Shown one piece after another: positions 1 to 64,000 of a DNA stretch of 64,000 bases (positions are counted from its first letter, which is position 1; each line of letters starts with the position of its first letter). The DNA comes from Escherichia phage BYEP02. A model generated the notes under the pieces. The model saw only the letters and a list, made by a program, of their open reading frames with translations, did not search any database and was not told the origin of the DNA. The DNA is taken from the sequence record OR757454.1. One strand, 5' to 3'. The position numbers and the translations under genes were made by a program.

Positions 1-109
1 TAGTAATTATTGGACACGTGAAGAAGCAATGATTATTGCAACTTACGCTGGACAAGTACGTATTGAACGTGGTGGTAATGAAAAAGAACTTTACTCTGAG
101 GACCTTTAC
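1..109 (+). CDS. 3' end of an early-region ORF (5' end outside window)
   Basis: open frame entering window, stop TAA 107-109; no motif recognised. Confidence 0.3.
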
Positions 110-111
110 TA

Positions 112-393
112 ATGAATCTTAAACAACTCCAGATTGATGCTATTGAAGCCCACATTAATCATATCAAACGCCTGAATGCTATGATGGAAGAAAATTATGG
201 TATGTATGCTAATCAGCCTGGTTGGGATGCTTTAGACCATCCTTATTTGGTTAATTTATGTAAAGGTGATACGTTAGCAATTATTCGTGATGGGTTAAAA
301 CCTTTCTTGCGCGACATGTATATTAAAATGAACGAAGAAATTATTAGCTCGTTTCAATATCAATTAAGGAAATTAGACGATGAGAATAATTGA
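112..393 (+). CDS. hypothetical small early protein (93 aa)
   Basis: ORF track 112..393; lies in the early cluster upstream of asiA by T4 synteny. Confidence 0.4.
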   Translation: MNLKQLQIDAIEAHINHIKRLNAMMEENYGMYANQPGWDALDHPYLVNLCKGDTLAIIRDGLKPFLRDMYIKMNEEIISSFQYQLRKLDDENN

Positions 394-604
394 TTCTAAA
401 GCAGATTATTTTAATTCTGTTAATGATAAGAATAAAGCTTTAATTCGTCACTTTATTACTGAGATGGGATATACTGACTCTAAAGATTTGAAAGAGCACA
501 TTATCGAATGTTCTGTGGCTAAAAAGTTTTCTTTCACAGACAAATGTTTAAATGAGGTTATAAATCATTATGAACAATCTTGTAGCAAAACACGATTTCA
601 ATAA
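380..604 (+). CDS. hypothetical small early protein (74 aa)
   Basis: ORF track; start overlaps previous ORF end. Confidence 0.35.
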   Translation: MRIIDSKADYFNSVNDKNKALIRHFITEMGYTDSKDLKEHIIECSVAKKFSFTDKCLNEVINHYEQSCSKTRFQ

Positions 605-678
605 GGCTTCTGTCCATAAGGACAAGAAGAAATCAGAACTTCAATCTAAACGCAAACAAAAACATAAGGGTAAAGACT

Positions 679-978
679 ATGCTTACTAAAATCAAAGAAA
701 ATCCTGCCACTGAACTTGTTATTCGATGTGAAGAACTTGCAGAGCTTTATCAGGTTAACCGAGAAGTGTGTCGTAGTGTTATCGTAGATATGGCAGACGA
801 AGTATGTTCTCGTATTCCTTTTAGTGTCGATTTCAATCACATGAAGCCTGGTGAAATCACTATCGTCTTTGGTTCTGACTATACTGAAGAACGGGCTCTT
901 AATGTCCTAGAATATGAAATGTCATTCTTCGACATACAGGACTACATTGATAGTTATAAGGAACAATATGAGTCATAA
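679..978 (+). CDS. hypothetical small early protein (99 aa), arn-region by synteny
   Basis: ORF track; position between motA side and asiA corresponds to T4 arn cluster; identity to Arn not verified. Confidence 0.4.
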   Translation: MLTKIKENPATELVIRCEELAELYQVNREVCRSVIVDMADEVCSRIPFSVDFNHMKPGEITIVFGSDYTEERALNVLEYEMSFFDIQDYIDSYKEQYES

Positions 979-1129
979 TCTTCAGAACGTAGTAGAGGCC
1001 GAACGTGAGCGTGAGGCTTTAGTCTATAATGAACTATTAGTTCCATTCTTGGCCTTACACTCGTATGAACAGGAAGACTACATTGATTACGTTAAAAGCG
1101 TAGAAAAAGCCGTTTACAATCAACACTGA
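968..1129 (+). CDS. hypothetical small early protein (53 aa)
   Basis: ATG 968 (MSHNLQ...) overlapping end of previous ORF. Confidence 0.35.
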   Translation: MSHNLQNVVEAEREREALVYNELLVPFLALHSYEQEDYIDYVKSVEKAVYNQH

Positions 1130-1175
1130 TAATGGTACTATATCCATATCAACTAAGTGGAATGAATAAAACGTT

Positions 1176-1448
1176 ATGAATAAAGACATTGAAATCGTAC
1201 GCGAAATTATTACTATTGCTTCTATTTTGATTAAATTCTCTAGGGAAGATATTGTTGAAGACCGAGCAAGTTTCATCGGATTCTTGAATGAGATTGGAAT
1301 TAAAAAAGATGGTCGGCAGCTAAATCAGAATTCGTTCAGAAAACTAATTACAAATTTAACTGCCGAAGAAAAGAAAACACTGATTAGTGAATTCAATGAA
1401 GGTTTTGAAAATATTTATCGTCATTTAGCGATGTATTCTAACAACTAA
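1176..1448 (+). CDS. asiA: AsiA anti-sigma70 factor / middle transcription co-activator
   Basis: 90 aa, MNKDIEIVREIITIASILIKFSREDIVE... matches T4 AsiA from memory; adjacent to holin t. Confidence 0.9.
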   Translation: MNKDIEIVREIITIASILIKFSREDIVEDRASFIGFLNEIGIKKDGRQLNQNSFRKLITNLTAEEKKTLISEFNEGFENIYRHLAMYSNN

Positions 1449-2108
1449 TTATTTAGCCCTTCCTAGTATTCGGACCGCTTGGTTGCATATAGCCGCTAAG
1501 CGATCTTCCTCAAGTATATTATTCCCCTTATACCAATACATCGTCACAGTTCCAGCATAGATGTTATCCAAATTAAAGTATGGACAACTATACATATAAG
1601 AAAGTTCGGCAGTCTTAGATTTTGTAGGCAAAAATGCAAATTCTGATTTAGATGAGAAATGACGGCCACTTAAATGAATTATATATTCATTAGCCGTTTT
1701 ATCCACCGGGAATCCACCAAGGGACTTTTCAGAAATTGTGCTAGGTAGTTTGCCTTCATAAGCTATAAGGTCGACAAAATAATTTAAGTTTTTAGGTCTG
1801 AAAGAATACACAGCACTAAAATCTGCACCAGATGAGATATGAACTATTTGCAGTTGTTCTAGAGCCGCAGATTCAAAACGTAAAGCTCGTTCTTTTTGGA
1901 TTATTTCAGTATAAGTATCATACTTAGCTCTTACATAATAATCCAGCAAAATACTTCCTTTGTACCATATTAGTGCCATTAGGAACAAAAGAATAATTAC
2001 CGCTACTCGGGACATTAAAACCTTTCCAGTAGCGTTATCTTTGAAAATACGATCTAGCAACCCAAATAGAATATCACTAGGCGAAAATGACACTTTTGGT
2101 GTTGCCAT
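1449..2108 (-). CDS. t: holin T
   Basis: 219 aa, ...SFSPSDILFG...RILGRAK matches T4 holin; synteny 38-t-asiA. Confidence 0.9.
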   Translation of the reverse strand: MATPKVSFSPSDILFGLLDRIFKDNATGKVLMSRVAVIILLFLMALIWYKGSILLDYYVRAKYDTYTEIIQKERALRFESAALEQLQIVHISSGADFSAVYSFRPKNLNYFVDLIAYEGKLPSTISEKSLGGFPVDKTANEYIIHLSGRHFSSKSEFAFLPTKSKTAELSYMYSCPYFNLDNIYAGTVTMYWYKGNNILEEDRLAAICNQAVRILGRAK

Positions 2109-2117
2109 AATACCTCC

Positions 2118-2669
2118 TTACTTAAAGATATTTATAATCGCTTTGATAATAGATTTGTTTTCAAGGTCAGGGAATTTAGGGAATTCGCCGCCAAGATGTT
2201 CATGTTTTTCTAAAAGGGCAAAGAATTTTTTGAGCTCTTTAAATTTTCGTTTTTCTTCTCTATTAGCAACCTCTGCGTCAATAAGAGAACTTAAAACACT
2301 GAATAATTTATAGAGTTCATGAATTTTCTTATCACGTTGAACTACGCGTTTATATGCTTCATCTTCCTTCCACCCGTCGTCGGTCCAAATGTCAAATTCA
2401 CCAGGTTCTTCTGTAGTAACATTTTGAAGAGCACCTGGAGTGTCAATAACAATTTTTTGCTTATCATAAGTCCATACTGTTTTTCCACGATGGTCTTCAA
2501 TATATACCCATTCTTGTTCACGTTCGTCAAATACAACAGCGTAACCTTCTTTAGGGTCTAAAGGTTTTTTTGGTGTTGAATGAGCCGGAAATCCTACGCC
2601 TTTTAATGGTTTATAATTTTCTTCTTTGTAAAATTCTTTAGTGTCAAAATAATAATGATAGAGTTTCAT
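2118..2669 (-). CDS. 38: gp38 long tail fibre assembly chaperone (T4-type)
   Basis: 183 aa, MKLYHYYFDTKEFYKEENYKP... as T4 gp38; directly downstream of gene 37. Confidence 0.85.
   Translation of the reverse strand: MKLYHYYFDTKEFYKEENYKPLKGVGFPAHSTPKKPLDPKEGYAVVFDEREQEWVYIEDHRGKTVWTYDKQKIVIDTPGALQNVTTEEPGEFDIWTDDGWKEDEAYKRVVQRDKKIHELYKLFSVLSSLIDAEVANREEKRKFKELKKFFALLEKHEHLGGEFPKFPDLENKSIIKAIINIFK
2129..2136 (-). promoter_or_regulatory. T4-type late promoter motif (TATAAATA) upstream of holin t
   Basis: TATTTATA on plus strand 21 nt upstream of t start codon. Confidence 0.4.
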
Positions 2670-2673
2670 ATTA

Positions 2674-2696
2674 TAAAAAGGGGCCGAAGCCCCTCT
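2674..2696 (-). terminator. rho-independent terminator after gene 37
   Basis: hairpin AGGGGCCGAAGCCCCT (2679-2694) followed on minus strand by T-run. Confidence 0.5.
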
Positions 2697-2698
2697 CC

Positions 2699-5600
2699 TT
2701 ATGCTAAACGAACGATATAGTTAAAAGCAATGTTTTTAACCGTGTTTTCTGTATTACCTGTACTATTTACAGTGATAGTATGTCCGTGCGAACCAATAGC
2801 TACCGTGTGGGTATGAGCACCAATACCGACCGAATGGCTATGGGCACCGATACCTACAGTATGCGCGTGGTTACCCGTAGAGCTAGTAGTACCAGACCAA
2901 GTATGGGTATGGTTACCTTCTGTTGACGACTTTGCAATATATTGGCTTGTACCAGGCACAACACCGTTGCTTAGGCCAAAACCAACAACCAGGGTTCCGC
3001 TAATTCGAGTAGATCCATTAGGATATATTCCTGTGGGTTGATTATTAGTACCCCTTGGACCGGTTTGTGAGTGTTGGTGCGCACCAGCGGAACTAGTATT
3101 ACCACTCACTGTATGGCTATGGTTACCAGTGGTATTACTGGTCTTAGTACCATAATCAAAGCTTGAAGTCGTTTTGCTACCGTAATCAAAACTAGAAGTG
3201 GTCTTAGTACCCAAATCTGTGCTTGATGCACTTGCACTATGGCTATGTGACTTAACACCGTCTGCTTCTGTACTCAATACAGCACGCCCGGATGGTTTAC
3301 CCTTGATAGTTTGACCACGCATATCAGGCAGAGTGCCGGAAGGATACACCGCAGCTAACTTAGGATACAAGTCAGCATCAAATGTTTGACCTTCCATTAT
3401 GGCATAACCTTCAGGAGGTGTATCAGTAGGCCAAGGAATCGGAGCACCAATAGGATAACTTGAGACAATATCCGTCTTAAGGTTATTTATTGTGGTATTC
3501 AAGTTAGCAAAATTACCAGAACCACCTGTGATGTTACCGTCAGTACCAATTCGAATATTATTAATTTTAAGAGGCTTAGTAATATCGACTGTATCAGCAT
3601 TCAATGCAATGCCGTGGGAGTAAGTGTAATTATGCATACGAACAACATTACCACCATCGCCAATACCTAAATACCATTTTGTTACATCTGCTTTACGTCC
3701 TTGAATAAAGTTAGATGATGCTTGAGATGATGCGTTGAGCACAATACCGTCAGAATCCATGTTAACACGAAGTCTAACATCAGTCTGAACGAATTTTGAT
3801 ACATTATCAATAGTAAGCAAATTTTTTCCAGCTTGTGTATGATTACCAATCATAACACTGCCATTTGCAAGATTGATGGTAAATGGGCGTAAATTACTTA
3901 TTCCACCACTTTTACCAGCGTCTTTAAGAGTAGGAATAATATAAAAGCTAGTTTCTGAACGACGGAAAATAGCGCCGTATTCAGCATTCCAAATTCTCAA
4001 CGCATCTGCTGTTCCACCGAATTTAGCCTGACCATTTACAGATAATCCATTATTTGCAACTAAACTTGATTCAGTAACAATAGAACCAGATGATGTAATA
4101 CCACCAGAAGTTAATAAACCACCATTAACTCGAAATTGAATAGGTCCGACGGTAGAACCTGATCCGGGAGCAACTCGTTGAGAATAAAAATGGTAACCTT
4201 GTCCATCTGATACTTGAAAAACTGTTTCACGAGCACGATTGCCAGATGCATTAAAGGCATTACCCCATGCTTTGATAGATAGATAACTTTTATTCTGACC
4301 TGGGCGAGTACCGGCGGCCCACAATATAGTTTTAGTGCCATCTGTTGTTGTAGGAGCGTCAAGTTGAATACCATCGGGTCTAGCACCAGTAAGAACTAAT
4401 CTATAGTTTTAGTGCCATCTGTTGTTGTAGGAGCGTCAAGTTGAATACCGTCGGGTCTAGCACCAGTAAGAACTAATCCGTTATCAAATTTAATTCTTTG
4501 TATTGAAGATACTGTTCCGTCGGCATAAAACTGTACGTTATTAGAGCCAGTTACCAATTTCAAAATACCCGGGTTAACTTCCATGCCTTCTTGAGTATTA
4601 ATATTAGTTTTGCCTTTACCACGGAAATAGTGGTTCATTTTTCCGCCTGAGTTATAGCCAATATGTGTCTGACCGTCTCCAGCAGTGTTTTCATCAGCTT
4701 GTGTTTGAACTGATAAAAATGCAGCGTTCGTTCCAGGCATAATCCATGTTGTACCTTGGTCTTCTGAGCGTCCAAATATTGCTTTACGAGTACTACGGAA
4801 ACTATCAGGTGTGATAGATGCCAAAGATAAACCAGAACCAACGAAATCAAATACACCAGTTTTTCTATAAACTAGACCAGTTCCATTATCGCCTAAAGCA
4901 AGAAATATATTTCCTAGTGCCCCAGCATTTCCATAATCGCTTGACGGAAACCCTTGCGTCACAGTACCAATGGCCAAGCTATTGCGAATAATCATTCTAC
5001 CGTCGTTACGAATACCATATAGTTTAAATAACGGTGTATTACCAGTCCACCATGACATTTCATCTGCCAGTCCAGTCTGAGCTGTACAAATTTCATGGTA
5101 AATAGTTCCACCTGATTTAGCACGAACTTTACGAAGATAGTTTACGCCATTTGTTTCACCTGTTCCAGGATAAACATACTGAACTAATGACTGTGAATCA
5201 TATTGTCCAAAGGCTTTAGAATCGTGATTAATTAAATTAACACTAATAGTTGGTGTACTAATAGAAGTTAAAGCAGTTAATTTGCGTGCCTGGAAGATAC
5301 CACCATCAGTAGAAATGAAATGAAATTCTGAATTTTGAGCTCCCGCAGCGGTTCCTTGACGAACACGCATTGTAATTACGCCTTCATTTTCAGACTGCGG
5401 TTTTGAATATAAAACGCCACGTTCTGAGCCATTTGTATTTTCAAACCAAAGATGGGCATTTGCAGTATCGTTTGTTGCTCTTGCATAAAATGAACCCTGT
5501 GTAGATCTGAAAACTTTTGCTGTTACGCCATCAGTAGAACCAATAGGTCCATTTACAGTCATTCCACCCGTTTGTACATAATCGCCATTTAATCTCAAAA

Positions 5601-5799
5601 GACCATTGATAGTTACATTTCCATCAATTTGACCGCCTTTAGCAATACCTAAATCAATGATATTTCCTGAATCATCTTTAGTAAAAATTGTTCTATCTTT
5701 TAAGTTTATAGCCAATTCACCTTCGGCTAATACTGAAGCAGCAGGACGTGCACCTGCGGTTTTGCTTCTTTTAAATTGTATTTGTTTTAAAGTAGCCAT
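2699..5799 (-). CDS. 37: gp37 long tail fibre distal subunit, reading frame broken by a 77-bp tandem duplication (4325-4478)
   Basis: N-term [22 protein letters not shown]...; C-terminal His-x-His repeats; two ORF pieces 4396..5799 and 2699..4324; 1007 codons after removing one repeat copy. Confidence 0.85.
4325..4478. repeat. 77-bp direct tandem duplication inside gene 37
   Basis: copies 4325-4401 and 4402-4478; 1 mismatch. Confidence 0.9.
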
Positions 5800-5807
5800 A
5801 AGTCCTC

Positions 5808-6473
5808 TTAATAATAGCCGAAATCTTGAACAGAATCCTTAATTACGATTTGGTCAAATCGTGGAACATGTGAAGGTTGAGATGCGGGATTCTGCGAGAA
5901 AAAGTTTGGCGCGGTTAAATTACCTGTCATAGTGTCGCCAGAACGCAACACTCTAGAGTTCGCATTTGCTGTAACAGTATTTATTGCTCCATCAACATAG
6001 TCCTTTCTAGTAAGGTCATTTGCTGATACAGGAGAAACTGCATTACTTCTTATTTGACCTACTGCTGTCACAACGCCTTTTGTACTAATATCACCATTAC
6101 GTGCATTAATTACAACATTTCGTTCCGCTGAACCTTGTGATGATTTAAAACCAATACCATTCCACGAAACAATATCAATATTTGCTACAGCAAAAGTAGC
6201 ATTATCACCGTTACCTGGATAAATACCGCATTGGTTTGTGTTGTTTATAGCATACGGAACTTGTACGCCACCGTTAAATGTTACCTTTGATGCATAAGTA
6301 CCACCATTAGCTTTAGAAACGAAATCGTTATCAGTTGCCTGTGGTTTATTATATTCTGAATATATTTTAAATGATTTATAGAGTACATCGTCACCGGCTG
6401 GATTCAATGGAAAATTTCCTTGATGCCAAATGACAGAGCCTCCGGTTGTTGAACCTACTTTTAAATCAGCCAT
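5808..6473 (-). CDS. 36: gp36 long tail fibre hinge/distal connector
   Basis: 221 aa, [21 protein letters not shown]... equals T4 gp36 length. Confidence 0.85.
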
Positions 6474-6496
6474 TGTATGCCCCTTTATTTTAATAG

Positions 6497-6504
6497 TATT
6501 TATA
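6497..6504 (-). promoter_or_regulatory. late promoter motif TATAAATA upstream of gene 36 (second copy at 6574-6581 inside duplication)
   Basis: TATTTATA on plus strand 24 nt upstream of gene 36 start. Confidence 0.5.
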
Positions 6505-6512
6505 AAGAAAAA

Positions 6513-6530
6513 GGGAGCCCGAAGGCTCCC
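6513..6530 (-). terminator. terminator hairpin after gene 35 (second, mutated copy at 6590-6607)
   Basis: GGGAGCCCGAAGGCTCCC followed on minus strand by T-run. Confidence 0.5.
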
Positions 6531-6612
6531 TCAATTTATACTTCTCTAAATTCTTGCCCCTTTATTTTAATAGTATTTATAAAGAAAAAGGGAACCCGAA
6601 GGCTCCCTCAAT

Positions 6613-7808
6613 TTATACTTCTCTAAATTCTTGCCCAAACACTTTACCAGTTTTAGACGATGCTTGTGTAGGAAGTACCATTATATCCGGAGGTGAAGCA
6701 GATTCGCAGATATAATTAACACGAATACCATTGACGCCAAATTCAGCAGGTTTTGAAATGCCGCCATTTCTTGATACTTCAGAAAAGCTTAAATTTCTCA
6801 TGCCACCTTGGCCAGCTTTAGCAGTTCTCTGTGCATATATCGTAAATCCTACTGCGTTTTCTGGAACAACTACATAATCTTCCTTTAATTCCCATGACCC
6901 AGCTTGCCCAGTAAATTCAGCTTGTGTCGAGGAAATATATCCATTTGATGCATTATAAAAACGGATAGATATATTTGTAGTTCCAAGAGCAAGTAAATCA
7001 GCATCGGCGTATAGCTGTGTTTTAAGATAAAGAACATCACCAGGAATTAAATTATAATCAGAGAGTTTACTTATTGCAGCCGAAGTTGGTAGACGCGCAA
7101 TTTCGTTATTAGTTCCACCAACCGCTGACATAAATTGCTCAACGCTTTCATACGTTCTTCTTGGAAAGCCGGTAGCTCCGACGTCTTCTAAACTGTCAAA
7201 TACAACATCTAAAATAGTTTGATAATCATCTGTGCTTTTTCTATTACTCAGTTTAACATGCTCTAATGCAATAGCTCTTTTAGAAGAAGTATAAAAAGCA
7301 GCATATGATACGTCGAATCTTGACAGTACAGAGTCAGATGGAAAAGCAGACGTTCCAGCGGTTCTTAGCCAAGATACTACCTCAGGAGGAAAATTAACCT
7401 TTCCACTGGTTAATATAGCAACAAGTCTGTTGTTTGAAAAAGAATTCATGAAACTAACAAAAGCAGCTGATGTAGTATCATTTGAAGTCGAAAAAGCATA
7501 TGACTTACTATCAACTAATGCTCCTGTAGAAGGGTCAAAAACTCTTAAATGAAGTCCTGCGCTAAATGTTTGACTTCCAACAGGATTATCCTGAAATTTA
7601 ACGTAGAAGGGTCAAAAACTCTTAAATGAAGTCCTGCGCTAAATGTTTGACTTCCAACAGGATTATCCTGAAATTTAACGTATGGTCCTTCTGCAGTAGA
7701 AAGCGGGCAAGAACCCGCTATACTTATTTTATATCTTACTGAATTGCTTTCCGATAAAAATGGCGTTTGGACATATCCTTGTCCAAACTCTGCCATAAAT
7801 TTTTCCAT
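6613..7808 (-). CDS. 35: gp35 long tail fibre hinge, frame broken by 77-bp duplication (7526-7679)
   Basis: MEKFMAEFGQGYVQTPFLSES... N-term and ...GQEFREV C-term; 372 aa after removing one repeat copy. Confidence 0.8.
7526..7679. repeat. 77-bp direct tandem duplication inside gene 35
   Basis: copies 7526-7602 and 7603-7679; identical. Confidence 0.9.
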
Positions 7809-7917
7809 AATACCTCTTATTCAACCCATTCAAATTTAACCGTTTGGACATATCCTTGTCCAAACTCTGCCATAAATTTTTCCATAATACCTCTTATTCA
7901 ACCCATTCAAATTTAAC
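7764..7917. repeat. 77-bp direct tandem duplication spanning gene 35 start and gene 34 stop
   Basis: copies 7764-7840 and 7841-7917; identical. Confidence 0.9.
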
Positions 7918-10900
7918 AGTTTTATTCACTGGGTCAGGAATAATGCGAACATTACCAATTCGTAAGAAATCACGAATAGTAAGATTTCCCATTGTAGCAT
8001 TATCAGATGGTAAAGCACCGATATCAGACGGTTGAGGAGGGTTACCTCCGTCAAATACCTGAACAAAACTTGACCAAGAGTTTTTGGTTTTCTGCCATGT
8101 ACGTGTCCAGCGAGTGGTACGCGCTTCTGGCGTCGTTGGATAAGTAATCCAATCTTGGTAAAGCGAATCAAGTGTGTTACCAAACTGAGTCAGTGTACCA
8201 GGAGATTTAACTTCTTCTCCACGTTCTAAGTATGGAAGCCCAGTCACTTCATTAGTTTTTTCAACCATTTTAAAATAACCCGGAAACTGGTTATAAGTGG
8301 CTGAATCGTTAATATCAATTGACCAGAATCCTACAGTATCAGATGTTGGTGCACGGGTGTATAAATCAGATGTTTTAGTACCCTGAGAACGAATTCTCGA
8401 GTTAACAGTCAAACCACCTGAATTTATAGTAGCACCTTTGGCAATGATTAAGCTTTCACCAATCGTTACTTGGCCAGATGCATTATTAATTGATAATGGA
8501 CGTAATCCATTAAATCCGCCAGTCTGATCACCAGATGCAGTAAGCATAAAATATGTGCTACCGCCATCATTCCTGATAAAGAATCCATAATCACCATTTA
8601 TTGCTCTGAAAGCATTTGCAGACTTGCTAATGAATTCACCATTGGCTGTAACTGAACGACCGAATGTTGCAACACCATTCACATTCATCAAACCGGAAGC
8701 ATTAATGTTTATTGGCATTACAGTACCATTAATGCTAAACGCTATATTCCCATCTTTATTACGTTGAGAATAAAAATGATTAGACGTTTCATCACCAACT
8801 TCAAATACAGTAGAACGTGTTGTATCTGATCCGCCACCAAACTGATTTCCCCATACTCTGATAGTCATCGTCTGTGCTGGGTTAGTTCCAGTCTGAGGTC
8901 CTTTCTCAAAAATCAGACGAGTTGCCGTTCCAGTATTAGAAATAGTTAATGTACTATTTGCCGAAACTGATCCACCAAACGTAGCAGTACTAAATGATAC
9001 AAGAGGGGCACTCAGATTCATTTGTTGGGTTAAGGTTAGTGAACCATTAACCGTCTGTGCAATATCCCTACGAATGAACTGAGATGAATCTAGACCATCC
9101 AATAAATTTGTATCAGCAGCTTTTGCTTTTAACGGCAAATAATTTGCTAATACACGGTTTAATTCATATGGTGATACCGCATAGCTATTTTTCCAGCTTT
9201 TGCTTTTAACGGCAAATAATTTGCTAATACACGGTTTAATTCATATGGTGATACTGCATAGCTATTTTTCTCATACAGTTCTAAATCTTGTGTAGAACCG
9301 ACTGTATCATTACCAACGAATGTAATTGAACCAGATGAAGTTTTAACAAAACCTCTTATCGCAGTAGTAGCTGCCCAAGTAGGTTCACTCTGCACAATCC
9401 ATTTTAAATTTTTTGGAGATACAGCAGTGTTCGCTGACGTTCCAGTCACAGTTTCAGACTGGGTTGCAACTTTAATAACACCTTCCTGTGCTTCAGTAGA
9501 TTTAGTACCTAAAAGCTTTTTAGGAGTTATTAAAACATTATCTAATGTTCCTGCAGCAGCTTCAACTTGTGTAGCTACACGAAGTGTACCGCGCTGTGTC
9601 TCATTTGCTTCAAGAATATTAAGTGTATAATGGTCCCAGAGAGTTCCTGATTCAACTAATCCAGATAGAGCAACAACAGAAGTACGATCAGTACTATTAA
9701 ATCTAGTTTTAATTTTTAATGGTGTAGAGATACGAGTATCGTCGACGCCTGCGTCGAATTCAACTTGTGTAGCAATTTCAGCTATACCACTTAAACTTTC
9801 AGTTGCTCTACGGTCATTTAAAGTTTTAGGAGTGACTGCACGAGTATAATCAGTCCCAGCATTAGTTTCTGCTTGCGTAGCAATTTCAATTAAACCAATT
9901 CTTCCATCAGTTGATGTCTTTTTATGTAACGTTTCTGGCGTTACAACAGCATTTGCCCATCCTTGCTGACTTTGTCCAGCAATTACTTCACTTTCAACTG
10001 CTAAAATTACTGCACCCTGTTGAGTAGGCGTAGCTTTATACTGATCCAAAGCTTTAGGCGAAACAACTAAATTATTAGTGTTTTTATTATAAACATTCGT
10101 ACCATTTAATTCACGGCTAGAAGCTGGAGTAGCACCTGCAGTAGATACAAAAGTTACAATACCAGATAATGATTCAGAACCTTGACGAGCTTGAAGCTTT
10201 TTAGGAGTGATGATTGTAGTATCATCAAAGTTACAATACCAGATAATGATTCAGAACCTTGACGAGCTTGAAGCTTTTTAGGAGTGATGATTGTAGTATC
10301 ATCGGTTCCTGTATTAGTTTCTTGCTGCGTAGCAATTTCAGCAACACCTCTGCGAGTTTCTGTAGCAGTTCTTTCATTCAGCTTTTTAGGAGTAATGATA
10401 AGGTCATCTGCAAAAGAGAATGTGGTGTTCTGATTCACTTGAGCAGTAGTTGCTATTCTTGCGATACCTCTACGAGTTTCTGTAGCAGTACGGTTAGCTA
10501 ATGTTTCTGGAGTAATTGCTAATTCTTTTTGTGGAGAATTTTCTAAATCGACGTTAGCTTGAGCTTGTGTAGCTAAAGCAATTACGCCTAATCTTGCTCT
10601 AGTAGAATCATTTAAAGAATCAACTCTTTCTACAGTTGGAACATTTTGTTGCACAACCCAGTATTTTCCATCAGAATCTTCTATATAAGCAAGTTGTAAA
10701 ACTGGAACATAATTAGTTTCACCATTAAAAACTAATTCTTGAACTGTTACCCATTCAGCCTCAGGCAGATATTCTGAGCGTTTTGGGAATTGCAGCAATT
10801 GAACTGAAGAAGCAATTTTATCTTCACCGGCAGCTTTGATTTTAACTGTTTGTCCTTTTCTCATGTAATTCATGGAAATTTTAACAGTATCACCAACAGA

Positions 10901-11917
10901 AATATTAGTTGGAAGCTGAAGTTCAATTGTCTGAGTTGTTCCGTTATTCGCACCAAATACCATGACTTCTTCATTTGGACGAATATTAGAATTAGTCGTT
11001 ATAATGCGTAAACGCGCTTTACTGTCACCGTCAAACAATCTCCACAATTTCTCATTATCATCAAACATCAAGAAACCGTCAATCGATGTACGGCCTTCAA
11101 TGGAATGAGTTCCAACTTCTTGTACTGAAGTCGTTTCATCGTATGTAGTAACAATTGTATGATAAAGTGGATTCAGTTTATCTAAATCGACGAAATTAAT
11201 AATATCGCCATGATTAGCAAATCTTGGAAGTTTAACATTAATTGGTGCAGCAGAAGTAAATCTACGCACGATAAAATCATTAGATTGCGCTTGATAAGTA
11301 TTCGCTGGTGTTACAACTACAGCTTCTCTACTATAATCAGCTACATACATTTGCCACAGACGATTACTAAAAATTAAAACTAGCTGTGACTTTGGATGAG
11401 TCATTAGTACTGAACGTACCTGTTCACCTCTAAAGTTTACAATACTTTGCACTGGAGCTACAATTAAAACTTGGTTAACTCCAGGTTTTCCTCCAATATC
11501 TTGGAGAACGATAGTATCACCGTCAATTGGGGTAGATGGTAAAGTAAATGTAATATCATTACCAGCTGCAGTGTTAACCGAAATAGCTTCACCGGATTTT
11601 AATTGATATGAACCAGATGAGACTGTAATCCAGTTAGCATCGGTACGTAATGCTCTCCAGCGTCCGCTATTAAAAGCTCCTGCCGGTTTTGGAATATCAT
11701 TTATAGCAGCCCAAAAGCGGTTATCATAAATGATTACAAAATCTTTTAAATATCCACGAGTTGGATCGTATTGTTGAACTGTGTTTTCTTGAATTAAGTA
11801 ATCAACGTTAACACCGTCAGTTCCTACGGTACGATCAGCTAAAGCTACGTTGATTATTTTATCACCACCTGCGTCCAGACCATCTTCTGCTCTGAACTTT
11901 CTTTTAATCTCGGCCAT
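7894..11917 (-). CDS. 34: gp34 long tail fibre proximal subunit, frame broken by two 77-bp duplications
   Basis: MAEIKRKFRAEDGLDAGGDK...; 4024 nt minus 154 = 3870 nt = 1289 aa + stop as in T4. Confidence 0.85.
9117..9270. repeat. 77-bp direct tandem duplication inside gene 34
   Basis: copies 9117-9193 and 9194-9270; 1 mismatch. Confidence 0.9.
10150..10303. repeat. 77-bp direct tandem duplication inside gene 34
   Basis: copies 10150-10226 and 10227-10303; identical. Confidence 0.9.
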
Positions 11918-11951
11918 TCTCCCGGGCTCCTATTGTGTTTTCAATAATAAG

Positions 11952-11959
11952 TATTTATA
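11952..11959 (-). promoter_or_regulatory. late promoter motif TATAAATA upstream of gene 34
   Basis: TATTTATA on plus strand about 35 nt upstream of gene 34 start. Confidence 0.5.
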
Positions 11960-12021
11960 CTTGTTTACTTTAAGATTTGGATGGTATATAATAGAAATCT
12001 CACTAATTGAACGAGGTTCAT

Positions 12022-12939
12022 ATGGATTTAGAAATGATGTTGGATGAAGATTACAAAGAAGGAATCTGCTTAATTGACTTTAGTCAAATTGCGCTTTCAA
12101 CTGCTCTGGTAAACTTCCCAGATAAAGAAAAAATTAATTTATCAATGGTTCGTCATTTGATATTGAACTCAATTAAGTTTAATGTCAAAAAAGCAAAAAC
12201 TCTTGGATACACTAAAATTGTATTGTGTATTGATAACGCGAAATCTGGATACTGGCGTCGTGATTTCGCTTATTACTATAAGAAAAACCGTGGAAAAGCA
12301 CGAGAAGAATCTACTTGGGACTGGGAAGGCTATTTTGAATCCAGCCATAAAGTTATAGATGAATTGAAAGCTTATATGCCATACATTGTTATGGATATTG
12401 ATAAGTATGAAGCAGATGACCACATTGCTGTTCTTGTTAAAAAGTTCTCTTTAGAAGGACATAAGATTTTAATCATTTCGTCGGATGGTGACTTTACTCA
12501 ACTTCACAAATACCCAAATGTTAAGCAATGGTCACCGATGCACAAGAAATGGGTTAAAATTAAAAGCGGTTCTGCTGAAATTGACTGTATGACTAAAATC
12601 CTTAAAGGCGATAAAAAAGATAACGTCGCTTCAGTTAAAGTACGATCTGACTTTTGGTTTACCAGAGTTGAAGGTGAACGAACTCCTTCAATGAAAACCT
12701 CTATTGTTGAAGCTATTGCTAATGACCGTGAGCAAGCTAAGGTGCTTCTCACAGAATCTGAATATAATCGTTATAAAGAAAATTTAGTTCTAATTGATTT
12801 TGATTATATTCCTGATAATATTGCTTCAAACATTGTGAATTACTATAATTCATATAAATTACCACCGCGTGGCAAAATTTATTCATATTTTGTAAAAGCG
12901 GGTCTTTCTAAATTAACTAATAGCATTAATGAATTTTGA
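12022..12939 (+). CDS. rnh: RNase H (5'-3' exonuclease / flap endonuclease)
   Basis: MDLEMMLDEDYKEGICLIDFSQIALS... 305 aa as T4 RNase H. Confidence 0.9.
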   Translation: MDLEMMLDEDYKEGICLIDFSQIALSTALVNFPDKEKINLSMVRHLILNSIKFNVKKAKTLGYTKIVLCIDNAKSGYWRRDFAYYYKKNRGKAREESTWDWEGYFESSHKVIDELKAYMPYIVMDIDKYEADDHIAVLVKKFSLEGHKILIISSDGDFTQLHKYPNVKQWSPMHKKWVKIKSGSAEIDCMTKILKGDKKDNVASVKVRSDFWFTRVEGERTPSMKTSIVEAIANDREQAKVLLTESEYNRYKENLVLIDFDYIPDNIASNIVNYYNSYKLPPRGKIYSYFVKAGLSKLTNSINEF

Positions 12940-12947
12940 GGTGAATA

Positions 12948-13217
12948 ATGGCTAAAAAAGAAATGGTTGAATTTGATGAAGCTATCCATGGCGAAGACTT
13001 GGCTAAATTTATTAAAGAAGCATCTGATCATAAACTGAAAATTTCCGGTTATAATGAACTGATTAAAGATATTCGAATTCGTGCCAAAGATGAACTTGGC
13101 GTTGATGGCAAGATGTTTAATCGTCTATTAGCTTTGTATCATAAAGATAACCGTGATGTGTTTGAAGCTGAAACTGAAGAGGTAGTTGAACTTTATGACA
13201 CAGTTTTCTCTAAATGA
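12948..13217 (+). CDS. dsbA: DsbA dsDNA-binding protein (late transcription)
   Basis: 89 aa, position rnh-dsbA-33-59-32. Confidence 0.8.
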   Translation: MAKKEMVEFDEAIHGEDLAKFIKEASDHKLKISGYNELIKDIRIRAKDELGVDGKMFNRLLALYHKDNRDVFEAETEEVVELYDTVFSK

Positions 13218-13533
13218 TATTCGTCCGGTCGATGAGACCGGTCTTTCAGAAAAAGAACTTTCAATTAAGAAAGAAAAGGATGAAATTGCAAAGCTTCTTG
13301 ACCGTCAAGAAAATGGATTTATTATTGAAAAAATGGTAGAAGAGTTTGGAATGAGTTATCTTGAAGCTACGACAGCATTCTTGGAAGAAAATTCTATTCC
13401 TGAAACTCAATTTGCTAAATTTATTCCTTCGGGTATAATTGAAAAAATTCAGTCAGAAGCTATCGACGAAAATCTTTTACGTCCTTCTGTTGTTCGTTGT
13501 GAAAAAACTAATACATTAGATTTTCTACTATGA
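13195..13533 (+). CDS. 33: gp33 late transcription co-activator
   Basis: MTQFSLNDIRPVDETGLSEKE..., 112 aa from ATG 13195. Confidence 0.75.
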   Translation: MTQFSLNDIRPVDETGLSEKELSIKKEKDEIAKLLDRQENGFIIEKMVEEFGMSYLEATTAFLEENSIPETQFAKFIPSGIIEKIQSEAIDENLLRPSVVRCEKTNTLDFLL

Positions 13534-14183
13534 TTAAACTCCGCATGCCTGCTGGTGGTGAAAGATACATTGATGGTAAATCAGTTTATAAATTATACTT
13601 AATGATAAAACAACATATGAATGGAAAGTATGATGTAATTAAGTATAATTGGTGCATGCGGGTGTCTGATGCCGCTTATCAAAAGCGAAGGGATAAGTAT
13701 TTTTTCCAGAAGTTATCAGAAAAATATAAATTAAAGGAACTTGCTTTAATCTTTATAAGCAATCTTGTTGCTAACCAAGATGCTTGGATTGGTGACATCT
13801 CTGACGCTGATGCACTTGTGTTTTATCGTGAATATATCGGACGCTTAAAGCAAATTAAATTTAAGTTTGAAGAAGATATTCGCAATATTTATTATTTTAG
13901 TAAAAAAGTTGAAGTTTCTGCTTTTAAAGAAATCTTTGAGTATAATCCAAAAGTTCAATCAAGTTATATTTTTAAACTACTTCAATCGAATATAATTTCG
14001 TTTGAGACGTTTATCTTGCTTGATTCGTTTTTAAATATAATTGATAAACATGATGAACAGACTGATAATTTAGTCTGGAATAATTATTCTATAAAGTTAA
14101 AGGCTTATAGAAAAATTTTAAATATTGATTCACAGAAAGCTAAAAATGTTTTCATTGAAACTGTGAAATCTTGTAAGTATTAA
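13530..14183 (+). CDS. 59: gp59 helicase loader
   Basis: 217 aa MIKLRMPAGGERYIDGKSVYKLY... as T4 gp59. Confidence 0.8.
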   Translation: MIKLRMPAGGERYIDGKSVYKLYLMIKQHMNGKYDVIKYNWCMRVSDAAYQKRRDKYFFQKLSEKYKLKELALIFISNLVANQDAWIGDISDADALVFYREYIGRLKQIKFKFEEDIRNIYYFSKKVEVSAFKEIFEYNPKVQSSYIFKLLQSNIISFETFILLDSFLNIIDKHDEQTDNLVWNNYSIKLKAYRKILNIDSQKAKNVFIETVKSCKY

Positions 14184-14208
14184 TTGCTTATTATAAATAG
14201 ATTATAAT
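14184..14208 (+). promoter_or_regulatory. MotA-box middle-promoter-like element (TTGCTTA, 12-bp spacer, TATAAT) overlapping a TATAAATA motif, upstream of gene 32
   Basis: sequence ATTGCTTATTATAAATAGATTATAAT; T4 middle promoter architecture from memory. Confidence 0.4.
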
Positions 14209-14216
14209 TATCTCAC

Positions 14217-14248
14217 TGACCAGCTATGAGGTCATACATCGTCATAGC
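14217..14248 (+). promoter_or_regulatory. gene 32 mRNA leader pseudoknot (translational autoregulation site)
   Basis: TGACC-AGCTATGA-GGTCA-TACATC-GTCATAGC: two interleaved stems, followed by A/U-rich tract to the ATG at 14283. Confidence 0.55.
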
Positions 14249-14282
14249 ACCAACTGTTAATTAAATTAAAAAGGAAATAAAA

Positions 14283-15268
14283 ATGTTTAAACGTAAATCT
14301 ACTGCTGAACTCGCTGCACAAATGGCTAAACTGGCTGGAAATAAAGGTGGTTTTTCTTCTGAAGATAAAGGCGAGTGGAAACTGAAACTCGACAATGCGG
14401 GTAACGGTCAAGCAGTAATTCGTTTTCTTCCGTCTAAAAATGATGAACAAGCACCATTCGCACTTCTTGTAAATCACGGTTTCAAGAAAAATGGTAAATG
14501 GTATATCGAAACATGCTCATCTACCTACGGTGATTACGATTCTTGTCCAGTATGTCAGTACATCAGTAAAAATGATTTGTACAACACTGACAATAAAGAG
14601 TACAGTCTTGTTAAACGTAAAACTTCTTACTGGGCTAACATTCTTGTAGTAAAAGACCCAGCTGCTCCAGAAAATGAAGGTAAAGTATTTAAATACCGTT
14701 TCGGTAAGAAAATCTGGGATAAAATCAATGCAATGATTGCAGTTGATGTTGAAATGGGTGAAACTCCAAATACCGTTTCGGTAAGAAAATCTGGGATAAA
14801 ATCAATGCAATGATTGCAGTTGATGTTGAAATGGGTGAAACTCCGGTTGATGTAACTTGTCCGTGGGAAGGTGCTAACTTTGTACTGAAAGTTAAACAAG
14901 TTTCTGGTTTTAGTAACTACGACGAATCTAAATTCCTGAATCAATCTGCGATTCCAAACATTGATGATGAATCTTTCCAAAAAGAACTGTTCGAACAAAT
15001 GGTTGACCTTTCTGAAATGACTTCTAAAGATAAATTCAAATCGTTTGAAGAACTGAGCACTAAGTTCAGTCAAGTTATGGGAACTGCTGCTATGGGTGGT
15101 GCCGCAGCAACTGCTGCTAAGAAAGCTGATAAAGTTGCTGATGATTTGGATGCATTCAATGTTGATGACTTCAAAACAAAAACTGAAGATGATTTTATGA
15201 GCTCAAGCTCTGGCAGTTCATCTAGTGCTGATGACACGGACCTGGATGACCTTTTGAATGACCTTTAA
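14283..15268 (+). CDS. 32: gp32 single-stranded DNA-binding protein, frame broken by 77-bp duplication (14691-14844)
   Basis: [45 protein letters not shown]...; acidic C-tail ...[12 protein letters not shown]. Confidence 0.9.
14691..14844. repeat. 77-bp direct tandem duplication inside gene 32
   Basis: copies 14691-14767 and 14768-14844; identical. Confidence 0.9.
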
Positions 15269-15382
15269 TAGATTATATTACTAATTAATTGGGGACCCTA
15301 GAGGTTGATGACACGGACCTGGATGACCTTTTGAATGACCTTTAATAGATTATATTACTAATTAATTGGGGACCCTAGAGGT
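15229..15382. repeat. 77-bp direct tandem duplication spanning gene 32 3' end and terminator stem
   Basis: copies 15229-15305 and 15306-15382; identical; first copy carries a truncated hairpin. Confidence 0.9.
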
Positions 15383-15392
15383 CCCCTTTTTT
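15368..15392 (+). terminator. rho-independent terminator after gene 32
   Basis: GGGGACCCTAGAGGTCCCC followed by TTTTTT. Confidence 0.6.
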
Positions 15393-15417
15393 ATTTCAAA
15401 AATTTTTTCACAAAACG

Positions 15418-15447
15418 GTTTACAAGCATAAAGCTTTATGGTACTAT
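15418..15447 (+). promoter_or_regulatory. early-type promoter (GTTTAC, 18 bp, TACTAT)
   Basis: GTTTACAAGCATAAAGCTTTATGGTACTAT upstream of ORF 15491. Confidence 0.35.
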
Positions 15448-15490
15448 ACAACTATCGGCAATACTGCTGATGATTAAAGAGGAAAACAAT

Positions 15491-15721
15491 ATGGCTAAAG
15501 TTGATATTGACATCGTTGATTTTGAATATATTGAAGAAATTATTCGTAATCGTTATCCTGAACTTAGTATCACAAGTATTCATGATGATCCCAATTATTG
15601 CAATTTTTCTATTGTTATTGAAGGTCCTTTAGAAGTTCTTGAACGATTTATGGCTAATGAATACTGTGATGGTATGGATGCTGAAGATGCAGAATTTTAC
15701 ATGGGATTGATTGAACAGTAA
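15491..15721 (+). CDS. hypothetical small early protein
   Basis: ATG 15491 with AAGAGGA SD; ORF track 15470..15721. Confidence 0.4.
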
Positions 15722-15765
15722 TTATCGAGGGGCTATCAAGCCCCTATTAAAATGAGGAAAACATA

Positions 15766-16128
15766 ATGTATATTGATAAAAAGTACGAACTTGTTCCAAG
15801 ACTTATTGATACATTTATTAATTATCGCCCGCGTTCTAATTCATTAATAGTTAAAGCTATTCAAGAAAATGGCGGATGGTTTGAAGTTAAAGAAGTTTTC
15901 TTTGCTGATGAATTTAAAGTAGTAAAACACGTAGAATGCGCCAATGGAAAGCATTTTTACTTCAACGTCTGCGAAGATGAATTTCATTGTTTTCGTGAGT
16001 ATAAAGAACCGACTTCTGAAGATGAAATAGAAGACAAGGTTTCTGGCGTAACAAAAATTCACTGCATTGTTGACGAAAACAATGTAGATGAAATCATTGA
16101 ACTTTTGCGAAAAACTTTCAAAAAGTAG
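15766..16128 (+). CDS. hypothetical early protein (120 aa)
   Basis: ORF track; no motif recognised. Confidence 0.4.
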   Translation: MYIDKKYELVPRLIDTFINYRPRSNSLIVKAIQENGGWFEVKEVFFADEFKVVKHVECANGKHFYFNVCEDEFHCFREYKEPTSEDEIEDKVSGVTKIHCIVDENNVDEIIELLRKTFKK

Positions 16129-16157
16129 TTTACAGAAGGGTAGTAGTGTGATACTAT
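16128..16157 (+). promoter_or_regulatory. early-type promoter (GTTTAC, 18 bp, TACTAT)
   Basis: GTTTACAGAAGGGTAGTAGTGTGATACTAT upstream of ORF 16267. Confidence 0.35.
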
Positions 16158-16266
16158 TACCCTATCAAAACTAATGGAGAAAAGAAAATGTTCGCACCTT
16201 ATATTATGGCAGCAGTTATGTTGGTCTGTTTATATCTTTTGATTAAAGCTTGCTAAGGAGAATAAA

Positions 16267-16509
16267 ATGAGATTACAACGCCAGAGCATCAAAGATTCAG
16301 AAGTTAGAGGTAAATGGTATTTTAATATCATCGGTAAAGATTCTGAGCTTGTTGAAAAAGCTGAACACCTTTTACGCGATATGGGGTGGGAAGATGAATG
16401 CGATGGATGTCCTCTTTATGAAGACGGAGAAAGCGCAGGATTTTGGATTTATCACTCTGACGTCGATCAGTTTAAAGCTGATTGGAAAATTGTGAAAAAG
16501 TCTATTTGA
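16267..16509 (+). CDS. hypothetical early protein (80 aa)
   Basis: ORF track. Confidence 0.4.
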   Translation: MRLQRQSIKDSEVRGKWYFNIIGKDSELVEKAEHLLRDMGWEDECDGCPLYEDGESAGFWIYHSDVDQFKADWKIVKKSI

Positions 16510-16519
16510 GGAAAATATT

Positions 16520-16852
16520 ATGTCTGACATTCATGTAACTGGAATTTCACAAGTAAATATTCGCTGCCAATTTAAAACTGTACCCGGGGTGACTCATATT
16601 ACTTTATCACACGACCCATATTCTCGTGGAAGACAGTTAACTGGTGTAATTAAGTTTTTCGGTGGAATTGGTGGTAATGAATTTACTATAGGCGATGACG
16701 AAATTGTTGGCTGTAAATTAAAAGTTCAGAAGGGCGTGTTAGAACTTTTTAGTGATGAAGTTTTTGATGAAATCTCACGAGCAGTTAACAAAGGAATGTT
16801 AACGTTAATTAAAATGATTAAAGCTAGCGGATATGTTCCTGATCCTTTTTAA
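16520..16852 (+). CDS. hypothetical early protein (110 aa)
   Basis: ORF track. Confidence 0.4.
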   Translation: MSDIHVTGISQVNIRCQFKTVPGVTHITLSHDPYSRGRQLTGVIKFFGGIGGNEFTIGDDEIVGCKLKVQKGVLELFSDEVFDEISRAVNKGMLTLIKMIKASGYVPDPF

Positions 16853-16863
16853 TAGGAGATAAT

Positions 16864-18137
<1,274 letters not shown>

Positions 18138-18182
18138 TTATTTAGCTTCATAAAATGTATTATAATTTATATAAGGTACTAA

Positions 18183-19043
18183 ATGAAACAATACCAAGAT
18201 TTAATTAAAGACATTTTTGAAAATGGCTATGAAACCGATGACCGAACAGGCACAGGAACAATTGCTTTGTTCGGTACTAAATTGCGTTGGGATTTAACAA
18301 AAGGTTTTCCTGCAGTAACAACTAAAAAGCTCGCCTGGAATGCATGCATTGCTGAGCTTCTATGGTTTATTTCCGGTTCTACCAATGTTAATGATTTACG
18401 TCTTCTTACTCACGGTAGTCTTATTCAAGGTAAAACTATCTGGGATGACAATTATGAAAACCAAGCTAAAGACCTAGGATATCATAGTGGTGAACTTGGT
18501 CCTATATACGGTAAACAATGGCGTGATTTCGGTGGTGTGGATCAATTAGTTGAAACTATTGATCGTATTAAAAAATTACCAACTGATCGACGTCAAATCG
18601 TTTCAGCATGGAATCCAGCTGAAATCAATCAAATGGCATTACCGCCCTGTCATATGTTCTATCAGTTTAATGTGCGTAATGGTTATCTTGATTTACAATG
18701 GTACCAAAGAAGTGTAGATGTTTTCTTGGGATTGCCATTCAACATTGCCTCGTACGCTGCCTTGACGCATATTGTGGCTAAGATGTGTAATCTTATCCCA
18801 GGAGATTTGATATTTTCTGGCGGTAATACTCACATCTATATGAATCATACTGCACAATGTAAAGAAATTTTACGTCGTGAGCCTAAAGAACTATGTGAAC
18901 TTAAAATTGATTGGCCTATAGAGTTTGGAAATTGTGACACCGAAACACAGCTTTACTGGTTAACTGAATACATGAAACCGAAAGATTTTATCCTTGAAAA
19001 TTATGAATCGCATCCAGCAATTAAAGGGAAAATGGCAATATGA
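18183..19043 (+). CDS. td: thymidylate synthase, intronless
   Basis: continuous 286-aa [29 protein letters not shown]...PPCHMFYQF...; no intron interruption. Confidence 0.9.
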
Positions 19044-19303
19044 TTTTACGATTTAAAGATACTTCTGGCGTTGTTCTTTTTACACTTCCTAACCCAAGCG
19101 AGTTAGAAGTTCCAGGACCAGAACAGCCTATTATCATTTATGGTAAAAAATACTATACTCATACAATGACTCGTGAATATTTTGACAATAAAATTTCCAC
19201 AGTTAAAACTTCTTCTGACTGTTACTACGATATTACTGTATTAACGGAAAAACAATATGCCGAATCATCACCGCGCTGGCCGTCTATGTCGGGTAGTGAA
19301 TAA
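19040..19303 (+). CDS. hypothetical protein (87 aa)
   Basis: ATG overlaps td stop (ATGA); no motif recognised. Confidence 0.4.
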
Positions 19304-19583
19304 ATACAAATCCGACTTTGATGTTAATATTCACCGCGGTACATTTTGGGGAAATTACGTCGGTAAAGATGCTGGCAGCCGGGAGGCTGCCATTGAATTA
19401 TTCAAAAAAGATTTTATACGTCGAATTAAATCCGGAGAAATAACTAAAGCACATTTAGAGCCTTTACGTGGAATGAGGCTAGGATGCACATGTAAACCAA
19501 AGCCGTGTCATGGTGATATAATAGCTCATATAGTTAACCGATTGTTTAAAGACGATTTTCAAGTTGAGGACTTATGCAATTAA
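19257..19583 (+). CDS. DUF4326-like small protein
   Basis: 108 aa with [13 protein letters not shown]... and C-terminal [12 protein letters not shown] motif resembling DUF4326 as recalled; not verified by search. Confidence 0.45.
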
Positions 19584-21992
19584 TTAATGTTATCAAAAGT
19601 AGTGGTGTTTCTCAGAGCTTTGACCCACAAAAAATTATTAAAGTTTTATCTTGGGCAGCTGAAGGAACATCTGTAGATCCTTATGAATTATATGAAAATA
19701 TTAAATCATATCTCCGTGATGGAATGACCACTGATGACATTCAGACTATTGTCATTAAGGCTGCTGCGAATTCTATTTCAGTTGAAGAGCCTGATTATCA
19801 ATACGTAGCTGCACGCTGTTTAATGTTTGCTCTTCGTAAACATGTTTACGGACAGTATGAACCACGTTCATTTATTGACCATATTTCTTACTGTGTAAAT
19901 GAAGGTAAATACGACCCTGAACTGTTGTCAAAATATTCAGCAGAAGAAATTACATTTTTAGAATCAAAAATTAAGCACGAGCGGGATATGGAATTTACTT
20001 ATTCCGGGGCGATGCAATTAAAAGAAAAATATCTAGTTAAAGATAAAACCACTGGTCAAATTTATGAAACTCCACAGTTTGCATTTATGTGCAATTAAAA
20101 GAAAAATATCTAGTTAAAGATAAAACCACTGGTCAAATTTATGAAACTCCACAGTTTGCATTTATGACTATTGGAATGGCATTGCATCAAGATGAACCTG
20201 TTGATAGATTAAAACATGTTATTCGTTTTTATGAAGCAGTATCTACTCGACAGATTTCATTGCCAACTCCTATTATGGCTGGTTGCCGTACTCCGACTCG
20301 ACAGTTTAGTTCATGCGTTGTTATTGAAGCTGGTGATTCATTGAAGTCAATTAATAAAGCTTCTGCTTCAATTGTTGAATATATTTCTAAACGCGCTGGA
20401 ATTGGAATTAACGTAGGTATGATTCGTGCTGAAGGTTCTAAGATTGGCATGGGTGAAGTACGCCATACTGGTGTTATTCCTTTTTGGAAACATTTTCAGA
20501 CTGCAGTTAAATCATGTTCACAGGGTGGAATTCGTGGCGGCGCTGCTACTGCTTATTATCCTATTTGGCATTTGGAAGTTGAAAATCTTCTCGTTTTGAA
20601 AAATAACAAAGGCGTAGAAGAAAACCGCATTCGTCATATGGATTATGGTGTTCAGCTGAATGATTTGATGATGGAACGATTCGGAAAGAACGATTACATT
20701 ACTTTGTTCAGTCCGCATGAAATGGGTGGCGAGCTTTATTATTCTTATTTTAAAGACCAAGACCGTTTCCGTGAATTATACGAAGCAGCAGAAAAAGACC
20801 CTAATATTCGTAAAAAGCGTATTAAAGCCCGTGAACTATTTGAATTGCTCATGACTGAACGTTCAGGAACAGCAAGGATTTATGTGCAGTTCATTGATAA
20901 TACGAATAACTATACTCCGTTTATTCGTGAAAAGGCACCTATTCGTCAGAGTAACTTGTGCTGTGAAATTGCTATTCCAACAAATGATGTGAATAGTCCT
21001 GATGCTGAAATTGGATTGTGTACTCTCTCTGCATTCGTACTGGATAATTTTGACTGGCAAGACCAAGATAAAATTAATGAATTGGCAGAAGTTCAAGTTC
21101 GTGCTCTTGATAATCTTTTGGATTACCAAGGATATCCAGTTCCTGAAGCAGAAAAAGCTAAAAAGCGTCGAAACCTTGGTGTAGGTGTTACTAACTATGC
21201 AGCTTGGCTGGCAAGTAACTTTGCTTCTTATGAAGATGCTAACGATTTAACACATGAACTATTTGAGAGATTACAGTATGGACTCATTAAAGCATCCATT
21301 AAGCTCGCCAAAGAAAAAGGACCTTGCGAATATTATTCAGACACTCGTTGGTCTCGAGGCGAATTACCTATCGACTGGTACAATAAAAAGATTGACCAAA
21401 TCGCAGCTCCAAAATACGTTTGTGACTGGTCGGCGCTGCGGGAAGACCTTAAGCTCTTTGGCATCCGTAATAGCACATTATCAGCACTTATGCCATGTGA
21501 GTCATCTTCCCAAGTTTCTAACAGTACAAACGGTATCGAGCCTCCACGTGGACCAGTCTCTGTTAAAGAGTCAAAAGAGGGTTCCTTTAATCAAGTCGTG
21601 CCCAATATTGAACATAACATAGACCTATATGATTATACATGGAAATTTCAAAAGAGGGCTCCTTTAATCAAGTCGTGCCCAATATTGAGCATAACATAGA
21701 CCTTTACGACTATACATGGAAATTAGCTAAGAAAGGTAATAAACCTTATCTTACGCAGGTAGCTATTATGCTGAAATGGGTTTGTCAATCAGCTTCGGCG
21801 AATACATACTATGACCCCCAAATCTTCCCTAAAGGCAAGGTTCCAATGTCAATAATGATTGATGACCTTTTGTATTTTTGGTATTTTGGCGGAAAAAATT
21901 TCTATTATCATAATACCCGCGATGGTTCTGGTACTGATGATTATGAAATAGAAACTCCTAAAGCTGAAGATTGTTCATCCTGTAAATTATGA
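19574..21992 (+). CDS. nrdA: ribonucleotide reductase large subunit NrdA, frame broken by two 77-bp duplications
   Basis: [22 protein letters not shown]...; 2419 nt minus 154 = 754 aa + stop as T4 NrdA. Confidence 0.9.
20013..20166. repeat. 77-bp direct tandem duplication inside nrdA
   Basis: copies 20013-20089 and 20090-20166; identical. Confidence 0.9.
21571..21724. repeat. 77-bp direct tandem duplication inside nrdA (divergent copies)
   Basis: copies 21571-21647 and 21648-21724; about 5 mismatches. Confidence 0.9.
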
Positions 21993-22043
21993 TATAATTT
22001 GACTCATGGACGAGTCACCAACTATTAACTAAGCGGAAAATTT

Positions 22044-23213
22044 ATGAGCACAGTTTTTAATACAAATCCAGTTGATGTTTTAAAAGAACCTATGTTCTTC
22101 GGTTCAGGTCTTGGTATTGCGCGTTATGATATTCAACGCCATAAAGTTTTTGAAGATTTGACTGAAAAGCAATTATCATTTTTCTGGCGTCCTGAAGAAG
22201 TAAACTTGATGATGGATGCTGCACAATTTAATAAACTTCCTCAGTATCAACAGAATATTTTTACTAATAACCTGAAGTATCAATCACTTTTGGATAGCAT
22301 TCAGGGTCGCGCGCCATCTGCTGTACTTATGTCATTAATTTCAGACCCAAGCCTTGATACATGGGTTGCTACGTGGACTTTTAGTGAAACTATTCACAGC
22401 CGTTCATATACACATATCATGCGAAATCTTTATACTGATCCATCGAAGGTGTTTGATGAGATTGTATTAGATGAAGCTATTATGAAACGTGCTGAGTCCA
22501 TTGGGCGATATTACGATGATGTCTTGGTTAAAACCCGTGAATGGGAAAACGCTAAAGAAGAATACGAAGGAATTTTGTCTGAAGGTTGGCGCAAAGATGA
22601 ACTTGGTAAAGTCGTTGAATACGCCAAACGAGAGCTAATGAAATCTCTTTACCTCTGTTTGCACGTTATTAATGCCTTAGAAGCTATTCGTTTTTATGTA
22701 TCTTTCGCATGTACCTTTAACTTCCATAAGAACATGGAAATCATGGAAGGTAATGCCAAGATTATGAAGTTCATTGCACGTGATGAGCAGCTTCACCTTA
22801 AAGGCACCCAATATATTATTCGTCAACTTCAATCCGGTACTGATGGCGATGAATGGGTTAAAATTGCTCAAGAGTGTGAACAAGAAGCAGTTGATATTTT
22901 CATGGAAGTTAACCGCCAAGAAAAAGATTGGGCAGTTCATTTATTTAAAGATGGCGATGTTCCTGGATTAAATACAAATAGCATGTGGAGCTTTATTGAT
23001 TACTTAACTGTATCTCGTATGAAACAGTGCGGTCTTCCATGCCCAATTACTGATGCTCCGGTTAAACATCCGTATCCTTGGATTCGTGAATATCTTAATT
23101 CTGATAATGTTCAATCTGCACCACAAGAAGTAGAACTGTCATCTTACCTTGTAGCACAGATTGATAATGATGTTGATGATAAAGTTATGATGAGTTTTAA
23201 AAAATATTTTTAA
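22044..23213 (+). CDS. nrdB: ribonucleotide reductase small subunit NrdB, intronless
   Basis: continuous 389-aa ORF MSTVFNTNPVDVLKEPMFFGSGLGIARYD... Confidence 0.9.
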   Translation: MSTVFNTNPVDVLKEPMFFGSGLGIARYDIQRHKVFEDLTEKQLSFFWRPEEVNLMMDAAQFNKLPQYQQNIFTNNLKYQSLLDSIQGRAPSAVLMSLISDPSLDTWVATWTFSETIHSRSYTHIMRNLYTDPSKVFDEIVLDEAIMKRAESIGRYYDDVLVKTREWENAKEEYEGILSEGWRKDELGKVVEYAKRELMKSLYLCLHVINALEAIRFYVSFACTFNFHKNMEIMEGNAKIMKFIARDEQLHLKGTQYIIRQLQSGTDGDEWVKIAQECEQEAVDIFMEVNRQEKDWAVHLFKDGDVPGLNTNSMWSFIDYLTVSRMKQCGLPCPITDAPVKHPYPWIREYLNSDNVQSAPQEVELSSYLVAQIDNDVDDKVMMSFKKYF

Positions 23214-23217
23214 GGAG

Positions 23218-23240
23218 TGGGCCGCAAGGCCCATTTTATT
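23218..23240 (+). terminator. terminator-like hairpin after nrdB
   Basis: TGGGCCGCAAGGCCCA followed by TTTTATT, immediately before denA start. Confidence 0.45.
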
Positions 23241-24828
<1,588 letters not shown>

Positions 24829-24831
24829 GCT

Positions 24832-24885
24832 GTTTACAAGTCCCTCGTGTTGTGTTATAGTAGTCTTACTGACATAACATGAGGA
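24832..24885 (+). promoter_or_regulatory. 54-bp early promoter cassette (copy A), upstream of alc
   Basis: GTTTAC-18 bp-TATAGT then conserved leader; identical to 38973-39026. Confidence 0.5.
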
Positions 24886-24892
24886 CTTTATG

Positions 24893-25396
24893 ATGGATTT
24901 ACAACTTATTACTACTGAAATGGTCGTTGAAGCATATGGTGATACTACAGATGGGATTTCTGTATTCAAAGGAAATCGTCGAGTTGGATATATCACCGAT
25001 CTTAAGAAAGATTTAGCTAAGCAAGTCAAGCGGAAAACGACCATTAAAGAATATCGAAATCGTCGTCTTGAGCAAGCCCGTGATATGCTTCCTGATGCGG
25101 TTGAAGAGATGAAAGTCTTTTTAGAAAATCAACTCGCTAAGTATGATTGTGATGTGTTCATTAATCAGACTCAACCTAATGTTCATATCAATAATTGTAA
25201 ATGCTACATCATCGTTAATCCTTTGACGGGAAAACATCGCCTTGGAATCAGTAATCCAAATCGTAGCGCATCAGATATGGCAGAAGATGTTGAGGCATGC
25301 TTTAAAATTTCTAAATCTCCTGCTGAACATCATATTTTAATTAACGGTCTTTCTCAAGACGATATTGTAGAGGTTATTAAAACTTTATGCAATTAA
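24893..25396 (+). CDS. alc: Alc, inhibitor of host transcription on cytosine DNA
   Basis: 167 aa from MDLQLITTEMVVEAYGD...; position rnlA-alc. Confidence 0.8.
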   Translation: MDLQLITTEMVVEAYGDTTDGISVFKGNRRVGYITDLKKDLAKQVKRKTTIKEYRNRRLEQARDMLPDAVEEMKVFLENQLAKYDCDVFINQTQPNVHINNCKCYIIVNPLTGKHRLGISNPNRSASDMAEDVEACFKISKSPAEHHILINGLSQDDIVEVIKTLCN

Positions 25397-25740
25397 GTAA
25401 TACGACAACAGGTTTGCTATTAATTGTAATTGCATTAGGCGGAACTTCTTTAATTTTAAAAAATAAAATTGAAAGATTAGAAACGTCTGTTGTAGAAATT
25501 ACAAAAACGGCCAATGAAAACGCCTTAGCATTAAATAATTTGCGAATTCAGTATAATTATATTGATGCGATGAATAATAAAAATCGTGAGGCAATTGCTG
25601 CTATTGAGCGTGAAAATGAAAAACTGCGCAAAGACGCAAAGAAGGCGGATGTGGTGGCTCATAAGCCAGGATTGGTTGAAAAACAAATCAACAACTCCTT
25701 CAACAAGTTCGCAGAAGACATCCAGGACCTTTCTAAATGA
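25387..25740 (+). CDS. i-spanin (Rz equivalent, pseT.3-like)
   Basis: 117 aa, N-terminal TM helix GLLLIVIALGGTSLIL then charged coiled-coil-like region; T4 spanins map to pseT.3/pseT.2. Confidence 0.55.
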   Translation: MQLSNTTTGLLLIVIALGGTSLILKNKIERLETSVVEITKTANENALALNNLRIQYNYIDAMNNKNREAIAAIERENEKLRKDAKKADVVAHKPGLVEKQINNSFNKFAEDIQDLSK

Positions 25741-26113
25741 TTAGACTATCAGCAGTAATATTATCTATTGGTCTTCTAGTTGGTTGTTCGACAAAGCCTC
25801 TAGAAGTAAAGAAAGAAACAGTTCATCCTAATTGGCCTGTTCTATTGGTCTTCTAGTTGGTTGTTCGACAAAGCCTCTAGAAGTAAAGAAAGAAACAGTT
25901 CATCCTAATTGGCCTGTACAAATAAAGTCATATGATGAAGCTAAACTATCTTGGCAAGTTAAAGTTATTGATGGTAAAGCTTGGGTCGGTATGCCATTTG
26001 AAGATTCCCAGGAATTTCGTATTTGGCTTAATGATGTAAAACGATATGTACATGACCAAAAAACTATGATATGTTATTATCGTCAAGAGCTAAAAGAGGA
26101 TAAATGCAAATGA
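25737..26113 (+). CDS. o-spanin lipoprotein (Rz1 equivalent, pseT.2-like), frame broken by 77-bp duplication (25764-25917)
   Basis: MIRLSAVILSIGLLVGC|STKP... signal peptide with lipobox LVGC; ATG overlaps stop of i-spanin. Confidence 0.5.
25764..25917. repeat. 77-bp direct tandem duplication inside o-spanin ORF
   Basis: copies 25764-25840 and 25841-25917; identical. Confidence 0.9.
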
Positions 26114-26334
26114 TTTCATGGCATCAATTTGAACATCTCAAAGGATTGATTTATGAATCCGAGATGGCTGCAATGATTTATGGACGCCAGATTCAACGGT
26201 TAGAATCTTTACCTCCAACTAATGATGTTTTATTAGCTCAATCTCGGGCTAATCTTAAAAATGAATACCAAAATAAGTGGGGTAAAGCATCTAAAGACCT
26301 GCATGATTATATTCAATCATTGGTTGAGAAATAA
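26104..26334 (+). CDS. hypothetical early protein (76 aa)
   Basis: ORF track. Confidence 0.4.
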   Translation: MQMISWHQFEHLKGLIYESEMAAMIYGRQIQRLESLPPTNDVLLAQSRANLKNEYQNKWGKASKDLHDYIQSLVEK

Positions 26335-26337
26335 TAA

Positions 26338-27562
<1,225 letters not shown>

Positions 27563-27563
<1 letters not shown>

Positions 27564-27760
27564 TGGCGTGGCATCATGAAACTTGGTCTATTGTTATTGT
27601 AAATAGTGGTTTAGTTGGTACTAGTAATGGGCAATTTTGTGTATTCACTAGTGAAATCAGAGCTTGGGAGGAATGCCTTAAATTAAGAGAAAAGAATCCT
27701 GATATTGAACTAACAGTAAAGAAAACTAAACTGCCTTTACCATGGAAAACTTATGAATAA
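27563..27760 (+). CDS. hypothetical small protein (65 aa)
   Basis: ORF track. Confidence 0.35.
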
Positions 27761-27953
27761 TATAGAAAAGATTTATCGTCTTTGTGATAAAATTGAAAAA
27801 GAAAAGAAATATCTATTTTGTTTATGGCCTATTGTTGACGGAAGAGTAGGCCTAGATGTTCTTGATTATGAAACAGAAGACAAAGTAGATGGTTCAACTT
27901 TTGATAACGCTTTGGATGTTATTGATTGGCTCGAAGAAAATTATGTGAGGTAA
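27753..27953 (+). CDS. hypothetical small protein (66 aa)
   Basis: ORF track. Confidence 0.35.
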   Translation: MNNIEKIYRLCDKIEKEKKYLFCLWPIVDGRVGLDVLDYETEDKVDGSTFDNALDVIDWLEENYVR

Positions 27954-28231
27954 ATATGTTTCCGACTTACTCTAAAATCGTAGAAGTAGTGTTTAGCCAA
28001 ATTATCGCTAATAATATGTTTGAAAAGCTTGATAACGCAGCCGAGCTTCGAATTCATGCTCAAGTGACTCATGTATTGAACGCTTTGCTTCCAGACCAGG
28101 TGGATTCTATTGCAATTACGCTGTATCCAGGTTCTGCTCATATTATTGTCGTATTCGGTCTTGATGCTGAGCTAGTCATCAAAGGCGATATTCGCTTTGA
28201 ATCACAGACATCAGAATTCAAAGCAATTTAA
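27926..28231 (+). CDS. hypothetical protein (101 aa)
   Basis: ORF track. Confidence 0.35.
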   Translation: MARRKLCEVNMFPTYSKIVEVVFSQIIANNMFEKLDNAAELRIHAQVTHVLNALLPDQVDSIAITLYPGSAHIIVVFGLDAELVIKGDIRFESQTSEFKAI

Positions 28232-28233
28232 TA

Positions 28234-28263
28234 GTTTACTTTACGGTAGAGTTGTGATATTAT
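28234..28263 (+). promoter_or_regulatory. early-type promoter (GTTTAC, 18 bp, TATTAT)
   Basis: GTTTACTTTACGGTAGAGTTGTGATATTAT upstream of ORF 28293. Confidence 0.35.
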
Positions 28264-28292
28264 AGCTCTACCAAACAAATGAGGAAATTGAA

Positions 28293-28606
28293 ATGCTAAG
28301 TGAAAAACCAATTACTGTTAAAGAATTCCAAGAAAAAGTTAAACTATTTGCTCAGGAATTGGTAAATAAGGTTTCTGAACGATTTCCAGAAACATCGGTT
28401 CGTGTCAAGAAAAAGTTAAACTATTTGCTCAGGAATTGGTAAATAAGGTTTCTGAACGATTTCCTGAAACATCGGTTCGTGTTATTACCGAAACTCCTCG
28501 TTCAGTATTAGTAATTGTGAATCCAGGCGATGGCGATCAAATAACACATCTCAAATTGGATTTTGATGGATTAGTTGAAGCACAAAGGGTGTATGGCGTA
28601 CTATGA
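28293..28606 (+). CDS. hypothetical small protein, frame broken by 77-bp duplication (28329-28482)
   Basis: ATG 28293 MLSEKPITVKEFQEKVKLFAQELVNKVSERFPETSVRV...; 78 codons after removing one repeat copy. Confidence 0.4.
28329..28482. repeat. 77-bp direct tandem duplication inside small ORF
   Basis: copies 28329-28405 and 28406-28482; 1 mismatch. Confidence 0.9.
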
Positions 28607-28941
28607 TGAATTTAACTGATATAATTGATAATTGTCTTGAAAATGATACTGGCGATCATAGAGCGCTTGACTCTGACACAGCACAGTTCATTAGAATAAC
28701 TTTAATGAATGATACTCTAGTGAATAGTATTCATCCTTCTGTATATGATGCTATTATTGTGACGAAGTATCCAGTTGAGCTTCACAAAAAGATGGTTGGT
28801 GCAATTTTTATTGATAAGAAAAACCGCTTTAAAGATGGGCAGAATATAATTAGTTCTGTTATTAAAAGTATAACTAAACTTCGTCACGAAATTTATCGTG
28901 TTGAAACTGCTAAATCTGCTTATCTGGTGATTATGAAATGA
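28603..28941 (+). CDS. hypothetical protein (112 aa)
   Basis: ORF track. Confidence 0.4.
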   Translation: MMNLTDIIDNCLENDTGDHRALDSDTAQFIRITLMNDTLVNSIHPSVYDAIIVTKYPVELHKKMVGAIFIDKKNRFKDGQNIISSVIKSITKLRHEIYRVETAKSAYLVIMK

Positions 28942-29519
28942 AAGCGAGTACAGTACTTCAAATTGCATATTTAGTATCACAAGAATCCAAATGTTGCTCC
29001 TGGAAGGTAGGAGCAGTAATTGAAAAGAATGGACGTATTATTTCTACCGGATATAATGGTTCACCTGCAGGTGGTGTGAACTGCTGTGATTATGCTGCTG
29101 AGCAAGGTTGGTTGCTGAATAAGCCTAAACATACTATCATTCAAGGTCATAAGCCTGAATGTGTATCGTTTGGTTCAACTGATCGTTTTGTTTTGGCGAA
29201 AGAACACCGTAGTGCTCACTCTGAATGGTCGTCTAAAAATGAAATTCATGCTGAACTAAATGCGATTTTGTTTGCTGCGCGAAATGGTTCTTCAATTGAA
29301 GGTGCTACTATGTATGTAACACTTTCTCCTTGCCCAGATTGTGCAAAAGCGATAGCTCAATCTGGAATTAAAAAGTTGGTTTATTGCGAAACATACGATA
29401 AAAATAAACCTGGCTGGGATGATATTCTGCGAAATGCGGGTATTGAAGTGTTTAATGTTCCTAAGAAAAACTTGAATAAGTTAAACTGGGAAAATATCAA
29501 CGAATTCTGTGGTGAATAA
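28938..29519 (+). CDS. cd: dCMP deaminase
   Basis: 193 aa with HAE and PCPDC zinc-binding motifs. Confidence 0.9.
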   Translation: MKASTVLQIAYLVSQESKCCSWKVGAVIEKNGRIISTGYNGSPAGGVNCCDYAAEQGWLLNKPKHTIIQGHKPECVSFGSTDRFVLAKEHRSAHSEWSSKNEIHAELNAILFAARNGSSIEGATMYVTLSPCPDCAKAIAQSGIKKLVYCETYDKNKPGWDDILRNAGIEVFNVPKKNLNKLNWENINEFCGE

Positions 29520-29755
29520 TGAAATTTCGTTTGGTACAGCTCACAGCAATTAGTTCTTATTCCAACGAGAATATTTCATTTGCTGTAGAGTATAAGAAGT
29601 ATTTTTTCTCTAAATGGAAGCAGTATTATAAGTCAAACTGGGTTTGTATTGATAGACCGCATAGTTGGAAATCTGATTTAGAAAAATGCCAAAAATTGCT
29701 TTCCACTCTTAAAGAACGTGGAACAACCCATATTAAAACTGTGATAGGTAAATAA
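29519..29755 (+). CDS. hypothetical protein (78 aa)
   Basis: ORF track. Confidence 0.4.
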   Translation: MKFRLVQLTAISSYSNENISFAVEYKKYFFSKWKQYYKSNWVCIDRPHSWKSDLEKCQKLLSTLKERGTTHIKTVIGK

Positions 29756-30064
29756 ATGAAACTGACGACTGAACAAAAAGTAGCAATTCGTGAAATTTTG
29801 AAAACTAAATTGTCCATGGGTATTTCAAACGTGGTTTTTGAAAAGTCTGATGGTACTATTCGTACCATGAAAGGCACTCGTGATGCAGACTTTATGCCAA
29901 CCATGCAAACTGGTAAATTGACTGAATCTACTCGGAAAGAATCTACTGATATGATTCCAGTATTTGATGTTGAGCTTGGTGCATGGCGAGGTTTTTCTAT
30001 TGACAAATTGATTTCCGTTAATGGTATGAAAGTTGAGCATTTGCTTCAATTTATTGGTAAATAA
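29756..30064 (+). CDS. hypothetical protein (102 aa)
   Basis: ORF track. Confidence 0.4.
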   Translation: MKLTTEQKVAIREILKTKLSMGISNVVFEKSDGTIRTMKGTRDADFMPTMQTGKLTESTRKESTDMIPVFDVELGAWRGFSIDKLISVNGMKVEHLLQFIGK

Positions 30065-30120
30065 ATGCTTTAAGAATTATTTGTTATTATTAATTTATCT
30101 GTTAACAAAAAGGAAAAACG

Positions 30121-30456
30121 ATGTCTGAAGTACAACAGCTACCAATTCGTGCTGTCGGTGAATATGTTATTTTAGTTTCTGAACCTGCACAAGCCGGTGA
30201 TGAAGAAGTTACAGAATCAGGACTTATTATCGGTAAACGCGTTCAAGGTGAAGTTCCTGAACTGTGTGTAATTCACTCTGTCGGTCCTGATGTTCCTGAA
30301 GGTTTTTGTGAAGTTGGTGATTTGACTTCTCTTCCAGTTGGTCAAATTCGAAATGTTCCGCATCCTTTTGTAGCTCTGGGTCTTAAGCAGCCAAAAGAAA
30401 TTAAACAAAAATTTGTTACCTGTCACTATAAAGCTATTCCGTGTCTTTATAAGTGA
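30121..30456 (+). CDS. 31: gp31 co-chaperonin (GroES analogue)
   Basis: 111 aa [30 protein letters not shown]... Confidence 0.9.
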
Positions 30457-30603
30457 TATAAATAATAATATGAATTGGGTGTCGGAATAATAAGTTAACC
30501 GAACAATTCTATGTGGTAGTCTACAACTGAGAGATCTGTCGAAAGAAGATGAAATTCAGAAGAACGTGACTACCGAGTTTTAATCTCTAACGAGAATTTT
30601 TAA

Positions 30604-30852
30604 ATGATTAAACAATTACAACACGCTCTTGAACTGCAACGAAACGCATGGAATAATGGTCACGAAAACTATGGCGCATCTATTGATGTTGAAGCCGAAG
30701 CTCTTGAAATCCTGCGTTATTTCAAACATCTGAATCCTGCTCAAACTGCATTAGCTGCTGAGCTTCAGGAAAAAGATGAACTTAAATATGCTAAGCCTTT
30801 GGCTTCTGCTGCACGAAAAGCAGTTCGTCACTTTGTGGTAACACTGAAGTAA
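30604..30852 (+). CDS. rIII: RIII lysis inhibition accessory protein
   Basis: 82 aa MIKQLQHALELQRNAWNNGHENYGAS... Confidence 0.85.
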   Translation: MIKQLQHALELQRNAWNNGHENYGASIDVEAEALEILRYFKHLNPAQTALAAELQEKDELKYAKPLASAARKAVRHFVVTLK

Positions 30853-31098
30853 TTTACTGGAGATTCACTGCCTTAGTGTGAGCTAAAATCGAGGAGCCGT
30901 CGAACTGTCTGATTAATGATTTGCGAATCATTATAGTTTTAAGACCCCGGCAGTTTTACGGTGTACCTCTTGAATGTGAATGATGACGGGTTTATGGTTA
31001 TCCTGGTCGTTAAATATCCAAAAACCTATGTTCCCCTTGAGGGCCTTGCGCAGGCAATGCCAATAAGTCCTGCATTTTCATTTAAAAGAGAATTTATA

Positions 31099-31275
31099 AT
31101 GGCAAAACAAGCTAAAGCAAAGAAAGCAGTTGAAAAGAAAGTTGGTGATTCTAAACGCGCTGGTTACAAGCGTGGGTCGAACTCTCGTATCAATCAAACT
31201 GTTGAGAAGATCATGCGCCGAGCACGTGCGGTTCTTCGAGATGATGCTTCTCGTTTTGGTAAGCAGAAAGCATAA
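31099..31275 (+). CDS. hypothetical small basic protein (58 aa)
   Basis: ATG 31099 MAKQAKAKKAVEKK... with AAGAGA SD; followed by terminator hairpin. Confidence 0.45.
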   Translation: MAKQAKAKKAVEKKVGDSKRAGYKRGSNSRINQTVEKIMRRARAVLRDDASRFGKQKA

Positions 31276-31280
31276 GTTGA

Positions 31281-31305
31281 GGACTCCTTCGGGAGTCCTT
31301 TTTTA
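31281..31305 (+). terminator. rho-independent terminator
   Basis: GGACTCCTTCGGGAGTCC followed by TTTTTTATTTT. Confidence 0.55.
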
Positions 31306-31327
31306 TTTTCCAAAGATTGCATAAAGT

Positions 31328-31358
31328 TGTTTACAGTATGGTTCCTTTGTGATAGTAT
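31328..31358 (+). promoter_or_regulatory. early-type promoter-like element (GTTTAC ... TAGTAT)
   Basis: GTTTACAGTATGGTTCCTTTGTGATAGTAT upstream of ORF 31386. Confidence 0.3.
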
Positions 31359-31385
31359 TATCTTACACAAACAAAGGAGAATAAA

Positions 31386-31718
31386 ATGAAAACGATTAAT
31401 CTGAACGCTACAGTTAAAACTAAATGCTTCAATGGTAAATATGATGAAACTATGTGGTTCTTAATGGCAGTTGAAGGTGATATTATTGAAGTAGAAACAA
31501 CAGAAGGTATGGGAACAGATTTCACCTTTACAATTCAAGTTCATAATTTCTTTACTGGTTGGATTTATGAATTGAATACAGTAATCGTTGGAAAAATTGA
31601 ACAAAATGAATTAGGCGAATGGTATTATGTTACAGCTCGCCAACGTGCCGAACGCTTAATTAAGAAGATGAAAAAAGTTGGTAAACTTGACATGCAGCAT
31701 TGGAAAGTAGTAAAATAA
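31386..31718 (+). CDS. hypothetical protein (110 aa)
   Basis: ORF track. Confidence 0.4.
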   Translation: MKTINLNATVKTKCFNGKYDETMWFLMAVEGDIIEVETTEGMGTDFTFTIQVHNFFTGWIYELNTVIVGKIEQNELGEWYYVTARQRAERLIKKMKKVGKLDMQHWKVVK

Positions 31719-31720
31719 TT

Positions 31721-31749
31721 GTTTACTTTGGTACAGGATATGATATTAT
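31721..31749 (+). promoter_or_regulatory. early-type promoter (GTTTAC, 17 bp, TATTAT)
   Basis: GTTTACTTTGGTACAGGATATGATATTAT upstream of ORF 31786. Confidence 0.35.
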
Positions 31750-31785
31750 ATACCTGTACCGCAATTAAACATCTTGGAGAATAAA

Positions 31786-32228
31786 ATGAACTACATTAAC
31801 TTTGAACGTAAATATGTTTCTAATGGTATTGCAGGTTCTATTGATACTATTTGCCTTTGGAAACATCAAAAATTAACTTTGAACGTAAATATGTTTCTAA
31901 TGGTATTGCAGGTTCTATTGATACCATCTGCCTTTGGAAACATCAAAATGGATCAGTATGCGAAATTGAACAGTATATGACTCCTAACTACGTTTATATG
32001 CGATTTGAAAATGGCATCACGGTTTCAATCACAATGGAAGGTTCCAACTTCAAAATTGCTTTGGATGATGATTTTCGTCAACGCGATTTAGGGACTCATC
32101 CTTGCTGGAATGGCGTTAATCGCAAGCTTCTGGTTAAAACTTGGATTCGTCATATTCTGAGTAACAGAGCTAAACCTGAGCATCTTGAAGCAATCTTTGA
32201 TGTAGTTCTTAACGAATTTGATATTTAA
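31786..32228 (+). CDS. hypothetical protein, frame broken by 77-bp duplication (31795-31948)
   Basis: ATG 31786 MNYINFERKYVSNGIAGSIDTICLWKHQ...; pieces 31774.. and 31851..32228. Confidence 0.4.
31795..31948. repeat. 77-bp direct tandem duplication inside small ORF
   Basis: copies 31795-31871 and 31872-31948; 2 mismatches. Confidence 0.9.
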
Positions 32229-32269
32229 AATAAAAATGAGGGGCTTCGGCCCCTATTGAGGAAAATATT

Positions 32270-32557
32270 ATGTTTATGACTACTTATTTTGATACCCGCA
32301 AAAATTTCTGTGAAGTTGTTTTCTCTAAGGCGCCTAAAGACCTTCCTGCACATTTGCAACCTACTAGCGAATCGATTAAAAACTACGTTGATGTGGTTTG
32401 TCCTTTAGAGTTTCGTACTGTAAATGGGCGCGATACTTTAGCTATCACTAAACTCAATCGTGAAATTGACATTGACCCTTCAATTGCGCGCGAAATTAAT
32501 ATCTCTGATATTGGTGGCGGTAATGTTAAATCGCACGGTTTTCAGATGAGGTTCTAA
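32270..32557 (+). CDS. hypothetical protein (95 aa)
   Basis: ORF track. Confidence 0.4.
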   Translation: MFMTTYFDTRKNFCEVVFSKAPKDLPAHLQPTSESIKNYVDVVCPLEFRTVNGRDTLAITKLNREIDIDPSIAREINISDIGGGNVKSHGFQMRF

Positions 32558-32754
32558 TGAAATTCTTTTTAGGTCAAACTGTTGAATTAAAGGGAGTTGG
32601 TATACCTGGATTAATTTCTAAGGTTCTACCTCCATTTAAATGGAGTGGTATTCAAATAAAAGAGGCTTATATTGTTTCCTGGGTAGATGGAAATGAAGAC
32701 CTTCGTATGGGTGATGAATTATCTCCTATCTACGGATTAAAGGAATTAGTATGA
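32557..32754 (+). CDS. hypothetical protein (65 aa)
   Basis: ORF track. Confidence 0.35.
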   Translation: MKFFLGQTVELKGVGIPGLISKVLPPFKWSGIQIKEAYIVSWVDGNEDLRMGDELSPIYGLKELV

Positions 32755-32957
32755 ATATAATTAATAAGATTTTTGGAATTCAGTACATTAAGGTCACATA
32801 TAAAGTAACAGATAAAAATCCATATACTGATGAACATGAAGAACCACGAGTTGAGTCTATTATATTAGAAAAGGACCCTAACTGGCCAGTTGAATTTCGT
32901 CTTCCTTGCTATGGTCATTGGGCTGATGTTGAAATTATAAGCATTGAAAATGTCTGA
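32751..32957 (+). CDS. hypothetical protein (68 aa)
   Basis: ORF track. Confidence 0.35.
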   Translation: MNIINKIFGIQYIKVTYKVTDKNPYTDEHEEPRVESIILEKDPNWPVEFRLPCYGHWADVEIISIENV

Positions 32958-33485
32958 GTTAGAGATTAGAAGCAATTTTAGGTGGCCATCATGTGCATTA
33001 AGTAATTTCGCCCAATGGCCTTTCGTTATGGATGGTATTCAATTTGGAGGTCTTGAAGGATTCCTCCAAGGATGCAAGGTGAAAAACGTTGAACAACAAC
33101 GTCGTATATTTGGGTTATCTGGGCTTGCCGCTCAACAAGCTGGAAGGTCTTATGCTAGAGCTCAGGACCGTGGGACCCTCTTCTGGCTTGGAGTTCCGTT
33201 TTCAAGATACTCCCCGGCGTGGAAAGAATTATACACAAATGCATATTTTGAAGCAGCGTTCCAAAACAAGGGTTTTCGCGATGCATTACAAGCCTCGAAA
33301 GGAAAAGTTTTGAAGCACAGCATGGCTAGTGGTCTAACAAAAGATGATACTTTCGTGATGCATTACAAGCCTCGAAAGGAAAAGTTTTGAAGCACAGCAT
33401 GGCTAGTGGTCTAACAAAAGATGATACAATACTAACCGAAGCTGAATTTATTGATGTGTTAAACCTATTAAGAGACTCTCTATGA
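32944..33485 (+). CDS. NADAR/YbiA-like (DUF1768-like) protein, frame broken by 77-bp duplication (33274-33427)
   Basis: motif WPSCALSNFAQWPFVMDGIQFGGLEGFLQGCKV resembles NADAR core (SNF...F..DG..F...E.F.Q..K) as recalled; 154 aa after removing one repeat copy. Confidence 0.45.
33274..33427. repeat. 77-bp direct tandem duplication inside NADAR-like ORF
   Basis: copies 33274-33350 and 33351-33427; 1 mismatch. Confidence 0.9.
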
Positions 33486-34321
33486 AGCCTACTATTTTAA
33501 CTGATATTGATGGAGTGTGTTTAAGCTGGCAATCAGGCCTTCCTTATTTTGCTCAGAAATATAATCTTCCGTTGGAACATATTTTAAAAATGATCCAAGA
33601 TGAAAAATTTATTTCTCCTGGTAAACTTTTTAATTGTGATGAAGAACTTGGTGTCAAGTTAATTGAAAAATACAATCGTTCAGATTTTATTCGTTACTTG
33701 TCTCCATATAAAGATGCTCTGTGTGTAATTAACAAATTAAAAGAAGATTATAATTTTGTAGCTGTTACAGCGCTGGGTGATTCTATTGACGCTCTGCTGA
33801 ATCGTCAATTTAATTTGAATGCTCTTTTTCCTGGTGCCTTCTCAGAAGTACTGATGTGTGGTCATGATTCTTCAAAAGAAGAGTTGTTCAAAAAGGCAAA
33901 AGAGAAATATAACGTAATTTGTTATATTGACGATCTCGCTCACCACTGCGATCACGCGAGTGAAATATTAAGTGTTCCTGTTTATTGGATGGCTCGAGGG
34001 GAACGTGACAGTATTCCAAAAACTGCTCAGCGAGTTTATACATGGAACGATGTAGAGAATAAGCTTTTTTCACCAAAGGAAAATAAAGAAAGTTTTGATA
34101 GTGAAAAAGCTATAAAAGATGTAATTGAAAAGATGATTAAAAACGATTCTTTTCGTTGGAACACTACCTGGAGAACTCCTGGATTTAATCCTTATAATCA
34201 TCTATATCATCCATATCAGACACATCCGTTTCAGACATGGAACTATATTAAACCCGGCGGTATAGAGTATTTGTATAATAGACTTACTAGTGGTGATAAT
34301 ATTTTCCAAGGAGCATTCTAA
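33482..34321 (+). CDS. HAD-superfamily hydrolase-like protein (279 aa)
   Basis: N-terminal DIDGV (HAD motif I-like) and later YIDD; function not assigned. Confidence 0.4.
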   Translation: MKPTILTDIDGVCLSWQSGLPYFAQKYNLPLEHILKMIQDEKFISPGKLFNCDEELGVKLIEKYNRSDFIRYLSPYKDALCVINKLKEDYNFVAVTALGDSIDALLNRQFNLNALFPGAFSEVLMCGHDSSKEELFKKAKEKYNVICYIDDLAHHCDHASEILSVPVYWMARGERDSIPKTAQRVYTWNDVENKLFSPKENKESFDSEKAIKDVIEKMIKNDSFRWNTTWRTPGFNPYNHLYHPYQTHPFQTWNYIKPGGIEYLYNRLTSGDNIFQGAF

Positions 34322-34587
34322 TGTTTGTCGTTCACACTATTTATGAAAATGAAGGTAATACTACACGTGATTACGGTCACGTAAATCAATTTTTTAGATG
34401 CAATCCAGAATTCCGAGCTCAAAAAGACGAACGAATTTTTAAAAAATGTGTAGAGCAAGGTTTCATTTACGTCAAGCACTGGATGCAAGGAAATAAAGTT
34501 AGAACTACATATCATAAGTCTTTGCCTGAGCTTAATGATGAATTGATTTATAATAGAGCTGTAAACCAAACTCTGAAGGATGAATAA
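34321..34587 (+). CDS. hypothetical protein (88 aa)
   Basis: ORF track. Confidence 0.4.
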   Translation: MFVVHTIYENEGNTTRDYGHVNQFFRCNPEFRAQKDERIFKKCVEQGFIYVKHWMQGNKVRTTYHKSLPELNDELIYNRAVNQTLKDE

Positions 34588-36050
34588 TGATTCTTAAAAT
34601 TCTGAATGAAATAGCATCTATTGGTTCAACTAAGCAGAAGCAAGCAATTCTTGAAAAGAATAAAGATAATGAATTGCTTAAACGAGTATATCGTCTGACT
34701 TATTCTCGTGGGTTGCAGTATTATATCAAGAAATGGCCTAAACCTGGTATTGCTACCCAGAGTTTTGGAATGCTGACCATTACCGATATGCTTGACTTCA
34801 TTGAATTCACGTTAGCTACTCGGAAATTGACTGGAAATGCTGCAATTGAGGAATTGACTGGATATATCACCGATGGTAAAAAGGATGATGTTGAAGTTTT
34901 GCGTCGAGTTATGATGCGAGACCTTGAATGCGGTGCTTCAGTATCTATTGCAAACAAAGTTTGGCCAGGTTTAATTCCTGAACAACCTCAAATGCTGGCA
35001 AGTTCTTATGATGAAAAAGGCATTAGTAAGAATATCAAGTTTCCAGCTTTTGCACAGTTAAAAGCAGATGGAGCTCGGTGTTTTGCTGAAGTCCGAGGTG
35101 ATGAATTAGATGATGTTCGTCTTTTATCACGAGCTGGTAATGAATATCTAGGATTAGATCTTCTTAAGGAAGAATTAATCAAAATGACTGCTGAAGCCCG
35201 CCAGATTCATCCAGAAGGTGTGTTAATTGATGGCGAATTGGTATACCATGAGCAAGTTAAAAAGGAACCAGAAGGACTAGATTTTCTTTTTGATGCTTAT
35301 CCTGAAATTAGTAAAGCTAAAGAATTCGCCGAAGTAGCGGAATCTCGTACTACTTCTAATGGAATCGCCAATAAATCCTTAAAAGGAACCATTTCTGAAA
35401 AAGAAGCTCAATGTATGAAGTTTCAGGTCTGGGATTATGTCCCGTTGGTAGAAATATACGGTCTTCCGGCGTTTCGTTTAAAATATGATGTACGTTTTTC
35501 TAAACTAGAACAAATGACATCAGGATATGATAAAGTAATTTTAATTGAAAACCAGGTAGTAAATAACCTAGATGAAGCTAAGGTAATTTATAAAAAGTAT
35601 ATTGACCAAGGTCTTGAAGGTATTATTCTCAAAAATATCGATGGATTATGGGAAAATGCTCGTTCAAAAAATCTCTATAAATTTAAAGAAGTAATTGATG
35701 TTGATTTAAAAATTGTAGGAATTTATCCTCACCGTAAAGACCCTACTAAAGCAGGTGGATTTATTCTTGAGTCAGAGTGTGGAAAAATTAAGGTAAATGC
35801 TGGTTCAGGCTTAAAAGATAAAGCCGGTGTAAAATCGCATGAACTTGACCGTACTCGCATTATGGAAAACCAAAATTATTATATTGGAAAAATTCTAGAG
35901 TGCGAATGCAATGGTTGGTTAAAATCTGATGGCCGCACTGATTACGTTAAATTATTTCTTCCGATTGCGATTCGTTTACGTGAAGATAAAACTAAAGCTA
36001 ATACGTTCGAAGATGTATTTGGCGATTTTCATGAGGTAACTGGTCTATGA
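34587..36050 (+). CDS. 30: ATP-dependent DNA ligase
   Basis: 487 aa MILKILNEIASIGSTKQKQAILEK... with KADG adenylation motif. Confidence 0.9.
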   Translation: MILKILNEIASIGSTKQKQAILEKNKDNELLKRVYRLTYSRGLQYYIKKWPKPGIATQSFGMLTITDMLDFIEFTLATRKLTGNAAIEELTGYITDGKKDDVEVLRRVMMRDLECGASVSIANKVWPGLIPEQPQMLASSYDEKGISKNIKFPAFAQLKADGARCFAEVRGDELDDVRLLSRAGNEYLGLDLLKEELIKMTAEARQIHPEGVLIDGELVYHEQVKKEPEGLDFLFDAYPEISKAKEFAEVAESRTTSNGIANKSLKGTISEKEAQCMKFQVWDYVPLVEIYGLPAFRLKYDVRFSKLEQMTSGYDKVILIENQVVNNLDEAKVIYKKYIDQGLEGIILKNIDGLWENARSKNLYKFKEVIDVDLKIVGIYPHRKDPTKAGGFILESECGKIKVNAGSGLKDKAGVKSHELDRTRIMENQNYYIGKILECECNGWLKSDGRTDYVKLFLPIAIRLREDKTKANTFEDVFGDFHEVTGL

Positions 36051-36235
36051 AAGCTTACTTAGAAACAATTGTCGTGGCTCAAAAAGAAGGTGGAGATGTT
36101 TCTACTTCTGTATCACAAGTCATTCTCGAATTTGTAGATGCATACGCTTATAATAAATTTACAGAAACATTTGATGCTTATGAAAAAGGTCCAAAGTTTG
36201 AAATATATCGTACTCTCTTACCTATAGATTATTAA
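36047..36235 (+). CDS. hypothetical small protein (62 aa)
   Basis: ORF track; followed by hairpin. Confidence 0.4.
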   Translation: MKAYLETIVVAQKEGGDVSTSVSQVILEFVDAYAYNKFTETFDAYEKGPKFEIYRTLLPIDY

Positions 36236-36257
36236 AGGCCTTCGGGCCTTTAATTTT
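36233..36257 (+). terminator. terminator-like hairpin
   Basis: AAAGGCCTTCGGGCCTTT followed by AATTTTAT. Confidence 0.4.
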
Positions 36258-36287
36258 ATAAATAGAATAAACACTAGAGAGGATATG

Positions 36288-38612
36288 ATGGAACTAATTA
36301 CAGAATTATTTGACGAAGATACTACTCTTCCGATTACAAACTTAAATCCAAAGAAGAAAATACCACAAATTTTTTCAGTTCATGTTGATGACGCAATTGA
36401 ACAACCAGGCTTTCGTTTATGTACCTATACATCTGGAGGTGATACTAATCGTGATTTAAAGATGGGCGATAAAATGATGCACATTGTTCCTTTTACATTA
36501 ACTGCTAAAGGTTCAATTGCTAAATTGAAAGGTCTTGGTCCAAGCCCAATTAATTATATCAATTCAGTTTTTACTGTTGCAATGCAAACAATGCGTCAGT
36601 ATAAAATTGATGCCTGCATGCTTCGTATTCTTAAGTCTAAAACCGCTGGTCAAGCTCGACAAATTCAAGTTATTGCTGATAGACTTATCCGTAGTCGTTC
36701 AGGTGGCAGATACGTCCTTCTTAAGGAACTCTGGGATTATGATAAAAAGTATGCATATATTCTTATACATCGCAAAAATGTATCACTAGAAGACATTCCA
36801 GGAGTTCCGGAAATTAGTACCGAGCTCTTTACTAAAGTTGAATCGAAGGTCGGTGATGTTTATATCAATAAAGATACTGGAGCTCAAGTAACTAAAAATG
36901 AGGCAATTGCAGCATCTATTGCAAGGTCGGTGATGTTTATATCAATAAAGATACTGGAGCTCAAGTAACTAAAAATGAGGCAATTGCAGCATCTATTGCA
37001 CAAGAAAACGATAAACGTTCTGACCAAGCTGTAATCGTTAAAGTTAAAATTTCCCGTAGAGCAATTGCACAAAGTCAATCATTAGAGTCTTCTAGATTTG
37101 AAAGTGAATTATTCCAGAAGTATGAATCTACAGCAGCTAATTTTAATAAACCAGCTACTGCACCTTTAATTCCCGAAGCAGAAGAAATGAAAATTGGAAT
37201 TAATTCATTAGCTTCTAAAACTAAGGCAGCAAAAATCATTGCCGAAGGAACTGCAGATGAACTTCATTATGACTATAAATTCTTTTCAAAAAGTGAGGTT
37301 AATGAAGTTTCTGAAAAAATTAAAGATGTAATTCTTAATGCGATTAAAAATGAACCAACCACTTCAATAAAATGTTTAGAGAAATACGCAGCAGCTGTTA
37401 ATCAATTCTTTGAAGAATATAAAGATAATTGGCTTGATAAACATAATAAAACACGTAAAGGACAGCCAGATGAAGTCTGGGAAGAAATAACTAAAAATTC
37501 CTGGAACGCGACAAAAACTAAATTCCTCAAAAGAATGATTTATAGTTTCTCTGGAATTGGTGCAGGTCCAATGATTGATATTACTATTGCCCGTGATGGT
37601 TCTAAATATACTCCATCACAAAAGCGCGGCATTAGAGAGTATTGCGGTTCAGGATATACTGACATCAATAATCTTCTTTTAGGACGCTACAATCCAGAAC
37701 GATATGATGTAATGAGTGAAAAAGAAATTGAATCTGCTATAAATAACTTAGATTCAGCTTTTGAAAATGGTGACCGCATACCGGAAGGCATCACAGTTTA
37801 TCGTGCTCAAAGCATGACTGCTCCTATATACGAAGCATTAGTTAAAAATAAAGTATTCTATTTCAGAAATTTTGTATCTACTTCTTTAACTCCTATCATT
37901 TTTGGACGTTTTGGATAGTTAAAAATAAAGTATTCTATTTCAGAAATTTTGTATCTACTTCTTTAACTCCTATCATTTTTGGACGTTTTGGAATTACACA
38001 TGCTGGTATTGGTCTTTTAGAACCAGAAGCTCGCAATGAATTAACAGTTGATAAAAATGAAGAAGGAATAACTATTAATCCAAACGAAATAAGAGCGTAT
38101 AAAGAAAATCCTGAATACGTTAAAGTTCAAATAGGATGGGCAATTGATGGAGCAATCCAAACGAAATAAGAGCGTATAAAGAAAATCCTGAATACGTTAA
38201 AGTTCAAATAGGATGGGCAATTGATGGAGCTCATAAAGTTAATGTTGTATATCCAGGAAGTCTCGGAATAGCAACAGAAGCTGAAGTTATTCTACCGCGT
38301 GGATTGATGGTCAAAGTTAATAAAATAACTGATGCTTCTAATAATGACGGAACAACATCTAATAATACAAAACTCATTCAAGCTGAAGTTATGACCACGG
38401 AAGAGCTCACCGAATCGGTAATCTATGATGGAGACCATTTAATGGAAACTGGTGAATTGGTTGCAATGACAGGTGATATTGAAATAGAAGACAGAGTTGA
38501 CTTTGCATCATTTGTTTCATCAAATGTTAAACAGAAAGTAGAATCATCTCTTGGAATTATTGCGTCTTGCATAGATATTGCAAACATGCCTTACAAGTTC
38601 GTTCAAGGATAA
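36288..38612 (+). CDS. alt: Alt ADP-ribosyltransferase (packaged), frame broken by three 77-bp duplications
   Basis: MELITELFDEDTTLPITNLNPKKKIPQIF... through ...IANMPYKFVQG; pieces 36285.., 37187.., 38304..38612. Confidence 0.85.
36846..36999. repeat. 77-bp direct tandem duplication inside alt
   Basis: copies 36846-36922 and 36923-36999; identical. Confidence 0.9.
37839..37992. repeat. 77-bp direct tandem duplication inside alt
   Basis: copies 37839-37915 and 37916-37992; identical. Confidence 0.9.
38077..38230. repeat. 77-bp direct tandem duplication inside alt
   Basis: copies 38077-38153 and 38154-38230; identical. Confidence 0.9.
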
Positions 38613-38615
38613 ATC

Positions 38616-38972
38616 ATGGAACTTATTACATAATTATTTGACGGCGCTTCGGCGCCGGTTGTTAACTTAAATCCTAAGCATAAAATACCACAAATTTTTG
38701 CTATTCAAGCCGGCGAAGAAAGCGTGCTTCCTGGATTTAGATTTTGTACATACACCTCTGGCGGTGATACAGATAAAACGTTAAACCAGGCGACAAAATG
38801 ATGCATATCGTAATGATAGGTGTTAATGAGAAACTATCATTAGTTAAGCTTAAAAACTTGGGTGGAAATCCAATTGGTGTCATTAATGCTGTTTTTGATA
38901 CTGCTCTTCAAACAATGAAACAGTATAAAATCGACGCATGCCTATTACGCGTACTAAAAAGTTCAAAATGTA
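38616..38972 (+). pseudogene. decayed partial paralogue of alt N-terminal region
   Basis: translation MELIT*LFDGASAPVVNLNPKHKIPQIF...FCTYTSGGDTDK... parallels Alt residues 1-115 but has an in-frame stop at codon 6 and a frameshift. Confidence 0.5.
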
Positions 38973-39026
38973 GTTTACAAGTCCCTCGTGTTGTGTTATA
39001 GTAGTCTTACTGACATAACATGAGGA
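38973..39026 (+). promoter_or_regulatory. 54-bp early promoter cassette (copy B), upstream of ORF 39034
   Basis: identical to 24832-24885. Confidence 0.5.
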
Positions 39027-39033
39027 ACACAAA

Positions 39034-39324
39034 ATGAAATCTTCTTTACGCTTTTTAGGTCAAGAACTTGTAGTTGAAGGCGTTATTCCTGCTGATAATG
39101 CTTTTAATGAAGCAGTTTATGATGAATTTATCAAAATTTTCGGAACAGATAAAAAGTTTGGAATTTTTCCTTCTGAAAATTTTTCAAAGCCAGAACAGAC
39201 TGAAAGTATTTTTCAGGGTGTAGTAACAGGTAAATTTGAGTCAGAAGCTCCGGTAAAAATTGAAGTTTATATTGAAGACAGTTTAGTTGCTTCAGTTGCT
39301 GCTTTCATTTCATTCCGTAAATAA
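39034..39324 (+). CDS. hypothetical protein (96 aa)
   Basis: ORF directly downstream of 54-bp promoter repeat; ends before bidirectional terminator. Confidence 0.45.
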   Translation: MKSSLRFLGQELVVEGVIPADNAFNEAVYDEFIKIFGTDKKFGIFPSENFSKPEQTESIFQGVVTGKFESEAPVKIEVYIEDSLVASVAAFISFRK

Positions 39325-39330
39325 AAATAT

Positions 39331-39348
39331 GGGGACCGAAAGGTCCCC
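39331..39348. terminator. bidirectional terminator hairpin between ORF 39034-39324 and gene 54
   Basis: GGGGACCGAAAGGTCCCC; T-run on the minus-strand side. Confidence 0.5.
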
Positions 39349-39396
39349 GTTGTTATATTGCTCCTAATATTTTACTCTGCGAATTGACAATCCCTG

Positions 39397-40320
39397 TCAT
39401 AGTATACTAATATTTGAAATGCTTCCTGAGGTTCCTCCTAGTCTACTAAGTCGTGAAAGCGAATTAGATAGTCCAGTAACACCTCCACTATTTCCGAGAA
39501 CGCTTTGAATACCATTTATAGCAGCAGATTCAAGCCATTCAAGCGCAGCTTGCCTATCAACTGCTCCAGCCTGCATCACTCTGTACGCAAAAGTAACATC
39601 AAATGTAGTTATTTGGTTATCTCCATCATATGATAACTCAGGAGCGCTCACTGATATTGGAATGCATCCGGTGAACATCACAGCAGTATGAGGTAATCCA
39701 TTGCGAGAATGAAGATTAACCTGAATGTCTGCCTCGACATCTTGTGGCAAAGCGCGTAATCCAGTTACTGGGTCTTGAACGGAGTTAACCCAGTCTTGCA
39801 TTGCACGATAGTTACAAGCTTCTGAATCCATTCTAAATGAAATAACCAAAGGGTCTAATTCTCTCCCAGTTATACGAATATTAGGAGAATTATAGTTCCA
39901 GTCAGTTTCATAGGATAATCTATTCTCTGGCATTTTTACAGAATATATCATCAATCCAGATGAGTTATATGCCATGTTAAAGAAGTCAATTAAATATGTA
40001 CCAACTGTAAATGAGCCCAATAAACTTTGAACTGTACGTTGACTCATGGCACCAATAAGATATTTACTAACCCCTGATTTTCTTATCAGTTTTTGTGTGC
40101 CAGCTGTAATTAGCGTGGTAATTCCCTGATTAATATCACCTTGAGTTAATCCTAACCAATTTGAATTTAGGCCCAAGTTATTATAAGAAAAGTTGCTAAT
40201 TGAACTTATCAACGAAGAGCTTTTAGTTGATGGAGTTGTTGCAAAAACGCAGCTAAACATATTATTACGTTGGAAATCTGCGTTTATTGCTTGATTATTA
40301 AATTCCTCTAAAGAATACAT
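39397..40320 (-). CDS. 54: gp54 baseplate tail-tube initiator
   Basis: 307 aa MYSLEEFNNQAINADFQRNNMFSCVF...; start overlaps gp48 stop (TAATG). Confidence 0.8.
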   Translation of the reverse strand: MYSLEEFNNQAINADFQRNNMFSCVFATTPSTKSSSLISSISNFSYNNLGLNSNWLGLTQGDINQGITTLITAGTQKLIRKSGVSKYLIGAMSQRTVQSLLGSFTVGTYLIDFFNMAYNSSGLMIYSVKMPENRLSYETDWNYNSPNIRITGRELDPLVISFRMDSEACNYRAMQDWVNSVQDPVTGLRALPQDVEADIQVNLHSRNGLPHTAVMFTGCIPISVSAPELSYDGDNQITTFDVTFAYRVMQAGAVDRQAALEWLESAAINGIQSVLGNSGGVTGLSNSLSRLSRLGGTSGSISNISIL

Positions 40321-41414
40321 TAAAAAGTCCCCGCATATAAAGAAGCACGGTTTAACGTGATAATTTCTCTCATAGTAATCTCGAGAGTAAATGTACTAGG
40401 GAGGTTTGGAGCAATAGCTAATCCGTTAAAGTTACCATTAGGTGTTTTATCAAATCTAATGCTCTGTATTTGGCATGGACCAAATATTTCCGTTTTTCCA
40501 TCAAACTTAGATGTTGCACCAAAGTTTTTCACCATCCAAACTGTCGGGTTTGAAACTACAAGAACGTTCGTTAAACTTGCTGTCATTTTCTCAAATAGTG
40601 TTTTATTTTTAGCTGCGTCTTCCGGAGATAAAGGTTCAATTAACGTAGAACGATACCAATCATCCAAATACCCCTTTATTTCAGCAGCGTATTGAGATTT
40701 ACCTGTTTCGCCATAAGAAAAATAGTTAAAATATTGATAGATATTAATAATAGCCATTAAATCTTCTGTTGAACGTGGAGTCAAATCCCATGTAAACACT
40801 TTAGTTCTATTTTCAGCACCACCATACATACTTCTGGCTGTCGTATAAATCTGTTCATTATTATCAGCCATTATACCTTGTGTTATACTTTCCAGTGCCC
40901 CAAATACTGCGGTTGAAGCAATATTACTTAGCACACCAGTAGCAGTACCTCCGCCTCTACTGATAAGGCTTTCTTGAACATCATTAAATCTATGTGTTGA
41001 TGTATCAACATCAGATTTAGATCTCGGTAAAAGAATGTTTGCGACAGGAGCTTTACTTATTGTTCCTGAATTATTATTTGATATTAATCCATTTGATAGT
41101 TTTGATACTGTACTACTAATAGTGTTTCTAGCTGTACTTAAAATACTCGAAGATGAAGAAGAGTAGTTAGATCTCATCGATCTAAGACTTCCAGAATCCC
41201 TAGATGACATATTGTATGCAGTAAATAATAATCCATTCTTATATAGATCTGTTACCTGGAAGTCCCCTGTAGTGTCATTACCACTAGCACGCCCAGTTGG
41301 AAACTGGGCAGTGTATGTTTTAGTTACTACTTCTGATTTAGTGCTCTGTCCGGCTGAAATTTTCTCACCGGACTTTTTAATTAAATCAGTAGTTATTTCT
41401 TTAACAATTGCCAT
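40320..41414 (-). CDS. 48: gp48 baseplate tail-tube cap
   Basis: 364 aa as T4 gp48. Confidence 0.8.
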   Translation of the reverse strand: MAIVKEITTDLIKKSGEKISAGQSTKSEVVTKTYTAQFPTGRASGNDTTGDFQVTDLYKNGLLFTAYNMSSRDSGSLRSMRSNYSSSSSSILSTARNTISSTVSKLSNGLISNNNSGTISKAPVANILLPRSKSDVDTSTHRFNDVQESLISRGGGTATGVLSNIASTAVFGALESITQGIMADNNEQIYTTARSMYGGAENRTKVFTWDLTPRSTEDLMAIINIYQYFNYFSYGETGKSQYAAEIKGYLDDWYRSTLIEPLSPEDAAKNKTLFEKMTASLTNVLVVSNPTVWMVKNFGATSKFDGKTEIFGPCQIQSIRFDKTPNGNFNGLAIAPNLPSTFTLEITMREIITLNRASLYAGTF

Positions 41415-41422
41415 ATTATTCC

Positions 41423-43272
41423 TTAATTAACTCCAGTCGCATCAAATACACCAGGAGCAGTTGTGCTTGTGACAGGTGTCATATTATGAACGACAGTATT
41501 TTTCTTAATAACATTATTAGTATTATTGATTGAAGGAGATGCTTGCTGAACAGGAGCTTGCTGTGCTTTGTTCTTTTCAATAACCTGGACCTGTTTCGCT
41601 TCTGGCGATTTAGCAGAAGTTTCAGGTTTGGCATTAGGCTGATTTTTCTTGAGCTCTTGATAAGTAGCATCAATTTTAGAAAATCTAGCAGCAAGTTCTT
41701 TTTTAACTGCCGGTGAATTGTTTAAATCCGGGTCATCCATCCGTTTTTTAAGGTCTTCATAGGCAGATTCAACAGATTTAACCGTTGAGTCTTTACTCAT
41801 ATCAGCTGAATCAGCATATTTTTCAAAACGAATCATCGCGGCACGTGCTTCATTAGCCTTCATTAAAGCATTTTTTCTTTCTTCAGGTGAAAGCTGCTTT
41901 AATTTTTCTTCTTCTGCTGCACGTTCTTCGTCGGTAGTTAGTGCTTCTTTATTATCAACACCGCGAATCCAATTAGATGCACGAGTTTTCCAATTAGCAA
42001 TTTTATCTAATCCTTTTGCTATCGGACCAAGGTCTCCGTTCATTCGTTTATCTTGATAATTTGCAACTTTTTCTTGGTCTTCTTTATTGAGAGATGCTCC
42101 AGTAGAATTTTGGAAATTTTCCAATGCTCTTCCTTCTACTTCATCAGCAGTATCCTTCATACCAGGAATGACTCGAAGAATTGCTGCAGATAATTTAGCC
42201 ATACCTAATTGAATAAGCTCTCCTAAATTAAAAAGAACACTTCCAAGTCCTTCTATGATAGCTGTTGTCAATCCACCCCAATCTCCCGCTTCCCAAAGTT
42301 GTTTAATTTTATCAATAGAATCAAAGATGCTCTGTAATAAAGGACCCCACCACCCCAATCTCCCGCTTCCCAAAGTTGTTTAATTTTATCAATAGAATCA
42401 AAGATGCTCTGTAATAAAGGACCCCATGTTCCGGTTTCGCTAGAGAATTTAGTAAAATCAGTACTATATAAATCCCAGGCTTTTGAAAATTTATCTGACC
42501 AGTATTTAAAATGAACCATCAACAGGTCTATTCCAACAACAACAGCCAATATCATTGCAGTCATTTTAGCAGCTTCAATAGCAGCACTAACGGTATACTT
42601 AAATAGCATGCTTGATATTTTATCAGTAATTGAAATAGATTTCTTAAATCCAAAATCAACTGTCTTTGTTAATTTATCTAAAGCTTGAGATAATTTTAAG
42701 TTAAATGCTTCTTTTTTCTGTTTTTCTTCTGGTGATTCTTGTTTGGGTTCAACTGGTTGAGGGGTAGGGAAAAAATCAGCGTCAGGATCATTATTAACTG
42801 CTTCGGGAGCTGGTAATAAAGGACCCACAGATTCGGCAGTATCATCCTCAACGACTTTAACAGGAATAGCGCTTTCAACCGTGGCTAAACTAGTTCCCGT
42901 CTGTTGAATTCCAGCTGTCTGAATTTTTTGCTCTAGTAAACTTGTTAATTTATCTAATTTGCTTCCGAGTGATTCACCGATTTCTTTATTAATATTGTTG
43001 CCAATTTCGACAGTTTCAGCAATTAACTCAGAACCAGCAGTAGTATCACTCACTGCGCTTTCTACGTTATCAATTGCTCCAATTATTTCATTCGATTTTT
43101 CTTCGACAGTTTGAGCTATTAATTCAGAAGCAGCTTGAGCATCATCCAATTTCGTAGAAATGTCATTAAGCCCAGATAAAGTATTAGAAGCGGATTTAGC
43201 CGCTTCCTGTGTTGGTTTATTATCTGAAATAACTTTTCTACGCATCGTTTGCATTTCTTGTGGCTTTTTCAT
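41423..43272 (-). CDS. 29: gp29 baseplate hub / tail length determinator, frame broken by 77-bp duplication (42273-42426)
   Basis: 1850 nt minus 77 = 590 aa + stop as T4 gp29. Confidence 0.8.
42273..42426. repeat. 77-bp direct tandem duplication inside gene 29
   Basis: copies 42273-42349 and 42350-42426; identical. Confidence 0.9.
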
Positions 43273-43802
43273 TCAAATAATCCAATAATATTGCCAATTC
43301 CAGTTATTGGACCATTAGGGCCAGGAATTGCTAAAGTTGTAAAAATATCATTTGCCCATTTTAAAACGAATGCTGGCATCTCAAGAAAATTAATTTCTTT
43401 AACTTCATCATTGACCTTAAGCAAGCATTTGGATAACATATCGCTCACAGTTAAAAATTGTTCAAATTTTCCAGGCGGTCTAAAATAAAATGTATTTCCT
43501 TGGTATTGAAATTCTAATCTTTGGCATACATAAACATCATTAATGTCATAAGTATAACCATCTATTTCTTTACGAGATTTAATCTTTCCATTAAATTCCA
43601 ATAAATGAATAGAAACGAAATCAACTTCTGCTGGTGATAAATTCGGACAAATAGAATCGATCAAAAGTTTTAAATTTTCATCAGGACCTTTAACATCTTT
43701 TAAAATGTTATAATGTTTAAGACCCATTTTAGGAATAGAAACTTCTTTATTGCTTATTGGAAGAACTACTTTCTTCAGTGGTAGTATCAGATTTAAATTC
43801 AT
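43269..43802 (-). CDS. 28: gp28 baseplate hub distal subunit
   Basis: 177 aa as T4 gp28. Confidence 0.8.
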
Positions 43803-44999
43803 TTTTAACCTTAACTGGGTCTATTGTTTCCAGTTTCGTTGCATTAGTGAACATATATAGATGAGTTACTGAATTATTATTGGATAATTCATGGATAACT
43901 TCATCAACGTAAAATTCTGTTTTAAATTGGTTTTTACTATCATTAAAAATAATTTTAACGATAATTCATGGATAACTTCATCAACGTAAAATTCTGTTTT
44001 AAATTGGTTTTTACTATCATTAAAAATAATTTTAACACCAGGAGTCAAGTTAAAATTACCGACAGTAGAACATTTAGCATAGCCATCATATTGCGCCATA
44101 GTTTGAAGACGAATAGCTTCTTCATATCCATTCCTATAAGTCATTTCAGAATAAGCACCTGACCTTGACACTACAATAGAGTTTTCTCCCTTTCCTGTAG
44201 TAATCATTGGCAATGAAGAATCTAAAAATGAATGAGCATAGATAGTAGCGTTTTTCATTGGGTCACGTTTGTGAGGATTCGATTTAGTCAACCAAACGAA
44301 ATCATATGCTAATGGATATTTTAATTCTTGGATGAATTGACCTATTAAAGATGGCTCACCGACAATCATTGGATACGGTTCTTGATTTATCATCATATCA
44401 TAGTCCATCATGTTAACTCCCATGATGTCTTGCCACACAAATACAAATTTGTCACTTCCTACAGCTAGAGCAACTTCTCTAACATACGACAAATAGTTTT
44501 CAAATGTGCTAGTCCATGGAATATCAGGAACATAAGCATTTATAGCATTTATTGCTGGAGTTAATAATGTACGGTCTTGATAAATGACGCCAAGCATTTC
44601 TTTTATAGATTCACCTGCATCAGGGAAAAATGGTCTACCAAATTTAAGATTTTCTATAGAATGAATAGTTCCCAATTCAATAGCAATGATGTTATCGCCT
44701 TTTGAATCGACTGACACGGAAAAATGCTTACATCCATAAATTCGTGTTTTAACATTATTAATATCATTTGCATTAGCTACAGAAATCTGAATTATTTCAT
44801 TTCCATCCATTTTTGTATGGATGTTTTTAGAATCATAAAACTGCAGCATTCCTTCATTTCGGCCATAAAGAGAATCCCGCATAGTTAATGTGGTAATAGT
44901 AGCAGCTAATTCAACAAATCTATTATTACTCCAAGCGTCGTAGCTATCAAATAATTTAACGCTGAGATTTGGATATCCGGGGCGTTGCAACATACTCAT
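43747..44999 (-). CDS. 27: gp27 baseplate hub subunit, frame broken by 77-bp duplication (43883-44036)
   Basis: [21 protein letters not shown]...; after removing one copy the frame ends at TAA 43747-43749 giving 391 aa as T4 gp27. Confidence 0.8.
43883..44036. repeat. 77-bp direct tandem duplication inside gene 27
   Basis: copies 43883-43959 and 43960-44036; identical. Confidence 0.9.
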
Positions 45000-45748
45000 T
45001 ATTGTTTATCCTTCTCAATCAGTTTTAATACGAATCCGCGCTCAGCAGGAATCATTTTCATTATTGAATTTAAGCTATAATTACTTTTTACGAGTGTGTG
45101 ATTAATTTGATAAAAAGTAAATATCTCATCTGGGTTAACTAATAGCTTAAACACGTCTACTATATCAGTGTATTTTTTAATGTACTTATTACAGCATGAC
45201 ATATGTAGAGTTAAATTAATAGGATTCATTGCATCGAGAATTTTTTCTAATGTTTCTATCTCGATGGCGTCAACGAGTTCTATTTGACTGGACTCGCTAA
45301 TTTCCTTCCAATCATACCAAGTTTCATCTACTTGAACAGAATGAATATTTTCAGTAATCATCTTTGCTTTATTTTCATAAAACTCAGAAGGAAACTTTAA
45401 TTTAATTTTAACATTAGCTACATCAAAAACAGGTTCCTTTAATTCTTTTTGATATATTTCAAATGGAACTGTCTTTTCTTTTTTACATTTTGGACATACG
45501 AATGTGACTGGTACTTTTGTTTTACCTATCGACCCTACAAATACCTGCAAAAATATAAATGGTTGCCAAGTCTTCGGATAGTCTCCAAAATAATCATCAA
45601 TTAAATCAGTAATTATTTCTTTTTGTTCTTGTGGTGACCGATGTTCTATATCGTTTCGAACTAACAAAAAATCTCGATAATCTTCTACCGTAAATGGTTT
45701 AAAACGATGAACACCATCTGGTAATTTACAACGAATAATGTTTGCCAT
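44999..45748 (-). CDS. 51: gp51 baseplate hub assembly catalyst
   Basis: 249 aa as T4 gp51. Confidence 0.8.
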
Positions 45749-45765
45749 AGATGCTCCTTTTATTC

Positions 45766-45777
45766 TATTTATAAATA
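45766..45777. promoter_or_regulatory. overlapping divergent late promoter motifs between genes 51 (minus) and 26 (plus)
   Basis: TATTTATAAATA contains TATAAATA on both strands. Confidence 0.45.
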
Positions 45778-45798
45778 TGATAAATAAAGGAGCTAAAT

Positions 45799-46425
45799 AT
45801 GTATGAATACAAATTTGATGTGAGAGTTGGTTCTAAAATAATCAATTGTCGCGCATTCACGCTTAAAGAATATCTAGAACTTATTACTGCCAAAAATAAT
45901 GGTTCTGTAGAAGTAATTGTTAAAAAGCTAATCAAAGACTGCACAAATGCAAAAGATTTAAACCGCCAAGAATCAGAACTATTATTGATTCATTTATGGG
46001 CACATTCTCTCGGCGAAGTTAATCACGAAAACTCCTGGAAGTGCACCTGTGGAACTGAAATACCAACCCATATAAATCTATTACATACACAAATAGATGC
46101 ACCAGAAGACCTCTGGTATACACTGGGTGACATTAAAATTAAATTCCGATACCCTAAAATTTTTGATGATAAAAATATAGCCCACATGATAGTATCATGC
46201 ATAGAAACGATTCATGCTAACGGGGAAAGCATTCCAGTTGAAGACTTAAATGAAAAGGAACTAGAAGATTTATATTCTATCATCACAGAGTCAGATATTG
46301 TAGCTATAAAAGATATGCTTTTAAAACCTACCGTTTATTTGGCTGTTCCAATTAAGTGTCCAGAGTGTGGAAAAACCCATGCTCACGTAATAAGAGGCCT
46401 CAAAGAGTTCTTTGAGTTACTATAA
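45799..46425 (+). CDS. 26: gp26 baseplate hub subunit
   Basis: 208 aa [25 protein letters not shown]... Confidence 0.8.
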
Positions 46426-46823
46426 TGGCAAATATTAATAAGCTTTATTCTGATATTGACCCGGAAATGAAAATGGATTGGAACAAAGATGTTTCCAGAT
46501 CACTTGGATTAAGGTCAATTAAAAACAGTCTTTTGGGAATTATTACAACAAGAAAAGGTTCAAGACCGTTTGACCCTGAATTTGGATGTGATTTGTCCGA
46601 CCAGCTTTTTGAAAATATGACTCCTCTTACTGCTGACACAGTTGAGCGCAATATCGAAAGCGCAGTAAGAAACTATGAGCCACGTATTGATAAATTATCA
46701 GTTAATGTAATACCAGTTTATGATGATTATACTCTGATAGTAGAAATACGCTTTTCGGTCATCGATAACCCCGATGATATTGAGCAGATAAAACTGCAAC
46801 TGGCTTCCAGTAATAGAGTATAA
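46425..46823 (+). CDS. 25: gp25 baseplate wedge protein
   Basis: 132 aa [29 protein letters not shown]... Confidence 0.85.
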   Translation: MANINKLYSDIDPEMKMDWNKDVSRSLGLRSIKNSLLGIITTRKGSRPFDPEFGCDLSDQLFENMTPLTADTVERNIESAVRNYEPRIDKLSVNVIPVYDDYTLIVEIRFSVIDNPDDIEQIKLQLASSNRV

Positions 46824-46889
46824 TGCTTCACGTTAAAACGTGGTATAATGAATCTAAGTCCATCCAATAACAATTGAATAGAGAACAAT

Positions 46890-47303
46890 ATGAGATTAGA
46901 AGATCTTCAAGAAGAATTGAAGAAAGATGTGTTTATAGATTCGACTAAATTGCAGTATGAAGCAGCTAATAATGTGATGTTATATAGTAAATGGCTTAAT
47001 AAGCATTCAAGTATTAAAAAGGAAATGCTTAGAATTGATGCACAGAAAAAAGTTGCTCTTAAAGCTAAATTAGACTACTACTCGGGACGAGGAGATGGTG
47101 ATGAATTTAGTATGGATCGTTACGAGAAATCAGAAATGAAGACAGTTCTATCAGCTGATAAGGATGTTTTAAAGGTTGATACCTCGCTGCAGTATTGGGG
47201 GATTTTATTGGATTTCTGTAGCGGAGCTCTTGATGCTATCAAATCACGTGGATTTGCTATTAAGCATATTCAAGACATGCGGGCATTTGAGGCTGGAAAA
47301 TAA
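46890..47303 (+). CDS. uvsY: UvsY recombination mediator
   Basis: 137 aa MRLEDLQEELKKDVFIDSTKLQYEAANNV... Confidence 0.9.
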   Translation: MRLEDLQEELKKDVFIDSTKLQYEAANNVMLYSKWLNKHSSIKKEMLRIDAQKKVALKAKLDYYSGRGDGDEFSMDRYEKSEMKTVLSADKDVLKVDTSLQYWGILLDFCSGALDAIKSRGFAIKHIQDMRAFEAGK

Positions 47304-47527
47304 TGAGATATAGCATTGATGATGCTTTTAATTATGAAGAAGAATTTGAAACGGAAATTCAATTCTTAATGAAAAAGCATAATCTTAAGCGTCAGGATAT
47401 TCGTATCCTGGCCGATCACCCGTGTGGTGAAGATGTCCTTTATATTAAAGGAAAATTTGCCGGATATCTTGATGAATATTTTTATTCTAAAGATATGGGC
47501 ATTGATATGCATATGAGAGTTGTATAA
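47303..47527 (+). CDS. hypothetical small protein (74 aa)
   Basis: ORF track; 3' end and downstream late promoter lie inside duplicated unit 47462-47615. Confidence 0.45.
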   Translation: MRYSIDDAFNYEEEFETEIQFLMKKHNLKRQDIRILADHPCGEDVLYIKGKFAGYLDEYFYSKDMGIDMHMRVV

Positions 47528-47615
47528 ATAGATATATAGGATATCTTGATGAATATTTTTATTCTAAAGATATGGGCATTGATATGCATATGAGAGTTGT
47601 ATAAATAGATATATA
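47462..47615. repeat. 77-bp direct tandem duplication spanning small ORF 3' end and a TATAAATA late-promoter motif
   Basis: copies 47462-47538 and 47539-47615; identical. Confidence 0.9.
47523..47530 (+). promoter_or_regulatory. late promoter motif TATAAATA (duplicated copy at 47600-47607)
   Basis: upstream of ORF 47633. Confidence 0.4.
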
Positions 47616-47632
47616 ATTCAGAGGAGACAATC

Positions 47633-47800
47633 ATGTCAGATAAGATTTGTGTTGTCTGTAAAACTCCAATCGATTCTGCATTGGTTGTTGAAACAGACAA
47701 AGGTCCTGTACATCCTGGGCCTTGCTATAATTACATTAAAGAACTACCAGTTTCAGAAAGTTCGGAAGAACAATTAAATGAAACACAACTTTTGCTATAG
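47633..47800 (+). CDS. hypothetical small Cys-containing protein (55 aa)
   Basis: MSDKICVVCKTPIDS...GPCYNY...; CxxC plus distal Cys; preceded by TATAAATA. Confidence 0.4.
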   Translation: MSDKICVVCKTPIDSALVVETDKGPVHPGPCYNYIKELPVSESSEEQLNETQLLL

Positions 47801-47823
47801 TGTGACCTTTAGTCTATAGTTTT

Positions 47824-47852
47824 GGCCCTTCCTTTTTGGTTGGGCCTTTTTT
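47824..47852. terminator. bidirectional terminator between convergent ORFs
   Basis: GGCCC-loop-GGGCC followed by TTTTTT. Confidence 0.45.
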
Positions 47853-47855
47853 AAT

Positions 47856-48163
47856 TTAAAAGCTTTCTTCTACTTCATCGTCTGAATCTTCTAATTCAGC
47901 TCTTTTTCCTGCCAAAGCATCTCTCACAGAGATGTCATCAGTATCTTTTAATTCAGTTTCTTTGACTCTTTTCTTGTAATAAGCTTCAAGTTCTTCTAAA
48001 CCTTCTAATGTTTGACAAGAGGCAATTTTACCCATAAATTCATCAATAGAAGCTTCATAAAGAAATTGTTTAAATTACCTTCTAATGTTTGACAAGAGGC
48101 AATTTTACCCATAAATTCATCAATAGAAGCTTCATAAAGAAATTGTTTAAATCCTAGTAACAT
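47856..48163 (-). CDS. UvsW.1-like small protein, frame broken by 77-bp duplication (48000-48153)
   Basis: MLLGFKQFLYEASIDEFMGKIASCQTLEGL...; 76 aa after removing one repeat copy. Confidence 0.5.
48000..48153. repeat. 77-bp direct tandem duplication inside uvsW.1-like ORF
   Basis: copies 48000-48076 and 48077-48153; 1 mismatch. Confidence 0.9.
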
Positions 48164-48188
48164 CTTTTTCTCCAAAGGGCCGAAGCCC

Positions 48189-49854
48189 TTATAAATTAAC
48201 TGTTTTCATTACGTAATTAAATTTTTCATCTGCGTAGCGCTGAATACGATCAATGCCGTGTTTTAAAAGATAGTTCAAATGAACATATTTCTTTTTCGTA
48301 TTAGCAGATTTTGGCTTAACACCACAATCATCTATGAGGTCCCAGACTGTTGCGACTGTTTTAGAACCATGCTTACGTAATACACGACCGATTGTTTGTA
48401 ATACAATGATTTTTGATTTAACGCCGTGCGCTATGTCTTAGAACCATGCTTACGTAATACACGACCGATTGTTTGTAATACAATGATTTTTGATTTAACA
48501 CCGTGCGCTAAAACAACATGATGCAGATTTTTAACTGAAATACCAGTAGAAAATACACCATAACTCGCTACTATAATTATTCCTTTACCATTTTCAGCTA
48601 AGGTTTTCATTACGTTGCGGGTTTCGGTATCAACTTCCCCTGATACGTAATAAACTTTATCGTATTCATTTTTAATTAAATCGAAAATAGCTTTACCATG
48701 CGATACATGTTTAAACATGACAAAAGCGTTTTCATCTTTTTGTCATTTTTAATTAAATCGAAAATAGCTTTACCATGCGATACATGTTTAAACATGACAA
48801 AAGCGTTTTCATCTTTTTGTGCAAGCTTAATAGCTAATTTAGCGATCCATTTATTTCTTTTACTGAGCCCAGTAATAATTTTTATTTCTTCTTGGTAAGT
48901 TTTTCCCTTTAATTTAGTAGTGAACTCATCGGGATAGCGAAGAAAAATACTATTAATTTTTAACTCAGTTACTTGTCCATCTTCCATTAATTTAGAGGTC
49001 GTTACTGGCTTAAATATTTCACCAAACATTCCAACATACTGCATGATATTGGCTTTGCCGTCACGTAATGAACCAGACAAACCAAATTTAAACATGCAGT
49101 TATTTAAACCTGATATGATAGATGAAATACTTTTTCCTGTAGCAAGATGGCATTCATCATTCATCATCATTCCAAACTGTGAGAACCATTCTTTCGGTTG
49201 TTTAACTACAGTTTGCCATGTACCAACGACGACTGGTGCATCATTTTTATATTTATCATCTTTTGATGCTCCGCCACCAATTTTCTTTATCATTGCATGA
49301 CTGAATAAACGATAGTCAACAAAGTCATCAGCCATCTGAGTTGTCAGAGCAGTTGTTGGAACAATGATAAGAATTTTACCTTCATAATTTTCCAAATAAT
49401 ATCGCGCAAGCAAAGCTTGAATTAAAGATTTACCAGCAGATGTTGGAAGATTAAGAATTCTACGACGATTAACTAATCCTTCGAACACTGCATCTTTTTG
49501 ATACCAGTGCGGTTCAATTCTTTTATTTCCTGAATAGATTTCTAATTTAGAAAGCCATTCATCAAAATCTTTTCTTGATAATTCTTCTTTTTCGTTAATT
49601 TGTGGGTCAATCCAGGCTTTATAGCCAAAGTTATCACAGAACTTTTTAATTTGCCCGACTAAGCCGAATGGAAGAAGACGATTATAATCTAAAAGACGGA
49701 TTCGTCCATCCCAGTGGCCATATCTGTACTTCGGATTAAAACGATACCCATCAGCTTCAAAGCTAAAGAAATCACGGAGTTCATGAAATGTACTTTCTTC
49801 GCAATCAATTCTCACGTGACTAAAATCATAAAAATGTACTTTAATGTCAGTCAT
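48189..49854 (-). CDS. uvsW: UvsW DNA/RNA helicase, frame broken by two 77-bp duplications
   Basis: MTDIKVHFYDFSHVRIDCEESTFHEL...; 1666 nt minus 154 = 503 aa + stop. Confidence 0.85.
48361..48514. repeat. 77-bp direct tandem duplication inside uvsW (divergent copies)
   Basis: copies 48361-48437 and 48438-48514; about 4 mismatches. Confidence 0.85.
48666..48819. repeat. 77-bp direct tandem duplication inside uvsW
   Basis: copies 48666-48742 and 48743-48819; identical. Confidence 0.9.
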
Positions 49855-49883
49855 GTCTAAATACCATGTAATAAATATATCTA

Positions 49884-49891
49884 TATTTATA
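49884..49891 (-). promoter_or_regulatory. late promoter motif TATAAATA upstream of uvsW
   Basis: TATTTATA on plus strand 30 nt upstream of uvsW start. Confidence 0.4.
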
Positions 49892-49904
49892 CTGAGGAAA
49901 TATT

Positions 49905-50662
49905 ATGATAGATAAAGATTATATTGCAGAGCTGAAGGCTCTTGATGATAATAAAGAAGCTAAGGCTAAATTAGCTGAATATGCTGAACAGTTTGGTATA
50001 AAGGTCAAAAAGAATAAATCTTTTGATAATATCGTTATTGATATTGAAGAAGCCCTCCAGAAGCTCGCTAGTGAACCTATGCCAGAGACTGATGGGTTAT
50101 CTATTAAAGACTTAATTGATGCTGCTGATGCCGCAGAGGGATTAAAATATGACGATGAAGAAGTCAATCCAGAAGCAGCACTTCTGATTGATTCTCCGGT
50201 TAAATCTGACATTAAAATTGAAGTAGTAGAAATGGATAAAATTCCCGAAAATACCGATGTTTTGATTGAAGATACTCCTTTTGTTGAAGAAAAATTTGAA
50301 CAGGCTGTAGCTGAGATTATTGAATCTGAAAAGCCGTCTGTATTTACTCTTCCGGAAAACTTTAGTCCGAATCTTCAGCTGATTGGAAAAAATCCAGGAT
50401 TCTGCACTGTTCCTTGGTGGATTTATCAATGGATAGCTGAAACTCCGGATTGGAAATCTCACCCAACTAGTTTTGAACATGCACTGTTCCTTGGTGGATT
50501 TATCAATGGATAGCTGAAACTCCGGATTGGAAATCTCACCCAACAAGTTTTGAGCATGCGTCAGCACACCAAACTTTATTTAGCTTAATTTATTACATTA
50601 ACCGTGACGGATCAGTTTTAATTCGTGAAACACGCAATTCTTCTTTCGTAACATTAAAATAA
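49905..50662 (+). CDS. inh: Inh, inhibitor of prohead protease, frame broken by 77-bp duplication (50403-50556)
   Basis: after removing one copy frame ends at TAA 50660-50662 = 226 aa. Confidence 0.7.
50403..50556. repeat. 77-bp direct tandem duplication inside inh
   Basis: copies 50403-50479 and 50480-50556; 2 mismatches. Confidence 0.9.
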
Positions 50663-50671
50663 GGATAACTT

Positions 50672-52167
50672 ATGACTTTTACAGTTGATATAACTCCTAA
50701 AACACCTACTGGAGTTATAGATGAGACTAAGCAGTTTACTGCTACGCCCAGTGGTCAAACTGGAGATGGACCTATTACCTATGCTTGGACTGTTGATGAT
50801 GCACCGCAGGAAGAAACGTCTGCAACTTTTAGTTATGTACTAAAAGGTCCTGCTGGACAAAAGACTATTAAGGTAGTTGCAACAAATCCAGTTCCTGATT
50901 CTGAAGCTGAAACAGCTGAAATTAGTACAACTATCACAGTTCAAAATAAGACACAAACAACTACTTTAGCTGTAACTCCTGGTAGCCCTGATGCTGGAGT
51001 GATTGGAACTCCAATTGAATTTACCGCTGCCTTAGCTTCACAGCCATCAGGTGCAAACGCTACATATCAATGGTACGTTGACGGTTCTCCTGTGGGCGAA
51101 GCAACTGGCACTACATTCAATTACACTCCTGACGCAAGCGGAGTTAAAACAATTAAGTGTGTAGCTCAAGTAACCGCGACAGATTATGATGCAAAGGAAG
51201 TTACTTCTAATGAAGTGTCACTGACTGTTAATAAGAAAACACAGACAACTACGTTAGCCGTAACTCCTGCTAATCCTCCAGCAGGAGTTATTGGAACCCC
51301 AGTTCAATTTACTGCTACCTTGGCTTCACAGCCACCAGGAGCGTCTGCTACGTATCAGTGGTATGTTGACGGTTCTCTGGTCGATGGAGAAACTACTACT
51401 ACATTTAACTATACTCCTACCACAGTTGGAGCTAAAACAGTTAAGTGTGTAGCGCAAGTAACTGCAGAAAATTACAATGAAAAGGAAGTTACTTCTAATG
51501 AAGTATCATTGACTGTTAATAAGAAAACAATGAATCCACGGGTTACATTGACTCCTCCTTCTATTAACGTTCAGCAAGATGCTTCGGCTACATTTACTGC
51601 TAATGTTACGGATGCTCCAGAAGAAGCACAAATCGAATATTCATGGAAGAAAGATTCTTCTCCAGTAGAAGGGTCAACTAATGTATACACTGTTGATACA
51701 TCATCTATTGGAAGTCAAACTATTGAAGTTACTGCAACTATTACTGCAACTGATTACGATAGCAAAACTATTACAGCAGAAGGTCAAGTTCAGGTAACTG
51801 ATAAAGTTGCTCCGGAACCAGAAGGTGAATTACCTTATGTTCATCCTCTTCCACATCGCACTTCAGCTTATATCTTGATAAAGTTGCTCCAGAACCAGAA
51901 GGTGAATTGCCTTATGTTCATCCTCTTCCACATCGCACTTCAGCTTACATCTGGTGCGGTTGGTGGGTTATGGATGAAATCCAAAAAATGACCGAAGAAG
52001 GTAAAGATTGGAAAACTGAAGATCCAGATAGTAAGTACTACTTGCATCGTTACACTCTTCAGAAGATGATGAAAGACTATCCAGAAGTTGATGTCCAAGA
52101 ATCGCGTAATGGATACATCATTCATAAAACTGCTTTAGAAACTGGTATCATCTATACCTATCCATAA
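50672..52167 (+). CDS. hoc: Hoc outer capsid decoration protein with four tandem Ig-like domains, frame broken by 77-bp duplication (51799-51952)
   Basis: MTFTVDITPKTPTGVIDETKQFTATPSG...; ORF pieces 50672..51991 and 51907..52167 join to 472 aa after removing one repeat copy. Confidence 0.85.
50946..51527 (+). repeat. intragenic tandem repeat of about 290 bp encoding Ig-like domains 2 and 3 of Hoc
   Basis: two in-frame units starting near 50946 and 51231, roughly 85 percent identical by eye (TQTTTLAVTPGSPDAGVIGTP... vs TQTTTLAVTPANPPAGVIGTP...). Confidence 0.7.
51799..51952. repeat. 77-bp direct tandem duplication inside hoc
   Basis: copies 51799-51875 and 51876-51952; 3 mismatches. Confidence 0.9.
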
Positions 52168-52171
52168 TCAT

Positions 52172-52200
52172 AAGGGGCTTCGGCCCCTTTCTTCATTTTG
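52172..52200 (+). terminator. rho-independent terminator after hoc
   Basis: AAGGGGCTTCGGCCCCTT followed by T-rich tract. Confidence 0.5.
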
Positions 52201-52256
52201 AAAGCACACAAAACACAATCAGAAAATGATGTATATAATGGCACCAACTCGATAAC

Positions 52257-52472
52257 ATGAGATTGATTATGAGAACTGAGGTTGTGGTGTTTACTCTTCA
52301 TGAGTCTGGAAAGTCATTCATTGAAATTGCTCGTGAATTAAACTTACAGGCAAAAGAAGTGGCTGTATTATGGGCTCGAGCTATGACTGCTAAGAATAAA
52401 TTTGAAACTCGAGAAAAAGTTGTCTATAGAAAAAGACATATTAATAAAAAGGTGAAAAATGGAACAGTATGA
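52257..52472 (+). CDS. hypothetical protein (71 aa)
   Basis: ORF track. Confidence 0.35.
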   Translation: MRLIMRTEVVVFTLHESGKSFIEIARELNLQAKEVAVLWARAMTAKNKFETREKVVYRKRHINKKVKNGTV

Positions 52473-52737
52473 TCTTTATGAAAATGAATCTTTTGCTAAT
52501 CAATTACGCGAAAAAGCATTCAAAAGTAAACAGTTTAAGCTAGAGTGTTTTATTAAAGATTTTTCGGAACTTGCTAATAAAGCAGCTGAACAAGGTAAAA
52601 CACATTTTAATTATTATTGTATTGCTCGTGATAAATTGATTACTGAAGAAATTGGTGATTGGCTGAGAAAAGAAGGATTCAGCTTTAAAGTCAATAGTGA
52701 TCAGCGTGATGGTGATTGGTTAGAAATTACATTTTGA
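52459..52737 (+). CDS. hypothetical protein (92 aa)
   Basis: ORF track. Confidence 0.4.
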   Translation: MEQYDLYENESFANQLREKAFKSKQFKLECFIKDFSELANKAAEQGKTHFNYYCIARDKLITEEIGDWLRKEGFSFKVNSDQRDGDWLEITF

Positions 52738-52746
52738 GGATTAATT

Positions 52747-53828
52747 ATGTTTAAAAAGTATAGCAGTCTTGAAAATCATTACAATTCTAAATTCATTGAA
52801 AAACTTTATAGTTTAGGATTGACTGGCGGCGAATGGGTAGCTCGTGAAAAGATTCATGGTACAAATTTCTCGTTGATTATTGAGCGCGATAAAGCAACTT
52901 GTGCTAAACGTACTGGACCGATTCTTCCTGCTGAAGATTTCTTTGGGTATTGATTATTGAGCGTGATAAAGTAACTTGCGCTAAACGTACTGGACCAATT
53001 CTTCCTGCTGAAGATTTCTTCGGTTATGAAATTATTTTAAAGAATTACGAAGATTCTATTAAAGCTGTCCAAGAAATTATGGAAACTTCAGCTGTTGTGA
53101 CTTATCAAGTTTTTGGCGAATTCGCTGGACCTGGCATTCAGAAGAATGTCGATTATGGCGATAAAGATTTTTATGTATTTGACATTATTGTTACTACCGA
53201 AAGTGGTGATGTAACTTATGTTGATGATTACATGATGGAATCGTTTTGTAATTCATTTGGGTTTAAAATCGCTCCACTTTTGGGTCGTGGTAAATTTGAA
53301 GATCTTATTAAACTTCCAAATGATTTGGATTCTGTTGTTCCGTCTTATAATTTTACCGTAGATAATGCAGGTTTAATTGACGCTAACAAATGTGTTTGGA
53401 AAGCTGAAGCCAAAGGCGAAGTATTTACCGCTGAAGGATATGTATTGAAACCTTGTTATCCTTCTTGGCTGCCTAATCGCAATCGTGTAGCCATCAAATG
53501 CAAGAATTCTAAATTTAGTGAAAAGAAAAAGTCTGATAAGCCTATTAAAGCTAAAGTTGAACTGTCAGAAGCTGATAACAAATTGGTGGGGATTTTAGCT
53601 TGTTACGTTACACTAAACCGAGTAAATAACGTTATTTCTAAAATTGGCGAAATTGGTCCAAAAGATTTTGGAAAGGTGATGGGACTAACTGTTCAAGATA
53701 TTTTGGAAGAAACTTCTCGTGAAGGTATTACTCTAACTCAAGCGGATAATCCTTCTTTGATTAAAAAGGAATTAGTTAAAATGGTACAAGATGTACTTCG
53801 TCCGGCTTGGATTGAATTGGTAAGTTAA
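52747..53828 (+). CDS. rnlB: RNA ligase 2, frame broken by 77-bp duplication (52873-53026)
   Basis: [42 protein letters not shown]... KxHGxN motif; 334 aa after removing one repeat copy. Confidence 0.9.
52873..53026. repeat. 77-bp direct tandem duplication inside rnlB (most divergent pair)
   Basis: copies 52873-52949 and 52950-53026; about 6 mismatches. Confidence 0.9.
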
Positions 53829-53832
53829 ATAA

Positions 53833-53854
53833 AAAGGGACCGAAAGGTCCCTTT
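53833..53854. terminator. bidirectional terminator between rnlB and gene 24
   Basis: GGGACCGAAAGGTCCC flanked by A-run and T-run. Confidence 0.5.
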
Positions 53855-53857
53855 GTT

Positions 53858-55218
53858 TTATTCATCAATGATAATTTTTGGTAGCTTAACACCTAATAAA
53901 ACAGACAAATCTGAACGACCCGCCATTTTATCCATGTCTCCACCATCAATTACTCTTGCTTCTTTTTCATCTTTTGCTACGGTGTAAGGATTTGCTGATA
54001 AAGCATATCTAACTAATAAACCGATAGATGGCTGCAAACTTTCTGGGTCAACTACAACTTTAAATGCACCTACATGTTCAGGGTCATCTAAGTCAAGACC
54101 TTCTGTATACGGAGCATAGAAAATTGATCCAACAATTTCTTTTTCACCGATATTTTCTACTACGCCAACGATTACATAATCTAATGGGCTGTTAGTATCG
54201 CAATAAAGCGGTAAACCATTAGCTAAGAACCCGTAGGCATTTTGTGAAAGATATTTGTCATCTTCTGGTTTATGTTTTAACCAACCTGATGCAGCAAGAA
54301 TCGCAGCGGCACGAGCTTTTGTGAAAGATATTTGTCATCTTCTGGTTTATGTTTTAACCAACCTGATGCAGCAAGAATCGCAGCGGCACGAGCTGAAGCA
54401 ACACAGAACGTTGCCGTATAAGTTGATTCTTTTTGGATATGCGAAACCATTTCACATACCATTCGGTATAATGAACGACCAGCTTCAGGAGCAGATGCAT
54501 AACTCAAATCGATGAATCCAGTATCAGTAATTCCTGTAACTTTATAGCGTTTTGACACTGTAATCAAAGACTGCAGAATGTCTTTATTGATTTCATCTGC
54601 CATTTCAGTTGCAAGCAAATCTTCCAAGAAATTAGGAGCATCGAATCCATTTGCTTCTAAATCTTGTGCTAATTCAACTGTGATGCCAGTTTTAAGTTTA
54701 CGAGATTTAACTGCGGTTTGCCATTTATTAATCTGGAATCTAGCATCCGCAATTTCACTATCAGAGCTTTCAAATTTGCTTGTTGACGCTGCATCAGAAA
54801 ATAGACGAACCTTTAAAAGAACAATTGCAATCTGAAGAGCTAACTCTAAGTCGCTTTCTTCAATATCAGCAAATGGTGTATCTTCTAATACTTTATAAAC
54901 GATATTATTATATTTGAATAAATCGCCTTTATTGAGAGTTAATTTAGACTCTTCTGTTAATTCTGTGATTTGTTCTCGGTCTACATATCCAGCTTCGCCA
55001 GCGTAAGTAGCACCCGTTTTAAACGTAAATTCGTTATCTGGGTTAAGGTATTTGATACCATAAAAAGCAGCAACAGGTTGATTAGTTCTTTGCGTTGCTA
55101 CAATGTCAGAATATATTAATTTAGTGGTAGCGCGAGTCAAAGCAACGAGATTTGGGCGACCGATTGAGTTGCTATTCGTTGTGGTTGATTCGCGCAGAAG
55201 TTCGTTGATTTTAGCCAT
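53858..55218 (-). CDS. 24: gp24 capsid vertex protein, frame broken by 77-bp duplication (54240-54393)
   Basis: MAKINELLRESTTTNSNSIGRPNL...; 427 aa after removing one repeat copy. Confidence 0.85.
54240..54393. repeat. 77-bp direct tandem duplication inside gene 24
   Basis: copies 54240-54316 and 54317-54393; identical. Confidence 0.9.
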
Positions 55219-55244
55219 TGCGCTTTCCTTTTGGTTTATATGAT

Positions 55245-55252
55245 TTATTTAT
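55245..55252 (-). promoter_or_regulatory. late promoter motif TATAAATA upstream of gene 24
   Basis: TATTTATA on plus strand 27 nt upstream of gene 24 start. Confidence 0.45.
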
Positions 55253-55269
55253 ACCATAAAAACAACTAA

Positions 55270-55288
55270 AGGGACCCGAAGGTCCCTT
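55270..55288 (-). terminator. terminator hairpin after gene 23
   Basis: AGGGACCCGAAGGTCCCT followed on minus strand by T-rich tract. Confidence 0.5.
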
Positions 55289-55301
55289 AAATCGTCAAAG
55301 A

Positions 55302-56867
55302 TTAGATACCTTTAACATATACACGGCGGAAGTAAGCGTTTTTACCAAGGCTATTCAGAATAGAAGGCATACCGCTCTGGATGCGAGAAGCCGGAGCCTG
55401 AGCAGCGGATTCTGCAAATGGGTTGATACCGATACCGTAACGAGTTTTGAATCCCATTACTGGTTGGAAGTTCTTCGGATCGGAACCACGCAGCGGAGTC
55501 AGAGCTACATATGGAGCATAGTAAATACCAGCATCCATTTCGTTCGGACCTTTATAACCTACAGTGAAATAATCCTGTTTAGCATACTGGTCGATATATA
55601 CACGGTATTTACCACCCAGAACACCAGCAAATACTGACTTGGTAGTATCAGTGTTAAAGCCAGTAGCCAGACCCTGTGCAGCATAAGAAATGCCAGTATC
55701 AACTGAAGCCAGAACGTTAACTACGTTACGGGAAGCGATAATGAAGTTACCTTCGCCGCGACCAGTCTGACGAGCAATTTCAACTGCTTCTTTGTCAATC
55801 TGGAACAACAGAGCTTTAAAGGATTCACCCGCCCAGCGAGCACCACGAATATCAATCGGATCCTGGAAGTCAAATACACCAGCTTTAGAACCCGGAGTCA
55901 GGGTCATACCAGATTTACCAACCTGAGCCGAGTAGTTAATCCAATCAACAACTTCACGGTTAATTTCCAGCATGATTTCGGTAGCCAGAATACCAGACAG
56001 TTCAGCATCAGCATCCATACCGTGAACAGCGCGGAGGTCTTGTGCTAATTCGATAGAGTAAGCAGCTTTCAGCTGGCGAGATTTAGCTTCGATAACTTGT
56101 TTATCGATACGGAAGCCCATTTCATTCCATGGGTTATCGGTAGAACCGTTGAAACTTTCCTGAAGTTCAGCGATAGAAGTAGCCATACCTTCAGCGATTT
56201 CTACCAGTACACCAGCTTCCATTTGTTTCTTAATTTCAGCATCTAATTTAGCTGCGTCAGTTGCACTAGTATCAATTTGCTTAACTTCTGTAGCTTGCAG
56301 ATACACAGTACCAGTGTCCTGGAAGAAGTGGGTGTAAATAGTTCCAACTTCAAGAGTATCACTTGCTTTCAAAGCAGCGAATTTCTTAGCAGCACCCTGA
56401 CCAGAGAACATTGCATCTGGACCATACATTGGGTGGAATGCTTCTTTAGCGCCGGAAGCGATTGGGTCTTTACCATATACTGCACGCAGTGCGAATATCT
56501 GGCCAGTCGGGCTGTTCATCGGCTGAACACCACAAATATCGAAAGCAATCAGGTTAGGAATAGCACGACGTACCATACCCATAACAGCTGGGCCAATCTG
56601 AGTTACTGCGCCAGAAGTCTGACCTGCAGCGATGTTGGTAGCATTGTAACCGTGGTCACCACCGATTTCAGCTTCTGTTAAGAAAGAACCGAATGCCTGA
56701 GCAATTTTTTCGTCTTTATATTCCGGAGCTGTCTGGAAATCTTTTTCCTGGTTTTCAAAGATTTTAGCGATAATCGCTTGTTTGCTATTAGCAATTTCCG
56801 GTAAACCTTCACCTTCCAGTAATGGCTTCCATTTGTTCAAAAGTTCAGCTTTAGTTTTGATAGTCAT
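55302..56867 (-). CDS. 23: gp23 major capsid protein
   Basis: 521 aa MTIKTKAELLNKWKPLLEGEGLPEIANSKQAIIAKIF... Confidence 0.95.
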   Translation of the reverse strand: MTIKTKAELLNKWKPLLEGEGLPEIANSKQAIIAKIFENQEKDFQTAPEYKDEKIAQAFGSFLTEAEIGGDHGYNATNIAAGQTSGAVTQIGPAVMGMVRRAIPNLIAFDICGVQPMNSPTGQIFALRAVYGKDPIASGAKEAFHPMYGPDAMFSGQGAAKKFAALKASDTLEVGTIYTHFFQDTGTVYLQATEVKQIDTSATDAAKLDAEIKKQMEAGVLVEIAEGMATSIAELQESFNGSTDNPWNEMGFRIDKQVIEAKSRQLKAAYSIELAQDLRAVHGMDADAELSGILATEIMLEINREVVDWINYSAQVGKSGMTLTPGSKAGVFDFQDPIDIRGARWAGESFKALLFQIDKEAVEIARQTGRGEGNFIIASRNVVNVLASVDTGISYAAQGLATGFNTDTTKSVFAGVLGGKYRVYIDQYAKQDYFTVGYKGPNEMDAGIYYAPYVALTPLRGSDPKNFQPVMGFKTRYGIGINPFAESAAQAPASRIQSGMPSILNSLGKNAYFRRVYVKGI

Positions 56868-56885
56868 TTGTGTTAACCTTTAAAA

Positions 56886-57695
56886 TTAGAAACGAGATGC
56901 GACTTTCGCATATACACTTACAATATCTTCTGCACCCTGTGCAGCTTTATCTTCTACAGCTTCAGTGACGAAATTCAGTCCGGCTGCTTCAGTATCAGGA
57001 GTATTTATACTCTCAGTAATAGTGCTTTCATCTTTATTAGATTTCTTCACCATTTCTACGATTGCACTCAATTTACTTGAGAATGCATCTGAATAATCCA
57101 TACCTTCGACCAGAGCAGAGACTTTTTCTTTTTGAGACTCAGTCAGATCTTTAGTACTTTCGCTCAATGCCACTTCACGCTGCACATAATTGATATATGC
57201 GTCACGCTTATTGAGTTCTTCGAACAGACGAGCTGATTCTTCTTTATGTTCTTGCAGCTCTTCTTCCATTTCAGCTACAATATCAACTGATTCTTCTGGA
57301 ACAACAACGTTGTGTTCAACAAAGAGCTCTTTTAATCCACCAAGCATGGATTCAAACAGTTCGGCTTTGATGCCTTTATCAACTGCTAATTTATTTTCAG
57401 CGAGCCATTCTTTTGCAAGATGGTCAATGAATTTAGAAGCTTGCTCAGCGATTTTCTTCTCAGCTTTTTCTTCGGCTTCTTCTTTATTTTTTTCTACTTC
57501 TTCTTCTGCTTTTTCAGCAATTTTAGCGATATGAGATTCAGCTAATTTAACGGCGTGCTGCTTGACGGTAGCTTCGAATACAGTGCCGAAAGTTTCTTTT
57601 GCTTCCGGAGAAATATTAACTGATTCGAAAATACTATCAAGAGCAACGGAAGCATCAATTTTTTGCGCTTCAGCAATCAGTTGTTCTTTAAGCAT
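56886..57695 (-). CDS. 22: gp22 prohead core scaffold protein
   Basis: 269 aa acidic, MLKEQLIAEAQKIDASVALDS... Confidence 0.85.
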   Translation of the reverse strand: MLKEQLIAEAQKIDASVALDSIFESVNISPEAKETFGTVFEATVKQHAVKLAESHIAKIAEKAEEEVEKNKEEAEEKAEKKIAEQASKFIDHLAKEWLAENKLAVDKGIKAELFESMLGGLKELFVEHNVVVPEESVDIVAEMEEELQEHKEESARLFEELNKRDAYINYVQREVALSESTKDLTESQKEKVSALVEGMDYSDAFSSKLSAIVEMVKKSNKDESTITESINTPDTEAAGLNFVTEAVEDKAAQGAEDIVSVYAKVASRF

Positions 57696-57725
57696 TTTGT
57701 AGTCCTGTTGTTTAGATAATAATAT

Positions 57726-58364
57726 TTATAACGCTTTTTTCATGGCCTCTGCGAGAGCCATATAGGCGTCATCGGCACTTGTATCGGCTTCCGCCGTCTG
57801 TGATTCGGTAATTTCCTTAGGAGTTACCCATGCATCTGGAGCACTTGGACCCCATACTGCATCAACACCTACAGTTAATTTGAATCCTTCGTTTACGATA
57901 CGATAACCTTTATTTGTGTCAGTCAATGAACCTAATCCACGAGAAGAAACTCCTGGAATCCATCCGGCACGAATATTAGCTGCTAATTTATCTCCAGGAC
58001 CGTGGTCACCTTCAATAACACGAGCTCGTCCGTATACGTCATTTCCTTTCCACCACATATCTTCTATAATGATAGCGGCTTGCATCGGGTCAACATTAGC
58101 GCGTGGAGGATGATTTAATTCTCCGAGAGCTTGTTTAGTTAAAACTTGCTCATTAATATAGTCTTTTACCGCTTTTTCTAATATGCGTTTTGGATAAAGA
58201 CGTTTATTTCTATTGACGACTTCTGCTTGCATGAATATTCCTTCGATGTATAAACCCGGTTTTAAACCTAAGTCTTTTCCATCATGGGATTCAAGCATTG
58301 GCACACCATCAATAATTTCGCCAGGTTGACCCCAAGTTTCAATTAGTAATTGGGGTTCATTCAT
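57726..58364 (-). CDS. 21: gp21 prohead core protease
   Basis: 212 aa [29 protein letters not shown]... Confidence 0.85.
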   Translation of the reverse strand: MNEPQLLIETWGQPGEIIDGVPMLESHDGKDLGLKPGLYIEGIFMQAEVVNRNKRLYPKRILEKAVKDYINEQVLTKQALGELNHPPRANVDPMQAAIIIEDMWWKGNDVYGRARVIEGDHGPGDKLAANIRAGWIPGVSSRGLGSLTDTNKGYRIVNEGFKLTVGVDAVWGPSAPDAWVTPKEITESQTAEADTSADDAYMALAEAMKKAL

Positions 58365-58789
58365 TAGCTTAATCCTAATGCTTTACGGCGTTTAAGAGCT
58401 TTTTTACGCTTACGCTGAGCACGAGATTGACCTGCTGGATTGGCAATCTTCGTTTTGGTAGCTTTGCGAGCAATTTGTCTACGTTTTGCTTTAGACAGCC
58501 CAGTGGTTTGAAATGCATTACGTTCGCGTGTTTTGCGGTCTTTAGTACGTGTAATTTCACCACGAGCTGAAACATGCTTAACAATGAATTCATTTAACGG
58601 CATATTTTCATTAATAGAAGCTAATGCAACTGCTAAATCAGTTTCATCATCAAGCATATTCTCGACAATTGTATTTATATCGTCTTTATTTAAAGCAGAA
58701 GACAATTCGTCAAAGCGACCCTGTGCTTCAGGAATAAGTGCTTCGACATTCTCGAGAACTAATTCATGAGTTTCAGGGATCAGAAGCAT
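58364..58789 (-). CDS. 68: gp68 prohead core protein
   Basis: 141 aa; position between 21 and 67. Confidence 0.7.
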
Positions 58790-59030
58790 TATTCATCATC
58801 CTCGTCTTCGTCATCTTCGTCAGAGTCTTTGTCTTTTTTGTCGTCTTTATCATCACCATCTTCGTCATCATCCTCGTCTTCAGGTTCTTCACCTTCGATT
58901 AAGAAATTACGAGCGATAGCGATTTTTTCTTCTTTAATTAAATCAATCGTTCTTGCAGCCATGGCTTCAGCAAATAATTTACGAGCGGCTACGAGGTCGT
59001 TTGATTTAATAGCTTCAATTAAACCTTCCA

Positions 59031-59031
<1 letters not shown>
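58789..59031 (-). CDS. 67: gp67 prohead core protein (acidic)
   Basis: 80 aa ending in Asp/Glu-rich tail. Confidence 0.7.
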
Positions 59032-60733
<1,702 letters not shown>

Positions 60734-60765
60734 TTAAGCAGGATGGGGATTTCTCCCCATTCATT

Positions 60766-61257
60766 TTATTCCCAATAATCGAGAGCGAGAGTTACTTCAA
60801 AGGTTTGGATTTCATTGTTTGAATCCCAATCTAATTGAAGTTCACCCACGTTGGTAGGCCACAGACCTTTAATTTCAATTTCTTTTGTTACTGTTTTAGC
60901 GTCACGAGCATATTGACGAACGATAGCGCTCTTTTTATACTCTGCAGGTTTTCCACCAGTAATTTCGTTTCCTTGCCCCGCAGCAATGCTTTGCCAATCA
61001 ACGAACTTCTGACGAGCATCATGAGCTTCATCGTTCATTACTGTAACAGTCCAGTCATCGAATGTACGATCGCCTGCTACATTAATTTTACGGTTCATAA
61101 ATCCGACTGGAATTTTTTCTACAATACCAGCTGGTAAAGCAGTGGCTTTACACTGAAACGTAAAATTTTGTCCAAGATAAGAAATTTCTACTTGGAATAA
61201 GTTAGGTCGAGCAAAATCACCAGATTCAAACGCTCGTGTTACATCATCTACAAACAT
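60766..61257 (-). CDS. 19: gp19 tail tube protein
   Basis: 163 aa MFVDDVTRAFESGDFARPNLFQVEISYLGQNF... Confidence 0.85.
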   Translation of the reverse strand: MFVDDVTRAFESGDFARPNLFQVEISYLGQNFTFQCKATALPAGIVEKIPVGFMNRKINVAGDRTFDDWTVTVMNDEAHDARQKFVDWQSIAAGQGNEITGGKPAEYKKSAIVRQYARDAKTVTKEIEIKGLWPTNVGELQLDWDSNNEIQTFEVTLALDYWE

Positions 61258-61271
61258 ATTAGCCTCTGTAG

Positions 61272-61279
61272 TATTTATA
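61272..61279 (-). promoter_or_regulatory. late promoter motif TATAAATA upstream of gene 19 (second motif at 61331-61338)
   Basis: TATTTATA on plus strand 15 nt upstream of gene 19 start. Confidence 0.4.
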
Positions 61280-61373
61280 TCCCTATGTTTAACCTAGGGC
61301 ATATAGAATTAAAGAATTAAGGATATAGTGTATTTATATGGCCTGCCGAAACAGGCCTTTAGAATGCACCGTA

Positions 61374-63507
61374 TTAACCTGCAAGACCAGTTAACTCGTC
61401 GAAATCTGCACCAGTAGCAGTTGCGACGAAATTAAGTTGGATATAATTTATACTTCTAGCCGGTTGGATGTAGAATGTTGCAACAAACTCATTTCTATCA
61501 ATTACTGACGGAGTGTTATTTGTTGTATCGCAAACTACACGATATTCATAAATTCCACCGAGAGCTTTAATTCCCTGTAAGTATTGGGCAGTTTCTGTGC
61601 GGAACGATGAACGGGTAAACGCGTTGTTTAATTCGAACAAACGATATTTTGAACTACGTCCGATATTCGTTTTCAACATATTAAACAGACGACGAACGTT
61701 AATACGATCAAATGGAGAAGGAACAGAAGTAGCTGTTTTATCACCATACAATACGTAACCATCACCACCTGTACCGGTTACCGGGTTGATAGCTTCTTGG
61801 TATAAACGGTCGCGCTGAGCCTGGCGAGTTTCAATAGCAAGTTTAATAACGTTAAGAATCTGACCACGATTATAACCAGCTGGAGACATCCAAGTCTGAG
61901 ATACGTTATCAGTTCTTGCGCATAAACCAGCAATATCAGCTGCTAATGGAACCCAGCGATTGACATCATTATATTTGTCATACTGATATTTGTAGTTACC
62001 ATCAATTGCTGCATAGGTTGAACTGATATTAAAGTTATTATCAGTGTATGAACCTGTTGCGGTTCTCCAATTGACTAAGTTATCAACAGCGCGAGTTACA
62101 GGAATTCCAACTACAGTTTCGCGCGGTGGTGAGCACAATACTAAGCAATCCTGGCGAGCATCCCCGATTGAAACGACGTGTTTTTGGACAGTAGATGCTG
62201 TTTCTAAAGATTCACCGGCACAAGAACCCGCAATAAACAACTGAACGTCAACAGATTCACGGTCAGCAAAGAAGTCCCAGGCTTCCATTAAATCTCCTGC
62301 TGTTACTTCAGCATTTGATGATAATCCACCAGACAGAGTTAAAATTCCAGAGAAGCCTTCTGGCCAGTTTTGTGCAGTTGCAAAAATATATTCTGAACCA
62401 CCTTTTGCGAAAAAGTCATCGATATAGATGTTACTATCGTAAATATCTTTTTCACCGCGCTTTGTTGAAAGAACAACGCTTTGAACAATAGCATCATTAC
62501 GACGAACTATAATAGCGTACTGTGAATCAGTTTGTGGTCCATATCCAAACACAGTTTTAGCAGTAGATGCACGAGTACCACCGCCTGGATAAATTGGGAG
62601 TAATGCAGAAGCACCTTTTGCATAGTCAGCTTTAGATACTATTTCAATTTCAATTTTATCGCCTAATTCGCCTGGATAAAGCGCTACTACTCCTGGAATT
62701 CCGTATTTTTCGAGATTTGCTTGAAAGCCAACCTCTGTCATAGCAGCTTCAGCATTTTCAATTTCAGCTAATAAAATACCAGAATCAGTAATAATTTTTC
62801 CAAGAGTTATTACTGCAGCTAAACCAGAGCATTTTCAATTTCAGCTAATAAAATACCAGAATCAGTAATAATTTTTCCAAGAGTTATTACTGCAGCTAAA
62901 CCAGAGGAAGATGAAGAAATTTCCGCAGTCCAGTTAGAACCTAATTCCGGATATTCACCGACTTCTTTAGCTTTAGCGATAATTTTTGCAGTAGGAATAT
63001 TAATTTTCTTAATTTTTCCATCTACGTCTACTTCAGTAATTTTACCTTCAGTTTCAATAGCATCTGAAACATATTTGACCGTGATTTTATCTCCAACTGC
63101 GTAGTTACTACCTGGGGTAGAAATTGTGTATTCAATATTACCGGCAATCGGAGATGAGTTTTTAGCGGTATCTCTATCGACAGCACGCACAACTCGCAAA
63201 TCATTTCCATATTGTAAGAAATTCATTGCAGACATAAAATAGTCAGCAGTTTCAGCTGTAGGTTGACCAAAAGTATTAACTAAATCTACTTCATTTGTAA
63301 CCTGTTTGATCTGAAAAGCAGGACCCCACTGGAATTTACCGGCCAAAGCTGCTGTACCAGTAGAGTTATTAACCACGGTGCTTTGAACTGAAAAGCAGGA
63401 CCCCACTGGAATTTACCGGCCAAAGCTGCTGTACCAGTAGAGTTATTAACCACGGTGCTTTGAACCGTAGTTTCTTTGAGCTCAATGCCCGGAGATAATA
63501 AAGTCAT
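61374..63507 (-). CDS. 18: gp18 tail sheath protein, frame broken by two 77-bp duplications
   Basis: MTLLSPGIELKETTVQSTVVNNSTGTAALAGKF...; 2134 nt minus 154 = 659 aa + stop. Confidence 0.85.
62751..62904. repeat. 77-bp direct tandem duplication inside gene 18
   Basis: copies 62751-62827 and 62828-62904; identical. Confidence 0.9.
63311..63464. repeat. 77-bp direct tandem duplication inside gene 18
   Basis: copies 63311-63387 and 63388-63464; identical. Confidence 0.9.
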
Positions 63508-63535
63508 TTTTAATCCTCTTTAATATGCTTTAATA

Positions 63536-64000
<465 letters not shown>

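Follow-up and report, generated by a model that had tools for sequence, protein, structure and literature searches.

The hoc locus of phage BYEP02

The window analysed here is a stretch of 64,000 nt from the Escherichia phage BYEP02 record OR757454.1. Positions 50672..52167 of its plus strand are occupied by hoc, the gene encoding the highly immunogenic outer capsid protein. The assignment was based on a phmmer comparison with T4 Hoc (376 aa, PDB 5vf3_Z; E = 1e-206, two aligned stretches) and on gene order: hoc is flanked by inh and by homologues of 24.3, 24.2, and rnlB, and lies near uvsW, an order shared with the annotation of T4, pSs-1, teqhad, and Lutter. Every testable feature of Hoc membership was found, i.e. 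the capsid-binding domain, the N-terminal string of Ig-like domains, and the genomic position.

A terminator-like hairpin (52172..52199, plus strand), consisting of AAGGGGC-TTCG-GCCCCTT and a subsequent T-run, is located 5 nt past the hoc stop codon. At the matching site, a 'terminator' is annotated in the related records G4500, G4507, and fPS-90. On the other side of inh, the gap between uvsW (minus strand) and inh (plus strand) comprises only ~50 nt (49855-49904). In T4, the GIY-YIG homing endonuclease gene segE is present between these two genes; given the small size of the gap, it is absent there in BYEP02.

As deposited, hoc is divided into a frameshifted ORF of 439 aa (50672-51991) and an overlapping ORF of 86 aa (51907-52167), which contains the true C-terminus. 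The longer ORF is 100% identical to WPK17975.1, a 'PKD domain protein' of Escherichia phage BYEP02. The frameshift is caused by a tandem duplication of 77 bp (51799-51875 and 51876-51952) that is absent from every close relative. Removal of either copy restored the same 472-aa protein, with the stop codon at 52165-52167. Both the identity of the gene and the two protein lengths given in the preliminary description of this DNA (472 aa for the reconstructed protein, 376 aa for T4 Hoc) were borne out.

Duplications of 77 bp throughout the record

The window contains 31 tandem duplications in total, each with a unit of exactly 77 bp. Seventeen are perfect and 14 carry 1-6 mismatches; they are 238-5649 nt apart, with a mean of about 2 kb. 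Examples besides the one in hoc (51799-51952) are found at 4325-4478, 7526-7682, 48666-48820, 50403-50556, 52873-53027, and 63311-63464. The interrupted genes include uvsW, inh, hoc, and rnlB among others, and many essential genes are frameshifted. All eight duplications located in 47000-54500 are missing from close relatives, in which the corresponding span is 6885 nt, i.e. 7501 minus 8 x 77. Judged from this pattern, the 77-bp duplications are best explained as an assembly artefact, in which contigs overlapping by k = 77 were concatenated without trimming.

Between the two copies in hoc there are three mismatches, all of them synonymous and at third codon positions (CCG/CCA, TTA/TTG, and TAT/TAC). 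Because of these differences, the joined pieces may derive from slightly different phage variants, and possibly the record represents a mixed lysate in the form of a chimeric consensus. Since hoc and many other genes are frameshifted, it is unsafe to rely on the BYEP02 annotation as it stands, e.g. on the 439-aa product named 'PKD domain protein'.

A diverged 288-bp tandem repeat within hoc

A repeat of a different kind was found in the interior of the gene. Tandem Repeats Finder (TRF) reported a two-copy repeat with a period of 288 bp at 50951-51529 (80% matches, score 760), and a second repeat search placed the copies at 50936-51223 and 51224-51511 with 78% identity. When set in codon register (50945-51232 and 51233-51520), the two units are 79.2% identical in DNA and share 73 of 96 residues (76%) in protein. 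As the period corresponds to 96 codons, the repeat is in frame.

For comparison, the identity of 288-nt blocks to the block 288 nt downstream was calculated over the whole window. It had a mean of 28% and did not exceed 38% outside the hoc repeat, so that the ~80% identity in hoc corresponds to a z of about 17. Chance similarity of the two units is ruled out by this background, since no other 288-nt block was more than 38% identical to its downstream block.

With a period that is a multiple of three, diverged copies, a dN/dS below 1, and occurrence in independent genomes, the repeat qualifies as a tandem in-frame domain duplication. The preliminary description had reported two adjacent in-frame tandem units in hoc, and this was confirmed, the units being arranged head to tail with a period of 288 bp. 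Its estimate of ~85% identity was somewhat high when compared with the 78-80% measured in DNA, and the term 'near-identical' for the encoded Ig-like domains overstated an amino-acid identity of 76%. Its distinction between a genuine, diverged evolutionary duplication and the 77-bp repeats agrees with the dN/dS of 0.25 and with the same arrangement in independent genomes.

Domain architecture of BYEP02 Hoc

T4 Hoc consists of three Ig-like domains followed by a non-Ig capsid-binding domain (PMC10385173, PMC9271167). The two stretches aligned by phmmer connect residues 1-190 of T4 Hoc with residues 1-190 of BYEP02 Hoc, and residues 177-376 of T4 Hoc with residues 273-472. The difference between the two proteins amounts to exactly one copy of Ig-like domain 2, with a length of 96 aa.

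For counting Ig-like modules in Hoc proteins, a hidden Markov model was built from both BYEP02 units (hereafter unit HMM). The units themselves scored about 190 bits each, and domains 1 and 3 about 30 bits. On the plus strand, the gene encodes in succession (i) Ig-like domain 1 (aa 1-91; 50672..50944), which aligns with T4 Hoc 1-91, scores 30 bits with the unit HMM, and was modelled by AF2 as a beta-domain with a pLDDT of about 90; (ii) repeat unit 1, where Ig-like/PKD domain 2 occurs for the first time (aa 92-187; 50945..51232; 192 bits, Pfam PKD), a unit of 'type A' with the core residues P49, E52, and A53; (iii) repeat unit 2, where Ig-like/PKD domain 2 occurs for the second time (aa 188-283; 51233..51520; 190 bits, Pfam PKD), a unit of 'type B' with the core residues L/Q49, G52, and E53, which constitutes the 96 aa beyond T4 Hoc; (iv) Ig-like domain 3 (aa 284-376; 51521..51799), which aligns with T4 Hoc 188-280 and was likewise modelled by AF2 as a beta-domain; and (v) the capsid-binding domain at the C-terminus (aa 377-472; 51800..52164), which is nearly identical to T4 Hoc 281-376 and is split by the 77-bp duplication.

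The Pfam PKD model (PF00801) matched BYEP02 Hoc with 44.8 bits (gathering cut-off 23.5) in two stretches, one per unit; the best of them covers aa 196-265, inside unit 2. In the 376-aa Hoc of phage teqhad, a single PKD stretch was found. Domain 3 gave sub-threshold matches at aa 289-373 to Pfam Ig_3 (27.2 bits, cut-off 30) and I-set (18.5 bits, cut-off 23.7).

An AF2 model was calculated from an alignment of 31 homologues of 472 aa. It displayed four all-beta domains across residues 1-376, with pLDDT means of 85-96 for blocks of ten residues. A Foldseek search of the PDB with this model gave as best matches fragments of four Ig domains each, from Dscam1, Sidekick, and ICAM-5 (E about 1e-13). 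For the C-terminal domain, the pLDDT was below 50, most likely due to the shallow alignment of closely related sequences, and this domain was identified not from AF2 but by how closely its sequence agrees with the T4 domain of solved structure. All 16 of the 16 gp23-contact or conserved residues listed by Fokine 2023 are identical in BYEP02 Hoc; the list includes Y293, H295, R300, W309, W310, D313, and the E355-S-R-N-G359 loop (PMC10385173). RB49 Hoc was absent from the sequence matches at E <= 0.001 and from the top 50 Foldseek matches.

Domain prediction and alignment with T4 Hoc thus yielded a domain count that differs from that of T4, and the previously suggested four Ig-like domains, as against three in T4, are upheld by the unit HMM, Pfam PKD, AF2, Foldseek, and the T4 alignment.

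We also noted a weak family of 20-nt DNA elements at 50812-50831, 51100-51119, 51388-51407, and 51577-51596, i.e. at the same position in all four Ig-like modules, with spacings of 288, 288, and 189 nt. Together with the unit HMM matches to domains 1 and 3, this family is consistent with an older common origin of all four modules. Domain 3 further contains a tandem repeat of 12-13 nt (51729-51757; TTACTGCAACTGA, 2.3 copies), which encodes VTATITATD and is probably trivial.

Hoc length variants among Tequatrovirus

A search with the hoc region matched 657 phage records. The closest matches, e.g. Shigella phage pSs-1, were 97% identical, and their span in the record equalled that of BYEP02 minus 77 bp. 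In pSs-1, a 1419-bp gene encodes a protein of 472 aa annotated as 'Hoc-like head decoration' (YP_009110998.1). Its two units are 99.0% (unit 1) and 100% (unit 2) identical in DNA to those of BYEP02, and unit 2 is also 100% identical to that of Shigella phage sb4. BYEP02 Hoc showed 95% protein identity to database proteins of equal length, and its gene 95-97% DNA identity to genes annotated as Hoc of 472-aa length. The Hocs of pSs-1, EPIMRB01, AUBRB02, JEP6, and ime09 share the length of 472 aa and an architecture identical to that of BYEP02; their genes are 95-97% identical in DNA (unit 2, 100%) and show only point differences. Records of the pSs-1 type do not contain the artefactual 77-bp duplication carried by BYEP02 hoc.

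With unit 2 as the query, 890 places were found in 616 phage records. Of 60 records drawn from these at even spacing, 34 carried one copy of the unit, 23 two, two three, and one four copies. Extrapolating from this sample, roughly 40% of Tequatrovirus records have at least two copies of domain 2. The place counts were checked against annotation in three phages: Lutter has one place and a Hoc of 376 aa, slur14 four places and a Hoc of 664 aa, and pSs-1 a Hoc of 472 aa. Annotated Hoc lengths are 472 aa for pSs-1 and 376 aa for both teqhad and Lutter, and the proteins of the Hoc cluster have lengths of 376, 472, and 568 aa, for which the unit HMM counted three, four, and five modules, respectively. 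Hoc length thus follows a series of 376 + 96n aa (376, 472, 568, and 664 aa), corresponding to one to four copies of domain 2 and three to six Ig-like domains.

The longer forms, of 568 aa (e.g. UGKSEcP1) and 664 aa (slur14, YP_009180679.1), have three or four copies of domain 2 compared with two in BYEP02. Like BYEP02 Hoc, they combine the conserved capsid-binding domain with an Ig-like string, and their additional domains are the same domain-2 unit. The slur14 protein, with six Ig-like domains, is the largest Tequatrovirus allele among the Hocs examined. Its gene (slur14 record segment 364-2358) contains four diverged copies of domain 2 with 74-84% DNA identity among themselves.

The preliminary description had implied that the arrangement is a peculiarity of the BYEP02 genome. 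This is not the case, as many phages in GenBank have an annotated Hoc with the 472-aa architecture, and longer forms exist.

Age, selection, and probable recombination of the domain-2 units

Comparison of unit 1 with unit 2 gave a dS of 0.60, a dN of 0.15, and a dN/dS of 0.25. For domains 1 and 3 compared between BYEP02 and T4, dS was about 0.42 and dN/dS 0.27-0.30, and for the capsid-binding domain dN/dS was 0.06. Based on the unit values in relation to those of domains 1 and 3, these substitution rates indicate that the domain-2 duplication is old and that both copies have been under moderate purifying selection like the other exposed Ig-like domains.

Units taken from 120 representatives of the Hoc cluster were found to group by their position in the array. 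First units are of type A (P49, E52, A53, and A56), and later units of type B (Q/L49, G52, E53, and S/T56). Among single-copy domain-2 units, 12 of 80 clustered with type A and 68 of 80 with type B; single-copy genes displayed type A, type B, or mixed core and tail motifs. When amino-acid sites were required to separate first from last units strictly, only a trivial N/K at position 1 remained, since the units are mosaic; relaxed counts per column and painting of the DNA were informative.

For a closer view of single-copy genes, their DNA was painted using the 60 sites that distinguish BYEP02 unit 1 from unit 2. In teqhad, nearly all of these sites in the single domain 2 (record segment 1846-2133) match unit 1 as far as about nt 222, and nearly all match unit 2 from about nt 235 onwards. 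In Lutter (record segment 1201-1488), it is almost pure unit 2 past the first site. In the single domain 2 of T4, sites that agree with unit 1 and sites that agree with unit 2 are intermixed as a mosaic. The flanks of the teqhad and Lutter units are 96-99% identical in domain 3 and the C-terminal domain, and 85-93% identical in domain 1. Furthermore, among genomes that are 97% identical to BYEP02 over 7.5 kb, BGP is set apart from Lutter and Geo solely by copy number, the offset at hoc being precisely 288 bp.

The pattern in teqhad is exactly what would be expected of the product of an unequal crossover or a deletion between both repeats, and the single domain-2 copies of teqhad and Lutter have the appearance of deletions that arose independently from a hoc with two units. 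Some 376-aa alleles in close relatives therefore look like secondary contractions. From these patterns, we infer that the domain-2 array expands and contracts through unequal homologous recombination between repeats. Chimeric single-copy units could alternatively originate from gene conversion or from allelic recombination between phages. The direction implied previously, i.e. a duplication starting from a T4-like form, is not established, because some alleles of T4 length, such as the 376-aa forms of teqhad and Lutter, look like secondary deletions.

Origin of the four-domain allele

Taken jointly, the data very probably identify the feature as a Tequatrovirus hoc in its common, long four-Ig allele with a domain-2 array of variable copy number. 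How this allele arose can be read in different ways. First, the four-Ig form may be ancestral in the clade, with the T4-type three-Ig Hocs derived by deletion and BYEP02 retaining the older allele. The single domain-2 copies of teqhad and Lutter, which are clean recombinants of unit 1 and unit 2 in an otherwise highly conserved domain 3 and C-terminal context (96-99% identity), argue for this possibility, as does the mosaic of unit-1-like and unit-2-like sites in T4's own domain 2. In addition, dS between the units (0.60) is larger than that between orthologous domains of BYEP02 and T4 (about 0.42), suggesting that the duplication predates much of the divergence of the genus. However, more than half of the sampled records (34 of 60) have a single-copy form, and mosaicism renders the inference of ancestral states in this comparison among Tequatrovirus Hocs unreliable. 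We therefore regard an ancestral four-Ig form as quite possible, if somewhat short of an even chance.

Second, the two units might be domain-2 alleles that had already diverged in different phages before co-infection allowed unequal or illegitimate recombination to join them in tandem. Both unit types do occur as the sole domain 2 in 376-aa Hocs (12 of 80 type A, 68 of 80 type B), single-copy units show many combinations of core and tail, and T4-type phages are prone to recombine when the multiplicity of infection is high (PMC9271167). Yet homology between the domain 1/domain 2 and domain 2/domain 3 boundaries extends over only about 10 nt, so that such an event should be rare, and those single type A units that were examined in detail resemble deletion products, not sources. 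This origin thus appears unlikely.

Finally, although the record is visibly mis-assembled (31 exact 77-bp tandem duplications in 64 kb) and synonymous-looking differences in some of the 77-bp pairs hint at a mixed population, an origin of the 288-bp repeat itself as an assembly artefact, e.g. by diverged domain-2 alleles of two co-assembled phages being pasted in succession, is extremely improbable and effectively refuted, since no 77-bp joint lies within 50557-51798 and the whole repeat is contained in one contiguous block, the units share no exact match longer than 24 nt, which is too short to confuse a k = 77 assembler, the two-unit arrangement recurs in pSs-1 (units 99.0% and 100% identical) plus hundreds of other records, and the repeat is in frame with a dN/dS of 0.25.

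Predicted properties of the extended fibre

For the four-Ig Hoc with its variable domain-2 array, a mode of display can be proposed by analogy with T4 Hoc. As a T4-type Hoc, it would be a dispensable decoration protein, with one molecule per gp23* hexamer. The C-terminal domain would be seated centrally on each gp23* hexamer, and the four Ig-like domains would project from it as a roughly linear, acidic fibre. The T4 capsid carries 155 Hoc fibres, each 180 angstrom long (PMC10385173). If these 180 angstrom are simply divided by the four domains of T4 Hoc, the BYEP02 fibre would be longer than that of T4 by approximately one Ig domain, i.e. by about 45 angstrom. Unequal homologous recombination between the repeats probably accounts for the variation in the copy number of domain 2 (1, 2, 3, or 4) across the genus.

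The extra domain has a computed pI of 4.8, a net charge of about -2, and a mass of about 10 kDa. For the entire protein, the predicted mass is 50.8 kDa compared with 40.4 kDa for T4 Hoc, and the pI is 4.5 compared with 4.7. Binding of mucin glycans by Ig-like domains (BAM model) has been demonstrated for T4 Hoc only (PMC9271167). By extension from T4 Hoc, it is plausible that the four-Ig allele may alter glycan or mucus adherence or pH-dependent clustering; the effect on surface adhesion proposed in the preliminary description would likewise be an extension from T4.

Relation to known systems and implications

T4 Hoc (UniProt P18056; PDB 5VF3, 8T1X) shares with BYEP02 Hoc the position of its gene, all capsid-contact residues, and an acidic character; in BYEP02 Hoc, domain 2 is present once more (96 aa), which makes four Ig-like domains compared with three. 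More distant parallels are the arrays of Ig-like/PKD domains in bacterial adhesins and in other phage decoration proteins, e.g. T5 pb10, which resemble Hoc as surface-displayed beta-sandwich modules, arranged in tandem in the adhesins. In bacterial adhesin arrays, recombination between repeats changes copy number. Hoc differs in its dedicated C-terminal anchor at the hexamer centres, and T5 pb10 has a single Ig-like domain with a different anchoring domain. The number of Ig-like domains also varies among Hoc homologues, with 10 such domains in Hoc of Serratia phage Muldoon (Fokine 2023, PMC10385173). The Muldoon protein follows the same principle of a variable Ig string but is only distantly related to BYEP02 Hoc.

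Our literature searches retrieved no explicit account of a four-Ig Tequatrovirus Hoc, of the 376/472/568/664 series, or of its recombinational origin. BYEP02 Hoc is nonetheless an ordinary, already catalogued allele and not a new kind of system, and the length series fills a modest descriptive gap. Its value as a discovery is low, because Hocs of the same architecture are already annotated and variation in Ig number has been published (Fokine 2023).

Possibly, the domain-2 array is a recombination hot spot at which selection by habitat or host, e.g. gut mucus, sewage, or different hosts, tunes the length, valency, and charge of the 155 fibres. As a whole we consider this reading rather doubtful; its recombination part is fairly well supported, and adaptive tuning is conjecture. 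If true, the variable repeat number of bacterial adhesins would have an equivalent in phages. As a scaffold for display and vaccines, T4 Hoc is in wide use, and it is the model for the adherence of phages to mucus. The natural alleles with three, four, five, and six Ig-like domains constitute a ready length series for questions of adhesion, aggregation, and antigen display.
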